A stretch of DNA of 64,000 bases, taken from NCBI GenBank assembly GCA_963744145.1, contig CAVUSO010000001.1, positions 6,240,001 to 6,304,000 on the forward strand, given 5' to 3'. The notes under the pieces were generated by a model. That model made no database searches. It was not told where the DNA came from and saw nothing but the letters and a program-made list of their open reading frames with translations. The DNA is from an uncultured cyanobacterium. Its GTDB lineage: Bacteria > Cyanobacteriota > Cyanobacteriia > Cyanobacteriales > CAWUOF01. The stretch's first letter is position 1. Each line of letters begins with the position of its first letter. Of the stretch, positions 1 to 64,000 are shown in pieces. The position numbers and the translations under genes are program-made.

Positions 1-28
1 CAGACATCATGGAAATTGTGTCCAATAA

Positions 29-102
29 GGGATTGTAGTTCAATTGGTTAGAGCACCGCCCTGTCACGGCGGAAGTTGCGGGTTCGAGCCCCGTCAGTCC
101 CG
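29..102 (+). tRNA. trnD: tRNA-Asp(GTC)
   Basis: Acceptor stem GGGATTG/CAGTCCC, D-loop TTGGTTA, anticodon arm CCGCC-CTGTCAC-GGCGG (GTC), T-loop TTCGAG; CCA not encoded. Confidence 0.97.
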
Positions 103-107
103 TTAAC

Positions 108-240
108 GTAGGGGCGTATTGCAATACGCCCCATGGCAATATGCCCCATGGCAATATGCCCCATGGCAATACGCCCCATGGCAATACGCCCCATGGCAAT
201 ACGCCCCATGGCAATATGCCTTATGATAGTATGCCCTATT
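108..240. repeat. REP-like palindrome whose right arm is expanded into a 15-bp tandem array (GCAATA[C/T]GCCCCATG x6 plus 2 degenerate units)
   Basis: GTAGGGGCGTATT at 108-120, followed by units starting at 121, 136, 151, 166, 181, 196 and degenerate units at 211 and 226. Confidence 0.9.
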
Positions 241-328
241 GCCTCCCTAGGTGATTGGAGCGGATCGGAAAATACCATCTAAAATTTAAAATGCAGATGT
301 GATTGCTGTATGGGAGAGAAAAGCTGCT

Positions 329-1777
329 GTGACCGTGAGAGTTCGTATTGCCCCTAGTCCAACTGGAAAATTACATATAGGTACAGCGCGGACAGCTGTA
401 TTTAATTGGTTGTTTGCCCGTCACCAAGGTGGGAAATTCATCATCCGGATCGAAGATACAGATCTAGAGCGATCGCGTCCTGAATATACCGAAAATATTC
501 TGGATGGACTAAAATGGTTGGGGATCGACTGGGATGAAGGACCATTTTATCAATCGCAGCGTACCCAGCTCTATCATCAAGCAATTCAAACCTTAATTGA
601 TCAAGGATATGCTTATCGTTGCTATACTACCACCGCCGAATTAGAGACCATGCGGGCAGACCAAAAAGCCAACAAACAAGCGCCCCGCTATGACAATCGT
701 CACCGTGATCTCACCCCAGAACAACAAAGCAAATTTGAAGCAGAAGGAAGAACCGCAGTCATCCGCTTCAAAATTGACGATGAGCGACAAATTTACTGGA
801 ACGACATGGTCAGGGGAAAAGTGACCTGGAAAGGTAGCGATCTGGGTGGGGACATGGTAATAGCCCGTGCTGCTAACCAAAATGATATTGGTCAACCCCT
901 CTACAATCTAGCGGTAGTAGTCGATGATATCGATCTGAAAATCACCCACGTAATTCGTGGAGAAGATCATATTGGTAACACTCCAAAGCAAATTTTACTC
1001 TATGAAGCATTAGGTGCTCAAGTCCCTGAATTTGCCCACACCCCTCTGATTTTAAATCAAACTGGACAAAAACTATCCAAACGAGATGGGGTTACTTCCA
1101 TTTCTGATTTCCAAGCTTTGGGTTATACCCCAGCAGCAATGGTTAATTACATGACCCTGTTAGGTTGGACTCCACCTGATGCAACTAAAGAAATTTTCAC
1201 TCTGACCCAAGCTGCCACAGAATTTGGATTTGAGCGAGTTAATCAAGCAGGTGCTAAATTTGATTGGGATAAACTGAACTGGTTAAATAGTCAATATCTA
1301 CGCCATCTACCGATCGATCAATTAACCGAGCAACTGATCCCCTGGTGGCAAAAAGCTGGTTATGAATTTGATCCGATTCGCGATCGGGTTTGGTTAGAGC
1401 AATTAGTTGCTTTAATCGGTCCGAGCTTAGTTCGTCTTCAAGACGCTGTGGTAATGAGCCAAATATTCTTGACTCCAAAGGTTGATTTAAATGAAGAAGC
1501 AACTCAACAACTACAACAAGAAGGTGTCATATCTGTGCTTAGATCTATAGAAGAAGCTGTCACTAGTGAAGAAAATCTCACTGCCACCAAAGCTGAAGAA
1601 ATCTTGCAAAGAGTGACTAAAGCGCAAAAAGTCAAAAAAGGTCTAGTGATGCGCTCTCTGAGAGCTGCTCTGACCGGAGATGTGCATGGTCCGGATCTGA
1701 TCCAATCCTGGGTGCTACTAGCTGAAAAAGGACTAGCTCTACCACGCCTACAAACAGCATTAAAATTGGCTAAGTAA
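329..1777 (+). CDS. gltX: Glutamate--tRNA ligase
   Basis: [15 protein letters not shown] (HIGH) and KLSKR (KMSKS) motifs; likely GTG start at 329 after GGAGAG (ORF track opens at 299). Confidence 0.97.
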
Positions 1778-1884
1778 GACTTAGCTTCCGCTGATCTGAC
1801 TGTCAGGAACTAGCTGTCCCTGATTACCGTCTTTGTCATCAAGATCGACATTGTAGTCCAAAAACTTAATTTAGAAAAAGCAGA

Positions 1885-2412
1885 ATGCACAAAAAAATGC
1901 TGCATTTAGGGCGATTCTTATCAGTCGCAATCACTCTAATCATGAGGGGAATGTGGCTGAGTGAATCAGCAGGAGCTGAAGTAACTCAAGAACCCTCAGC
2001 ATTTGAAGATGTCAGAATTGGGTCAAGGTTTTCTCCAGACCCATTGACGATTCGCGGTATTGCTGGTGGTCCAGTATCGATCGAAACTTTAGCAGGACTG
2101 AAAGAAACAGCCAATGGGCCATGTGTGGGTTTTACGAATGAACAACCAGCACATACCTTAGTTCTCACTTCTTTTTTTAATTATCTTAGTCTCCAGGTAA
2201 AGAGTCCGGAAGATACTACTCTATTAATTCGTGGTCCTGGTGGGACTTGGTGTAATGATGACTTTGACGGTAAAAATCCTGGAATTGCTGGTCAGTGGCT
2301 ACCGGGAAAATATAGCATTTGGGTAGGTTCTTTTAACTCCAATATCTATCCTCCCTACATAATTAACATCACCGAAGTCCAACTCCTTAATCCTTTACCT
2401 TTTAGACCTTAA
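1885..2412 (+). CDS. Secreted hypothetical protein (PPC/pre-peptidase-like beta domain)
   Basis: Signal-like N-terminus; DTTLLIRGPGGTWCNDD...GKYSIWVGS pattern. Confidence 0.6.
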   Translation: MHKKMLHLGRFLSVAITLIMRGMWLSESAGAEVTQEPSAFEDVRIGSRFSPDPLTIRGIAGGPVSIETLAGLKETANGPCVGFTNEQPAHTLVLTSFFNYLSLQVKSPEDTTLLIRGPGGTWCNDDFDGKNPGIAGQWLPGKYSIWVGSFNSNIYPPYIINITEVQLLNPLPFRP

Positions 2413-2429
2413 ATTGCGCTTCGATGACC

Positions 2430-2462
2430 AAAAAAATGGGTGGGAGTTAGCCAATCCCACCC
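2430..2462 (-). terminator. Intrinsic terminator hairpin between convergent genes (serves hetR)
   Basis: GGGTGGGA...TCCCACCC stem with an A-run on its left, giving a U-tract on the minus strand. Confidence 0.6.
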
Positions 2463-2475
2463 TGATGGATAATTA

Positions 2476-3435
<960 letters not shown>

Positions 3436-3821
3436 TCAATCTATACAATATTTTTGATCGCTAGTGTTTTGGCGATCTAGCCAGCTAAGTTAAACCTACT
3501 TAGCTTTGGGCACCCCGATTGTTTTTCAACCACTAATTATCTCTCTTCAGCGTTTACCGCCTTTAGAATATGCCTATTTTATAAGCATTAACTGGCAATT
3601 TGGCAGGTGGAACCAAAAAGAATTGACAAAAGTGTAGAAGCCTACATGGTTTAATCTTATCAAATTGTTTTTGTCACCACCGCAATTTTGGCGTTTTTTT
3701 TACGCCGAAAACCTTTACCCTCTGGTATTTTCAACTCACTCAAAAAATAAAAAATCTCAGCAACAGCAGAACCGACCAAAGGGATAAAGTCCTTTGGTCA
3801 GTAACCATAATTAAATTTCTC

Positions 3822-3850
3822 TTGACAAAATTTTGACCTTAATCTATAAT
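3822..3850 (+). promoter_or_regulatory. Perfect sigma70 consensus promoter TTGACA-N17-TATAAT pointing antisense to patX
   Basis: TTGACA 3822-3827, 17-nt spacer, TATAAT 3845-3850; no plus-strand ORF >=60 aa until 6455. Confidence 0.6.
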
Positions 3851-3959
3851 CAAAAGAAATAACAAACCGTTAGCCACAATTTCCTTGCATCCGCAAAACT
3901 GTTTGACTAAACATCCAAGTTTGCTCAAGCCAAACTAGTGAGTAAAGACGGTTAGACCA

Positions 3960-4283
3960 TTAGGCGTTGTTAAGTGGATGAAAGGAAAATTGACTGATTT
4001 CGTTTGGACAAGCTTGTTCCGGACAGATTCGTCCACTACCACGATGGTCACAAGAATTATTGGCAGATTCTTCGTTTGGTTCGGCTTTATTAGATGAGAA
4101 GAGGAAAAATTCTCTTCTACCATCACCACTCTTAGGAGTGCGATCGCCGGCTTGCTCTGTTTGAACGGATGCTTGTTGATCGGAATTGACAGGATTAATT
4201 GTTGTTTGCTTAGTGCGGAAATTAAGCATACAACCAATTAATAACAGGAAGCTGGCTAAAACCAGTGAAGTTCTAGTAAACAT
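3960..4283 (-). CDS. patX: PatX, RGSGR-pentapeptide HetR inhibitor precursor
   Basis: Hydrophobic signal-like N-terminus, HRGSGR near the C-terminus, position between hetR and an FAD oxidoreductase/methyltransferase as known for patX. Confidence 0.85.
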   Translation of the reverse strand: MFTRTSLVLASFLLLIGCMLNFRTKQTTINPVNSDQQASVQTEQAGDRTPKSGDGRREFFLFSSNKAEPNEESANNSCDHRGSGRICPEQACPNEISQFSFHPLNNA

Positions 4284-4317
4284 GGGAAAATTTCTAGGTG
4301 AGGTGTTCTATTTCCTG

Positions 4318-4345
4318 TTTACGAACTTCAGCTAATCTGTCCGGA
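4318..4345 (-). promoter_or_regulatory. DIF1-like promoter (TCCGGA-N17-GTAAA) upstream of patX
   Basis: TCCGGA at 4340-4345; on the minus strand 17 nt then GTAAA, about 35 nt before the patX ATG. Confidence 0.6.
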
Positions 4346-4435
4346 TTAAAATTGGCAGAAAAGCGAATTTATAATTATTAATCGCCAAAAAAATAAATAT
4401 TTTCAGAACTTACTCAGACTAATGTGAAGTCTAAC

Positions 4436-6254
4436 TCACACCAACCCAATCTGAATTTGTTCCACTAAAATCCAAGCACCAGATAAATTTATCTGTCCCC
4501 AGACAATCACAGGTTTTCCAGTTGGACAACTTTGGAGTTTTTGGTCTATTTCTGGACGTAAAGTTACTAATTCTATCACTGATACATTTAACCCTACTGG
4601 CTCAGTCAGGGTCAATGTATAGTTTTGTTCTCCATGAGCATGAAAAATGCCAGAAAATTTTGGACTAGAAAAATCATCAATTCTCTGACTGATGATCCCG
4701 GAGGAGGAAGGACAGTTTCCCTGTATGGGATAATCCTCAGGATGATCTAGATAATAATTTTGCCAGTAAAGCCAATCATTCCGATCGGGAGGCAAATTAA
4801 ACAAGGGAATCACAGCCATTGGTGCGATCGGATCTTGTAACAAAGCGGTTTGTAAGACCCGGACTGATAAATCCCTGGGTTGACAGTCCGATTCAACACA
4901 TAAAGCAGCAGCCATCCCAGCGGCTTGACCAATGCCCATGACTACAGTTTGCAACCGAGTGGCACCATTAGCAATATGGGAGACAGAAATATTTTTTTCA
5001 GCAACTAAGAATCCATCAGTGCTGATCGGTACTAAAGAATCATAGGGGATAGTGAACGGAGTTCCCGTTACACTTCCACCCCAACGAATTGATTTTGGTT
5101 GGAGGGGAAATTCGACTCCTGGATAATGATGATCATTAGCATAATTACCGATAGCGATCGCCCGGACTTGACCATTGATGATCGGTAATTTAGCCACTCT
5201 TCCGGTAGGTATGGGCAAAATATCTTGCTCTTGGATGGTGACTAATCCCTGAAGACGACGACTTTCGCGATAATAGGGACTTAAAGCTAAACCCCCACCA
5301 CCTAGAGCATATTCCCCCACCCAATATCCTTTAATGCTACCTGGGAAGGGAAACACTTGTTGGGCTAATCCATAACGTCGTCCTAATTCTTGTTGGATAA
5401 AGTGAGCAAAACCCTGACTATACCAACAAGCTTCTTGCAGAAACTCAAATCTTGCTGCTTCAGATTTGACTAAACGTCCTAAATCTCGGCCATAATCATT
5501 ACCGGATATAGGCCAGTTGAGCATGAAGAGATTTCCTGGTAATCTACCATAATTAAGAAATTTTTCTGCACCATAACGTGACCAAGCATTGGTAAATGCT
5601 CCAGAACAGTCGAAGGGAGGTGGGGGAATTTCGGTCGCGATCGCATCTGGACCAAAATCTTGTAAAATTGCTACCCAAGTTGGTGCTTGGACTGGATAGG
5701 TTTCGGTTAAAGAATTAGCTGTCTGGGGAGCACTCTGGTTCCTGTCCAAAAGATGCAAATTCCCATCCCCAACGATAGGGAATTTCACCATCCGCTAGGA
5801 GATCTCCTAATTCGGTCGCATCAATGGTAATTTTAGCCAGGATCGTCAAATCCTGAAATCGGACTCCCTGGATGCGATCGCCCGATCGCAAAACTTCTCC
5901 GGGCACCTGTCCAATGATCCAGTGCAAATTAGGTAATTCTTGCACCCAATCCGTCCAAATTTTCGCCCCAATGCGGGGATCAAAAGTAAAAAAACTGACC
6001 CAACTGTGATCTAATCCTTCTGGTTGACGACACTTAAGTTCTTGTAAAAATGCTCCCCAAATACCCGTTTGCCATGCTGCGAGTTCATTCCCATCTGGTG
6101 CAGAAACTCCAGCGGAGGTTAACATTCCTCCTAACCAGCTCCATGTGCTGACTAAGATCGTGTTTGCTCCTCGACGTGCAGCTTGAATAGCTGCTACCGT
6201 TCCCCCAGTCCCTCCACCGACAACTAGGATATCAGTATGAATTTGGTTTTGCAT
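4436..6254 (-). pseudogene. FAD-dependent oxidoreductase, frameshifted near 5735 (or sequencing error)
   Basis: N-half 5715-6254 has DILVVGGGTGG; C-half 4436-5791 has PYYRESRRL and ANGATRLQ; removing one base gives ...GQEP-SAPQTA... Confidence 0.8.
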
Positions 6255-6454
6255 TCTCTTCGATTTAATTATCTGATCATCAGCCTATTGGCGGAGATTA
6301 TACATTAAATCTAATTTTATTATCAAAAGTTAAAGATTTTTAGGAGCGTATGGCAATCCGCGGGCGTATGGCAATCCGCCCCTACGAAAATTTTAAGCAG
6401 CGATAAAACAAGTATAATAATCTTATCATACCATCATGATGGCAATTAAATTTT

Positions 6455-7363
6455 ATGGCCGTAACTAAAGACACCATTTTCGAGCGTTTCCTCAAGCCAA
6501 TTTTCGGGTTACTGATTAATGAAGCAGAAATTCGGAATCTTTCTAACAGTATTAATTGGCTAGAAGCGATCGCCCGTTACCAACAACCAAATCTGATTTA
6601 CCCTAACTATTATATTAGTCAAAATTTCCATGGAGTTGAAGGTGGATATCTTACTTCTGATGCAGCAGTTTCCTACGATCCAATTACTCAATATGTCTTA
6701 CCACCAAATGAAATTGTAGCACGTCAAGGCTTAATCGACAATATTCGCTGTCAACCAAGACGAATTCTTGATCTGGGTTGTGGGACAGGTTCAATGACCT
6801 TAATGTTAAAACAAGCTTTTCGGGAAGCAGAAGTAATTGGATTAGATTTATCTCCATATATGTTAGTGATAGCTGATCGGAAAGCTAGCAAAACCGGATT
6901 AAATATCCAATGGGTTCATGGCAATGCAGAAAGTACCAGATTACCTGATAATTCCTTTGATTTAGTCACAGCAGCTTTATTATTTCATGAAACACCAACA
7001 GAAGTATCCCAAGCAATATTAAGAGAGAGTTTCCGACTGTTGAAAGCCGGGGGAGAGATGTTAGTTTTCGATGGTAATCAGAAGACTCTCAAACAACTAA
7101 ATTGGCTTCAAGAAATATTTGAGGAACCTTATATCAAAGATTATTCATCTGGTAATTTAGATGCTTGGATGGGAGGAGCAGGATTTGGAGCAGTGCAAAG
7201 TGAAGAATGGTGGATGATCCATCAGGTAACTCGTGGTGTTAAACCGCTTCCCGTAGATGATCCTAATATAGCAAGCAGGAATCAGGTTAATCTAAATCAA
7301 GACAATAATAATCCTCTAGATGGAGATGATTTACGAGGTTTTCCAGTCCCTGCTTTTAGTTAA
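6455..7363 (+). CDS. Class I SAM-dependent methyltransferase
   Basis: ILDLGCGTG motif I, GLDLSPYML, FDLVTAALLFHE. Confidence 0.9.
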   Translation: MAVTKDTIFERFLKPIFGLLINEAEIRNLSNSINWLEAIARYQQPNLIYPNYYISQNFHGVEGGYLTSDAAVSYDPITQYVLPPNEIVARQGLIDNIRCQPRRILDLGCGTGSMTLMLKQAFREAEVIGLDLSPYMLVIADRKASKTGLNIQWVHGNAESTRLPDNSFDLVTAALLFHETPTEVSQAILRESFRLLKAGGEMLVFDGNQKTLKQLNWLQEIFEEPYIKDYSSGNLDAWMGGAGFGAVQSEEWWMIHQVTRGVKPLPVDDPNIASRNQVNLNQDNNNPLDGDDLRGFPVPAFS

Positions 7364-7438
7364 AATTGATGGAGCTATATCCTCAGTTTTATTTCTGGCT
7401 GAAACCAAGTAATTTAAAAGCATGATCGCACAGAAATT

Positions 7439-8167
7439 ATGACTCTCAAAGCAGTTTTATTCGATTTCAATGGGATCATTATTAATGATGAACCGATTCA
7501 TCAACAATTGCTAGAAGATATTCTATTGGGAGAAAACATCCGTCCTAATCCAGAAGAGATTCGTCAAGTTTCTCTAGGAAGGAGCGATCGGGTTTGTCTA
7601 AAAGAATTGTTGATGTTACATGGTCGATTTGTGAGCGAGCAATATTTAGATCAGCTGCTAATCCGTAAAGCTAACGCATATATCGAAAAATTGGCAACTC
7701 TAAATAAATTACCAATTTATCCAACTTTAGCAGACTTGATTTTTAAAGTCCGAGTTAGTAGGTTAAAAATGGCAGTAGTAAGCGGAGCTTTACTTGGTGA
7801 AATTGAGCAAGTGTTAACCAGAGCAGGGATCGCAGAAAACTTTGCTGTGATTGTAGCTGGAGATGAGATTAAAGTAAGCAAACCAGAACCAGATGGTTAT
7901 CTTTTAGCAGTAGAGCGTCTGAATCAAATATACCCAGAACTGAACTTAAAACCTTGGGAATGTCTAGCGATCGAAGATTCTTTTGCAGGAATTCAAGCTG
8001 CTAAAAATGCAGGTATCCCCGTCGTCGGGGTAGCACACACTTATCCGTTTCATATGCTCCACCGTCGAGCTAATTGGACAATCGATTATCTGTCGGATTT
8101 GGATTTGGATCAAGTCCGAGAGGTATATCAAAGAGGTAGATTTCAGTTGAGTGGGAGTAGTCCATAA
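7439..8167 (+). CDS. HAD-family phosphatase
   Basis: AVLFDFNGII, SKPEPDGY, AIEDSFAGIQAA motifs. Confidence 0.9.
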   Translation: MTLKAVLFDFNGIIINDEPIHQQLLEDILLGENIRPNPEEIRQVSLGRSDRVCLKELLMLHGRFVSEQYLDQLLIRKANAYIEKLATLNKLPIYPTLADLIFKVRVSRLKMAVVSGALLGEIEQVLTRAGIAENFAVIVAGDEIKVSKPEPDGYLLAVERLNQIYPELNLKPWECLAIEDSFAGIQAAKNAGIPVVGVAHTYPFHMLHRRANWTIDYLSDLDLDQVREVYQRGRFQLSGSSP

Positions 8168-8272
8168 ATCCTAGATGGGAAGTGTCCCTGGTACATCGGG
8201 AATCAGAAAAATATTTTCCGATTAGCGATCGCTAATGCCTGAGTTAGTGTTATAGTGGAAATGTGGTTTGCT

Positions 8273-8345
8273 GGGGAATTAGCTCAGTTGGTAGAGCGCT
8301 GCGATCGCACCGCAGAGGTCAGGGATTCGAGTTCCCTATTCTCCA
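8273..8345 (+). tRNA. trnA: tRNA-Ala(CGC)
   Basis: GGGGAAT/ATTCTCC acceptor with G3:U70, anticodon arm CTGCG-ATCGCAC-CGCAG, T-loop TTCGAG. Confidence 0.95.
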
Positions 8346-8510
8346 TTAGTCGATAAGCCAAGATTAATGGAAAACCTAACCCCTGTATCCTTTAAAGGTA
8401 CAATGAGCGGGATACCTCACGCACCTCAGAACAATTCTCGATCGCCACCTGAATTAGACGCTATATCATCTGCAAAAATTGTAAAGAACAAATTTATGTC
8501 TATCTGATCT

Positions 8511-10012
8511 TTGATACTCTCAGGTCTAAAGACACTGAGATTCTTGAATAGTCCAGAGTCTGAACTTCAAAGGCGCGTACAAGACACCTCTACTGATTTC
8601 ACTTAGGTCTAGCCCAAGATTCACCGCTACTTTTCTTAAAATATTAGCTGCACCGTTGCAATCGGCATTGATCTTTATGCCTTTAGAACTGACATACAAG
8701 CCTCGCTTCACTCTTTTTCCTGATGCTGTCCATTCTTCGGGTTTTTCACCATAAGTTGGGATGGGGTCAGCGTCTAAAAAACTAGCTTTACTTGTATAGC
8801 TTTCTTCAGTTTCTTCAAACTTAATGTCGTACAACTCACATAGTTGTTGGATTCTTGTTTTGAGTCTAGCTGTAGATATTTGGACAAAGTTTTGATTAGT
8901 TTGCTTACCTAACTCAATGCCATCTTTTTGTCCTTTATTCCAACCAAATACTAAAGTTCCGATGCCATTATTTAAACAGTAATTTATCACTATTCGAGCC
9001 GCTTTGTTGATAGCGTCCCTCATCTGTCTATTCCGTTTCTCAGTCATTGCTGCCAAACGATTAGACCAGAACCCTTTAGGCTTATTAGCTTTGAGTTTGG
9101 CTACTTGTTTGTTATACCATTGATTGACCGATTTTAGATGTTTGCCATCAATTATGAAGCTTGTGCCCACATTACTAACGGCTGTTAGCCAGTTGTTCAA
9201 ACCGTGGTCTAACCCTAAGCATTTAGCTGTGTCTAGAACAGGTTTTTCGACTAAGTTTGGGTAGACAAACTCTGCATAAAAACATCCATTTCTTGGGAGG
9301 ATTCTGACTTCTCTAAGAGACTCAAAATCTAAGTTAGTTGGCCTTGGTAGGAAAAACTCTTTTATGCCAAACCAAGCGTTGATTTGTAACCCTAAAGGAA
9401 ATCTAATCTTTCCATCAATTAACCTTAGCGACCGTTTGGGATAGGCAATTAATTGATAGCCACCAGGTTTCCGATAATTGGGCAAGTTGGGTTTAGTTTC
9501 GAGTTTACCACTCAGCCACAACTCCCTTAACTTGGCAAAGGAGCTAATGGACTCACCTACGGCATTACAAGTTTGTGTTGCGGCATCGGATGGTAGGGCA
9601 GAAAAATGTCTATTTTTAGTTTGTATTAGGTGTGCCCCTATCTCAAACTTCGTTACAAATCTGCGAGTTTTGAACCAGATTTGACGAGCGTAATAGGTAG
9701 CACAATTGTGTAGCTTATTGGACTCTGAGCAAATAAATTCAAGAATTGCTTTTAACTCTGAACCAGCATCAATTAAATTTTGCTGAACACCTAACGGTAC
9801 TTGGGGCTTCTTTTCCGTTTTCTTTCTTTTGACCATTTCATCACTTTCATTTCTCTATATACATCATAGCTTAATGTCGAGAAAAAAGTAAGTCTTTTCT
9901 ACAAAAGCAATGGTAAGATTAAGAAATATTCTCTGGTGGTTAAAACCACTTGGGTCGTTTCCCTCTCAGGTCTAAAGAACCTGAGCTTCCCACAAACCCA
10001 TGTTTTTTTGTG
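8511..10012 (-). mobile_element. Non-autonomous IS200/IS605-family element (tnpB only)
   Basis: Near-identical subterminal hairpins TCTCAGGTCTAAAGACACTGAGA (8518-8540) and CTCAGGTCTAAAGAACCTGAG (9965-9985); right end TCAA on the minus strand at 8511; no tnpA; left boundary approximate. Confidence 0.8.
8526..9836 (-). CDS. tnpB: RNA-guided endonuclease TnpB
   Basis: LGLDHGLNN (RuvC-I), EESYTSKASFLD, INADCNGAANI (RuvC-III). Confidence 0.93.
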   Translation of the reverse strand: MVKRKKTEKKPQVPLGVQQNLIDAGSELKAILEFICSESNKLHNCATYYARQIWFKTRRFVTKFEIGAHLIQTKNRHFSALPSDAATQTCNAVGESISSFAKLRELWLSGKLETKPNLPNYRKPGGYQLIAYPKRSLRLIDGKIRFPLGLQINAWFGIKEFFLPRPTNLDFESLREVRILPRNGCFYAEFVYPNLVEKPVLDTAKCLGLDHGLNNWLTAVSNVGTSFIIDGKHLKSVNQWYNKQVAKLKANKPKGFWSNRLAAMTEKRNRQMRDAINKAARIVINYCLNNGIGTLVFGWNKGQKDGIELGKQTNQNFVQISTARLKTRIQQLCELYDIKFEETEESYTSKASFLDADPIPTYGEKPEEWTASGKRVKRGLYVSSKGIKINADCNGAANILRKVAVNLGLDLSEISRGVLYAPLKFRLWTIQESQCL

Positions 10013-10513
10013 ATTAAAGATAACAGAATTGCTCATTTTACTCCCTGTGCGATCGCACTTGGTAGTAATCTCGGTAATTCCCATACTATTTTTGCGACTA
10101 CTCTCGCAATTCTTGATACTATCCCAGGGATTACCTTAAAATCTCGCTCTAGTTGGTATCAAACTCTGCCCGTTGGTCCACCACAACCTGATTATTTGAA
10201 TGGTTGTGCGCTCCTTGATGTCCAATTGACTCCCCAGGAATTGTTACAAAATCTACTGGAAATAGAACTAAAATTTGGTCGAATCCGACAGGAACGCTGG
10301 GGACCAAGAACTCTGGATCTAGATTTATTGTTGTTTGGAGACCTAATTTTAACCACTCCCACCCTGCAATTACCCCATCCAGAAATGTGCGATCGCCCGT
10401 TTGTCCTAATTCCTTTAGCCGAAATTGCTCCCGATTGGATCGAACCTGTGAGTGGAAAAGCGATCGCGGAACTTGCTCAAGGGATAGACTCAACTGGAGT
10501 CAAAAAATTGTAA
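10010..10513 (+). CDS. folK: 2-amino-4-hydroxy-6-hydroxymethyldihydropteridine diphosphokinase
   Basis: IALGSNLG, QPDYLNG, RWGPRTLDLDLL, LPHP motifs; start uncertain (GTG 10010 or TTG 9950). Confidence 0.93.
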   Translation: MIKDNRIAHFTPCAIALGSNLGNSHTIFATTLAILDTIPGITLKSRSSWYQTLPVGPPQPDYLNGCALLDVQLTPQELLQNLLEIELKFGRIRQERWGPRTLDLDLLLFGDLILTTPTLQLPHPEMCDRPFVLIPLAEIAPDWIEPVSGKAIAELAQGIDSTGVKKL

Positions 10514-10549
10514 ACTGAATCAGTTATTACTCTGGAGACAAATTGAATT

Positions 10550-10744
10550 ATGGCCATAGAATTGCAAGTCCCTTCGATGGTTTGCGGAAAATGCGTCGAA
10601 ACTATCACTAAAGCCATTAAAACCGTTGATGCGGATGCTACTATCTCTACAGATTTAGAGAAAAAAACTGTAACATTGGAGTCTTCCGCGACAGCAGAAT
10701 CATTTAAAGAAGCCATAATTAACAGTGGTCATACGATCGCTTAG
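10550..10744 (+). CDS. Heavy-metal-associated (CopZ/Atx1-like) chaperone
   Basis: 64 aa with MVCGKC (MxCxxC) motif. Confidence 0.9.
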   Translation: MAIELQVPSMVCGKCVETITKAIKTVDADATISTDLEKKTVTLESSATAESFKEAIINSGHTIA

Positions 10745-10778
10745 GAAAATCTACCGTAATTGTCAAACTTAATTTCCT

Positions 10779-11339
10779 ATGTCCTTGTCCCATGAACCTC
10801 CCCAACTGATTCAACACCGTTTATCTTATTCGGGTCGTAAATTTGGCTTTGATGTTAATCGATATCGTCTTCCTAATGGTGCTGAAGGTGATTGGGAATG
10901 TATCCGTCATCCTGGGGGAGCTTTAGCTGTACCAGTTACTCCCGAAGGTAAGTTAATTTTAGTTAGACAATATCGGTTTGCAGTCCAGGGACGTTTATTA
11001 GAATTTCCCGCAGGTACTTTAGAACCAGATGAAGATGCACAGACCACAATTAAGCGTGAAATTGAAGAAGAAACTGGATATCGCGCTCATACATGGCAAA
11101 AATTAGGAGAATTTTTCCTTGCTCCTGGTTATTCCGATGAAATTATTTATGCTTTTCTAGCTCAGAATTTGGAAAAACTAGAAATTCCTCCCCACCAAGA
11201 TGATGATGAAGATCTAGAAACAGTTTTACTTACTCCTGCTGAACTAGAACAAGCTATTTTTCAAGGAGAGCCGATTGATGCTAAATCAATTACAAGTTTT
11301 TTCTTAGCCCGTCCATTTTTAGGTAAAATCATTAAATGA
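10779..11339 (+). CDS. NUDIX hydrolase (ADP-ribose pyrophosphatase-like)
   Basis: EFPAGTLEPDEDAQTTIKREIEEETGY Nudix box; LVRQYR. Confidence 0.92.
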   Translation: MSLSHEPPQLIQHRLSYSGRKFGFDVNRYRLPNGAEGDWECIRHPGGALAVPVTPEGKLILVRQYRFAVQGRLLEFPAGTLEPDEDAQTTIKREIEEETGYRAHTWQKLGEFFLAPGYSDEIIYAFLAQNLEKLEIPPHQDDDEDLETVLLTPAELEQAIFQGEPIDAKSITSFFLARPFLGKIIK

Positions 11340-11410
11340 GTATTTATACTTAATCTGTTGCTGATTCTTTTTGGTATGCTGACAGAAAGACTAAGTTTCC
11401 TTGTAAAACG

Positions 11411-13798
11411 ATGACCAGTAACCCAGGACTAACTACTGTTGTTAGAAGCAATCCGTACTTAGAGCTAAATAATCAGGGACAGGTTTTCCATGTAGAGTTA
11501 ACCAGAAGTGAACATAGATTAGGACGCGATCGGGATTTTGCTGATTTAGTTGTTCCCCCTGATTGGCAAATTGTTTCTCGTCGTTGTCATGCGATTTTGC
11601 GTCAAGCAAATTCTGATTATTGGATCTATGATGGAGATGGTTATCAACCGAGTAGTAATGGTTTATTTCACGATCATGTTCGGATTACCCCGACAGAAGG
11701 TTTTTATCTGAAAAACGGTACTCAACTGTGGATTGGTCAAAATCCTTATGATAAAATACTGCTCACTTATTTTAACCCTTTAAGTAACTCTATTCTAATT
11801 CCACCAACTCAGAAATCTATTTCTTTAAAAAATCGCTCCGTTTTACTAGGTCGTGATCCGGGTGCAACTCTTCATTTAGATTCTCCGATTGTTTCTCGTC
11901 GTCATGCAACTATTGAACCTCATGCTAAAAGGGGATATATTCTGCAAGACTTTAGTGCTAATGGAGTATTTGTCAATGGACAGCGAGTTCAAGATTCGAT
12001 CCAACTGATTAAGGATGCGACAATTCGGATTGGTCCGTTTACTTTACTATTCCATCAAGATGAATTAAAGGTTCAAGATCAAGGTAATCAAATTCGCTTA
12101 GATGCTGATGATCTGAACATTAAGAAACGTCTTGATCATATTACTTTAGCAATTGAACCAGGTCAATTTGTCGCTTTAGTTGGTGGTAGTGGTGCGGGTA
12201 AATCCACTTTAATGAAAACTCTATTAGGGATTGAAAAAACTCATAGCGGTGTAGTTTATTTGAATGGTGATGATTTACGGAAAAATTTTAATATTTATCG
12301 CACTCAAATTGGTTATGTACCTCAAGATGATATTATTCACCAAGATTTAACTGTCACCGAAGTTTTAAGATATGCAGCTAAGTTACGATTACCACCAGAT
12401 ATTGAAATTGAACAAGTAGTTCAAAAGACTTTAGATGATATTGGAATGCTCCATAAACGCAATGCTTTAGTCAAGAATTTAAGTGGTGGTCAGCGCAAAC
12501 GGGTTAGTATTGGGGTAGAATTAATTGCTGATCCAAAATTATTTTTCCTTGATGAACCGACTTCAGGATTAGATCCTGGTCGCGATTACATGATGATGCA
12601 ACTGATGCGAAAGTTAGCAAATGAAGGTCGTACTGTGATTTTAGTTACTCACGCAACAGCAAATATTAAAATGTGCGATCGCATTGTTTTTTTAGGTAGA
12701 GGTGGTCGTCTTTGTTATTTTGGTCCTCCCCAAGAAGCGCTAGATTTTTTTGAGCTAAAAGATCAAAATTTTGCTGATATTTATATCAAACTAGAACCAG
12801 AAGAAGAGGAAAAAACTGAAGCGATCGTTTTAAACTCTGCTTATAAATTTAGTAAATCTTCCTATTATCAAACCTATATTGAAAATCACCTGAGTCGTCC
12901 CGGGACAATTGCCCAATCAGTAGCTGTTTCCGCTCAACAGGTTAATCCTTCCTTTTTTCAACAATTATTAATTCTGTGTCAGCGTTATGCTCAGTTAATT
13001 TGGCGCGATCGCACTAATTTAGTTCTTTCCCTATTAACAGCACCGATCGGGATTAGTTTAATTACCTTAGCAATTAAAGAGAATCCTTTAATTCCTAGTG
13101 ATCCTTTAGACGCAAAAACAGCACCTTTAGCTCTTCGCGTCTTATTTGTTTTTACCAGTGCTGCTTTATGGGTGGGGTTATCGACTGCTGTCCAAGAAAT
13201 TGTAAAAGAAGCACCGATTTATATCCGGGAAAGATTAGTAAATTTAGGTTTATTTGCTTATTTAGGTTCTAAAGTCTTAATTTTAGGAGGATTAGCGATT
13301 TTCCAAACCTTATTAATGAGTTTGGTAATTATCCTCTGTTTTAAATCTCCATCTCCAGAATTAATTTCCTGGTCTTTAGGTGTAACTATTACGACATTTT
13401 TGACTCTTTTAACCAGTCTTTGTTTAGGATTGATGGTATCTGCGATCGCTAAAAATGGTTCTCAAGCTAATAGTACCTTACCTTTATTATTATTGCCTCA
13501 GATTATCTTTTCTGGAGTATTATTTAAAATGGAAGGATTAGCTAGTAAGGTATCTTGGTTAATGTTAAGTCGCTGGTCTGTTGGTGCTTATGCTTCTTTA
13601 GTCAATGTCAACGCAATGAATCCTAAAGATCCGATTAAGTTACCAGATGGTACAACTATTGATTTTCCCTTTCAACCTACAGGTGCTTACGATCCAACCT
13701 GGGATAATCTTAATCTCAATTGGGGAATGCTGGGTTTGCATTCATTAATTTATTTAACTATTACATGGTTGTTGCAAAAACGCAAAGATATCCTTTAA
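11411..13798 (+). CDS. Tandem FHA domain ABC transporter ATP-binding/permease fusion (Rv1747-like)
   Basis: Two FHA motifs (GRD...VSRxH...SxNG), Walker A GGSGAGKST, LSGGQRKR, FFLDEPTSGLD, C-terminal ABC2-type membrane domain. Confidence 0.92.
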   Translation: MTSNPGLTTVVRSNPYLELNNQGQVFHVELTRSEHRLGRDRDFADLVVPPDWQIVSRRCHAILRQANSDYWIYDGDGYQPSSNGLFHDHVRITPTEGFYLKNGTQLWIGQNPYDKILLTYFNPLSNSILIPPTQKSISLKNRSVLLGRDPGATLHLDSPIVSRRHATIEPHAKRGYILQDFSANGVFVNGQRVQDSIQLIKDATIRIGPFTLLFHQDELKVQDQGNQIRLDADDLNIKKRLDHITLAIEPGQFVALVGGSGAGKSTLMKTLLGIEKTHSGVVYLNGDDLRKNFNIYRTQIGYVPQDDIIHQDLTVTEVLRYAAKLRLPPDIEIEQVVQKTLDDIGMLHKRNALVKNLSGGQRKRVSIGVELIADPKLFFLDEPTSGLDPGRDYMMMQLMRKLANEGRTVILVTHATANIKMCDRIVFLGRGGRLCYFGPPQEALDFFELKDQNFADIYIKLEPEEEEKTEAIVLNSAYKFSKSSYYQTYIENHLSRPGTIAQSVAVSAQQVNPSFFQQLLILCQRYAQLIWRDRTNLVLSLLTAPIGISLITLAIKENPLIPSDPLDAKTAPLALRVLFVFTSAALWVGLSTAVQEIVKEAPIYIRERLVNLGLFAYLGSKVLILGGLAIFQTLLMSLVIILCFKSPSPELISWSLGVTITTFLTLLTSLCLGLMVSAIAKNGSQANSTLPLLLLPQIIFSGVLFKMEGLASKVSWLMLSRWSVGAYASLVNVNAMNPKDPIKLPDGTTIDFPFQPTGAYDPTWDNLNLNWGMLGLHSLIYLTITWLLQKRKDIL

Positions 13799-13815
13799 GA
13801 CTGATTAACTGGAAA

Positions 13816-15489
13816 TTAGGATTGTTTGACACAATTACCAGTAATTCGATTTCCAGCAACCCAACCAATAGATTTAGATTTCTGAATTTTATATCCATAC
13901 CAACCGTCTTTTTCTTGGATCACATTAATTTTAGTACCATTTTTGAGGGTTGTCACAATTGATGAATTAGCATCAGGTTCAGATCGGACATTTAAAGGTG
14001 GATTGGGATCAGTAACTTTAGCTTGACAACCTTGAAAAGTAGCAACTGGTGAACTTGTAGCTATTGGTGTTTGGGGTGAAGGTGGTACTGATGGACTGAC
14101 TGAAGGAGTAGGAAATATAATCGGAGGAGTATTGATCGGGGTGTTTACTACTTGAGGGGATGGGGTTGATCCATTATGATCAGGAGCAGGTGTGATAACA
14201 GAGGGAGAATCCGTTGGTGGTTTCGTGACAGGAGAAACAGTCGGACTAGGAGACTTTTCGCTGACGATATTAGGTGATAAGGTAATATTAATTGTCGGAA
14301 CAGATTGAGGGTGGGAATTCTTTTTGACTGTTGATTTTTTTGGAGATGGAGAAGTTGTTGTTGGTTGAGTTGGTGATGCTGAAGGTAAAGTGGTAGTAGT
14401 TGGTGATTCTAATTGAGATTGAGCAGATGGTGTAGAAGATTTGATTCCGAAAATTATACCGACAATCATTGCACCGATAACTCCCGTTGCGATTAAACCT
14501 CCGATGAGAATTGCTTCTTGAGAATTACTTGGACTTACCGATCGCTGGGGAATATGATTAGGTCGAGGGTAAGTTACTTTCCGAGATGATATTCCTGAAG
14601 TATAGGGAATTGTCTGATTAGATGCTAATCCAGATGTCAATTCAGGTAAAGGGGGAACTGAGGGGTAAATAATTGGGGATAATGCGTTTAACATTGCTTG
14701 AGCAGTAGGAAAGCGATCGCGAGGATGGGATTTAATTGCTTGATCTAGTACCATTGCGAAAGCTGGACTCACTGATGGTGCATAATGTCTCCACAGAATT
14801 TCTGCACTTCCTGGATCTATATCTAACTTTTGCGGCATCTTACCAGTTAACATATAGATCGCAGTTAAACCTAAACTATATAAATCGCTAGCATATACTG
14901 GTCTTCCATTAGCTTGTTCAGCGGGCATAAAACCAGGTGTACCAATCATAATGGTATTACTTTTACCATCGGGAGATGGTAGTACCCCCATGGTTTCTTT
15001 CACAGCACCAAAATCAATTAGAACTGGTTTTCCATCCCGTTGTCTAAGGATAATATTATCCGGTTTGATATCGCGATGAATAATATGTTTACTGTGAATG
15101 TAATCGAGCAGTGTTAATAAACTGACTAAAATATCCAAGACTACATTTTCTGGGAGAATTCCTTGATCTCTCACTTTATGGGTGAGAGTTATACCTTCAA
15201 CCCATTCTTGGACTAAATAAAATTGTCCATTTTCAGAAAAATAAGCATAAAGACGGGGAATTTGATCATTATGTTCACCTAGTTCTTCTAAAACTGCTGC
15301 TTCCCGTGGGAACCGCTCTTGAGCAATATCGGTCATTTGGGAAGTATTGACGATCGGTTTTAGTTGTTTAATCACACAACGGCGATTAGAGGGCATTTGA
15401 GTATCTTCGGCGAGAAAGGTTTCTCCAAATCCACCACGAGCTAAGGATTGCAAAATTTGATAACGGTTGTTTAAGAGTAATTGGGTCAT
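13816..15489 (-). CDS. Ser/Thr protein kinase with TM helix, Pro/Ser/Thr-rich linker and C-terminal SH3b-like domain
   Basis: HRDIKPDN, DFG, GTPGFMPAEQ; hydrophobic segment; LNVRSEP...GWVAG. Confidence 0.92.
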   Translation of the reverse strand: MTQLLLNNRYQILQSLARGGFGETFLAEDTQMPSNRRCVIKQLKPIVNTSQMTDIAQERFPREAAVLEELGEHNDQIPRLYAYFSENGQFYLVQEWVEGITLTHKVRDQGILPENVVLDILVSLLTLLDYIHSKHIIHRDIKPDNIILRQRDGKPVLIDFGAVKETMGVLPSPDGKSNTIMIGTPGFMPAEQANGRPVYASDLYSLGLTAIYMLTGKMPQKLDIDPGSAEILWRHYAPSVSPAFAMVLDQAIKSHPRDRFPTAQAMLNALSPIIYPSVPPLPELTSGLASNQTIPYTSGISSRKVTYPRPNHIPQRSVSPSNSQEAILIGGLIATGVIGAMIVGIIFGIKSSTPSAQSQLESPTTTTLPSASPTQPTTTSPSPKKSTVKKNSHPQSVPTINITLSPNIVSEKSPSPTVSPVTKPPTDSPSVITPAPDHNGSTPSPQVVNTPINTPPIIFPTPSVSPSVPPSPQTPIATSSPVATFQGCQAKVTDPNPPLNVRSEPDANSSIVTTLKNGTKINVIQEKDGWYGYKIQKSKSIGWVAGNRITGNCVKQS

Positions 15490-15732
15490 TTTAGTGAGAG
15501 ATTTAATTGATTAGAACTTATTATATTTTATTTTAATCAGGAACATGGATAGATTAAATGTATTTCTCAATTTCTTCATTGGTCATACTGATCCCATTTT
15601 GCCAAATTTCATATTCACTAATACCAACATGATAAATTTGCCATTTTGGTCAATCGTTCCACCTCCGCTTATTTCTCCTTGCTACAATTAGAAATGATTA
15701 GTAATCTAAAGATAAGCTAAGAGAGAAAGCTG

Positions 15733-16407
15733 ATGATATCTGCTAATGCCATTTCTGGGAAATTAACAATTCCGACCTTAGAAAACGGCGATCGGCTCAC
15801 CCGAGTTGAATTTGAGCGTCGTTATCAAGCTATGCCCGATCTCAAAAAAGCCGAATTAATTGAAGGTATTGTCTATATGGCATCCCCCTTGCGAATCAAA
15901 AATCATGGAAATCCTCATGCTCGCATTATTACTTGGTTAGGAAACTATTGGTCAGTGACACCAGGAATTGAATTGGGGGATAATGCTACAGTACGTCTTG
16001 ATCTTGATAACGAACCTCAACCAGATGCACTACTGAGAATTGAAGTTGGTGGACAATCAACCATTAGTCAGGATGGCTATGTAGAAGGTGCCCCGGAATT
16101 GATCGCTGAAATTGCCGCTAGTACAGTTTCTATTGATTTACATAAAAAATTAACAGTTTACCGTCGCCATCAAGTCCAAGAATATTTAATTTGGCGAGTT
16201 GATGATCAAGAATTCGATTGGTTTCGGCTAAATAATGGGGAATATATTCAACTCGAACCGAACTCGGAAGGTGTTATTTGCTCTCAAATCTTTCCCGGTT
16301 TATGGTTAGATAAAGCGGCTTTATTAAGAGGTGATTTGGCGAAAGTCTTAACGGTTTTACACCGGGGTTTGGTAACTAAAGAACATCAAGAATTTGTCGA
16401 GAAATAG
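15733..16407 (+). CDS. Uma2 family (DUF820) endonuclease-fold protein
   Basis: LENGDRLTRVEFERRY, NEPQPD, GAPELIAEIAAS. Confidence 0.9.
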   Translation: MISANAISGKLTIPTLENGDRLTRVEFERRYQAMPDLKKAELIEGIVYMASPLRIKNHGNPHARIITWLGNYWSVTPGIELGDNATVRLDLDNEPQPDALLRIEVGGQSTISQDGYVEGAPELIAEIAASTVSIDLHKKLTVYRRHQVQEYLIWRVDDQEFDWFRLNNGEYIQLEPNSEGVICSQIFPGLWLDKAALLRGDLAKVLTVLHRGLVTKEHQEFVEK

Positions 16408-16490
16408 TCAGGTGTTCGCTCCTAATTTAGATTCAGAATTTGAAAGACGATTGCATTTTATTTGTCGAAATTTCCCCATAAGGAGCAAAT

Positions 16491-16634
16491 ATGATGGGAG
16501 CAGTTATGACTAACGTAAAACTAACAAATGCGGTAGATAAAGCATTAGTAAGTCGGGGGTTACTCGCACCCAAGTTGTTACGCGAGTGTGAAGCAGAAGC
16601 TTTAGTCGATCCGGGCGATAATTTGACCTTATGA
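16491..16634 (+). pseudogene. Truncated N-terminus of a clan AA aspartyl-protease-like gene
   Basis: AAGGAG RBS; MMGAVMTNVKLTNAVDKALVSRGLL...EAEALVDPG then a stop overlapping the brxA ATG. Confidence 0.4.
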
Positions 16635-17230
16635 CTTCTACTTCTTACATAGCTCGCACAAATAATGCCTTTATCCTCACCGAAACAGTGCAAGTGGCGC
16701 AACTAATGCACCAAGGAGCTACCCTTGATGAAATTCGCCGACAAGTCATAGTAGAAGACTTATTTCAATTGCGATCGCTAACTTCCCGTCGTCGGGTATT
16801 GAACACAGTCCTACAACGGTTGCAAAAAGTAGATTCTAGTTACATTAAATTGCTAGCCATCAGCAATATTGATATCCGTCGCTTGACCAACTTGTTGTTA
16901 ATTTTGCGATCGGATCGTCTCCTCAGATAACTAATTGATGAAGTATTGTTAGATAAGCTTAAGTGCTTTGTTTTTACAGTTAATTTAGCTGACTTAAGAA
17001 GCTTCTTCGAGATGAAACGCGAACAAAGCCCAACAGTAGCAAAGTGGTCGAATTCAACCTATCAAAAAACTGCAAGTAATACAGTATTAATACTGGTAAA
17101 TGTCCATTTACTTCACCCCATCAAACCTCGTGGGAATTATGAAATTCGACCTGTTCCTATTCCAGAGGCGCTACGTCAACAACTCTTACTTGATGGAGCA
17201 GAACTTTACCTACGTTTGATGCTCAACTAA
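16631..17230 (+). pseudogene. brxA: BREX BrxA (DUF1819), in-frame stop at 16928-16930
   Basis: ORFs 16631-16930 and 16946-17230 share a frame; EDLFQLRSLTS, FFEMKREQSPTVAKWSNSTYQK resemble BrxA. Confidence 0.75.
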
Positions 17231-17500
17231 CCCCTAGTGCTTTGAATGTTGCATCGACAGGATCGGTGTAGAAAGAGGTTTGGAACTTGACAAACAGTTC
17301 AGGAGGTACGGTAGTGTTTTACGGACACCCTGTACATCTCGCTGCTTCAGGTTATTTCCCAGACGAAAATAGCGATCGATCGCATCGCCAAAGCTACGTT
17401 TCCGCATTTCCCGCAGCCATTCAGCTAGATAATCCACAATAAAACCATATTGTTTAGTAAAGTTTTGCGGACTAAATTTAGAAATTTCCCAACCAGGAAT
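17223..17500 (-). pseudogene. brxL: BREX BrxL (Lon-like) fragments: middle segment joined to the extreme C-terminus
   Basis: IPGWEISKFSPQNFTKQYGFIVDYLAEWLREMRKRSFGDAIDRYFRLGNNLKQRDV, then in another frame TVPPELFVKFQTSFYTDPVDATFKALGVS*. Confidence 0.8.
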
Positions 17501-17502
17501 AT

Positions 17503-17850
17503 CGCATAAGCTCGTTGTCCAGGGTTAATAAATTGGGCTTTTAAACTATTGGGAAGTGACCCCTGTAACGACTTTTCAAAATGAGTGATCAGAAGTTGCA
17601 CGAATAACTTCTGCAAGCTGGGGGTAGAGTCAGCAAAACCTGTATGTTCCTGTACTATTTGCCAGAAATCTTGGGGATTAACAAAACTTTCAATATTTTT
17701 CCAAAGTAGATTATCTGATTCTAATAAACCCTTTAGCAAAACTTGCCGAATCATTGCACCTGCATCGGGTACTTTTAACCCACTTAGAACTGATAACATT
17801 GCCAAAATTAACCCCCGTTCGTCGGTATCTGAGGGTAAAGCCAATTTCTC
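17503..17850 (-). pseudogene. pglZ: BREX PglZ internal fragment
   Basis: LILAMLSVL...FWQIVQEHTGFADSTPSLQKLFVQLLITHF resembles the N-terminal half of BREX-1 PglZ; position directly before brxL fits. Confidence 0.55.
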
Positions 17851-18562
17851 CCCGATCGCCATCAAACCACAGGTCTGTAGCATGGGGAATACAGTTTAAA
17901 ATTGCCAATTTGACGACTTGATACCCCGCTCGCATTATTCCTTGATGGTTGATGGCTTCGATCGCTTCTTTTTGAAACCAAGTTTGTAAATCAGCCAGAC
18001 GAATCCGTTCATCTAAACAATCATAAAAAGCTTCCCAACGACGGGAAGGATTGATGGTTTGTTTGGCTTTTTGTTCGCGCTGGTTAGATGGTAACCAAGC
18101 CCGACCTGCGCCATAGTAAGCTATTACTGGAAACCAAATTTTTGACCCATTCCGATCTGCTTCAAACAAATTACTGATAATATCTAAAGCTGTTTTTGCC
18201 TCCTTATTTATGGTTCTTGAACCTAGCTGAGGTATTTGTCGTAACCAATTAATATTTTGCTCATTACCAAGGCTACCTGTAACATTTATTTGCACTGGTT
18301 TACATTCAATAAATTGGATGCGATCGCCTGATTGAATAGCTTTTAAATGGATTTCTTGGGGTAAAATATTTCGCCGACTGTTGGTTAAGGTAGAATCTGG
18401 TGCGTTGACTAACCAAATTCCAGCCGCGATCGCGAGAGCATCAAGAATGGTGGTTTTCCCTGTACCATTATCACCAACTAATATGGTTAGTTGCGGATGC
18501 AGATTAAGGGTTAATTCGGAAAATTTTTTGAAATTTTTGATCCTAATTTGGTCAATTTGCAT
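17845..18562 (-). pseudogene. AAA/ABC-type ATPase (AAA_15/21, defence-associated), C-terminally truncated
   Basis: MQIDQIRIKNFKKF, Walker A GDNGTGKTT, PVIAYYGAGR; ends before the signature/Walker B and runs into pglZ DNA. Confidence 0.75.
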
Positions 18563-19320
18563 CTGATTATTTTTAATTTATATAACGTTACAGCGGATTA
18601 CCCGTTGATCAAGTACAGTCAGTTATCTCGTTTGGTTGGACGGGTTGATGATGGCGATCGATTTGGATCAGAATTAATTGGTAAACCCGCCCCTCGCCAA
18701 CCCACCTTGTCATTGCGAGCGATCGCGAAGCAATCTCCAGTAGATGACTTGACTACACTACGTGATCTTTGCTATTATATGATAATTTTTGAATAGAAGT
18801 ATTGATGCTGTAAAATCACTTCATAAAGCATATCAATATCCTGATAAAATTATTAATGAAACGATGTGGAATGAAATTGATTTAGAAAATCTATCAACAG
18901 ATACTATAGAGTTCATTTCTAAAGTTACTAATATAGTATATAATAAACTAGATAATTTTACTAGATAATAATGCTTTATTAAAAGTCAAGATGTTAATAA
19001 AGCATTACGAAATATTTTTGGAAATACTATTGATGCTGATTTTAATACTGTAAGAGAGGGGTTATTCTCATATACAGCCTATTCCAGGTTTATGAAGTAT
19101 AGCAGTGTTGTCTGTAAGATCAGATGGGTTATGTCTCGACTACGCCTTGTGTTGAGCGTAGTCGAAACATCGACACAAGAGTTCATTAAGGTGATCTGTG
19201 GGGCAGGGCGGGTTTATCAATACCTCGACTTCGCTCGGCACAAGGGTTATTTGTGTGTGGCAAATTCATCGGTGAACCCGCCCCCACCCACAGATCAATC
19301 CTATCAATGTATCTTCATCA

Positions 19321-19447
19321 TCAATTGGTATTATCATCTTTAAAAGTATTGAATAGGCGAAGTTCTTGACCATCGTAGGAACCAGGGAAAAACATCACCA
19401 ATGGTATGGCGCTCGAGAACTGGGTGTAAATTATTGAGGATAGTATG
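19321..19447 (-). pseudogene. brxB: BREX BrxB C-terminal fragment
   Basis: HTILNNLHPVLE, then (frameshift) IPLVMFFPGSYDGQELRLFNTFKDDN. Confidence 0.75.
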
Positions 19448-19455
19448 CTATCCGC

Positions 19456-21039
19456 TAAGTAGTCGGACAAAAGTAATAGGTACTGTATTAACTTTTGTAA
19501 AACGTATGGGTCAAGCAATAAGCTGGACAAAGTCATCGAAAAATTAGTCCAATCTGGGGAAGATTGGCCAAAGAAGTGGCTGGACAATGGGAGCAAAAAA
19601 TTAGACTTATTTTGGTAATTAAGGGGATAAGTGAGGTCGATTTTAGCTTCAAAAAAAACACCCTGATTGTGAAATAATTATAGAGCTAACTTAAAAGTTT
19701 GAAGAAAATGTCATCTCCTCCTTTGAGAATATTTTTAACATCTGCGGAAAATCAAACCTTATGGGAATTAAATAGAGCCGAGGGAGTTCCACTAAGAACA
19801 AGAGATCGGGCTGCGACCTTGAGATTATCATCAATGGGATGGAAAGTGGAACAGATCGGCAAGTATCTGAACTGGTCAATTAAGACAGTGAGAGCCACAA
19901 TACATCGTTGGGAAAAACAGGGATTAGCAGGATTATGGGATGCGCCTCGTCCGGGCAGGAAAAGAAAATGGAGTCAGGCAGATTTGGCAGAAATTGAAAA
20001 AAAACTAGAGACAGAGGAACGAGCTTATAATAGTCGTCAGTTAGTGAAATATCTAGCCCAGGAAAGGCAAGTAAAACTGAGCCAAAGACAGTTGCGTCGA
20101 ATCCTCAAAAAAAACTATCGGTGGAAAAGAACGAGAACATCTCTAAAAGGAAAGCAAGACCAGGAAAAAAGAGCAACTAAAAGAAATGATTTAGAGATGT
20201 TGGAATTCGCGGCAGCCGCGGGTGAAATATGTTTAAAATATTTGGATGAATCAGGATTTAGCCTGTGGGCTGAACCTGTATATACCTGGGGGAAAATCGG
20301 CCAACAGAAACAGATCAAACAGCCTAAAAAGAAAGGGAAAAGATTAAATATATGTGGATTTTTGGCCGTGGGAGAAAGCTTTGAATATGGATTAAGTTTT
20401 AAGAGTTTTGACAGTAAGAATTATATCAAATTAATGGATTGGCAAGCCGCGCAAGCGGAAACTAGATTGAAAGAAACGGGCAAAATAACTGTAATTGTCC
20501 AAGACCAATATTCCGTTCACGTAAGTAAATTGACGAAGAGCAACTATGATCAATGGGAAAAACAAGGATTATATATATTCCTATTATCCAGTTACTCTCC
20601 CGAATTAAATCTGATTGAAACGGAGTGGGAAAGAATCAAAGAAGATGAATTAGCTGGTCAAATGTTTGAGAATGAATATGAATTAACCATCGCGGTAAGA
20701 GCAGCAATCGAAGCTCGTCAAACTAGTAAGGGCTTAGAAGTAAAAAGATTTAGATTTGGTGGTCAGCCTAGCCAGGATGAACAAAAATCCTAATCGGGTT
20801 TATTCTAGTTCTAGTCAACCGGAAAAATTCCATTAATTGTTTAATGAGAGGCTGAGGCAAAACTGACCATATTTATAGTTAATAGAAAATCTGGAAATGC
20901 AGTTTTCTTACTCTCTAGTGAAACCTATTCAGTTGGACGGAGGGAATACTTTTATATGCTTTTCTCTGGTAAATTTGTGGGTCAAATTTACTCTTAAATA
21001 AAGTTAACATAGTTAACTTTATTTATGTCCGACTACTTA
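19456..21039 (+). mobile_element. IS630-family insertion sequence
   Basis: Inverted ends TA-AGTAGTCGGACA (19456) and TGTCCGACTACT-TA (21039) with duplicated TA. Confidence 0.9.
19699..20793 (+). CDS. IS630-family transposase
   Basis: HTH GLWDAPRPGRK; DDE LDESGF / VQDQYSVH / YSPELNLIE. Confidence 0.92.
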   Translation: MKKMSSPPLRIFLTSAENQTLWELNRAEGVPLRTRDRAATLRLSSMGWKVEQIGKYLNWSIKTVRATIHRWEKQGLAGLWDAPRPGRKRKWSQADLAEIEKKLETEERAYNSRQLVKYLAQERQVKLSQRQLRRILKKNYRWKRTRTSLKGKQDQEKRATKRNDLEMLEFAAAAGEICLKYLDESGFSLWAEPVYTWGKIGQQKQIKQPKKKGKRLNICGFLAVGESFEYGLSFKSFDSKNYIKLMDWQAAQAETRLKETGKITVIVQDQYSVHVSKLTKSNYDQWEKQGLYIFLLSSYSPELNLIETEWERIKEDELAGQMFENEYELTIAVRAAIEARQTSKGLEVKRFRFGGQPSQDEQKS

Positions 21040-21057
21040 AACACGCCTTCATATCTG

Positions 21058-21290
21058 GACAACCAGTACATAAAGTGTAGAGATGGCCAGTCTCAGTAGG
21101 GGCGTATTGCATACGCCCGCGTATAGCAATACGCCCCTGCTACGTTACTTGGGTCATGGCACCTATGAGTGCTTTCCAGCTTGTAGCTCTGCCGTTCAGT
21201 TTTAAACATTCCTATTTAGCTCAAGAAAGTGAACTGAACTTGACAAGCCTAAGTAACATTGACGAGGAAACAATTACCTGAGTAATCAGA
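21058..21290 (+). ncRNA. IscB-type omegaRNA/HEARO RNA scaffold with no iscB ORF; REP inserted at 21096-21140
   Basis: CCAGTCT...CTACGTTACTTGGG...CATGGCACC...TGCTTTCCAG...CTCTGCC...TTAAACA...GTG...AAGCCTAAGTAACATTGACGAGGAAA...TTACC with complementary stems; 5' end uncertain. Confidence 0.75.
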
Positions 21291-21465
21291 GTTTTAAACG
21301 CCATATCGAAGCGGGTCTGAAAAGAACAATATCGTAGCTTCTATCTGTAATGCCAGCAGATATGCCAGAGAGAATCACCACTTTTGAAGCGCAAAGGTGT
21401 TCTTTTTTTTTGATTAAGGTCGTTTAGTCCATATTTGTCCACATATTCGGCGATTAGAGGTGATC

Positions 21466-21926
21466 CGATCGAAGCAAAGGCCAACTCGCCCCACGCCGGT
21501 CAAAAACACCAGTTGTTCCTGACCACTTAATTTTTTCTGGATCTGGTCAATAACTTGGGCAGGACGCACTAGAGGAAAAATAGTTTTACTCAGAACGGCA
21601 CTACCTTTAGTTGCTTCCAAATCAAATGCTTTCTGCAAAACTCCCCTTCCTTGCAAAATTTTCAGAACGACATAGCAGAGGTTAATCTCCTCTACTTTCA
21701 GATGATGGGAAGAATTTGTCAATTGCGGCATTAAACGAGCAACCTGCTGCTGCACTAATGGCTCATGTTCGGGGTCATAATCAAATATATAAAAGCCAAT
21801 TTCATTACCAATCCCGCGATTGTTAAGTAAGCGAGAGTCTTGTAAAACCAGGAGTAAATTGTCAAGACGTTGCTGAATAGTTGGCGTAGATATATCTTTT
21901 ATGCTGTTGGGTTGATTAAATACCAA
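21466..21926 (-). pseudogene. brxB: BREX BrxB (DUF1788) N-terminal part
   Basis: GIGNEIGFYIFDYDPEHE and LVFLTGVG, then a 1-nt frameshift to ASWPLLRS, interrupted at 21465. Confidence 0.85.
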
Positions 21927-22019
21927 ACCGTAACATCATGATAAAACATGAGTTCGGGTTAAGCCGCAGACAGTAAGTTGTGGTCAAAAATTGTTGTGAG
22001 AGAGCCTGTTCGGGCTATA

Positions 22020-22118
22020 TGCCAGTTTATTGTGCCAGTTTTTCTCTGTAAGACTTGTCTTATACGTTGATTATGTAGTAAGACTATATTAGCGACTCAT
22101 GTAAGACTAGGTAAAACA
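22020..22118. promoter_or_regulatory. Short direct repeats upstream of the RHH gene (GTAAGACT x3; TGCCAGTTT x2)
   Basis: GTAAGACT at 22048, 22078, 22101; GTAAAACA at 22111. Confidence 0.4.
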
Positions 22119-22120
22119 AT

Positions 22121-22618
22121 ATGGCCAAATTATTCAATTTTCGTTGTCCCAAGGACTTAATGGGGCAAATCGAAGTGATTGCTAATCAAGAGGGTCTAAA
22201 CAAATCGGGAACTACAATCAAGCTGATCCAGTTAGGGATTGAAGCATTGACCAATGGGGTAAAATCCGAGCTAGAACTAGATCATCAGGATGTAAGACAA
22301 GATCGCGATCGCATCAAACAGCAAGTCCAGCAAGCAGTAAGACAAGAACTAGAAGCTCATTTACTGGGGATGGTGGAGGTTTGTATAAAAAGATTAATTG
22401 AGGGTGAACAGGTCAAAATCAATACTGATTTTCTCCAACTCCCTCCTGAACTAAATCCAATTCCCACTAATCAAATTCCCACTGAACTTACGCAACTGTT
22501 GGACAATTTGCTACTGGAAAACGAAAACCTCAAAAGTAAACTATACAAAGTCCAAATGGAACTGGTTCAACTTCAAGAGGAAAATCACAAGTTGCGAACT
22601 AAACTCAATTCTGCTTAA
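22121..22618 (+). CDS. Ribbon-helix-helix (CopG-like) protein with C-terminal coiled coil
   Basis: LFNFRCPKDLMGQIEVIANQEGLNKSGTTIKLIQLGIE strand-helix-helix pattern; heptad-rich C-terminus. Confidence 0.6.
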   Translation: MAKLFNFRCPKDLMGQIEVIANQEGLNKSGTTIKLIQLGIEALTNGVKSELELDHQDVRQDRDRIKQQVQQAVRQELEAHLLGMVEVCIKRLIEGEQVKINTDFLQLPPELNPIPTNQIPTELTQLLDNLLLENENLKSKLYKVQMELVQLQEENHKLRTKLNSA

Positions 22619-22804
22619 AAAATAGATAGCGCAATTATTAGTTATGGTGCAACGAGTCCCTCCTAAATATACTGACGATCCAAACTTATTTGCGCTATTG
22701 AACAAAACGAGAAGATAAAATGATTAATTTTCATCTAGTTGCTTGACTTAATCTAAAAAAACAACTAGAGGACCTTGATATAATCAGAAAAAAAATAACC
22801 AAGG

Positions 22805-23587
22805 ATGGTCGAAATGGTAACTCTAGTCACCAATACTCAATCACCTTCAGGAATAGTGATCACTTGGGAACCCTTACCGGATAATTTTGAGCTAGAGGAT
22901 GAACCAGTGGAAAATACAGGACAACCCCTGTTAGCTGGAGCTTTACGGGAAAGTTTAGAAATCGCTGGTTTTATTCAACCCCAGATGTTAATCGCTTCCA
23001 ACCTTGGTCTTGGTGCTACCATTAACGGGGAATTTATTGCCAAAGCACCAGATTGGGTCTATGTCCCATCAGTCAAGGAGATATCAGGAGAACGTCCGAG
23101 CTATACACCCCATTTAGAAGGAGAAATTCCCACTATAGTAATGGAATTTTTATCAAATAAAGATGGTGGTGAATACTCTTTCAAACGTACTTATCCCCCA
23201 GGAAAATGGTTTTTTTATGAACAAATCTTGCAAGTTCCTATCTATATAATCTTTGAGCCAGATGGGGGATTATTAGAATATTATCACCTCGAACAGGGAC
23301 ATTATGAATTAAAGCAACCCGATGAAAATGGTCGTCATTGGATTGAGGAAATGAAATTATTTTTAGGAACTTGGCGAGGGGTAAAAGAGTGCAGAAATGG
23401 GTATTGGTTAAGATGGTGGGATCAAGAGGGGAATTTATTACCTTGGGCAGTGGAAAAAATTACCCAGGAACAACAACGGGCTGAACAGGAAAAACTACGG
23501 GCTGAACGGGCAAGTCAGGAAAAAGATAGGTTGATTGCTTATTTGCAATCTCAAGGTATCGATCCTAATAACTTGCCTAATTTTTAG
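22805..23587 (+). CDS. Uma2 family protein
   Basis: KAPDWVYV, VMEFLS, WLRWWD, C-terminal EQERxRAE coil. Confidence 0.9.
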   Translation: MVEMVTLVTNTQSPSGIVITWEPLPDNFELEDEPVENTGQPLLAGALRESLEIAGFIQPQMLIASNLGLGATINGEFIAKAPDWVYVPSVKEISGERPSYTPHLEGEIPTIVMEFLSNKDGGEYSFKRTYPPGKWFFYEQILQVPIYIIFEPDGGLLEYYHLEQGHYELKQPDENGRHWIEEMKLFLGTWRGVKECRNGYWLRWWDQEGNLLPWAVEKITQEQQRAEQEKLRAERASQEKDRLIAYLQSQGIDPNNLPNF

Positions 23588-23644
23588 AACAATAAGTAGA
23601 GACGTTCCACCGGAACGTCTTTACTTGATTATTCATATTGATCA

Positions 23645-24736
23645 TCACCAATCCGTATCTTGATATAATTCAGGTAAATTTTGATGTTCAGTCCGACGAG
23701 AAAGACGACGGTATTTTTTAGTTTTCAATCTCGGTTCATATTGGTTTTTGCCGCGCTTATTGGTAGCTTTCAAAGTTGAATCCGGATCACTTTGTTGATG
23801 CAGATATTCTTGATTTATCAGCGCTTCTTCTAATAACTCCAAATAAATATCATATCTTTCCCAATCACCCCGAACAATACAATTAGGTTCATCCCGATGT
23901 AAACAATCACTAAACTGACATCTTCCTGTTGCTAATCGTTGCTGTATTTCTGGAAAATATAAAGCTAATTCCTCCGGGGCACTATCTAGATCCGGTTGAT
24001 TAAACCCAGGAGTATCTGCTAATAAACCCCCAGATGGTAACGGAAATAACTCCACATGACGGGTAGTATGACGACCTCGATTCAATTTCCCAGAAACTGC
24101 GGCTACTCGCAAATTAATACTCGGAATCAGATAATTAATTAAACTAGATTTCCCCACTCCAGATGGACCAGTAATAATCGTAATTTTATCTCCCAATTGA
24201 TGACTAAGTTCTCCTAAACCTAACGCATGATAAATACTAATAAAAATCGGTTCATATCCCCATTCTTGTAAACGATTTTGCCAATCTCTCTTTTCGATAT
24301 CTGTGGCTAAATCACTTTTATTTAAACCTAAACATACTTTTAATTCTGTCGATTCCGCTTTCACCAAAAATCTAGTTAATTGATAAGGATCTAACACTGG
24401 TTCAGCTAAAGCAAAAACTAATAAAATTTGATTGGCATTAGCGACAGGTGGTCGATCAAGTTCGGTTTGACGGGGTAAAACATCTGCGATCGCCCCCCTT
24501 CCCCCAGTCCAATCCGGTTCCTCTACCACCACCCGATCGCCAACCATCACCTGCTGTCCAATTTTCTTCAAACGAGTACGACGGGTGCATAAAAGCCAAG
24601 GAAAAGAAGAAACCACTGGATCTTCTCTTCCCCCATCTAACTGCACTTGGTAGTAATTTGCCTGCACTGCTAGAACTGTACCCAATAGCCGTTCCTCAGC
24701 TGTAGAGGGGCAGATATCTGCGACAGTTGCACTCAT
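23645..24736 (-). CDS. rsgA: Small ribosomal subunit biogenesis GTPase RsgA
   Basis: NKSD, GPSGVGKSS, GRHTTRH, DTPGF, CQFSDCLHRDEPNC Zn site. Confidence 0.95.
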   Translation of the reverse strand: MSATVADICPSTAEERLLGTVLAVQANYYQVQLDGGREDPVVSSFPWLLCTRRTRLKKIGQQVMVGDRVVVEEPDWTGGRGAIADVLPRQTELDRPPVANANQILLVFALAEPVLDPYQLTRFLVKAESTELKVCLGLNKSDLATDIEKRDWQNRLQEWGYEPIFISIYHALGLGELSHQLGDKITIITGPSGVGKSSLINYLIPSINLRVAAVSGKLNRGRHTTRHVELFPLPSGGLLADTPGFNQPDLDSAPEELALYFPEIQQRLATGRCQFSDCLHRDEPNCIVRGDWERYDIYLELLEEALINQEYLHQQSDPDSTLKATNKRGKNQYEPRLKTKKYRRLSRRTEHQNLPELYQDTDW

Positions 24737-25002
24737 GTAGTCGGTGCCGGATGTCTCACTTTAAGAGCAAAAAAACCCATCCGATCTTCAATTTGCTCTA
24801 CTACATAACCTTCCATCGTCAAGCTATCAGGTACTTGCTCGATCGGCTCTCCTGAATCAAGCCAAACTTCTAACAGTTCTCCAGGAGCCATTTTTTCCAA
24901 CCGCAGTTTCGTCCGCACGAAATTAATCGGACAAGGTGTGCCTCGTAGATCTAATTGAGCATCAGGAGTTGTCGATGAGGTAGAGATAGCCGAATTACTC
25001 AT
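24733..25002 (-). CDS. Sulfurtransferase TusA/SirA-family protein
   Basis: [20 protein letters not shown] motif. Confidence 0.9.
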
Positions 25003-26117
25003 CCTCGAAAAAACCCTCCTAAAAACCCTTCTAAACCACCTTTTCCAGCGCGATCGCCTTTAATTTTTGCCAATTTCTCCAGTAATTCCCGCTCTTCTGC
25101 GGTCAGACGATTCGGAATCTCAATTCCCACCGTGATCAAATGATTACCACGCTTAACGGGATTACCTAACATCGGTACACCACGATTCTCCATCGTCAGC
25201 ACCGTATTTGGTTGAGTACCTGGAGGAATCGTTAACTCTACTTGACCATCTACCGTGGGGACTTCCAGACGACAGCCGAGAATCGCTTGCAAATAACTAA
25301 TTTTGATTTCCGAGCGAATATTCAGTCCATCGCGCTGAAACTCAGCATCTTCATTAACAAACAAGTAGACATACAAATCTCCAGCCGGACCATTTCTTTG
25401 TCCTGCATCTCCTTCACCAGCAACACGCAAGCGAGTGCCATTATCTACTCCTGGGGGAATACTAATTTTTAATTTCTTAGTAACTTGCTTTTGACCTTTC
25501 CCACCACAAGGATCGCATTTTTCTTCAATTACCTGACCACTACCATTACAAGTGGGACAGACAGAAACTTGAGTAAAGCTACCAAAGGGAGTCCGAGTCG
25601 CACGACGCACTTGACCAGAACCGCTACAAGTTGAGCAGGTAGTGGGTCGCGTTCCGGGTTTCGCCCCAGTGCCGCTACAGACCTCACAGGTTTCTTGATG
25701 ACCAATCCGAATTTCTTTTTCGCCACCAAATACAGCTTCTCGGAATTCCAGTTTCAAGTCTAAGCGTAGATCATCCCCTCTGACCGGACCGGACCGTCGG
25801 CGAGTTTGACTACCCATCCCACCGGCAAAGTTACCAAAGAAGGTTTCAAAGATATCAGCAAAGTTACCAATATCTCCCATATCCCCCATTCCTGCGCCAT
25901 TCAGTCCCGCTTCGCCATAACGGTTATAGCGATCGCGCGTTTCTGGTTCTGAGAGAACTTCATAAGCACGATTAATCTCTTTAAAGTGTTCTTCAGCGCC
26001 AGCTTCTTTATTGACATCTGGGTGATATTTCCGCGCTAGACGGCGGTAGGAGCGTTTTATTTCTTCTTTGTCTGCGTCGCGAGAGACGCCAAGAATTTCA
26101 TAGTAATCGCGGGCCAT
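24999..26117 (-). CDS. dnaJ: Chaperone DnaJ
   Basis: J domain with HPD, four CxxCxGxG repeats. Confidence 0.97.
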
Positions 26118-26196
26118 ATAGCTATTTAGCTGGGGTAAAAAATCAGAAGTTTACAAAACCACCAAAACGATCTCCTTCATCACTGAATTGAAATCG

Positions 26197-28320
26197 CTAT
26201 TTCTTTTCATCAGTATTTCCGGGATCTATCCCAAAGAAATTTTCATAGGAATCTCCCTCCTGTGACCCAAAAGGATTGTTGTTATCTGGGGTTGAGGTGT
26301 TCTCAAAGAAAAATTCCAGTCCATTACCATCACTATTATTAGTTTCTGGGGTGGAAGGGCTTTCAAAAAACAAGTCCACTCCACTCGGATCGCCATTGCT
26401 AGTTGATGGCCCGGTTTTATTCTGATAATTGATCAGAGCTTCACTTGGGCTACTACTAGCGGCTGGATCTGAGTGACCAGATTCTGGCGGGTTGGCCTGG
26501 GGATCTCGGTTTGATTGCTGATAAACTGAAGCCCCTAGTGCATATAATGTCTGTTGAAAGTCATCAATGCGCTGCTTCATTTCCTCATAGCTAATCGACT
26601 GATTGGCGATCGCCGCCCGTAATTCTTGGGCTTTTTGATCAGTTTCAGCTTTAATTTGTTCGGGAATCAAGTCTACATGGTCTCTTAATGTCGCCTCATA
26701 ATTATAAAATAGGCTATCTGCTTGATTTTTCAGCTCAATAGTTTGTTTGCGGACTCGGTCTTCTTCGGCAAATATATCTGCTTCTTGACGCATCCGTTCG
26801 ATTTCGCTTTCGCTCAAGCCACCTGTATTAGTAATTTTAATACTTTGTTCACGACCTGTACCTCTGTCTTGCGCTGACACTTTCAGAATTCCATTAGCAT
26901 CAATGTCAAAGGATACTTCTATTTGGGGCACTCCTCTTGGTGCTGGAGGAATACCAGTTAGTAAGAACCTCCCTAAAGATTTATTATCTTTAGCCATCGC
27001 CCGCTCACCTTGCAACACATGGATTTCTACCGTAGTTTGTCCATCTGTCGCGGTCGAGAACATCTGGGATTTACTGGTCGGGATCGTAGTATTCCGATCA
27101 ATAATTTTTGTGAATACTTCTCCTAAAGTTTCAATTCCCAAGGACAAAGGAGTGACATCCAATAGCAGCACATCTTGGACTTCACCACCTAACACACCAC
27201 CTTGAATTGCTGCACCAAGTGCTACAGATTCATCGGGATTAACTGACCGATCTGGTTCTCTCCCACCAAAAAACTTCCGAATCGCTTCTTGGACTGCGGG
27301 AATTCGGGTTGACCCCCCAACTAAGATGATTTTGTTGATATCTTCTGGATCTAAACTACTATCTTTGAGGGCTTGAATTACTGGTTGCATGGTACTTTCG
27401 ATCAAATGCTTGACCAGTTCCTCAAATTTAGTTTTTGTCAGTTCCATCTCCAGATGTTTTGGCCCGGTTTCATCCGCCGCGATGAAGGGCAAGTTAATGG
27501 AAGTTTTAGCTCTACTCGACACATCGATTTTAGCTTTTTCGGCAGCTTCTCGAATCCGCTGATAGGCCATTTTATCGGTGGACAGGTCAATTCCTTCTTT
27601 TTCGCGGAAATTATCCAGCATCCAATTCAGGACACAAATATCAAAGTCATCTCCTCCTAAGTGGTTATTTCCTGCGGTTGATTTGACTTCAAATACTCCA
27701 TCACCCAATTGCAAAACTGAGACATCAAAAGTACCTCCTCCTAAGTCAAAGACTAGGATTTTCTGGTTTTGATCTTGTTTATCTAATCCGTAGGATAGAG
27801 CTGCTGCGGTAGGTTCATTCACGATCCGCATTACTTCTAATCCCGCGATCGTCCCTGCATCTTTGGTCGCTTGACGTTGGGCATCAGTAAAGTAAGCGGG
27901 TACTGTGATTACCGCTTGGTGAACTGGTTCCCCTAAGTAGTTTTCCGCATCCTGCTTCAGTCTTTGCAAGATCATGGCTGATATTTCTTGGGGAGTATAG
28001 TTGCGTCCTCGAATTTGGACATCAACAGTATCGTCTCTACCTTGGACACATTTATAGGGAACTTGACCCCTTTCTTCTTCTGTGTCTTCCCAACGCCGAC
28101 CAATAAATCTTTTGATACTGTAAACCGTATTATCGGCATTAGTCACTGCTTGCCGTTTGGCCAATTGACCGACCAAGCGATCGCCACCTTTGCCAAAACC
28201 GACTATACTTGGGGTGGTGCGTCCACCTTCTGCGTTTGAAATGACGATGGGTTGACCACCCTCTAAAACAGCTACACAACTATTTGTCGTCCCCAGGTCA
28301 ATGCCAATTACTTTTCCCAT
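26197..28320 (-). CDS. dnaK: Chaperone DnaK (paralog with long acidic C-terminal tail)
   Basis: [32 protein letters not shown]. Confidence 0.97.
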
Positions 28321-28463
28321 AGCTTGCGGCGATGAATGGATACAGAACTTTGTCAGGCATGGGCATACCTACTGTCTGGATCATTCCCCATTTTGGTGCA
28401 GAATTTTCTCGAGCAGCTTGGCCTGAACTTATTTACACTTCAGTTGAATCCGAATTTAACCCT

Positions 28464-29228
28464 TCAACTTTCCGAATCTGCCTCCTGATTTTCTTCTGAG
28501 GTTACCACGCTCTCATCTGGAGCTGCAACTTTTACCATGGCATGGCGCAACACCCGATCGCCTAGTACATATCCTCGTCTTAATTCTTCTACCACTGTTC
28601 CTTCTGGATGGTCTTTGGTGGGCAGACGCATTACTGCTTCATGTAAGTTCGGATCAAATGGACTTCCTTCTGGATACATCGCTGATACACCCAATCGCTT
28701 CAAGCCATCTACCAATTGCTTATAAACGCTTTGGTAGCTTTTATGAATGTTTTTTTCCGCTTCCGTTTGGGGTTTAATATGGGCTTTGGCCAATTCAAAA
28801 TTATCGATTACTGGCAATAAATCTTTGATTGTATTTCCTTTAATTTGTTGTTCGAGTTCTTCTTTTTCCTTCTGGTTACGTCTCCGGAAGTTTTCAAAAT
28901 CTGCTGCTAGACGTTTATATTGGTTGGTCATGTCAGCTAATTGCATCTTCAAAAATTCATTTTCTTGAGTCAATTCGGCTATAGCCGCTTGCTGACTGGC
29001 TAGCGTGGCTGCTGTTGCTTCTTGTTTTTTTGTTTCCGAATTCCATTCGGGTACTTGGCCATCTCCTTGGGCAAATGCTTCCGGATTTAATGCCATTGCT
29101 TCATAATCGATTTCTGCTTCCACGTTAGCGTTGGTTTGGACTTCTGGCACCCCAGTTACCGTTTCTACGGATTTTTCTGGATTCTGATTAGGTGCTTGAA
29201 TTGACTCTAGCTGATTTTCCTCGTTCAT
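28464..29228 (-). CDS. grpE: Nucleotide exchange factor GrpE
   Basis: RLAADFENFRRR, FDPNLHEAV, GYVLGDRVLRHAMVKV. Confidence 0.96.
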   Translation of the reverse strand: MNEENQLESIQAPNQNPEKSVETVTGVPEVQTNANVEAEIDYEAMALNPEAFAQGDGQVPEWNSETKKQEATAATLASQQAAIAELTQENEFLKMQLADMTNQYKRLAADFENFRRRNQKEKEELEQQIKGNTIKDLLPVIDNFELAKAHIKPQTEAEKNIHKSYQSVYKQLVDGLKRLGVSAMYPEGSPFDPNLHEAVMRLPTKDHPEGTVVEELRRGYVLGDRVLRHAMVKVAAPDESVVTSEENQEADSES

Positions 29229-29525
29229 TGTGCGCGAATCCCAGTTAAAATGTTGTCGTTAGCTACTCTATATGAACTACCGATTTTTGGTGCAATCTGG
29301 CTGCATCCTGAACTCACCTAGCTTCGCCCCAGGTTAAATCTTTTTTGTCATGATTTAACTTAACTTTACCTTGATTTTACCAGATTTCTGATTCTGGCTG
29401 GCTAATCTGTTGAAAAAAGGCCAGTTTTTGGACGGCGATCGCCAGGATCATCACCAGTTTCCACTAGCTTATAATAGCTTGCTTAGTTATATTACCTAAA
29501 CCTAGTCAAATTTAAGATCTGCTGA

Positions 29526-30188
29526 TTAAGGTTTGATCCGATTTATTTGTGACTGTCGATATTTAACTAATTTTCTTGCGCTTTGCCAGGATGGATAACT
29601 TAGGATAGTTACTAATGGTAGTCCGGTTAAAACTGTTGTCCATAGCCACACTGGCTGTTCTCCCTTAGTTTGTCCAAACAGTCCTAAGCTGATGCCAAAT
29701 AGTGATGCTAAGATCGGCATAGCGAAGGCAAATTCTTTCGGAACTCCTTTCAATTCCATCCACTTGCCAATTTTTCCAATTTCTAAAATTATCGCTAAGG
29801 GCAGGATCAAGATGATCATAAAGGCTGACAGGCTAATTAGCATGGTTGGCAGAATTTTCGCCAATAACATTTTTGTCCCCCAAGAAATAATTAGCCAAGC
29901 TTGACTCATGCCCAATAAAAAAGCGATACTGAGCATAAATAACAGACTGGTAATTAATATTCCCAGCAAAATACCACTGATAATTTCTCCAGGAGCTGAT
30001 TCGGGGTCATTCGTTAAATTAGCATCATTATTGCTTGGTAATGATGTTGTTGTCTGGTGATTTTCTTGGTTAAATTGCTCCGGTTGTTTGTTTAGCTTAA
30101 TCTGAGAATTTTCTGGTAATGGTATCCAACCGCTGCTATTTTCCGCATCTGTCTCAAAATTGGATAGGTTTTGATTATTTTGATCCAT
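29526..30188 (-). CDS. Hypothetical membrane protein
   Basis: Several hydrophobic segments; C-terminus like the membrane tails of cyanobacterial kinases. Confidence 0.6.
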   Translation of the reverse strand: MDQNNQNLSNFETDAENSSGWIPLPENSQIKLNKQPEQFNQENHQTTTSLPSNNDANLTNDPESAPGEIISGILLGILITSLLFMLSIAFLLGMSQAWLIISWGTKMLLAKILPTMLISLSAFMIILILPLAIILEIGKIGKWMELKGVPKEFAFAMPILASLFGISLGLFGQTKGEQPVWLWTTVLTGLPLVTILSYPSWQSARKLVKYRQSQINRIKP

Positions 30189-30201
30189 ATCTTCTCCTAG
30201 T

Positions 30202-31518
30202 CTAATTTGACCAAATTTCTAGCAATTTCTGGATAATAGCTGGTACAAAATTTTGGGAAAATTCAAAATATATTTGTCCCCCAAATCCTAAGAAAAAGGA
30301 AGCAGTTATTAAACCTAATAAAGACCGAATTGGGAAAATTTGATGATTAATTGGTAGGGGTGCAGTCCGCAGATTAATTGTGATTGTCTGCTGTTCAGGA
30401 ACTGAATTTGCTGATAAAATTAATTGTCGGCTATAAATCTTATTTGCCATCAATTTCCGCGTCTGAACAGTAATTTTTAATTTAAGTTGATTCCCCTGAA
30501 AATTTACCGGAGATAAGGAGATCCAAGCATGATGATTGGGTTGATGGGGTGGATCACTCGGATGTGGTGTCACTGACCAAGTACCGATTAATTCAGTTTC
30601 TGGGACAAAATTTCTGACGGTAATTGTTTTTGTTAGTTGTTGATTAAGCTTAGTAGCTGTCAAATTAAGCGTTTTTTCACTTACTCTCATTTCTGGCGAT
30701 CGCCACACATAAATCAGTTTGAGTTTTTCCCAAGCTATTTGAGCATTCTCATACCTTTCTAAGGGATTTGGCTGCACCATTTTTTCCAACCAATCCACCC
30801 AGCGATGGCTCAATTTAGTAGCTAAAGGTTTAAAATTAATCCGATAATTATGATCAATCAAATTCCCAATTTCCACCGATTTAGTATTAGTCAATAAACA
30901 AATTATCGTGGCACCTAAACTATATAAATCTGACGCTTCACTCAAAGGTCGGTTAAACAGTTGCTCTGGGGGCATAAATCCCAAAGTCCCTTTAACCATA
31001 CTACTCATTGCCATTTCTCCTTGACCAATTTGAGCAAAGCCAAAATCTACTAAGTAAACATTAATCTGATCATCAATTAAAATATTTTCTGGTTTAATAT
31101 CCCGATGAATTATTGGAGGAATCCGATTTTGCAGATAAATTAAAATTTCTAAGATCGAGAGGGCAATTTGTTTAATTTCTGTAGGAGAATAAGTCCGGGG
31201 AATGGAGAGCGATCGCGCTTCTTTATATTCCTGAACCAAGCAAAAACCCGTCTCCGTTTCCACCGAATCCAAATAACGGGGAATACCCGGATGATTTAAA
31301 CCCTGTAAAACCTGAATTTCTCGTTGATAAGCATCATAAGCTGACCAACTAGTATGATGGGAAGCAAACTGAAATTGTTTAATCACAACTAGGTCGGTCC
31401 CAAGAGTTTCCGGATGGAGGGAAGTTGCTAAGTAGGTCACCCGACCACCGACTCGATTATGTCCAAGTTCAGCTTGAACTTGATAACCGTAGCTGGACAA
31501 ATCTGGAAATTCGCTCAT
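30202..31518 (-). CDS. Ser/Thr protein kinase
   Basis: HRDIKPEN, DFG, GTLGFMPPEQ; C-terminal beta domain and TM. Confidence 0.92.
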   Translation of the reverse strand: MSEFPDLSSYGYQVQAELGHNRVGGRVTYLATSLHPETLGTDLVVIKQFQFASHHTSWSAYDAYQREIQVLQGLNHPGIPRYLDSVETETGFCLVQEYKEARSLSIPRTYSPTEIKQIALSILEILIYLQNRIPPIIHRDIKPENILIDDQINVYLVDFGFAQIGQGEMAMSSMVKGTLGFMPPEQLFNRPLSEASDLYSLGATIICLLTNTKSVEIGNLIDHNYRINFKPLATKLSHRWVDWLEKMVQPNPLERYENAQIAWEKLKLIYVWRSPEMRVSEKTLNLTATKLNQQLTKTITVRNFVPETELIGTWSVTPHPSDPPHQPNHHAWISLSPVNFQGNQLKLKITVQTRKLMANKIYSRQLILSANSVPEQQTITINLRTAPLPINHQIFPIRSLLGLITASFFLGFGGQIYFEFSQNFVPAIIQKLLEIWSN

Positions 31519-31544
31519 AAAAAGGTAACTGTTAATTCACTAAC

Positions 31545-32477
31545 CTAATTATTCAATAAACTTTTAACTGCTGTTTCCTCTACTACCCGCTTGCTTTCTA
31601 CCAGCAGATAATCGAAAAAGGTCTTTGCTAGCACGGAAAGATGTTTACCCGTAGGATACATCACATACCATTGTCGTCGGATCGGAAAGCATTCGACATC
31701 TAATGGTACTAATTTCCCAGTGGCACCTTCTAAAGCTAAAGTATGTAGAGAGAGGACTGAGATCCCCAATCCTCCAGCGATCGCTTGTTTAATGGCTTCA
31801 TTACTTCCCAATTCTAGCCTGACTTTCACAGTAATGCCCTTTTCCTCAAATAGTTTTTGGACTGCTTGTCGAGTTCCTGATCCAGTTTCGCGCATAATAA
31901 AGGGTTCATACGCGAGACGCTCAATCGGGATATTTTTCTCTTTACTTAAGGGATGATTTACTGATGCTAAGACAACTAAAGGGTTTTCCAGAAATGGGTA
32001 GCTAGTGACCTCTGATGTTTCTGGAGGTTGACTCAGAATATAAAGATCATCCTGATTTTGATACAGACGTTCTAACAAACCTTCATGATTGGTTACCTGT
32101 AAAGCAATATCAATCCCAGGATAACGCTGACAGAATGGTCCCAATAACCGAGGGACAAAATATTCGGCGGTGGTGACTACTGCTAATCGCAAACGTCCTT
32201 GCTTGAGTCCCTTGAGATCTGCTATAGTCATCTCAAACTGGGAGATGCGGTCAAAAATTTCTCGACAAGTTTCAAATAACTCTTTACCTGCTGCCGTTAG
32301 ATATAGCTTTTTACCCATTTGCTCAAATAGGGGTAACCCAACATACTTGGTGAGTTGCTTTACTTGCATTGAAACGGTAGGTTGGGTCAGAAATAATTCT
32401 TCCGCAGCACGAGTAAAACTACCATGTCTTGCTGCTGCTTCAAATACCTTCAATTGATGTAGAGTGGCGTGTTTCAA
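31545..32477 (-). CDS. LysR/CbbR-type regulator of carbon acquisition (CmpR/NdhR-CcmR family)
   Basis: MKHATLHQLKVFEAAARHGSFTRAAEELFLTQPTVS, REtGSGTR, SNEAIKQAIAGGLG. Confidence 0.88.
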   Translation of the reverse strand: MKHATLHQLKVFEAAARHGSFTRAAEELFLTQPTVSMQVKQLTKYVGLPLFEQMGKKLYLTAAGKELFETCREIFDRISQFEMTIADLKGLKQGRLRLAVVTTAEYFVPRLLGPFCQRYPGIDIALQVTNHEGLLERLYQNQDDLYILSQPPETSEVTSYPFLENPLVVLASVNHPLSKEKNIPIERLAYEPFIMRETGSGTRQAVQKLFEEKGITVKVRLELGSNEAIKQAIAGGLGISVLSLHTLALEGATGKLVPLDVECFPIRRQWYVMYPTGKHLSVLAKTFFDYLLVESKRVVEETAVKSLLNN

Positions 32478-32621
32478 TTGCCATTCTCCTTAATTTAATC
32501 GTTATATTCTAGTCAATAATTTATCATAATTATTTAAACCAGTGAATTTTATTTATGATTTTGAGTAAAAAAAATCGCGTTTCTCAGAATGGTTAAGTCC
32601 GGTTAACTGATCTGTATTGGC

Positions 32622-32709
32622 CCCCTAATTCCTCAGCAACCTGTCCCACCAGTAAAGCAGTGGTGAGAGGACTGTTGAAAAAATTTAAACCTTCACCAGA
32701 GAATAATTA
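32622..32709. repeat. 88-bp direct repeat, copy 1
   Basis: Gap-free alignment to 34794-34881 with 12 mismatches. Confidence 0.85.
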
Positions 32710-32785
32710 GTATACTAGGATGCGATCGGATAGAAGGTGGTTAAAATAAATGGACTTTCTGAGAAGTCGTGGTTTTGAATTTTAT

Positions 32786-33050
32786 AATACAATACGGTTC
32801 CGTTAAGTGTAGGGGTGAAGCATTCGGGCGACAATTTAACAATCAAGCCAGTAATATTAGATCCGAATGCTTCACCCTTCTTCTGCGCCGGGATCTCCAA
32901 AAATATTCTTAACTGAATGGATTTTAATATCTAGTTGATCTGTTAGCTGCATAGATAGTGAGGGCAAAGCATTTCGGTAATATTATACTTCGTTTAAGCC
33001 ATCATTTATTTGCCGAAATGCTTTGCCCCTACAGTTAACTGAACCCTATT
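32786..33050. repeat. Nested MITE/REP-like inverted repeats
   Basis: CAATACGGTTCCGTTAAG...CTTAACTGAA enclosing GGGTGAAGCATTCGG...CCGAATGCTTCACCC; GGGCAAAGCATTTCGG...CCGAAATGCTTTGCCCCTAC. Confidence 0.7.
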
Positions 33051-33285
33051 GTTTTATAATCATCAAAAATTGCTGGCCAAGGTTGATGATTCATATTAGT
33101 AATTAGTAATTAACAGTTCCGTAATTTCTCCTCTTTTTGTCCATCACAATTAATTGCTCTACTTGCCGAAACCTTGAAAATATTGTAACCTATATATGGA
33201 CAGTGAGCAGGGAAAAAGCTGATGTAGTAAGCATAAGGAAATTCCATAATTTTTACTGATCACCATAAGTACAGGAGAGCTTCCT

Positions 33286-33879
33286 ATGATTACTCAAATT
33301 GAAACGACACCAACCTATTCGCCAGAAGAATATTTAGCATTAGAGATTGTCTCAGAAACTCGTAATGAATATATTAATGGGGAAATAATTCCAATGGCTG
33401 GGGGAATGCCAAATCATAATCAGATTGCACTGAACTTAGCTGGAACTTTAAATTTCTTGCTCAAGCGCCAACCCTATCGTGTCTTTGTTACCGATCAACG
33501 TCTGTGGATACCACAAAAGGGAATCTATACCTATCCAGATGTGATGGTAGTGAGTGGAGATTTGATTCTGCAAGAAGGTCGGAAAGATACGATCATAAAT
33601 CCTGCTTTAATTATTGAAGTATTATCTAGATCAACTGGGAAATATGACCAAACCGAAAAATTTATTTTCTATCGATCGCTTGCTACATTCCAGGAATATA
33701 TATTAGTCGATCAATATCAGTATTATGTCCAGCATTATGTCAAAACAGGTGTAAAAAAATGGGAATTTCAGGAATACGATACTTTAGAAGAAGAGATTAA
33801 ATTTTTGACAGTTCCTTGTGCGATCGCCCTTACAGATATTTACGACAAGATCGACCTAGAAATCCCCATAGATTCCTAA
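33286..33879 (+). CDS. Uma2 family protein
   Basis: EYINGEIIPMAGG, YTYPDVMVV, IIEVLSRST. Confidence 0.9.
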   Translation: MITQIETTPTYSPEEYLALEIVSETRNEYINGEIIPMAGGMPNHNQIALNLAGTLNFLLKRQPYRVFVTDQRLWIPQKGIYTYPDVMVVSGDLILQEGRKDTIINPALIIEVLSRSTGKYDQTEKFIFYRSLATFQEYILVDQYQYYVQHYVKTGVKKWEFQEYDTLEEEIKFLTVPCAIALTDIYDKIDLEIPIDS

Positions 33880-34094
33880 AAGCATCTTCTCAATTCCTAC
33901 AATACTTATGATCAAACCTTAGTTTGCCTAATTTTTAACCTGTTGACTAATTTGTCATTTTTACATCTGTATGTCAACATATGTAAAATTTTGTATCAAG
34001 ATTCAACATTTCTGCTATAGAGAGTAGGATTGAGGAGACAATATGCTCCCTGGGGTAAGATTCCTGAAATCAAACCAAAGTGGTGAAGATACTC

Positions 34095-34280
34095 ATGGTT
34101 AATCCCCGCTACGATCCAGAAGAGGATGTTTCTAGACATAGTGCTGTTAGTCCTGAAGATTGCATAAAAATGGCTAAGAATCAGGGATGGAAGTTAGTTA
34201 GGACTGAAAAACTAAATCAGGATATTCTCGATACTGATTGTATTTTCAAGGGTAAAACTGAGTTTCCAAGTAGTTACTAG
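34095..34280 (+). CDS. Small hypothetical protein
   Basis: MVNPRYDPEEDVSRHS...DCIFKGKTEFPSSY; coupled to the next ORF. Confidence 0.55.
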   Translation: MVNPRYDPEEDVSRHSAVSPEDCIKMAKNQGWKLVRTEKLNQDILDTDCIFKGKTEFPSSY

Positions 34281-34303
34281 GAAACCGATGAAGAGGACTA
34301 ATT

Positions 34304-34735
34304 ATGTTCAAATACATTATTTTTAGAGCAGATGAATACCAACCGGGGGCTGGCGATCGCAAGCTCCAGCACACCCAAGGACTAACGAATATCTTGGCTG
34401 AATACTTCGATGCTAGTGATAGCCCTATCCCAGAACCGGGCTATAGACCCACGGATTTTGTTAGGGTTGAAGCCGAACAGGTCCCCGGTAAACATGGCTG
34501 GTCTACTCACTACAAGTCGGGGGATTGGGAAGTAAGCAGAGTGGAAGAATATACCCCTGATTTACCAATGGGTACTGAGTTTGGAATGGTAGTTATTTGC
34601 TACTGCAAGTACAGCCCCGTCGATGCTCCCCTTAGACCCATGCCCGATCGCATTGTCTCCCTAGATAGTTTTGGTGGTAACGAAGATCGATATCGTGAGT
34701 ACATGGAATCCCAGAAAGTTAAGGTAACAGTTTAG
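34304..34735 (+). CDS. Hypothetical protein
   Basis: 143-aa ORF with GAGGA RBS; GDWEVSRVEEY...VVICYCKYSP. Confidence 0.7.
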   Translation: MFKYIIFRADEYQPGAGDRKLQHTQGLTNILAEYFDASDSPIPEPGYRPTDFVRVEAEQVPGKHGWSTHYKSGDWEVSRVEEYTPDLPMGTEFGMVVICYCKYSPVDAPLRPMPDRIVSLDSFGGNEDRYREYMESQKVKVTV

Positions 34736-34793
34736 TCGATCGGTGAATGCGACATCTAGAGAAATGACCCAGAGAGTTGCGAGGTGGCGATCG

Positions 34794-34881
34794 CCCCTAA
34801 TCCCTAAGTACCCTGTCCCACGAGTAAAGCGGTGGTATGAGGACTTTTGCAAAAATTCAAACCTTGACCAGAGAATAATTA
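34794..34881. repeat. 88-bp direct repeat, copy 2
   Basis: Matches 32622-32709. Confidence 0.85.
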
Positions 34882-35134
34882 ATCAATAGAATAATTAGTC
34901 AATTAGGTGGCGATCGCTATAGTTCTGAGAGAAATGGCCAAATAAAAATCTAGCAAGCATCGACTAAATATATCTAGACATTAGACAGGATAAGAGTTTT
35001 AATAGAGAAAATACCTCTACTGACTAGAGGTATAAGTTATTCAGGCTTTCCATTTAGACGTTCTTATCAAGTTGTTTAAGTGAAAGCTATAGATAGTGAG
35101 CAATTTACTAAGATTACTCTAAACATTAAACTAT

Positions 35135-35719
35135 CTATAAGTCCTCAAAAATTGCATCGACACTAATTACTATGTCCGGAAATGAAAGAGGCGAGATCCT
35201 GTCACCGGGTCTAAATTGTTGGATACTTTCATAACCATTAGTGTTAGGATTGCGATAAACCTCAATTAATTGGGCTTCTATGTCTACGAGCCAAAGTTCA
35301 ATAATCCCAGCTCTACCATAAAGAACTGATTTCACATTACGATCATGGTCAACTGTAGTAACCGATACTTCAATTAGTAAATAGATGTCTTGGGTTTGGG
35401 GATGTGATTTTATGTAATCATCACCACGAGGTTTCAGGATTGATAGATCGGGTTCCGGTTCTAATCTTCCGTTCAACCTGATTGGGCTTTGAGTTGCGAC
35501 TAAAGCACGGTCATTTAAAAGTTTAGAAAATATTCTATCTAACCGAATTATGCACCCTGCATGACGACTACCCATTGGTGCCATATAAATAATATCCCCA
35601 TCAATTAGTTCTGTCCTACCATCCCCAAGCATCCCCAACTCACCCAGCTGGTAATATTCCTCTACCGTGAATTGCTTTCTTGTTGGTGTGGTTGCTACTG
35701 CGATCATCTTTCTCACCAT
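35135..35719 (-). CDS. Uma2 family protein
   Basis: FTVEEYYQL, ELIDGDIIYM, EPEPD, LLIEVS. Confidence 0.9.
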   Translation of the reverse strand: MVRKMIAVATTPTRKQFTVEEYYQLGELGMLGDGRTELIDGDIIYMAPMGSRHAGCIIRLDRIFSKLLNDRALVATQSPIRLNGRLEPEPDLSILKPRGDDYIKSHPQTQDIYLLIEVSVTTVDHDRNVKSVLYGRAGIIELWLVDIEAQLIEVYRNPNTNGYESIQQFRPGDRISPLSFPDIVISVDAIFEDL

Positions 35720-35792
35720 CCTATTTACTGACTAGCTCCGCTAATTCTCATTTTAATTGCGTTCACGTAGTGAACCTTATGTAATCGCCACT

Positions 35793-35867
35793 CTAGCAGA
35801 TTTCCAGTATATGGCCACACATTGAGAAAAGGTCTTCAACAGCCGTAACGAGAAAGACGAGGCGCAT
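35793..35867 (-). pseudogene. Truncated RelE/ParE toxin N-terminus
   Basis: MRLVFLVTAVEDL starts immediately after the antitoxin stop and ends after 24 aa. Confidence 0.5.
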
Positions 35868-35868
35868 A

Positions 35869-36144
35869 TTATCTTATCGTCGGAGCGGAGTTTTCATGAC
35901 TGGTCTCCCATGAATCCAGCCAAGCTTCTACCTGATCGCCATCAACCCATTCTGCATTAACGCTATCTGCAAGAGTTACAGCCTCTTCAATCATGGCAAT
36001 CTGCCAGATTTGCTGCTCGACATAGATGGCGATCGCCTCAGCAGCTAACCATGATTTACTACGACGAGTGCTTTGGGCAAGGGCTTCCAGCTTGCTCTTG
36101 ATTTCTGGTGACAGGCGAACGGTAACAGTTTCACTGCTAGACAT
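35869..36144 (-). CDS. CopG/RHH antitoxin
   Basis: SETVTVRLSPEIKSKLEALAQSTRRSKSWLAAEAIAIYV...VEAWLDSW. Confidence 0.85.
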   Translation of the reverse strand: MSSSETVTVRLSPEIKSKLEALAQSTRRSKSWLAAEAIAIYVEQQIWQIAMIEEAVTLADSVNAEWVDGDQVEAWLDSWETSHENSAPTIR

Positions 36145-36510
36145 GGCAGAAGCCTCTTTATTTTCCCTATTGTTCCCTATTCTAGCTAATGTGTTCATGT
36201 ACACAAGTAAATAAGCTATGAATTCAGTCGAAAAACAGCTATAGCATCGACCGTCCCTAAAATTGAAACAATGTGAGATTGCTTCATAAAACCAAGTTGC
36301 CCTAAATTAGCAATACCGCTTTTAATTTAGTTTTTCTGCGATCGCCCCTCAGAAGTCTAGAAATATTCGACAACTCCATGAAAAATTACCCCTTGACTTG
36401 CGGTAATGAATGCGATAGCCTAAAACAAAATAGTAAACCTATAGGCTAAATTTCAGCAATATAGAAAAGTCTGTATCTCCAACAGTATTATAATCATTAT
36501 AAGCATTCAA

Positions 36511-36864
36511 ATGATTAAGAAAAAATTAAAAAATATTGACATGATTCCAGCCAAAGCTATTGCATGGATTAAGATTATTGGTTGGCTATTAGTTACAACA
36601 ATTATAGCTATACCGATGGGTTATCGTTCCGCAACCCATTTACTAGCAATGGCAGAGCTTTATAATATAATCTATCTAGGTATTTATTTGGTGTGTATAT
36701 GTGGTTTGCGTATAGAACTATTAGATTTTCTACTTTTTCGATTTCCTCAAAGGAAAACTGAAATACGAATAATTGTTTTGGTTTTTATAATGCTATATCC
36801 TTCCATAATAGCATATCCTTTAACTGCTTTGATTAAATATCTTTTTAAATGGAGTTTAGATTAA
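36511..36864 (+). CDS. Hypothetical membrane protein (AT-rich)
   Basis: Three hydrophobic segments; low GC. Confidence 0.45.
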   Translation: MIKKKLKNIDMIPAKAIAWIKIIGWLLVTTIIAIPMGYRSATHLLAMAELYNIIYLGIYLVCICGLRIELLDFLLFRFPQRKTEIRIIVLVFIMLYPSIIAYPLTALIKYLFKWSLD

Positions 36865-37043
36865 TTACACAAATATTTTTTAGATTAGAGTTTATCTTAT
36901 TTTTTAATACTACTATTTTTAAAACCTACAGACTAAACTTTCAGCTATATTGCTTAATCTGGGATAAATTAAAAGTAATCGCACCCAACCCTAAGAAAAT
37001 AATCAGGAAATATTGGCTCTTCGGTACTTGTTATGCTAAACTA

Positions 37044-37574
37044 TTAGTTAAAATGCCAGCTTAACAAGCATCTTATTCGGAAATTTTCAAAGTTTCTAAA
37101 TCCATATCCAGAACGTTTGATCAGCTTAAGCTTGTTATTAATTCCTTCAACAGTTCCATTGGTTGTTCTCTGATCAAAGTAAGCGATAATTTCATCAAAC
37201 CAGCGGATAATAGTATTACTAATATTTGGGAATAATTTTTTCGCTCTCGATAACCATATACCTAGTTTAAAAACTCCCACATACCAATGATTCGTGTTAT
37301 TAAAAATTTTCCTAATCTTTTCTTTCAATTCGTGCATTTCTTTCAAAATGGGTGAGACATTTTTAACTTGAATGAGTTGTTCAATTTGCTGATCATTTAA
37401 TTTATCTTCATTTTTAAGCAAGGCATATTTACTATTTTTTAGTCCCGCTAGTATTTCTTCATATTTAGGTTTATCTGTTGAATTTGCGTTCTTACTTAAA
37501 TCTTCAATTTTTCGTTTTTCGGTTTTTCTTTGTGTATCTAATTCTTTATTAATCTGTGCCATTACATGAAATCT
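37044..37574 (-). pseudogene. ISL3-family transposase C-terminal fragment
   Basis: RFHV, TTNGTVEGINNKLKLIKRSGYGFRNFENFRIR; N-terminus missing. Confidence 0.88.
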
Positions 37575-37670
37575 AAGTAATTGTACAGAATTATTTACAA
37601 TAATAACATAATGTGTTAAGCTTGAATAGTTGAAAGTAGGGGCGTATTGCAATACGCCCTTACTAAAAAA

Positions 37671-37870
37671 ATGATATTTCTACGAGAAATTAATCCCCTT
37701 TCCGTTAAATTACTAAAGCGAATTTATCATCAAAGCCGACATCACCAGGTGCGTCAAAGAGCTCATTGCCTAATCTTAGCAAACGACGGTGTAAAAGTCC
37801 CAGAGTTGATGAAAATTTTCAACGTCAGCTCTAAAACAATTTATAATTGGTTTGGGCGATGGGAATCATC
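37671..37870 (+). pseudogene. IS630 transposase N-terminal HTH fragment, cut by the next IS
   Basis: HHQVRQRAHCLIL...VSSKTIYNWFGRWES stops at the left IR of the next element. Confidence 0.7.
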
Positions 37871-39028
37871 TATAGCACGCCTAAATGAGTTGTGCAATTT
37901 GATGTCATGATGATATGGTAAAAGTGGAAATAAAAATTGGGGGGCAAATATGTTAGATGAACTAGAAAACCAAGAGAGGGAAGAAAAGCTGAAAGAATTA
38001 ACTGAGCATCTAGCTAATGTTAAGGATATCAGAGAACGGAAAAGAGTGGCTGCCGTAAAGTGGAGATTGAGCGGGAAAAGTTATGCGGAAATTCAAAGCT
38101 TATTAGGAGTATCAGTAAGTTTCATCGCTCAGACACAGAGAAAATACTTAAAGAGAGGGCTAGAGGGGCTAAAATTAGCATACCAGGGGTCAAAAAGCTA
38201 TTTAACACCAGCCCAGATGGCCGAAATACAAGCATGGCTAATTTTGCCCAAAAATCGGAATATTTCGGAATTAGAAAGGCATTTAATAGAGCAGTATGAT
38301 GTGGTATTTAAGTCGCAGGAAAGTTACTATCAGATTTTAAAAGAGAGCAAATTAAGTTGGCAAAAAGGAAACAAAGAGAACCCGCGAAAAGATCCAGAAC
38401 TGATCGATAAAAGAAATCAAGAAATAGCGGAAAAGTTAAGTAAGGTCAGGGGTGAAATCGAATCGGGAGAGTTGATTGCGCTCGCCTTAGATGAATGTCA
38501 TTTGCAGGGAGATGATATTTGTAATTACCTCTGGGGAGACCGAAAAAATCGGGAGATTGTGAAAGTAGATAATGACCGAGATAGACAAACCTATTATGGG
38601 GCGTTAAATTGGTGGACAAAAGAATTTATAGTCAGTCCGTATTCAACCGGAAATGGGCAAAATACCGTCAAATTTCTGAAGGAAATTAAAGAGCGTTATC
38701 CCCAAAAGAAATTGCTACTGATTTGGGATAGTGCCAGCTACCATAGAGGAGAGGAAATGAAGCAGTTTTTGGCGAGAGAAAATGAAGGAAAAACCCCAGA
38801 AAATTGGGCAATAACTTGTGTTCCATTTGGTTATTATGCACCGGAAGAAAACAAGCGTCGAGGGAATATGGTTACAAGTCAAAAATTTGATCCGCCGTTT
38901 TTATTACATCTGTAAAAATTTCTCGATAGTTAAAAGGTTATTTCAATTCTTTTTTAAGTTCTGCCTGTTCAATCCACCTAATTTGAAAAAATACGATGCC
39001 TTTGCACAACTCATTTAGACTCACTATA
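37871..39028 (+). mobile_element. IS630-family insertion sequence
   Basis: Inverted ends TATAGcacgcCTAAATGAGTTGTGCAA and TTGCACAACTCATTTAGactcaCTATA. Confidence 0.88.
37950..39018 (+). pseudogene. IS630 transposase frameshifted near 38855
   Basis: LDECH, LIWDSASYH, YAPEEN; the expected VEGIW with the third catalytic E lies in another frame (38818-39018). Confidence 0.8.
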
Positions 39029-39153
39029 GCAAGAGATTTATAGCCGATCCTCGGAATTTACAGCGTTAGAAAATTTAGTTGCTCAATGGTAAAAAATGAC
39101 AAAGCTTGCCATAATTAAGAATAAGCCATGAATTCAGTAGTGCCATAAAAACT

Positions 39154-39405
39154 ATGAATATCTCTCTTCCTGATACTCTGCGGGACTACATCGAACAACA
39201 AGTAAAAATCGGAGGTTACGGAAGTTCCAGTGAGTATATCCGGGCTCTAATTCGTCAAGACCAAAAGCGAAAAGCAGAAGAACATCTCCAGTCTCTGCTA
39301 CTAGAAGGACTTGATTCGGGAGCAGCTCTACCAATGAGCGATCGCGACTGGACTGAAATTCGCCAAGCAGTTCGAGATAAATTGAATCAACAACAACATG
39401 GGTGA
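39154..39405 (+). CDS. ParD-like type II antitoxin
   Basis: MNISLPDTLRDYIEQQVKIGGYGSSSEYIRALIR...LLLEGLDSG. Confidence 0.9.
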   Translation: MNISLPDTLRDYIEQQVKIGGYGSSSEYIRALIRQDQKRKAEEHLQSLLLEGLDSGAALPMSDRDWTEIRQAVRDKLNQQQHG

Positions 39406-39727
39406 AATTCGTAAACATCCGCAGGTTATTCGGGACTTAATTGAGATTGCTACCTACATTGCAGAAAATGATCTTGATCGTAGTGATAACTTTCTTAGTG
39501 CGGTAGAAGAAACTTTTAAACAACTGGGAAAAATGCCCCAACTTGGCAAGAAATCTTATTTTTCTAACCCTCGGTTACAAAATATTAGGCAACTTGCAGT
39601 GAAAGGATTTGGAAAATATCTCATTTTTTATCAGACAATGGAAACAGGAGTTGAAATTATTCGAGTTATACATGGAGCAAGAGAAATTGAAAGCATCCTA
39701 GAAAATGATCGCCAAGAAGAAATATAA
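39398..39727 (+). CDS. RelE/ParE-family toxin
   Basis: DLIEIATYIA, YLIFY, EIIRVIHGAR; overlaps the antitoxin stop. Confidence 0.9.
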   Translation: MGEIRKHPQVIRDLIEIATYIAENDLDRSDNFLSAVEETFKQLGKMPQLGKKSYFSNPRLQNIRQLAVKGFGKYLIFYQTMETGVEIIRVIHGAREIESILENDRQEEI

Positions 39728-39979
39728 ATGGGAGAAGTAGAGATTGGGAAACTTGCATCCACCGAAACCATGTCAAAGCCGATTAGCATAGAGCCACATC
39801 TATCGTTAACCTCATTATACAAACAACCACACTAGCGGTTTAATTTGGCGATCGCCACTGGGGAAAATTTCTCAATCAGCGAGCGATCGATTCGGGTACT
39901 AAATATTGGGTGGAAGAATTTTAATAATGAATCAAACGACCGCACAAGAATTGATTAATTTAACAATGAGTATTTATAA

Positions 39980-40747
39980 TTACTTATCTTCAATATAAAT
40001 TGGCAATTTTTCCAAATCTGGCAATTTAACTAATTCTGATTCAGCTGGTTTATCCTTAACCTTAATTGGTAACATTAAAGGTTGAGGATATTCGATCCAA
40101 CAACTAGCCAAAGGTAGAGTTTGTTCCATTTCCTCCAATGGTCGAGGAATCACCATTAAAGTATTAAATTCACCAATTCTTTCTGCTTCATACATTCCTG
40201 CTTCCACAGCGACCACTACATTAGCTACTGTGCCACGAATAATAGCAGTACATAATCCATTCCCGATCGTTTCATAAGAAGCTAAATGAACTTCTGCGGA
40301 TTTGAGCATCGCATCACAAGCACCTACCATCGCGGGAAAACCGCGTGTTTCTAACAAACCGATTGATTGATTACTTAAACGACTATGGGCACCTTGAGCT
40401 AATTGATTCAAACGATTCCCAATCGGTAATACTGCTTCCAGATTAGGTAAAGGACGAGCAATCACTAAAGTGGAAACTAATTGACCGAACTGTTCTGCGG
40501 TTTTCAACCCAGCATCAACCGCTAAACGTACATCAGCAATCCGACCACGTACTATTGCAGTGCAGTAACCACTACCAATTTTTTCATAGCCAACTAAAAA
40601 TACTCCAGCCGACTTTAGCATTGCATCCGCAGTACCGACGATCGCCGGAAAACTGCGGGTCGATACTAATCCTAGAGCCATTTCACTCACATTAACCAAC
40701 TGTGGCGATCGCTCGTAAGTCCGCCGATCTTGATTTTGGACTTCCAT
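39980..40747 (-). CDS. ccmO: Carboxysome tandem-BMC shell protein CcmO
   Basis: Two BMC domains (TRSFPAIVGTADAMLKS; TRGFPAMVGACDAMLKS); follows ccmN. Confidence 0.92.
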   Translation of the reverse strand: MEVQNQDRRTYERSPQLVNVSEMALGLVSTRSFPAIVGTADAMLKSAGVFLVGYEKIGSGYCTAIVRGRIADVRLAVDAGLKTAEQFGQLVSTLVIARPLPNLEAVLPIGNRLNQLAQGAHSRLSNQSIGLLETRGFPAMVGACDAMLKSAEVHLASYETIGNGLCTAIIRGTVANVVVAVEAGMYEAERIGEFNTLMVIPRPLEEMEQTLPLASCWIEYPQPLMLPIKVKDKPAESELVKLPDLEKLPIYIEDK

Positions 40748-40804
40748 CTCAAACCTCTGGTAATCAGATATTTCACCTAACCATCAGCATATCAATCTAT
40801 TTAG

Positions 40805-41455
40805 CTAGATGTGGGGTGATTGACCATTGAGATCGGTTGGTTGCTGAGGTTGATGATGGGGAAATAATGTCACCCGGAGTTGACTCAGATGTTTATAAGC
40901 ATAAATCTGACCCGCAGATCCGGGAGTAGATGCTGGGGTTGATCTGTCTGCTGTGACATCTTCAGGAATAGGAGGGACTTGTGGTGGGAGCGGATCGGTT
41001 GTGAGAGGATGATCAACCTTAATTGACTCATCTTCTGTGATGATGGGTGACTCATCTCCTGTCGTGGGAGATAAAGATTCCCTAATTTCACGTCCATGAT
41101 CTCCCCACAAGGAACCAGCACTTAATACTTGCGCTTTTTCCAGGGAACAATTGAGAATAGTGCTTCCTGTACCAATACAAGCATTTGCGCCAATTTTGAC
41201 ATTGCCGACCACCAGCACTCCTGCGCCAAGGGTTGCTCCAGTTTCCACTTCAATACTACCCTGGTGAGCGTGCAGAACTGCACCCATCCCAATACAAACA
41301 CCAGCAGCAATGACAATGTGACAATCTGGATCGGCTTGGAGAATTACTCCTGTGGCGATCGCGGCACCTTCGGCAATATTAACATCGCCACTCGCATAAT
41401 ACTGGGAGTTACCAAGGAACGGTCGTAGTGGCGACAAATACATTTGCTGTTGCAC
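40805..41455 (-). CDS. ccmN: Carboxysome assembly protein CcmN
   Basis: Hexapeptide repeats plus C-terminal encapsulation peptide IYAYKHLSQLRVTLFPH. Confidence 0.9.
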   Translation of the reverse strand: MQQQMYLSPLRPFLGNSQYYASGDVNIAEGAAIATGVILQADPDCHIVIAAGVCIGMGAVLHAHQGSIEVETGATLGAGVLVVGNVKIGANACIGTGSTILNCSLEKAQVLSAGSLWGDHGREIRESLSPTTGDESPIITEDESIKVDHPLTTDPLPPQVPPIPEDVTADRSTPASTPGSAGQIYAYKHLSQLRVTLFPHHQPQQPTDLNGQSPHI

Positions 41456-41504
41456 CTTTATGGCTCAGACAAGAACGACGGGGGTTGACAATCAAAACTG
41501 ATTT

Positions 41505-43154
41505 TTAGTGACTAGCTACTTTACCATTAGGCTGTTGGATAATCGCTTCGAGTACCCGTCGCTTGGCTTTTGGATCAATTCCAATCAAACGGACATATTC
41601 TCCAGGGTGTTCTGCTAGAGCTGATTCTAGAACTGCGATCGCTTCTCTTTCGTGATTAACTTGGATTGTTGGACCACTTTGCCATGAACTCGTGCGGAAA
41701 CGTCTTTCATCTGCATATTCGGTGCCAATTCGATATCCTTGGGCTAGCAGATCGCGAACTTGGGCTTGCACAGTAGCACTTAACTTGCTAGAATTGCTAT
41801 TATTAGTAGTAGGTGGACTGTAACTTGCTGTTGGCGTCGGCGCAGATTTAGTTTGAGGAGAAACAATTCCATTCGGTTGTTGAATGATCAGTTCCAAGAC
41901 TCGACGTTTGGCTTTTGGATCAATCCCAATCAGACGCACATATTCACCTGTATGTTCTGCTAAAGCAGCTTCTAACATGGCGATCGCTTCTGATATTTGT
42001 TGAGTTTGAATGGGTGTACCACTCTGCCAAGAAGTTGTGCGGAAACGACGCTCATCAGCGTGTTCAATCCCAATCCGATATCCTTGAGCTAGGAGTTGAC
42101 TGACTTGTTGAATCACTTCGGCACTTAATTGGCTGCTTGACGCTTGAGCCGCATAATTATTAGATGAATTACTAGAGAGTGAACCCGTCACATTTTGCTG
42201 AACTACTATCCCATCTGGACGTTGAATGATGGTTTCTAAGACGCGCCGTTTGGCTTTAGTATCAATGCCAATCAAACGTACATATTCCCCAGTATGTTCT
42301 TGGAGACAATTTGAGAGTGCCGAGATGACTTCTGATTCGCGATCGCTTTGAATGGGGGAACAACTGTGCCAAGAACAAGTTTGGAAGTGACGTTTATCAG
42401 CGTGTTCTGTGCCAATGCGATAGCCTTGAGCTAGCAGTTGACGTACACGATCTATAGTTTCTTGAGTTAATTGGGTATTTTGGAATTGAGAGATCATGTG
42501 ACTAGCACCATTACTATTGCTATGTTGAGGGATTTCGCCTCGGATGGGTGTAATACAGGCGATATTATCTGCACATTGATATCCAGCTCTTAAAGCCTCA
42601 TTGATACCGACTACGTGCCGAGCAAATTTGAGATCGCCATCTTCAACGTTAGGTAAGCGATCGGCTTGTTGTTGATTGGTAATTATGGCTCCAGAAGGTA
42701 CATATTTACCTGCTGGAATTTCCACATCTTGAATCAGGGCGTGCATCATAACGATACAACCTTTCCCGACTCTGGCGTTAAATACGGTGGAACGAAAGCC
42801 AATAAAGCATTCTTCTCCCACGTAAGCTGGACCATGAATCAGGGCCATGTGGGCGATCGAGGATTTTTGACCAATCCACACCGAATATTCTTGTTGATCG
42901 TCTCCGATGACTCTTCCTTCTTCTAGACCATGTATAACCACACCATCTTGAATATTGGTGCCTTCTCCAATATAAAAAGGAGTTCCTTCATCGGCCCGAA
43001 TGGAAGTTCCGGGGGCAACTAATACATTAGCGGCAATCCTAACATCACCAATAATATTAGAGAATGAGTGTACATAAGCGGTTTGGTCGATTTGGGGTTC
43101 TGCTAAATTTTTCGACCAAGGTGTGGGAGGGGCCGCGACATTGCGGGCTACCAT
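41505..43154 (-). CDS. ccmM: Carboxysome protein CcmM (gamma-CA domain plus 3 RbcS-like domains)
   Basis: [19 protein letters not shown], three LLAQGYRIG...[10 protein letters not shown] repeats. Confidence 0.97.
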
Positions 43155-43271
43155 AACTTCATTTCTCCTGAGAAGAGCTATTTTGGTTGTCCAGATATCA
43201 GGATGGAAGTATTTATCTTTGAGCCTGTGGGTTCAATTATTTCTACTTCCTCATCCTGTCATCCCACCTCA

Positions 43272-43574
43272 TTAACGAGGTTGGTCTTTTTTGCTGTAAA
43301 CGATGCGATTTTCCACATTGACAGTTTCAATAATCGCTACGACTATGGCATCAATTGGACGTTGTTCTTGGCCAAGTACCTGGCGGGCTGCACTACCACG
43401 GGTCACTACTACCCATTCATCGACACCAGCACCGACACTATCTGCAGCTACTTCGTATTCTGGTAAGGGATTTCCTTTTTCATCGATGAATTGGACTAGT
43501 ATTAGTTTGCCACCGCCGAGACTAGGATCTTTATAGGTACTGACGATGTTGCCTCGAACTTTGGCAATTTGCAT
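43272..43574 (-). CDS. ccmL: Carboxysome vertex pentamer CcmL
   Basis: MQIAKVRGNIVST, YEVAADSVGAGVDEWV, GSAAR. Confidence 0.96.
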   Translation of the reverse strand: MQIAKVRGNIVSTYKDPSLGGGKLILVQFIDEKGNPLPEYEVAADSVGAGVDEWVVVTRGSAARQVLGQEQRPIDAIVVAIIETVNVENRIVYSKKDQPR

Positions 43575-43592
43575 TTTTGCTAATATGTAGTT

Positions 43593-43709
43593 TAGGTGTT
43601 AGGTAATAGGTAATAGGTAATAGGCTCGATCAAGCGATCGCCAGATTGATCAAAGGTTTTTTGTTCCTGCTTGCTTGCGCCCACAACCCACAACCCATAA
43701 CCCAAAACC
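43593..43709. repeat. Heptamer STRR-like repeats (TAGGTAA)n and (CCCACAA)n
   Basis: TAGGTGT-TAGGTAA x3 at 43593-43624; CCCACAA CCCACAA CCCATAA CCCAAAA at 43680-43709. Confidence 0.7.
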
Positions 43710-43718
43710 TGGATGATT

Positions 43719-44060
43719 TTATGGTCTGTTGTAAGGGCGAATACCACTAACACTTTCCCGGAATTGTTCTACAGCTTCGGTGTAGCGAATCGGTAGAACA
43801 TATTCGAGGTTTTCATGGGGACGGGCAATTATATGGGTGGATAGGACTTGACCACCATTTACCCGCTTGACTGACTCGACCCCTGCGGCTACAGAAGCTT
43901 GTACTTCTGAGACATCACCACGGACAATGACGGTGACGCGGGCGCTACCAATTTTTTCATAGCCTACTAGGGTAACGCGGGCAGCTTTCACCATTGCATC
44001 AGCTGCTTCGACTACGGCAGGAAAGCCCAGGGTTTCGATCATTCCAACTGCAATTGCCAT
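43719..44060 (-). CDS. ccmK1: Carboxysome shell hexamer CcmK1 (longer C-terminus)
   Basis: [29 protein letters not shown]; 113 aa. Confidence 0.9.
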
Positions 44061-44149
44061 TTTGTACTCCGTTCATTAAATGAAAATTTTTGAGAATTAA
44101 CTACTGTAATTACCACTTACTGGTTGTCAAGCAAGCTGGTTATTTTTAC

Positions 44150-44458
44150 TTAGGTCCGAAACTGTTCTACTGATTCTGTGTAACGAATCGGCAGTACATA
44201 TTCTAAGTTTTCATGGGGACGAGCAATAATATGGGTAGATACTACTTCCCCACCATTGACTCGTTTAGCTGCTTCAATTCCTGCGGACACAGAAGCTTGG
44301 ACCTCTGATACATCCCCACGCACAATTACGGTGACACGAGCGCTACCGATCTTTTCGTAACCCACTAAAGTTACACGAGCGGCTTTGACCATTGCGTCTG
44401 CCGCTTCCACGACAGCCGGAAAGCCCTTTGTTTCAATCATTCCCACCGCAATTGGCAT
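44150..44458 (-). CDS. ccmK2: Carboxysome shell hexamer CcmK2
   Basis: [29 protein letters not shown]; 102 aa. Confidence 0.9.
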
Positions 44459-45082
44459 TTTTGGTCTCCTTCTGGATCACTAAAGTTAATGGTGCAAAGC
44501 TTTGAGAAAATTTTCGACGGTAACGCCTATGATTTCTAGCTAAGAGCAAACTATTTAAGTTTCTCTATATCAAGAATAGGTGAATCCTGACTTCCTTGAC
44601 AATATAAATAATTATGATATAAACTAATTATACCTATTAATATAACTAATATCAATATATATTAAAATTTTATTAATAAAAGTTATATTTAATGTTATAA
44701 AACCCGTAAACCATCTCATCCACTCCAATTTGGAAAGAAAATGATATGGGGCAAAAGAGTAAGGCGATGAGAATCGTCAACCGAAAAAAAGATTGTCCGG
44801 ATGATCTACTTTGATGATCAAGGACTAATCAGTAAGAAGCTAAATCTAAGTACAAATACTGATTAATTCGGTTTGTATAAGTAAAATTTAGATTTCTGAT
44901 CAGCAATTTTTCTCACCCATCAGGTTTAAGTTATAATTACTTAGGAGTAAAGATGATCAACAGAAAAACTCATTTGTCAAAAAGATTTAGTCGGTGTTGA
45001 GAACCATATCCTTAAATTTTCAAAAGACAGAAAGTATTTTAAAAAGACTGGATTTACATTGAGAACTTAAAGGGCAGTTTGA

Positions 45083-46933
45083 ATGAATGAATTTCTCCTC
45101 CAAACAAGTTGGTGGGTGCCTTGTTATGGCTTAATTGGTGCAATTTTAACCCTACCTTGGTCGATCGGGATGATTCGACGGACTGGACCAAGACCAGCAG
45201 CTTATTTTAATCTATTGATGACAGTTATAGCTTTTATCCATGGCGGGATCGTGTTCCGCATGACCTGGAATCAGGAAAATATTCAGATCATCATTCATTG
45301 GTTAAAAGCAGCAGATTTAGACTTATCGCTGACCTTAGAAATTTCTGCCGTTAGTGTGGGGGCAATGGAGTTAATTACTGGGTTAAGTTTATTAGCTCAG
45401 TTATTTGCGATCGGATATATGGAGAAAGACTGGGCGCTAGCTCGTTTTTTTTCCTTGATGGGATTTTTTGAAGGGGCGATGAGTGGGCTGGTGTTAAGTA
45501 ATTCCTTATTTCTTAGCTATGCTTTGTTAGAAATGCTCACGCTATCAACTTATCTATTAGTCGGATTTTGGTATGCTCAACGGTTGGTAGTGACAGCAGC
45601 AAGAGACGCATTTCTCACCAAGCGGGTAGGAGATATATTATTGCTAATGGGAGTAGTCGTATTAGCAACTCAAGCAGGAAGTTTAGATTTTCCTGATTTA
45701 TATGAATGGGTAGAGACTGCGAATTTATCTCCACTGACCGCCACATTACTAGGGTTAGCTTTAATTGCTGGACCGACAGGTAAATGCGCTCAATTTCCCC
45801 TACATATGTGGTTAGATGAAGCCATGGAAGGACCAAACCCAGCTTCATTATTGCGAAATTCCGTGGTAGTCAGTAGCGGTGCCTATATTCTGATTAAACT
45901 TCAGCCGATCTTGGTGCTTTCCCCTGTCGCTTTAAATACTTTAGTGGTGATTGGGACAATGACAGCCATTGGGGCTTCAATGGTAGCGATCGCCCAAATC
46001 GATATCAAACGAGCCCTATCCCATTCTACCAGCGCCTATTTGGGGATGGTATTTATTGCCGTAGGAATGCAATGGACAGATGTGGCTTTAATGCTACTCT
46101 TTACCCATGCGATCGCCAAAGCACTCTTGTTTATGAGTGTGGGTTCGATTATTCTCACTACTAATAATCAAGACTTAACTCAGATGGGCGGTTTGTGGTC
46201 GCGGATGCCCGCTACTACTACTGCTTTTATTGTCGGTTCATTTGGTTTAGTTGGGTTCCTACCTTTAGGGGGTTTTTGGTCTTTCCTGAAAGCCGTAGAG
46301 ACTTTTTGGATTCAACAACCTTGGTTAGTAGTCGTGTTTTTACTGGTCAATTGTTTAACCGCTTTAAACCTCACCCGTGTATTTCGTCTGGTATTTTTAA
46401 GTAAATCTCAAGAAAAAACCCGCAGAACACCGGAAATTGCTTGGCCAATGGCAGTGCCCATCGTAACTTTAATTATCGTTAACCTGTTAGTCCCGTTAAT
46501 GATGCAGTCGCTATTAATATTGCCAGATTGGAATTACATCAATTATCAGATTGTTGTCCTGATCATATTATCTGGTGGAATTGGGATTTTTTTAGGAGGA
46601 ATTGTTTATCTTAATCGTACCTGGGCTAGACCCCTATTAATTCCGTTGCGATTTCTGCAAGATTTCTTAGCTTATGATTTTTACATCGATCGTCTCTATC
46701 GGGTCACGGTAGTATTTGCTGTGAGTAAATTTTCTCAAATCAGTGCTTGGATTGACCGCAATGTGATCGATGGATTAGTAAATCTAGTAGGAATCGCAAC
46801 TATTTTCAGTGGTCAAGGCTTAAAATATAACGTTTCTGGTCAGTCACAACTTTATATACTGACAATTGTTTTAGGAGTCAGTCTGTTGTTAATTGCCATT
46901 GCTACAGGTGGTAATTTCGGCATCGGTTTTTAG
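45083..46933 (+). CDS. ndhF4: NDH-1 CO2-uptake subunit NdhF4
   Basis: RRTGPRPAAY, GKCAQFPLHMWLDEAMEGPNP; operon with a CupB-sized protein next to ccm. Confidence 0.88.
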   Translation: MNEFLLQTSWWVPCYGLIGAILTLPWSIGMIRRTGPRPAAYFNLLMTVIAFIHGGIVFRMTWNQENIQIIIHWLKAADLDLSLTLEISAVSVGAMELITGLSLLAQLFAIGYMEKDWALARFFSLMGFFEGAMSGLVLSNSLFLSYALLEMLTLSTYLLVGFWYAQRLVVTAARDAFLTKRVGDILLLMGVVVLATQAGSLDFPDLYEWVETANLSPLTATLLGLALIAGPTGKCAQFPLHMWLDEAMEGPNPASLLRNSVVVSSGAYILIKLQPILVLSPVALNTLVVIGTMTAIGASMVAIAQIDIKRALSHSTSAYLGMVFIAVGMQWTDVALMLLFTHAIAKALLFMSVGSIILTTNNQDLTQMGGLWSRMPATTTAFIVGSFGLVGFLPLGGFWSFLKAVETFWIQQPWLVVVFLLVNCLTALNLTRVFRLVFLSKSQEKTRRTPEIAWPMAVPIVTLIIVNLLVPLMMQSLLILPDWNYINYQIVVLIILSGGIGIFLGGIVYLNRTWARPLLIPLRFLQDFLAYDFYIDRLYRVTVVFAVSKFSQISAWIDRNVIDGLVNLVGIATIFSGQGLKYNVSGQSQLYILTIVLGVSLLLIAIATGGNFGIGF

Positions 46934-46968
46934 GAAAATATCCACTTAATAAAAAGTTCCAAATAATT

Positions 46969-48453
46969 ATGCTCAGTGTTTTAATTGGGGTGCCATTATT
47001 AGGTGCCGTTGCGATTGGATTTTGGCCAGGAAATAGCGCAGCGAAGAACTACCGTTTGATGGCTTTAGCGATCGCGATCAGCTTATTATTCTGGACATTA
47101 ATGATCGGATTTAAGTTCAATCCAGAAATCTCCGGAATGCAATTTTCTGAGAATATTCCTTGGATTGATGCTTTAGGTTTAACCTATAACATTGGCATTG
47201 ATGGGTTATCTTTACCCCTAATGATTTTAAATAGTTTACTAACTTGTATTGCTATTTATAGCAGTGATAGTAGTATAGTTAGACCCCGGTTTTACTACTC
47301 GCTAATCTTAATATTAAATGCGGGAGTAGTCGGTGCATTTGTAGCCCAAGACTTACTGTTATTTTTCCTATTTTATGAACTAGAACTAATTCCCTTGTAT
47401 TTATTAATTGCGATTTGGGGTAGTGCTAATCGAGGCTATGCTGCGACCAAATTCCTTTTGTATACAGCAGTTTCGGGAATTTTAATTCTCGCTTCATTTT
47501 TGGGAATTGTTTGGTTGAGTGGTTCTACTACCTTTGCTTTACAAACAATCGATGTAACCAATCTGAATGAGAAAACACAATTGTTATTACTGGCAGGACT
47601 TTTAATCGGTTTTGGGATTAAAATTCCTTTAGTACCTTTTCATACTTGGTTACCAGATGCTCATGTAGAAGCTTCCACCCCTGTTTCAGTTTTACTAGCA
47701 GGGATACTATTAAAACTAGGTACTTATGGGATCATCAAATTTGGCTTAGGATTATTACCTTTAGCTTGGACAATTCTAGCGCCTTGGTTAGCAGTTTGGG
47801 CAGCAATCAGTGTAATTTATGGCGCTCTAAACGCGATCGCTCAAAAAGATATGAAAAAGATGGTAGCTTTTTCATCAGTTGGGCACATGGGTTATATTCT
47901 GCTAGCTGCAGCTGCTGCGACTCCACTTAGTCTAATTGGAGCGATCTTCCAAATGATTAGTCATGGACTAATATCTGGACTCCTATTTTTATTAGTGGGA
48001 GTTGTTTATAAAAAAACTGGGACTCGCGATTTAGATTTACTGGAAGGTTTGTTAAATCCAGAAAGAGGAATGCCAGTAATTGGTAGTCTAATGATCATGG
48101 GAGTAATGGCAAGTGCAGGAATTCCTGGGATGATTGGTTTTATTGCTGAATTTTTAGTATTTCGAGGTAGTTTTCCAGTATTTCCAGTACCAACAATCAT
48201 ATGTATGGTAGGAACTGGTTTAACTGCGGTATACTTTCTACTCTTAATCAACCGCGCTTTCTTTGGTCGTCTTTCAGCCCAAGCAAAAAATTTACCACCA
48301 GTTTTGTGGAGCGATCGCATTCCCTCAGTAATTTTAGCATTATTGATCATTATTTTAGGATTACAACCAAGTTGGATAGTTTTCTTAAGTGAGAATTCCC
48401 TCACTGCAATGGTCAATCAGAGTAAAGCGATCGCCCAAATCACAAATATATAA
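46969..48453 (+). CDS. ndhD4: NDH-1 CO2-uptake subunit NdhD4
   Basis: LFYELELIPLY, PFHTWLPDAHVEAS, LLNPERG. Confidence 0.88.
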   Translation: MLSVLIGVPLLGAVAIGFWPGNSAAKNYRLMALAIAISLLFWTLMIGFKFNPEISGMQFSENIPWIDALGLTYNIGIDGLSLPLMILNSLLTCIAIYSSDSSIVRPRFYYSLILILNAGVVGAFVAQDLLLFFLFYELELIPLYLLIAIWGSANRGYAATKFLLYTAVSGILILASFLGIVWLSGSTTFALQTIDVTNLNEKTQLLLLAGLLIGFGIKIPLVPFHTWLPDAHVEASTPVSVLLAGILLKLGTYGIIKFGLGLLPLAWTILAPWLAVWAAISVIYGALNAIAQKDMKKMVAFSSVGHMGYILLAAAAATPLSLIGAIFQMISHGLISGLLFLLVGVVYKKTGTRDLDLLEGLLNPERGMPVIGSLMIMGVMASAGIPGMIGFIAEFLVFRGSFPVFPVPTIICMVGTGLTAVYFLLLINRAFFGRLSAQAKNLPPVLWSDRIPSVILALLIIILGLQPSWIVFLSENSLTAMVNQSKAIAQITNI

Positions 48454-48465
48454 TAAATAGAAAAT

Positions 48466-49605
48466 ATGACACACACCAGTTTAAAGCCTTCTAAACATCC
48501 ATTAGCAACCTATGTTCAACGCTTAGAAAACGGAGTAGGACTTTTACCTGACTCTCCCCAGAACTTGATGGAGGTGGTCGGTATTCTCAAAAGCTATGGC
48601 ATAGTTTTAGATGCTTACTCTCAGAATCTAATTTACATAGCAGACCATCAATTTTTAGTTTTGTTTCCTTTTTTCAAATATTTCAATGGAGAAATCACCC
48701 TATCTAAGTTATTGCGTCACTGGTGGCATGATCGAATTAATTTTGAATATGCTGAATATTGTATGCGAACAATGCTTTGGCATGGAGGTGGAGGATTAGA
48801 TCAGTATTTAGATTCGGCTCAATTTAGCGAATTAGCAGAAACAGCGATTCAAGCCAAAATTAAAAATGATTTTATCATTCAAGGACTCCATCGAATATTT
48901 CCTGACTTTTTACCAGAGCAGGTCAGAGTCCAATGTTATTATAGTGGCTTAGGTCAATTTTGGCGAGTCATGTCAGACATATTTATTTCTTTGTCTGATT
49001 TATATGATCAAGGGAAAATTAAGTCAATTCCTGAAGTTGTCAGTCATATTAAAAATGGCTTAGTAGAAGCGGCGAATAAACCGATTACTTATGCTGTTAC
49101 GATCAAAGGAGAAAATTATGAAATTATCCCTCCATCAATTGGGTTAACATTTTTATCAGACACAGCTATTCCTTATGTAGAAGCGGTTTTTTTCCGAGGT
49201 ACACCGTTTTTAGGAACAGTTTCATTTAATGCTCAAGCTTACGAAATTCCCTTTGACCAAAAACTATTTACATACGGAGCTCTATACGCAGATCCTTTAC
49301 CAATTGGTGGTGCGGGAATTCCCCCAACTTTACTAATGCAAGATATGCGTCATTTTCTCCCAGAATATCTACATAACATCTATCGTCATACTCGTCGAGG
49401 AGAAGATGATTTACGGGTATTAATTTGTCAGAGTTTTCAAAAATCAATGTTTTGTGTAACTACAGCAACAATTATGGGATTAGCTCCCTATCCGATCGAT
49501 ACTGAGGATTTAGAACAGCAAAAAGCTAATCGTATTTATTTAGAAAAGTGGATGGACCGATTTTCAACTTCTCAATTGAATAATGTGCAAACTGACCTAG
49601 TTTAA
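48466..49605 (+). CDS. cupB: CO2 hydration protein CupB (ChpX)
   Basis: WHDRINFEYAEYC, GAGIPPTLLMQDMRH; 379 aa fits CupB rather than the longer CupA. Confidence 0.88.
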   Translation: MTHTSLKPSKHPLATYVQRLENGVGLLPDSPQNLMEVVGILKSYGIVLDAYSQNLIYIADHQFLVLFPFFKYFNGEITLSKLLRHWWHDRINFEYAEYCMRTMLWHGGGGLDQYLDSAQFSELAETAIQAKIKNDFIIQGLHRIFPDFLPEQVRVQCYYSGLGQFWRVMSDIFISLSDLYDQGKIKSIPEVVSHIKNGLVEAANKPITYAVTIKGENYEIIPPSIGLTFLSDTAIPYVEAVFFRGTPFLGTVSFNAQAYEIPFDQKLFTYGALYADPLPIGGAGIPPTLLMQDMRHFLPEYLHNIYRHTRRGEDDLRVLICQSFQKSMFCVTTATIMGLAPYPIDTEDLEQQKANRIYLEKWMDRFSTSQLNNVQTDLV

Positions 49606-49947
49606 TGATCTTTTATGCTAGTCATCTGAGAGGTTTCACTCGTTACTGAAATGTATTTGTCTTGATATTTTGCAGCACTTTAAATAAATAAACCAATAGG
49701 GTTCAGTTAACTGAACCGGATTGTATTATCTGCGAATTTTTAACCTTTCTTCTATTGAAGTAAAGCTAATTAAAGCGATCGCAATAATGTAGTTAAGATC
49801 AGAGCGTTCTCATCATCAACACCATCCCAAATTTGCTCTTTAAATATTAGAAAAAGTTAACTTAATTAAAATTAATTGAGTTGCCGATCCTTAGATATCT
49901 AAGGATATGATTACATTATCAGCAACCCGTGAATTAAGAAAATAGTT

Positions 49948-51231
49948 ATGTCTACCCAATTTAAAGCCGAAGTCTTTCAAAACCAATACCTACCCCAAGG
50001 TGCTTCAGAAGTCCATGCGATTATGACTGTGACCGTTGCAGGAGACGAAGGGATAGCCGCCCCTACTACTAATAATAGCAAAGTCTTTGGGATAATTTGT
50101 GATACCTCTGGCTCAATGCAAGGTCAAAAGATCCATGCAGCCAAAGAAGCGATCGCCAAAATCGTCAACTTATTACCCAATGATGCGGCATTTTTTATCG
50201 TCACAGGTTCAGGTATAGCCCGGGTAACTTGGTCCATGTCTCCAGCGACCCCTGAAAATAAACAACAAGCGATCGCAGCTCTCAAAAAAAACGATGCTAG
50301 CGGTGGTACGATTATTTCCCGATGGCTATCAGAAGCATTAAAAGAATTTGAAAAAATGCCCAATAGTGTCCGTCAAGCCTTACTATTGACAGACGGACAA
50401 AACGACGACTCAGACGAACAAAACCTCCTGAAAGTTCTGCAACAATGTGAAGGTGTTTTTCAATGTGACTGTCGAGGTGTAGGTACAGATTGGAGAGTCA
50501 AGCAACTACAAGTAATTTCCCAGAAACTTTTGGGTACTACCGACATAATTCCTAACGCAGCTATGATCGAAGCTGACTTCCAGAATATTCTGCAAAAAGC
50601 AATGACAAAAAGTGTCAGCGATGTAGCATTGCGTTTGTGGAATCCCCAGGGAGCCCAAGTATTATTTTGTAAACAAGTTAGCCCAGAAATTGTTGACTTG
50701 ACCCATCGCGCTAAAACTGTTAAACCTCAAGTATCAGACTATCCAACTGGTGCTTGGGGGAAAAATGAATCTCGTGAATATCATTTCTGCATTCAAGTCA
50801 AACCGGGTAATATCGGTGATGAAATGTTAGCAGGTCGAGCTAGCCTAATTTATACCCTAAACGGTGTAGAAAATAAGGTAGCTGAAGCTCGCATTTTGGC
50901 AGTTTGGACTGACGACGATGCAAAATCAACTAAAATTGATAAACGGGTTGCCCACTATACTGGACAAGCTGAACTAGCTCAGTCTATTCAAGAGGGACTA
51001 GAAGCTCGTGCGAGTGGTGATCTAGAAGTTGCTACGGTTAAATTGGGGAAAGCGGTGAAACTTGCCCATGAATCGGGTAATGAAGCAACAGCAAAACTCC
51101 TCAAAAAAGTAGTTGATATAGAAGATGCAGCCACGGGCACAGTAAAAATTAAACGCGATATTGCCAAAGAAGACACAATGGCACTAGAAACCCGTTCCAC
51201 CAAAACTACTCGCATTCCCAAGTCTTCTTAA
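49948..51231 (+). CDS. von Willebrand factor A domain protein
   Basis: MIDAS DTSGSM, LLTDGQN, CDCRGVGTDW, ETRSTKT C-terminus. Confidence 0.88.
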   Translation: MSTQFKAEVFQNQYLPQGASEVHAIMTVTVAGDEGIAAPTTNNSKVFGIICDTSGSMQGQKIHAAKEAIAKIVNLLPNDAAFFIVTGSGIARVTWSMSPATPENKQQAIAALKKNDASGGTIISRWLSEALKEFEKMPNSVRQALLLTDGQNDDSDEQNLLKVLQQCEGVFQCDCRGVGTDWRVKQLQVISQKLLGTTDIIPNAAMIEADFQNILQKAMTKSVSDVALRLWNPQGAQVLFCKQVSPEIVDLTHRAKTVKPQVSDYPTGAWGKNESREYHFCIQVKPGNIGDEMLAGRASLIYTLNGVENKVAEARILAVWTDDDAKSTKIDKRVAHYTGQAELAQSIQEGLEARASGDLEVATVKLGKAVKLAHESGNEATAKLLKKVVDIEDAATGTVKIKRDIAKEDTMALETRSTKTTRIPKSS

Positions 51232-51251
51232 TTAATCCTTAAAGCCTAGCT

Positions 51252-51941
51252 ATGTCTATCTACAAATGTCCAAAAGGTCACCAATCAACGGAGTCTGATT
51301 ATTGTTCTGAATGTGGTGTGAAAATTCCGGGGATCAATGAATCTACTGCGATCCCCAGTCTCGAAGCATCAACAATACCAGCATCTATTTCTCAGGTCAT
51401 CAATTGTCCTGATTGTGGTGCAATCTACGCAACAGGTAGTGGTAACTTCTGCGAAATTTGCGGTTATAACTTTATCACTGGGGCCGATGGTGAACTTCCT
51501 CTGGATTCATCAGCAATTTTCCAACCTAATTTAGGGTCATCCTCAGCCCCCAGTACCCAAACCCCAATAATTCATTGGGAATTAGTCGCTACCATTGATT
51601 CATCCTTGGGAAATGCTAACAGTCCTCCACCTCCGCTCAATCAACCTGCGATTACTTTTCGTTTAGATAAGGAAACTAATTTGATTGGACGTAGTAGCAA
51701 GCTAAAGGGTATTCGTCCAGAAATTTCTTTAGATTTTGATGATGCGGTTTCCCGTCGTCATGCCTTACTAATTCGTCAATTAGATGGTAGCTTCATTTTA
51801 CGTGATATTGGTTCTGCTAATGGTACGAAATTAAAAGGTGTAGAATTACAGCCCATGGTTGATGTCCCGATTAAAGAGGGTGATCAATTTACTCTCGGAC
51901 ATTGGACAAGAATCACGGTCAAAGTTATTCGTTTACCGTAA
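51252..51941 (+). CDS. Zinc-ribbon plus FHA domain protein
   Basis: CPKGH..YCSECG, CPDCG..FCEICG; IGRSS...VSRRHA...GSANGT. Confidence 0.88.
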   Translation: MSIYKCPKGHQSTESDYCSECGVKIPGINESTAIPSLEASTIPASISQVINCPDCGAIYATGSGNFCEICGYNFITGADGELPLDSSAIFQPNLGSSSAPSTQTPIIHWELVATIDSSLGNANSPPPPLNQPAITFRLDKETNLIGRSSKLKGIRPEISLDFDDAVSRRHALLIRQLDGSFILRDIGSANGTKLKGVELQPMVDVPIKEGDQFTLGHWTRITVKVIRLP

Positions 51942-52021
51942 AAATATAGTTTTTGTCAGATCATCTCGCTCAAGAACATCAGCTCATGGTGAATTTGGCC
52001 CGCCGATCTGATCGGCAGGAT

Positions 52022-52330
52022 CTAAACCTCACGTTGGTATTTTTCGAGAATATCGATCAAGTTAACTTGACATTGCATGGGGAGCAAATCTAGCAAGGGA
52101 ATTTCCCTTTTCCCACCTCCCACCTTAATGGGAATATTACTGAGAATTTGGGTCACTTGATCTTCCCCAACAGAATTGCTAGTTAGGAGTGGATAAACTT
52201 GTTCGGCTACAACTGTATGTAATTTAGCATCGCTTAAATAAAGGTGCCATTTAGCGATATCTATATAAATATTCTCGCCAATTTCTGTGGCGAGAGATTC
52301 AAGTAATTCGGTGGTATTTGTTTTAGCCAT
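52022..52330 (-). CDS. DUF3181-like thylakoid-associated protein
   Basis: IGENIYIDIAKWHLYL...GGGKREIPLLDLLP. Confidence 0.75.
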   Translation of the reverse strand: MAKTNTTELLESLATEIGENIYIDIAKWHLYLSDAKLHTVVAEQVYPLLTSNSVGEDQVTQILSNIPIKVGGGKREIPLLDLLPMQCQVNLIDILEKYQREV

Positions 52331-52377
52331 AAAAGTCAGTTTTTATTTTCCTAGAGAACTGAAATCCAAATCTACAA

Positions 52378-52626
52378 TTAGGCTGATGGCTCAGAGTAAT
52401 TGGCGATCGCCAAAACATAAATCCCATGAGCGCCCAATAACAAAGCCCAACCAACTGTGACTAATCCAGCCCAAGACCAATCCGCATGGTACAAAGTCCG
52501 GAAAAACCACAAACCAGAATTACTAGCGGCAAAAATGCTGACATGGAAGGCAAAATTCATCCGATCATCTAAACGACGATAATCAGGATCATGCCGATCG
52601 GGTTTTCGTGGTCAACGAGGGGGCAT
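52378..52626 (-). pseudogene. Conserved cyanobacterial 2TM protein with TGA at codon 5
   Basis: ATG CCC CCT CGT TGA CCA CGA AAA... = MPPR*PRKPDRHDPDYRRLDDRMNFA; recalled homologs read MPPRWPRKPDR. Confidence 0.65.
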
Positions 52627-52743
52627 AAAGTAATTTTCCTGAAAAATGACATTGCCGAATATAGCAGTTTTTGGACACTAATATTCAGACTACTACTATT
52701 TTTATTATAGCGGATTGAGGAGAAAAACGCAGCCCAGCGCCAA

Positions 52744-53826
52744 TTATCGAGGATTGCGATCCCAAGTAACTTGAGAAATTTGAGCTAACAAAGCTGCTTC
52801 TGCTTTAGGATCATTTAATGATTTAGCTAGCGCGATCGCTTGCAGATAAAAATTGCGAGATAAATTATATTGACCTAATTTTTGATAGAACTGACCAGCT
52901 AACTGGAACGATCGCATTTGTTGTAGAGGATTATTCTGCTCTTTTGCCAAAGCTAATCGCTGATTTAATAATTCCAAAGCCCGGGCATTGTTACCATTAA
53001 CATTATAAGTCTCTACCAAACCATCTAGAGCACGAAACTGATTAACTGGATCAAAACTTTGTTGAGCTAATCGCAAAGCAAGTCCATAAACATCTCTAGC
53101 GTCATCATAGTGAGTCAAATGTTGCTGAACATCTCCTAAAGAATTCATCGTGCTAGCTTCATTAATCGGATCATTAGCACTCCTCCACAATTCTAAAGCT
53201 TGATTATATTTCCCTAAAGCTGCTCCATAATTACCCAAATTAACTTCGACCAAACCAAGATTTTGCCAAGATAAAGCTTGACCAGCAAAACTTTGGATCT
53301 TAGTTGCGATCGTTAAAGCTTCATTAAAAGTTTTCTGCGCGGGAATTGGACTATTTTGTTTTAACAGAATAGTTCCCAATTGATTTAAACCAACCACCTG
53401 ACCTTGCAAATCCCGATGATTACGTGCGATCGCAATCCGACGACGAGCTGCATCATCAGCTTGATCATAACTTCCTAAACTCAAATAAACCTGACTCAGA
53501 TGATCATAAGTTAAAGCCATTGCATCTTCATCACCGATGTGGTGATAAATTTCCAATGCTTGTAACCAAGAATCAATCGCTTTTTCTGACTGACCACTAC
53601 TTTGCTGCTCACTACCTAACATGAACAAACGATCTGCTTCATTGCGATCAGCACCCTTTGTGCCATTATTAATTGGAATATCTAGTTGCTGATCAAGACT
53701 AACTGCGAAAACGGGGAAAGCTATCAACAGACCAGTACAACCAAATAACCAATAAACAGTAACCAGGATATTGCTAAAAGCCGAAATTCGGCGATCGCTT
53801 GGGTGCAAATAACTAGGTCGAACCAT
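52744..53826 (-). CDS. Tetratricopeptide repeat protein with signal/TM
   Basis: Repeated LG..Y..LG.Y..A...Y.QAL helices. Confidence 0.85.
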   Translation of the reverse strand: MVRPSYLHPSDRRISAFSNILVTVYWLFGCTGLLIAFPVFAVSLDQQLDIPINNGTKGADRNEADRLFMLGSEQQSSGQSEKAIDSWLQALEIYHHIGDEDAMALTYDHLSQVYLSLGSYDQADDAARRRIAIARNHRDLQGQVVGLNQLGTILLKQNSPIPAQKTFNEALTIATKIQSFAGQALSWQNLGLVEVNLGNYGAALGKYNQALELWRSANDPINEASTMNSLGDVQQHLTHYDDARDVYGLALRLAQQSFDPVNQFRALDGLVETYNVNGNNARALELLNQRLALAKEQNNPLQQMRSFQLAGQFYQKLGQYNLSRNFYLQAIALAKSLNDPKAEAALLAQISQVTWDRNPR

Positions 53827-53877
53827 CAGGTTTCCTCCGGTACTGCTAGAACAGAATTACTATTTATTATAGGAAAC

Positions 53878-54510
53878 CTAACCAACACCAACTTGAGCAG
53901 GAAAATAAATAGCCTTAATATCATCGGGTAAAGCTGCTTCTAGCAGTTGATAACCTTCTTGTAAACGAATTCTAATTTCTTGGGGAGACAAATTTTCACC
54001 TTCAGCTTGGAGATAAGCTGCAATTCGGGGTTCACTCCAGTGGAAAGTTTGCGCCATAACTATAATTAAACGTAGAGTTGCGGGTAATTGGTCTAACGCT
54101 AGTTGGACATAACACCATAGTGGAGGAGAAGCTTCTTTGAGAGAATAGTGAATTGATTCAACTGAGGGCAAATCTACTTGATTAATACATAAAGCTGTAA
54201 CATTTATTAACCAGTTTTGCAGAGTAAAATTACCAACTCCAGACATAGCTGCAACACTTAAATCTAAACCGCGCAATTCGTGGTAAATATGACGCCAAGT
54301 GAGAGCCAATAAGTAATCAGCTTGGACAGGGGACTTAGCTGAATTGCGAACTAAAGTATAAATAATGGGACTATAACGACAAAAAATAGCTGTGAAATAC
54401 TTCCCTTCTTCTGCATGACGCTGAAACAGGGTCAGGAGTTCAGTATCACTATGACGAGACAGCGATTTAATCATCGGATGATTAGTTTCAGGGAAATTAG
54501 GAATAGGCAT
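53878..54510 (-). CDS. Sigma-70 region-4-like (ECF-like) protein
   Basis: YFTAIFCRY, ALDQLPATLRLIIVM...IAAYL. Confidence 0.65.
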   Translation of the reverse strand: MPIPNFPETNHPMIKSLSRHSDTELLTLFQRHAEEGKYFTAIFCRYSPIIYTLVRNSAKSPVQADYLLALTWRHIYHELRGLDLSVAAMSGVGNFTLQNWLINVTALCINQVDLPSVESIHYSLKEASPPLWCYVQLALDQLPATLRLIIVMAQTFHWSEPRIAAYLQAEGENLSPQEIRIRLQEGYQLLEAALPDDIKAIYFPAQVGVG

Positions 54511-54613
54511 ACAATTCGGGGCTAAATTTTTTCATGGGTACACAGATATTATTTAATTATATCTGATCTCAGGGATTAGTAGTCAGGTCAGATCACTGAT
54601 CATAGTAATTTTC

Positions 54614-54641
54614 GTAGGGGCGTATTGCAATACGCCCCTAC
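54614..54641. repeat. Perfect 28-bp GTAG-REP palindrome
   Basis: GTAGGGGCGTATTGCAATACGCCCCTAC; related copies at 108, 6341, 21096, 37636, 62881. Confidence 0.9.
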
Positions 54642-54712
54642 TCATTAATGTTCTTGACCTTTATGTAACTTTGGTACTACATTTTGTAGTGCGGAATGTA
54701 GGTTTAAATTAT

Positions 54713-55288
54713 TTAATCAATATTACCCACAGCCAAAACTTGCTCAACGGTAATAGATAATTCTGGAAATGTTTGAGAAACAATTGGTAGACTTTCTGTA
54801 AAAACAGTTTCTTCATACAATCCCTCTACTAAAAGTAGCACAGTAATCTGATTTTTCAGCGGATCTACAATCCAATATTCAGGAATTTCTAGTGCCCCAT
54901 ATTCAGAACGTTTATAACGATAGTCTCGATTTATTGATTCAGGACTAACGACCTCAACAGCTAATAAAGGGGGAATTTCAGCAATAGCAGAGCGATCGAG
55001 AAATTCCCGCACCTGTTCAACAGTTATTATATAAAGATCAGCTAATCTTGATTTCCGCCATCCAGTTCTAATTCCTGCTTCTCGAAAACAGAGCCAAGGT
55101 AACCCTAAACGTTTGATTTCCGCCTTAAAATTGTCGTGAAGAAAATCAGTAATTAGCAAATGTCTAAATGTGGGTGGGTTCGCCAATTCTAATCTCCCAT
55201 CAACCAATTCATAACGGCGATCTGTACCATCATTATAGGTGAGATATTCCTCAAAACTATATTGCTGTTCAGCAGTTGTTACAGTCAT
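54713..55288 (-). CDS. Uma2 family protein
   Basis: SFEEYLTYNDGTDRRYELVDG, LAVEVVSP, IPEYWIVDP. Confidence 0.9.
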   Translation of the reverse strand: MTVTTAEQQYSFEEYLTYNDGTDRRYELVDGRLELANPPTFRHLLITDFLHDNFKAEIKRLGLPWLCFREAGIRTGWRKSRLADLYIITVEQVREFLDRSAIAEIPPLLAVEVVSPESINRDYRYKRSEYGALEIPEYWIVDPLKNQITVLLLVEGLYEETVFTESLPIVSQTFPELSITVEQVLAVGNID

Positions 55289-55455
55289 GCTTGGTTTTAC
55301 CTAAAATAACTCTTGTCAACAACCCAATTTTATCGGCTATTATACAATTTTGATACATCCAACCCTCTTGAGCAGTAGGTGGTCATAAGGAAATAACATA
55401 ATATGTTAACTTTTGTAAAAAAATCAACCCTCCCCATTCCCCCCATTCCTAACAA

Positions 55456-58400
55456 ATGTCATTAAATTCCTTACGAAAATCAGCAGTAGCTTGGCACAGT
55501 TTAGAAATTGAGACAACCCTGAAGCAACTTCAGAGCGATCGCAATGAGGGATTAACTTCGGCCCAAGTAGGGGAACGTTGGTCAATCTATGGTCCAAATG
55601 AATTAAAAGAAACCGCTGGTCGCACCGCGCTAACCATATTGTGGGATCAGTTCAAAAACATCATGTTATTGATGTTAATTGCTGTAGCCTTAATTTCGGC
55701 CAGTTTGGACTTATTTTCCCTTTATTCAGGTAGTAAGAGTTCGGAAGAAATTCCCTTTAAAGATGCGATCGCCATTTTGATCATTGTGATCCTGAATGGG
55801 ATTTTAGGCTACCTCCAAGAAAGTCGTGCCGAAAAAGCGCTAGCTGCTCTCAAAAGTCTAGCTTCACCCCAAGTGCGAGCAATCCGCAATGGTAGAATTA
55901 TTGAACTTGCAGCTAAAGAATTAGTACCAGGAGATATTATCCTGCTCGAAGCAGGAGTACAAGTTCCAGCAGATGGTCGATTGATTGAAACAGTGAATCT
56001 GCAAATTCGGGAAGCAACTTTAACTGGTGAAGCACAAGCAGTCAATAAAGATGCAAGAAAATCACTTACAGTAGATACTTCTTTAGCCGATCGCATTAAT
56101 TTAGTCTTTCAGGGTACAGAAGTAGTCCAAGGACGCGGAAAAGTCCTAGTCACGAATACGGGAATGCAAACCGAAATTGGACGGATTGCAGCAATGTTGC
56201 AATCGGTGGAAAACGAACCCACACCTTTGCAAAACCGGATGACTCAGCTAGGTAATTTTTTAGTGACAGGCTCCTTAGTTCTGGTAACTTTGGTTGTGGT
56301 CGGTGGCATAATCAAGCTAGGGATCGGAGCATTTATCAATTTATTAGAAGTTTCCCTGAGTATGGCTGTAGCTGTAGTACCCGAAGGATTACCCGCAGTT
56401 ATTACCGTAACTTTGGCTCTGGGTACGCAAAGAATGGTCAAACGTCACGCACTGATTCGCAAATTACCAGCAGTAGAAACTTTAGGATCAGTGACAACGA
56501 TTTGCTCTGATAAAACCGGAACTCTGACTCAAAATAAAATGGTTGTTCAAGGTGTGAACACTCCGAGTCATAGTTTTCATGTTGGTGGTGAAGGTTATGC
56601 TCCGATCGGGGAATTTACCACTCAAGATACAGTAGTCAATCATAAGAAACGCAATCCAGAACTTCAAGCAGTAGCACTTGCTGGTGTAATTTGTAATGAC
56701 GCATTTTTGCAACAGGAACAGGGAGAATGGAAAATTATCGGTGATCCGACGGAAGGAGCATTATTATCCCTAGCTGGTAAAGCTGATATTTATCAGGAAA
56801 CTTGTCAAACAGAATTCCGACGAGTCATGGAATTTCCGTTTTCTTCAGAACGTAAACGGATGAGTGTAATTTGTGAGAAATCGAGAGCGGAATTTGCCCA
56901 ATTAGGTGAGATCCTTAATTCTCGTTTATCTCTACTTAATTCTGCTTATGTCATGTTTACCAAAGGATCTCCGGAACTGATCTTAGAACGCTGTACTCAG
57001 ATTCAGAGAGGAACTGAGATCGAGATGCTCACCGATAGTCAGCGTGATCAGATTTTAAACCAAAATAATTTCATGGCTGGACGGGGCTGGAGAGTGCTAG
57101 GATTTGCCTGTAAACCTAGTGATATTTTACCAGCACCAGGCACAGAAGAAACCGCTGAAAAAGATTTAGTTTGGCTAGGATTAGTGGGAATGTTAGATGC
57201 ACCCCGTCCTGAAGTTCGTGAAGCAGTAGCTAAATGTCAGCAAGCAGGAATTCGTCCAGTGATGATTACCGGAGATCATCAATTAACTGCAATTGCGATC
57301 GCACAGGATTTAGGGATTGCTAAACGAGGTGATCAGGTTCTAGTTGGTCAAGAATTAGAAAAACTGAGTCAAGCGGAACTAGAACAACGAGTTGAACAAG
57401 TTAGTGTTTATGCGCGGGTGTCTCCAGAACATAAACTACGGATTGTGCAAGCATTACAAAGTCTTGGACATATTGTCGCGATGACTGGAGATGGTGTAAA
57501 TGATGCACCAGCACTTAAACAAGCTGACATCGGAATTGCAATGGGAATTACCGGAACTGATGTTAGTAAAGAAGCCAGTGATATGGTGTTATTGGATGAT
57601 AATTTTGCCACGATCGTAGCTGCTGCTGAGGAAGGTCGAGTGGTATATACTAACATTCGGCGTTTTATTAAATATATTCTGGGTAGTAATTTTGGAGAAG
57701 TTTTAACTATTGCTGCTGCACCGATAATTGGTTTGGGTGGTGTACCGATGACTCCTTTACAAATCTTGTGGATGAATTTAGTCACAGATGGTGTTCCAGC
57801 TTTAGCTTTAGCAGTCGAACCTGGAGAACCTAATGTGATGCAAATTCCCCCCCATCATCCCCAGGAAAGTATTTTTGCCCGTGGGTTAGGATCTTATATG
57901 ATCCGCACAGGTATAGTTTTAGCAATTATTACGATTACGTTAATGACTTGGGCTTATAGTCATACCCATGCTCCTGGATATCAGGGTGATCAGGATGCTT
58001 GGAAAACGATGGTGTTTACAGCTTTATGTATTGCCCAAATGGGTCACGCGATCGCGATTCGCTCCTATACTCAATTGACAATTGAATTAAATCCTTTCTC
58101 CAATAAGTATATTTGGGGAGCAGTGATTCTCACTACGATTTTGCAATTGCTGCTGATCTATATTGCCCCATTGCGAAATTTTTTTGGTACGCACTATCTC
58201 AATCCCATCGAATTATCCATCTGTCTTGGGTTTAGTGTATTGATGTTTGTTTGGATTGAGTTAGAAAAATTGTTTGTTCGTTGGTATTTCTCGCTGAAAA
58301 TTGCGAGAGATTTATCCACTAAAAACTTCAACTTGTTAATTGGCTCAGTCGGATCATTTTTATTAGGAATTGTCGCTGCTTATGGGTCAGGACGGATTAT

Positions 58401-58569
58401 TTGTGAACTAAATCGTTGTATGTGGGTAGTCTCAGGAACTGGTAAGAATTCCCTGGGTTTTTTGATTGACTCTGGTCTTGCTAAAGTAGTGGAATCCTTA
58501 CCGATCGCTTTATTTGGAATTGCGGTAGCTTTGTTGGTAGGCTGGATGGTTAAATCTAATCAGAATTAA
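55456..58569 (+). CDS. Cation-transporting P-type ATPase (P2A, PacL-like)
   Basis: [27 protein letters not shown]. Confidence 0.95.
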
Positions 58570-58611
58570 AATATCTTAGCAGTTCCCCTCTTGCTCCCTA
58601 TCACCTGACCA

Positions 58612-59754
58612 ATGTATCTCCAAACTCTCCATTTGCGACAGTTCCGTAATTATCAAGATTGCGCGATCGACTTTTTGGCTCCGAAAACGATTTTGGTAGG
58701 CAATAATGCTCAAGGAAAATCCAATCTGCTGGAAGCAGTAGAATTGTTGTCCACCCTGAAAAGTCATCGGGTCAGTCGCGATCGCGATTTAATTCGGGAT
58801 ACGGATACGGATAGTGAGATCCGAGCTACTGTAGCTCGACAAAATGGAATAGTTGATTTAGGGATAATTTTACGTGCTAATGGTCGTCGGACGGTGATGT
58901 TTAATCGGGAAAATTGCCGTCGTCATCTGGATTTTTTAGGTATTCTGAAGGCAGTACAATTTTCGAGTTTGGATCTGAATTTAGTTCGAGGTGGTCCAGA
59001 TGAGCGACGACATTGGTTAGATCGACTGTTGATTCAACTTGAACCAATTTATGCTCATATTTTGCATCAGTACAATCAAGTTTTGCGTCAGCGCAATGCT
59101 TTGTTAAAGTTAAGGTTACAACGACAGCATCTGAATCCCGAATTGGTTAATCTTGATGCTGATCCAGAAATGGCAATTTGGGATGCTCAGTTAGCAACCA
59201 GTGGTTCCCGTGTTACTCGTCGTAGAGCGAGAGCTTTAGTCCGGTTAGCTCCCTTAGCTCAAATTTGGCACCAAAATATTAGTGGTAAAACCGAGTTACT
59301 TGAGGTCAGATATGCTCCTAATATACCCAATCAAGGAGAAAGTCCGGAAATTGTCGAACAGGTTTTTTTAGAAAAAATCCAGACCCGAGCGATCGCAGAA
59401 ACCCATCAAGGAATATCTTTGGTCGGTCCCCACCGTGATGAGATTGAGTTGATGATTAATCAGACTCCTGCTAAATCCTATGGTTCTCAGGGTCAACAGC
59501 GTACCTTAGTTTTAGCATTAAAATTGGCAGAACTCCAATTAATCGAAGAGGTGATTGGTGAACCACCTTTACTCTTACTCGATGATGTTCTAGCTGAATT
59601 AGATATTTATCGTCAAAATCAGTTACTAGAAGCAATTCAAAATCGTTTTCAAACTCTAATTACCACAACCCACTTAGGTGCTTTTGATTCCCTATGGCTC
59701 AATTCTTCCCAAATTCTTGCCGTTGATGCTGGTAAAGTAGTTCAATGTGAATAA
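58612..59754 (+). CDS. recF: DNA replication/repair protein RecF
   Basis: FRNY, GNNAQGKSN, GPHRD, SQGQQR, LLLDDVLAELD. Confidence 0.97.
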   Translation: MYLQTLHLRQFRNYQDCAIDFLAPKTILVGNNAQGKSNLLEAVELLSTLKSHRVSRDRDLIRDTDTDSEIRATVARQNGIVDLGIILRANGRRTVMFNRENCRRHLDFLGILKAVQFSSLDLNLVRGGPDERRHWLDRLLIQLEPIYAHILHQYNQVLRQRNALLKLRLQRQHLNPELVNLDADPEMAIWDAQLATSGSRVTRRRARALVRLAPLAQIWHQNISGKTELLEVRYAPNIPNQGESPEIVEQVFLEKIQTRAIAETHQGISLVGPHRDEIELMINQTPAKSYGSQGQQRTLVLALKLAELQLIEEVIGEPPLLLLDDVLAELDIYRQNQLLEAIQNRFQTLITTTHLGAFDSLWLNSSQILAVDAGKVVQCE

Positions 59755-59772
59755 AGCCTAAATATTTAGTGG

Positions 59773-59797
59773 TTTTTTTTAGCGATCGCTAAAAAAA
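59773..59797. terminator. HIP1-centred palindrome downstream of recF
   Basis: T8-AGCGATCGCT-A7. Confidence 0.35.
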
Positions 59798-59990
59798 CTC
59801 TCCATCCTAATTACCCGTATAATTTAGCGGTAGTTGATTGGGACTAATGTATGGGCTATTTTTTTGATTTATGGGATTTTTGTCCTGCTCTTTCCGCCAA
59901 ACTGTAGAATTATCTTATGATCTAGGTTTTGATGGGTGAGGATCTATATCAATGAAGGATATTTGATTTTGGGTAATGATTTTTTAAAAT

Positions 59991-60410
59991 GTGGATATTT
60001 ATATGAATTGTCAGGAAATTGCTGCGTTGGGAGCTTCGTTACGACGAATCGATCAAAAGCTCTTAAAGAAAGTTGATTATCATAATAATACTACTACCAG
60101 AATCTGGTATCAGGGAGGAGAACCTTATTTTGATATTTTCTTTGATTTAAAAGATCATAAAATTATCTGGTTTCAATTTACTTTTCGCGGTCAATTTCTC
60201 TGTTGGGATCAAAAACAAGCTGAAATTAAAACTGGCAAAACTAATGAATTAGTGTTCGATGATATTGGCTATTATCCTGCTAGTAAAATTATTGAAGCCG
60301 ATCAGAATTCTGATGCAGATTTTCAATTTTTCGTAAAAAAAATTCTTACCACTCGAGCTGAAGAAGAAATTTTTGCTCAAGCGATCGCTTTATTAGATCA
60401 TAATGGATAA
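59991..60410 (+). CDS. Conserved cyanobacterial hypothetical protein
   Basis: RIWYQGGEPYFDIFF, WFQFTFRG. Confidence 0.7.
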   Translation: MDIYMNCQEIAALGASLRRIDQKLLKKVDYHNNTTTRIWYQGGEPYFDIFFDLKDHKIIWFQFTFRGQFLCWDQKQAEIKTGKTNELVFDDIGYYPASKIIEADQNSDADFQFFVKKILTTRAEEEIFAQAIALLDHNG

Positions 60411-60472
60411 TATGTAGGGGCTTACTTCTTGTCTGTTTCAGAAGCAGGCGATCGGACTACCGAAATTATCGG

Positions 60473-61261
60473 TCAAATAATCTCATCAGGATTTACTCCC
60501 ATTGCTCGTAAGTGAGCAGCTAGTTTTTCAGCTCTCTGTTGAGCTTGTTGAGCTTGGAGTTGAGCTTGTTGAGCTTGTTGTTGAGCTTGTTGAACTTGTT
60601 GTTGAGCTTGTTGAACTTGTTGTTGAGCTTGCTGGGTATCTTCTTGTGGAGTCGGGAGCAAACCTCCTGGTAACGTAGCCCAACGTAGCCAAGTAGCCTC
60701 AACACCTTTATAATTACCTTGCCAACGTACCAATGCTAAACCTAAATGTCCACTGATTAATCGTCCTTTTTCATCCCTATTTAGAGGTTGATATACTCCT
60801 TTTTCTAAGCTAAATCCAGCCCAATCTTCAGGATTAAATGGATCATACCAAAAATATTCGGGAACTCTGACCTGATCTTGATACACTTGCTTTTTTTCAG
60901 TTTTGTCTTTGCTAGCTGTACTCTCAGAAATCAGTTCAATGATTACATCTGGTGCTTTCCCTTCATCCCAAACCACCCAACTGAGTCTTTCACCTTTAGG
61001 TACTCCTAGCACTACAAAGACATCCGGTCCTCGAAAATCTTGATTTTTAACTTGATCTATACTAAAATAGAGGTACATATTGCCGCCCACATAGCCATCC
61101 TCTCGCTTATGCAACCACGGGATTAAGGGATCGATCAACATTTCCATCTGAAGTTTATGTCGCTGGGTTTCCATAGGAATACCATCATCACAGGGAAGAT
61201 CGTACTGGGTTGGTGGTAGAGTTAAAGCAATGGAGGTTGATGCCGGAATCGGTTTAGACAT
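60473..61261 (-). CDS. Uma2 family protein with Gln-rich repeat tail
   Basis: DFRGPDVFVV, PDVIIELISES, PEYFWYDP; QQAQQQV repeats. Confidence 0.9.
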   Translation of the reverse strand: MSKPIPASTSIALTLPPTQYDLPCDDGIPMETQRHKLQMEMLIDPLIPWLHKREDGYVGGNMYLYFSIDQVKNQDFRGPDVFVVLGVPKGERLSWVVWDEGKAPDVIIELISESTASKDKTEKKQVYQDQVRVPEYFWYDPFNPEDWAGFSLEKGVYQPLNRDEKGRLISGHLGLALVRWQGNYKGVEATWLRWATLPGGLLPTPQEDTQQAQQQVQQAQQQVQQAQQQAQQAQLQAQQAQQRAEKLAAHLRAMGVNPDEII

Positions 61262-61321
61262 ATTTTTTTCTCTGGTTGTACCTACCTACTTAACTTTAAC
61301 ACCAAAATTAAATCAGTAACT

Positions 61322-62716
61322 ATGAGTAATAAAATAGCAGTTTCAAATCATTTGAAAACCCCCCCATCAGCGATCGCTAAATTAAATACTCCACAATTAA
61401 TTAAAGCTGGATTATCTCTAACTTGGGGAGCTAGTTTTTTGCTGCTGATTACTACCTTATCAGGAATACAATCCGCGAAATTAGCGATAAAAACTGTCGG
61501 GAAAGATGCAGCACCCAGTATTGAAGCAGCCCAGTATATTAAAGCTGGATTAGCTGATATGGATGCCAATATAGCTAATGAATTAATTGAGCAACCTGGA
61601 CAAAATCAGAGTGCAGTTAAAGCTTATGGAGAGAGACTTGAGAAAGTTACTACAAAATTGATTACTGCTGCGGAAAATATTACATACGGAGATGCTGAAC
61701 GGATACCGATTCAAACCTTACAAATACGATTAAGTGATTATATTGCCAAAGTTCAACAAGCACGAGACTTTCATCAGCGTCGCGATTTAGCTGGGGTTTT
61801 GAATGCTTATCGAGCATCAGCTGAATTGATTGATCAGAAACTTTCTCCTGCGGCTGATCAACTATTAGCGGCTAACCAAGAAGCACTTAATCGTACCTAT
61901 GAACAGCAGTGGGGCACTTCAGTTCGATCGCTTTTTTTTATTATTATCTCTACCCTGATCTTGTTAGGCACATTGATAATATTGCAATTATTTCTTTATC
62001 GTCGGATGCGCCGGATTATTAACCCCATGTTGTTAACAGCTACAGCGATCACTTTACTCTTTTTCAGTTATATCACATCTGCCCTATTGTCAGCATCTAA
62101 TCACCTCAAAATTGCTAAACAAGACGCATTTAATTCGATCGATGCTCTGTGGAAAACTCGCGCTCTAGCTTATAGTGCTAATGCTGATGAAAGTCGATAT
62201 TTACTTGATCAAGCTCGTGCTAATAATCACCAACAGGCTTTTTTAGCCAAAATTACTAAACTCGCTAATATACCAACTGGTCAAACTTTTGCTACTGTAG
62301 CATCAGCTTTTGCCAATAATCAAAAAGTAGATAACTTTACCGGATTCTTAGCTGATGAGTTAAACAATATTACTTTTGCTGGTGAAAAAAAATCTGCCCT
62401 GAATGCGCTAGAGGAATTGGGTCTATATGTAACCATAGATCAAAAAATCCGTCAACTTCAACAAACCGGTAAATCTAATGAAGCGATCGCTCTTTGTACT
62501 GGTAATAAACCAGGGGAATCTAATTGGGCATTTAACCAGTTCGATCTTGCTCTGCAAAAAACCTTAGATATTAACCAACAAGCTTTTGACCAAGCAGTTG
62601 ACCAAGGATTCAAGGATGTAGAAGGTTTTGAAATTATCATCCCGATTGTGACTATTGCGATCGGACTCCTTACTCTCTTGGGACTGCTACCACGTTGGCA
62701 AGAATATTCTCGCTAA
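61322..62716 (+). CDS. Four-TM membrane protein with two extracytoplasmic helical domains (GlnX-like)
   Basis: TM-helical domain-TM-TM-helical domain-TM topology; RRMRRIINPMLL, ANADESRYLL, terminal GLLPRWQEY. Confidence 0.6.
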   Translation: MSNKIAVSNHLKTPPSAIAKLNTPQLIKAGLSLTWGASFLLLITTLSGIQSAKLAIKTVGKDAAPSIEAAQYIKAGLADMDANIANELIEQPGQNQSAVKAYGERLEKVTTKLITAAENITYGDAERIPIQTLQIRLSDYIAKVQQARDFHQRRDLAGVLNAYRASAELIDQKLSPAADQLLAANQEALNRTYEQQWGTSVRSLFFIIISTLILLGTLIILQLFLYRRMRRIINPMLLTATAITLLFFSYITSALLSASNHLKIAKQDAFNSIDALWKTRALAYSANADESRYLLDQARANNHQQAFLAKITKLANIPTGQTFATVASAFANNQKVDNFTGFLADELNNITFAGEKKSALNALEELGLYVTIDQKIRQLQQTGKSNEAIALCTGNKPGESNWAFNQFDLALQKTLDINQQAFDQAVDQGFKDVEGFEIIIPIVTIAIGLLTLLGLLPRWQEYSR

Positions 62717-63286
62717 TCATCACAACTTTTGTCAGAATCACCCAATTGGGTTACTCATTAGCATGAAGTAGAAACAATATTTCTCACATTATTCTAAGAA
62801 AAAAAACCTGAATCATCTACTTTACATCCGTAAAGTATTTGGGTTAACCACTATCCATGAGGAATGGTGACAATTATACCATGGGGGCTTATTGCCATAA
62901 GCCCCTACCACTAATAAGCCCCTACCACATTTATCCACATGATCAGCAATTAGAGGGGATCAGATTGAACAAAAACTCAAGATTTTGTTTTCTAAGATGC
63001 AGTTATCCCCAAGATTCCTGGGTAACCTCAACTATACAACCTCTCTTCCTTGCTTGTTGAGTGGACAATGACTCGTAATTCTTCTACCAGGGAAAATCAA
63101 CTTTGTCTAGTGTATTTTAAGCTGATAATGTTACAATTTTTAACAAATAAATTTTCATTGGCAACGTAATGACCAAGTCATCCGGTTTAGTTAGTAGAGC
63201 CAATTTATCCATAACTAGCTAAAAGATTAGGTTCTAGCCAACTACATAACTCCCAAAAAATCTTCATTAAACGGAAATTTAGCGCC

Positions 63287-64000
63287 ATGAAGACCGCTCA
63301 AGCTTCCACCGACCTAGTCCGCACTTATCTCCGAGAAATTGGTCGTGTACCCCTACTAACCCACGAACAAGAAATACGCTATGGAAAACAAGTCCAGCGT
63401 TCAGTAGCTTTGCATACGTTACAAAGTAATTTAACCAATCATTTAGGTTATCAACCAACGATCGCTGAGTGGGCTGAAAATGCCGAGCTGAGTGTCCCTC
63501 AGCTAGAACAAGCGATCGCAGAAGGAGAAATGGCTAAACGGAGAATGGTTGAAGCCAATTTGCGATTAGTGGTATCTGTAGCCAAAAAATACATTAAACG
63601 GAATGTAGACTTGTTGGATCTGATCCAAGAAGGGACAATTGGAATGCAGCGTGGTGTGGAAAAATTTGATCCGACCAAAGGATATCGATTCTCCACCTAC
63701 GCTTATTGGTGGATTCGTCAAGCCATCACCCGGGCGATCGCGGAAAAAGGTCGGACGATCCGTCTACCGATCCATATTACGGAAAAACTCAATAAAATTA
63801 AAAAAGCACAACGCTATTTAGCCCAACAACTCGGAAGAGCTGCGACCATCGGTGAATTAGCCCAAGAACTAGAATTGACCCCTAAACAAGTCCGGGAGTA
63901 TTTGGAGCGATCGCGCCAACCCTTGTCTTTAGATTTACGAGTAGGTGATAATCAAGATACAGAATTAGTGGAACTATTAGAAGATCCTGGTCTATCGCCA
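63287..64000 (+). CDS. Group 2 RNA polymerase sigma factor (SigD-like), partial, runs off the window
   Basis: [29 protein letters not shown]...[16 protein letters not shown]...DLIQEG...[19 protein letters not shown]. Confidence 0.92.

Follow-up and report, generated by a model that had tools for sequence, protein, structure and literature searches.

The stretch of DNA considered here, hereafter the window, comprises 64,000 nucleotides (C1:6240001-6304000) of a 7.70-Mb genome from an uncultured cyanobacterium. It harbors a minus-strand brxB gene that is split by a composite insert of 2,018 bp, of which 436 bp belong to a small element and 1,582 bp to an insertion sequence (IS) plus a duplicated TA (Table 1). 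PF08747 and PDLC02463 match both halves of brxB in order, over the whole length of the gene. The small element lies antisense to brxB and is composed, from left to right, of an omegaRNA scaffold, a conserved segment of ~105 nt with a terminator-like hairpin, and a far end of ~46 nt. The split gene is surrounded by a decayed defense island (window 16946-18562), in which the neighboring BREX genes survive as fragments and a gene for a PtuA-like ATPase is truncated. Elsewhere in the genome, a brxB-like fragment (C1:1704535-1704645), 78% identical to residues 104-140 of the window BrxB N-terminal part, and a HEARO fragment of 92 nt (C1:1707025-1707116) are 2.4 kb apart, and this pair may represent a partial duplicate of the window locus.

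Table 1. Features of the interrupted brxB locus, in window coordinates
Feature	Position	Strand	Basis
BrxA fragment	16946-17230	opposite
PglZ fragment	17425-17883		profile 145-262 of 855
PtuA-like ATPase, truncated at about half length	17711-18562
C-terminal part of interrupted brxB	19321-19448	-	Pfam BrxB profile 87-118; PADLOC BrxB profile 152-182
Predicted native guide (brxB antisense flank), ~16 nt	19431-19446	+	scaffold start and known 5' guide of IscB omegaRNAs
Displaced 5' tip of omegaRNA gene (GC + TATCCGC + TA), GCTATCCGCTA	19447-19457	+	exact match to conserved 5' end of other genomic copies
IS630-family insertion sequence, 1,580 bp	19458-21037	+	inverted repeats, TA duplication, genomic copies
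Main omegaRNA (HEARO) scaffold body	21040-21290	+	Rfam match, alignment with 13 other genomic copies
Conserved ~105-nt segment in place of iscB	21296-21399	+	5 genomic copies; missing from full-length elements
Putative terminator-like hairpin (21379-21399), then TTC and nine-T run (21403-21411)	21379-21411	+	consensus scan, MFE fold
Far end of element (LE in TnpA terms)	21421-21466	+	blastn and alignment of 10 copies; LE/RE assignment after Meers et al.
Right half of target site, GATCG; putative TAM side	21467-21471	+	part of brxB by frame and length
N-terminal part of interrupted brxB	21467-21926	-	Pfam BrxB profile 2-72; PADLOC BrxB profile 4-137

An omegaRNA scaffold with conserved pairings

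HEARO RNA was reportedly described by Weinberg and colleagues in Nature in 2009. When the whole window was scanned against Rfam, three matches reached at least the gathering score, two of them tRNAs and the third a HEARO RNA (RF02033, the IscB omegaRNA), which extends over 21045-21277 on the plus strand with 101.1 bits (E 1.3e-19; gathering score, 83 bits) and nominally covers model positions 1-211. An initial annotation of the window had recognized an IscB-type omegaRNA at this site from a series of complementary blocks, and both the covariance-model match and the pairings bear out that identification. In agreement with the helices of the model, GTTACTTGGG at 21144 pairs with CCTAAGTAAC at 21248, CTATGAG pairs with CTTGTAG inside GGCA/TGCC, and GTTCAGTT pairs with AACTGAAC; the terminal hairpin, CTGAGTAATCAG, occupies 21278-21289. 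A further listed contact between loop and tail, TTTCC/GGAAA, is absent from the Rfam structure line, yet it covaries. Of 51 scaffolds gathered from six genomes, 44 could be parsed for this contact (the other 7 were left out), and a perfect 5-nt complement was present in 22 of the 44, including TAGCT:AGCTA (n=11) and TTTCC:GGAAA (n=10), as compared with 8.2 on average and at most 14 under 500 shuffles of the partners. The terminal hairpin also covaries across genomes (CUGA/UCAG, CGGA/UCCG, CCCA/UGGG), and a pseudoknot that reads GTC/GAC in one scaffold subfamily of the source genome reads GAC/GTC in another, as had been suspected when CCAGTCT was taken for a compensatory swap. The helices and pseudoknots of the HEARO scaffold are kept by compensatory change.

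Scaffold copies also differ by small insertions. The variable hairpin of the window scaffold contains a 17-nt extra stretch (about 21106-21122) found in no other genomic copy. Two other inserts, each of ~24-25 nt and with a TCGACTNCGCTCA core, are located at scaffold helix tips in three and four other genomic copies (the copies concerned are C1:5858739, 2283624, 3192842 and 4137206), and a palindrome sharing this core is present at window 19131-19170. We take these small inserts to resemble the very small dispersed repeats of cyanobacteria that land in hairpins.

The source genome as a whole contains 15 HEARO matches, 13 of which score at least the cut-off, while another reaches 80.6 bits and the last is a fragment of 31 bits. 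Intact iscB follows four of the 14 full-length matches, iscB that is frameshifted, interrupted or reduced to a remnant follows another four, and the remaining six are ORF-less. The four intact frames, which encode IscB proteins of 430, 430, 430 and 456-461 aa, each lie directly after a HEARO copy, and the expectation that IscB would be encoded elsewhere in the genome was thus correct; the scaffolds of three intact loci of the same subfamily are 85.5-92.8% identical to that of the window over aligned positions. At the window scaffold itself, the reported absence of a nuclease gene holds: among the ORFs of the window, no RRXRR ORF follows the scaffold, the genome's 12 PF14239 matches all lie away from it, tblastn with the genome's own IscB proteins gave no match in its vicinity at E<=1e-3, and the adjacent downstream iscB ORF (RRXRR/RuvC/HNH) is lacking. 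The window copy is like HEARO RF02033 in exceeding the gathering score of the covariance model, but unlike it in having no adjacent HNH ORF and a first helix strand that lies 1.58 kb away. The body of the window scaffold scores as well as the four uninterrupted ORF-less copies to which it is compared below (100.8, 90.6, 86.8 and 80.6 bits).

Several other loci of the genome deserve mention. In one iscB (C1:4137489-4138912), an insert of about 1.15 kb separates the part for residues 11-56 from that for residues 56-101. The highest-scoring HEARO match in the genome, at C1:402391-402592 (134.5 bits), is of a different ORF-less type, and its element ends at T^ATGA, the ATG of which is the start codon of a gene for an AraC-family regulator. 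The window also holds a TnpB-like ORF of 436 aa on the minus strand (8526-9836; OrfB_IS605, Cas12f1-like TNB) and therefore carries the other OMEGA nuclease family as well.

An IS630-family element within the omegaRNA gene

The 5' end of the window scaffold is not where the covariance model places it. In uninterrupted copies, model positions 1-8, which form the 5' strand of the outermost helix, are assigned by cmscan to GCUAUCCG with high posterior, whereas in the window copy they are filled with a non-homologous GCCUUCAU that makes three non-canonical pairs; when the genomic copies are aligned, only the window copy ceases to resemble the others to the left of TAAACACG, at its 5' end. Its actual 5' strand is located at 19447-19454, 1.58 kb upstream of the body, in a short displaced tip; the GC of this tip takes part in the first helix and supplies the left half of the target site. 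Because model positions 1-8 are matched to non-homologous bases, the nominally "full-length" match hides a split gene, and the window copy does not possess a contiguous full-length scaffold with its outermost 5' helix strand and adjoining guide.

The intervening DNA has terminal inverted repeats, AGTAGTCGGACA abutting the displaced tip and TGTCCGACTACT at 21026-21037, and is flanked by a target TA (19456-57) that is duplicated at 21038-39. Its transposase ORF (19699-20793) encodes DDE_3 (PF13358, 6.1e-17) and HTH domains, and 10 copies with 99.7-100% identity occur in the genome, all with identical terminal bases including the TA. By its DDE_3 domain, inverted repeats and TA duplication, the interrupting element belongs to the IS630 family, and it entered the omegaRNA gene at a TA that lies 9-11 nt from the scaffold start. 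A second copy of this IS splits an iscB between residues 349 and 350 (C1:3812997-3815863). Two of the 10 copies therefore reside inside ISC elements, whose share of the genome is ~0.2% (P ~2e-4 under uniform insertion and retention); retention in dispensable DNA is the obvious alternative explanation.

An ORF-less element at a HIP1-like site

The window scaffold is part of a 436-bp ORF-less, non-autonomous element of the ISC/IS200-IS605 type. It had been described at first as an orphan scaffold, which is right in that no nuclease gene adjoins it; rather than a bare scaffold, however, it forms part of an ORF-less mini-transposon that is complete down to a far end of its own, and is now disrupted. 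Five such copies exist in the genome (that of the window and those at C1:3491582, 5858739, 2283624 and 3192842). From the would-be iscB start codon onward, they have ~195 bp in common at 92-98% identity, of which only the last ~47 nt match the sequence directly after the iscB stop of full-length copies. In each of the 10 copies compared, the far-end similarity breaks off at one and the same base, and the element ends are common to the five ORF-less and to five full-length or broken copies. As the flanks of the five ORF-less copies are unrelated, the unit multiplied as an ORF-less element. The rival account, in which a full-length IscB element lost its iscB locally and never transposed as an ORF-less unit, draws on the presence of broken iscB copies in the genome. 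It is nevertheless barely credible, given that the five copies, which are not segmental duplications, occupy different sites with identical junctions and the same replacement segment, that this segment is unrelated to iscB, and that the same architecture recurs in other genomes.

The nature of the ~105-nt segment was examined in several ways. Local alignment with four iscB genes detected no similarity (z -1.2 to 0.3 relative to shuffles), and its reading as a remnant of the iscB 5' coding region, prompted by a resemblance seen by eye, was rejected on these values. No Rfam family matches the region 21260-21500, where three eukaryotic snoRNA models at E>5 are noise. Covariation within the segment is weak, with compensatory changes in 2 of 21 pairs and an alifold covariation term of -1.26 kcal/mol, and the z-score of the single-sequence fold is -0.71; we do not claim the segment as a structured RNA on these values. 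It is a conserved sequence module that could serve as a terminator or 3'-end module, as a stability element, or travel as a passenger.

With respect to mobility, subterminal hairpins are discernible by eye only, as CTGGACAACCAG near the omegaRNA-side end and as an imperfect CCATAT...ATATTCGG near the far end. Y1 (TnpA) transposase is available in the genome, with 17 PF01797 matches, all over the cut-off. One Y1 transposase gene lies at C1:6305809-6306159, about 1.8 kb past the end of the window, and near the right edge of the window, positions 62925-62973 match the element's far end at 80%.

The element inserted cleanly into brxB at GC^GATCG, without target duplication. The gap between the conserved brxB blocks is 20 residues in two intact homologues and also 20 in the window (5 + 1 junction codon + 14) when the insert is taken as 19449-21466, and a comparison with the PADLOC profile, counted by hand, gave 14 versus 14. 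A search of 60 relatives recovered no empty site in a close orthologue, only the two distant homologues with 30-34% identity, and the element boundaries therefore rest on protein spacing; a 1-nt ambiguity persists because a C is present on both sides.

Joined to the GC at 19447-48, the GATCG that follows the far end reconstitutes GC^GATCG, a HIP1-like site. HIP1 (GCGATCGC) is present in 7,852 copies in this genome, as compared with about 41 expected from base composition. As a separate observation, GGGATCCC does not occur in the genome, where 41 occurrences would be expected. GC precedes the scaffold in 10/10 copies for which both ends are defined, and the far end is followed by GATCG in 8/10 and by GATCGC in 6/10. 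Of sites that already read GCGA, 38% would be expected to continue to GATCG, giving P = 0.009 for 8 of 10; among 13 far ends collected less strictly, by a regular expression on the presence of GA, 11 carry GATCG (P = 9e-4). A regular expression for the scaffold 5' end yielded 28 matches, 15 of them preceded by GC, with the other 13 being one-mismatch candidates whose status as elements is putative. Window-type ends are also found in four other genomes, where four of six ends are followed by GATCGC and the others by GATCGG or GATCGA.

The target sites of ISC transposons are given as GT^GG, GT^RA and N^ATGA (Kapitonov et al. 2016, PMC4810608), and the term "HIP1" has no occurrence in the main text of that paper. 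As described there, ISC transposons resemble the elements considered here in splitting a short specific site without target duplication, in possessing a conserved 5' terminus (now recognizable as the omegaRNA), in their use of Y1 transposases in trans and in their presence in cyanobacteria; the window family departs from them in its target, GC^GA extended to GC^GATCG(C), and in the lack of iscB. A limited literature search found no published link between HIP1 and these elements, and the HIP1 target and the iscB-replacing cassette may be new to the literature.

Guide, activity and wider family

The guide of IscB omegaRNAs is located at their 5' end, and the transposon RE marks the limit of the HEARO region (Meers et al. 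bioRxiv 10.1101/2023.03.14.532601). According to the same preprint, one motif next to the LE is recognized by both TnpA and IscB, and the donor joint left after excision is cut by IscB, whereupon recombination restores the element. By analogy, the HIP1-type site suggests the TAM side of IscB for the window family. Prior to the arrival of the IS630-family element, transcription across the omegaRNA-side end of the element would have yielded an omegaRNA that could be loaded in trans by IscB from one of the three intact cognate loci, and the complex would have cut the element's own empty site, with the left flank as guide and the HIP1-like right flank as TAM. The later IS630-family insertion into the first helix strand then moved this strand and the guide 1.58 kb away, and also parted the element end from its putative subterminal hairpin. 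The native guide 16-mer matches the genome exactly at its own site only, with no other match at up to one mismatch, as expected for a homing guide and not for a trans-targeting one.

The initial annotation had placed the guide in the right end of the IS630-family element or in the end of the flanking insert. As the IS inserted into the omegaRNA gene, whose native guide now lies 1.58 kb upstream, the IS630 end is not its guide, and the actual tip of the gene is the displaced one listed in Table 1. A functional trans-acting guide RNA that nonetheless used the abutting IS630 right end and aimed IscB at mobile-element DNA would find a few circumstances in its favor. The scaffold body is intact, intact IscB proteins with closely similar scaffolds are encoded elsewhere, a terminator-like site lies downstream, and standalone omegaRNAs are able to work with IscB (Hirano et al. 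PMC9581776); moreover, the IS630 transposase gene upstream is co-oriented with the scaffold, and read-through transcripts carrying the body are therefore conceivable. Even so, we regard such a guide as quite improbable: the 5' strand of the first helix is missing from the contiguous DNA; the 16-mers at the IS630 end match the right ends of IS copies, where they are followed by TA and unrelated flanks and not by GATCG(C); an AT-rich perfect palindrome (20995-21025) separates the transposase gene from the scaffold; and a scan of the plus strand over 20468-21700, itself a weak test, found no promoter-like site.

Judging from the sequence, the window copy most likely no longer works, either as a guide RNA or as a transposon, since its guide and 5' helix strand are detached and its end is parted from the putative hairpin; the intact scaffold body is a point against inactivity. 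IscB elements tend to point the same way as the gene that precedes them (Meers et al. bioRxiv 10.1101/2023.03.14.532601, figure legend), and the element, being antisense to brxB and contrary to this tendency, was perhaps never well expressed. The proposed role as a trans guide for an IscB encoded elsewhere is thus sound insofar as cognate iscB loci exist, but for the split copy a "dead remnant", which the initial annotation had also envisaged, is more likely than an active trans guide. In sum, the feature in the window is very probably the body of an IscB guide RNA gene belonging to a protein-less element in brxB, split by an IS630-family insertion and now most likely inactive.

Mini-transposons of the kind to which this copy belongs are widespread among filamentous cyanobacteria. 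Among 301 genomes sampled from the order, with two candidates scored per genome, six others contain the segment at 79-84% identity, and a HEARO match scoring at least the cut-off lies directly upstream in five of the six loci first fetched from other genomes. An exact 22-mer of the segment had no match in the species-level genome collection, but a BLAST-type search detected it, as did a degenerate core: this 23-nt core identified 28 loci in about 17 assemblies of Oscillatoriales-type genomes, including Microcoleus, Argonema, Limnofasciculus, Coleofasciculaceae, Microcoleaceae and others. A HEARO RNA is present just upstream on the same strand at 25 of the 28 loci, with at least the cut-off score at 18, and no IscB coding sequence follows the segment at any of the 28. 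One of the three core loci without HEARO is at a contig end, one is a chance core match and one is unexplained. The match in 'Saccharicenans' (L112) is a chance match of the 23-mer only. A contig from a Verrucomicrobia-labelled metagenome-assembled genome (MAG) carries the cyanobacterial element and is identical over the printed stretch to an Oscillatoriales MAG contig (L087 and L104), which suggests mis-binning.

The segment loci have two types of end, that of the window (…GATTAGAGG… by CGATCG/CGATCC) and an N^ATGA type. The window family sits inside a gene at a HIP1-like site, and the N^ATGA-type element at C1:402391 at a start codon; in other genomes, ends of the window type are likewise accompanied by a U-rich tract after the hairpin. 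When the six best-scoring HEARO loci were taken from each of five genomes (30 of 111 matches), iscB came next at 10 of them, the segment at 6 and neither at 14. In a FastTree phylogeny of 51 scaffolds, the segment-bearing ones fall in several clades beside iscB-linked ones and are interleaved with these within the source genome, although the tree, built from short sequences and read for its topology, is indicative only.

These distributions could also be read as those of retained standalone omegaRNA genes with a function at the level of the host or the element, for example as extra guides that exploit a resident IscB, with the segment as a dedicated 3' module and the window copy as a casualty of IS630. 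The consistent order of HEARO and segment in the absence of iscB, the interleaving of scaffolds in the tree, the presence of some compensatory changes in the segment, and its conservation at about 80% between genomes although the upstream scaffolds are of different subfamilies all accord with such a retained gene. Its copies, however, stand at unrelated sites, some of them inside genes; their guides match their own flank only, as expected for selfish homing; covariation is weak; and recent horizontal spread could account for the conservation of the segment. This account of the ORF-less elements as a whole is unlikely, and the homing, protein-less mini-transposon remains the preferred reading.

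Standalone omegaRNAs have been published (Altae-Tran et al. 2021, cited by Hirano et al. 2022, PMC9581776), and PATE-like, gene-less derivatives of IS200/IS605 elements are stated to encode omegaRNAs (Meers et al. bioRxiv 10.1101/2023.03.14.532601, discussion). The elements reported here are like these in consisting of a nuclease-less omegaRNA gene with transposon ends, in having several copies, and in relying on a nuclease and a Y1 transposase located elsewhere. As far as the published cases are represented in the papers that cite them, and they may share more, the present elements are unlike them in that iscB has been replaced by the ~105-nt segment and not merely deleted, in their HIP1-like target, and in the split of the window copy by IS630. 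A more far-reaching proposal, which we put forward tentatively and hold to be possible but doubtful, is that filamentous cyanobacteria possess a distinct class of omegaRNA-only mini-transposons whose terminator-bearing cassette has taken the place of iscB and has been swapped between scaffold lineages, whereby they would keep in step with the resident IscB that they parasitize, with one branch, to which the window family belongs, inserting at the HIP1 palindrome (GC^GATCGC), also its putative TAM.

The window locus itself matters little, as a broken copy of an already described kind of element, except as an example of how a covariance-model match can mask a split gene. Its relatives are of broader interest. 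ORF-less omegaRNA genes exceed iscB-linked ones, at 20 of the 30 best loci in the five genomes, with 6 of 14 in the source genome, and, where they are in the majority, most guides therefore depend on nucleases in trans. The iscB-replacing cassette offers a concrete handle on the 3' end or the stability of standalone omegaRNAs. Finally, the end-family that inserts at HIP1-like sites hints at an IscB whose TAM would be of the GATCG type and at a connection of HIP1 with a mobile element; if true, the long-unexplained HIP1 repeat would be tied to an RNA-guided mobile element.
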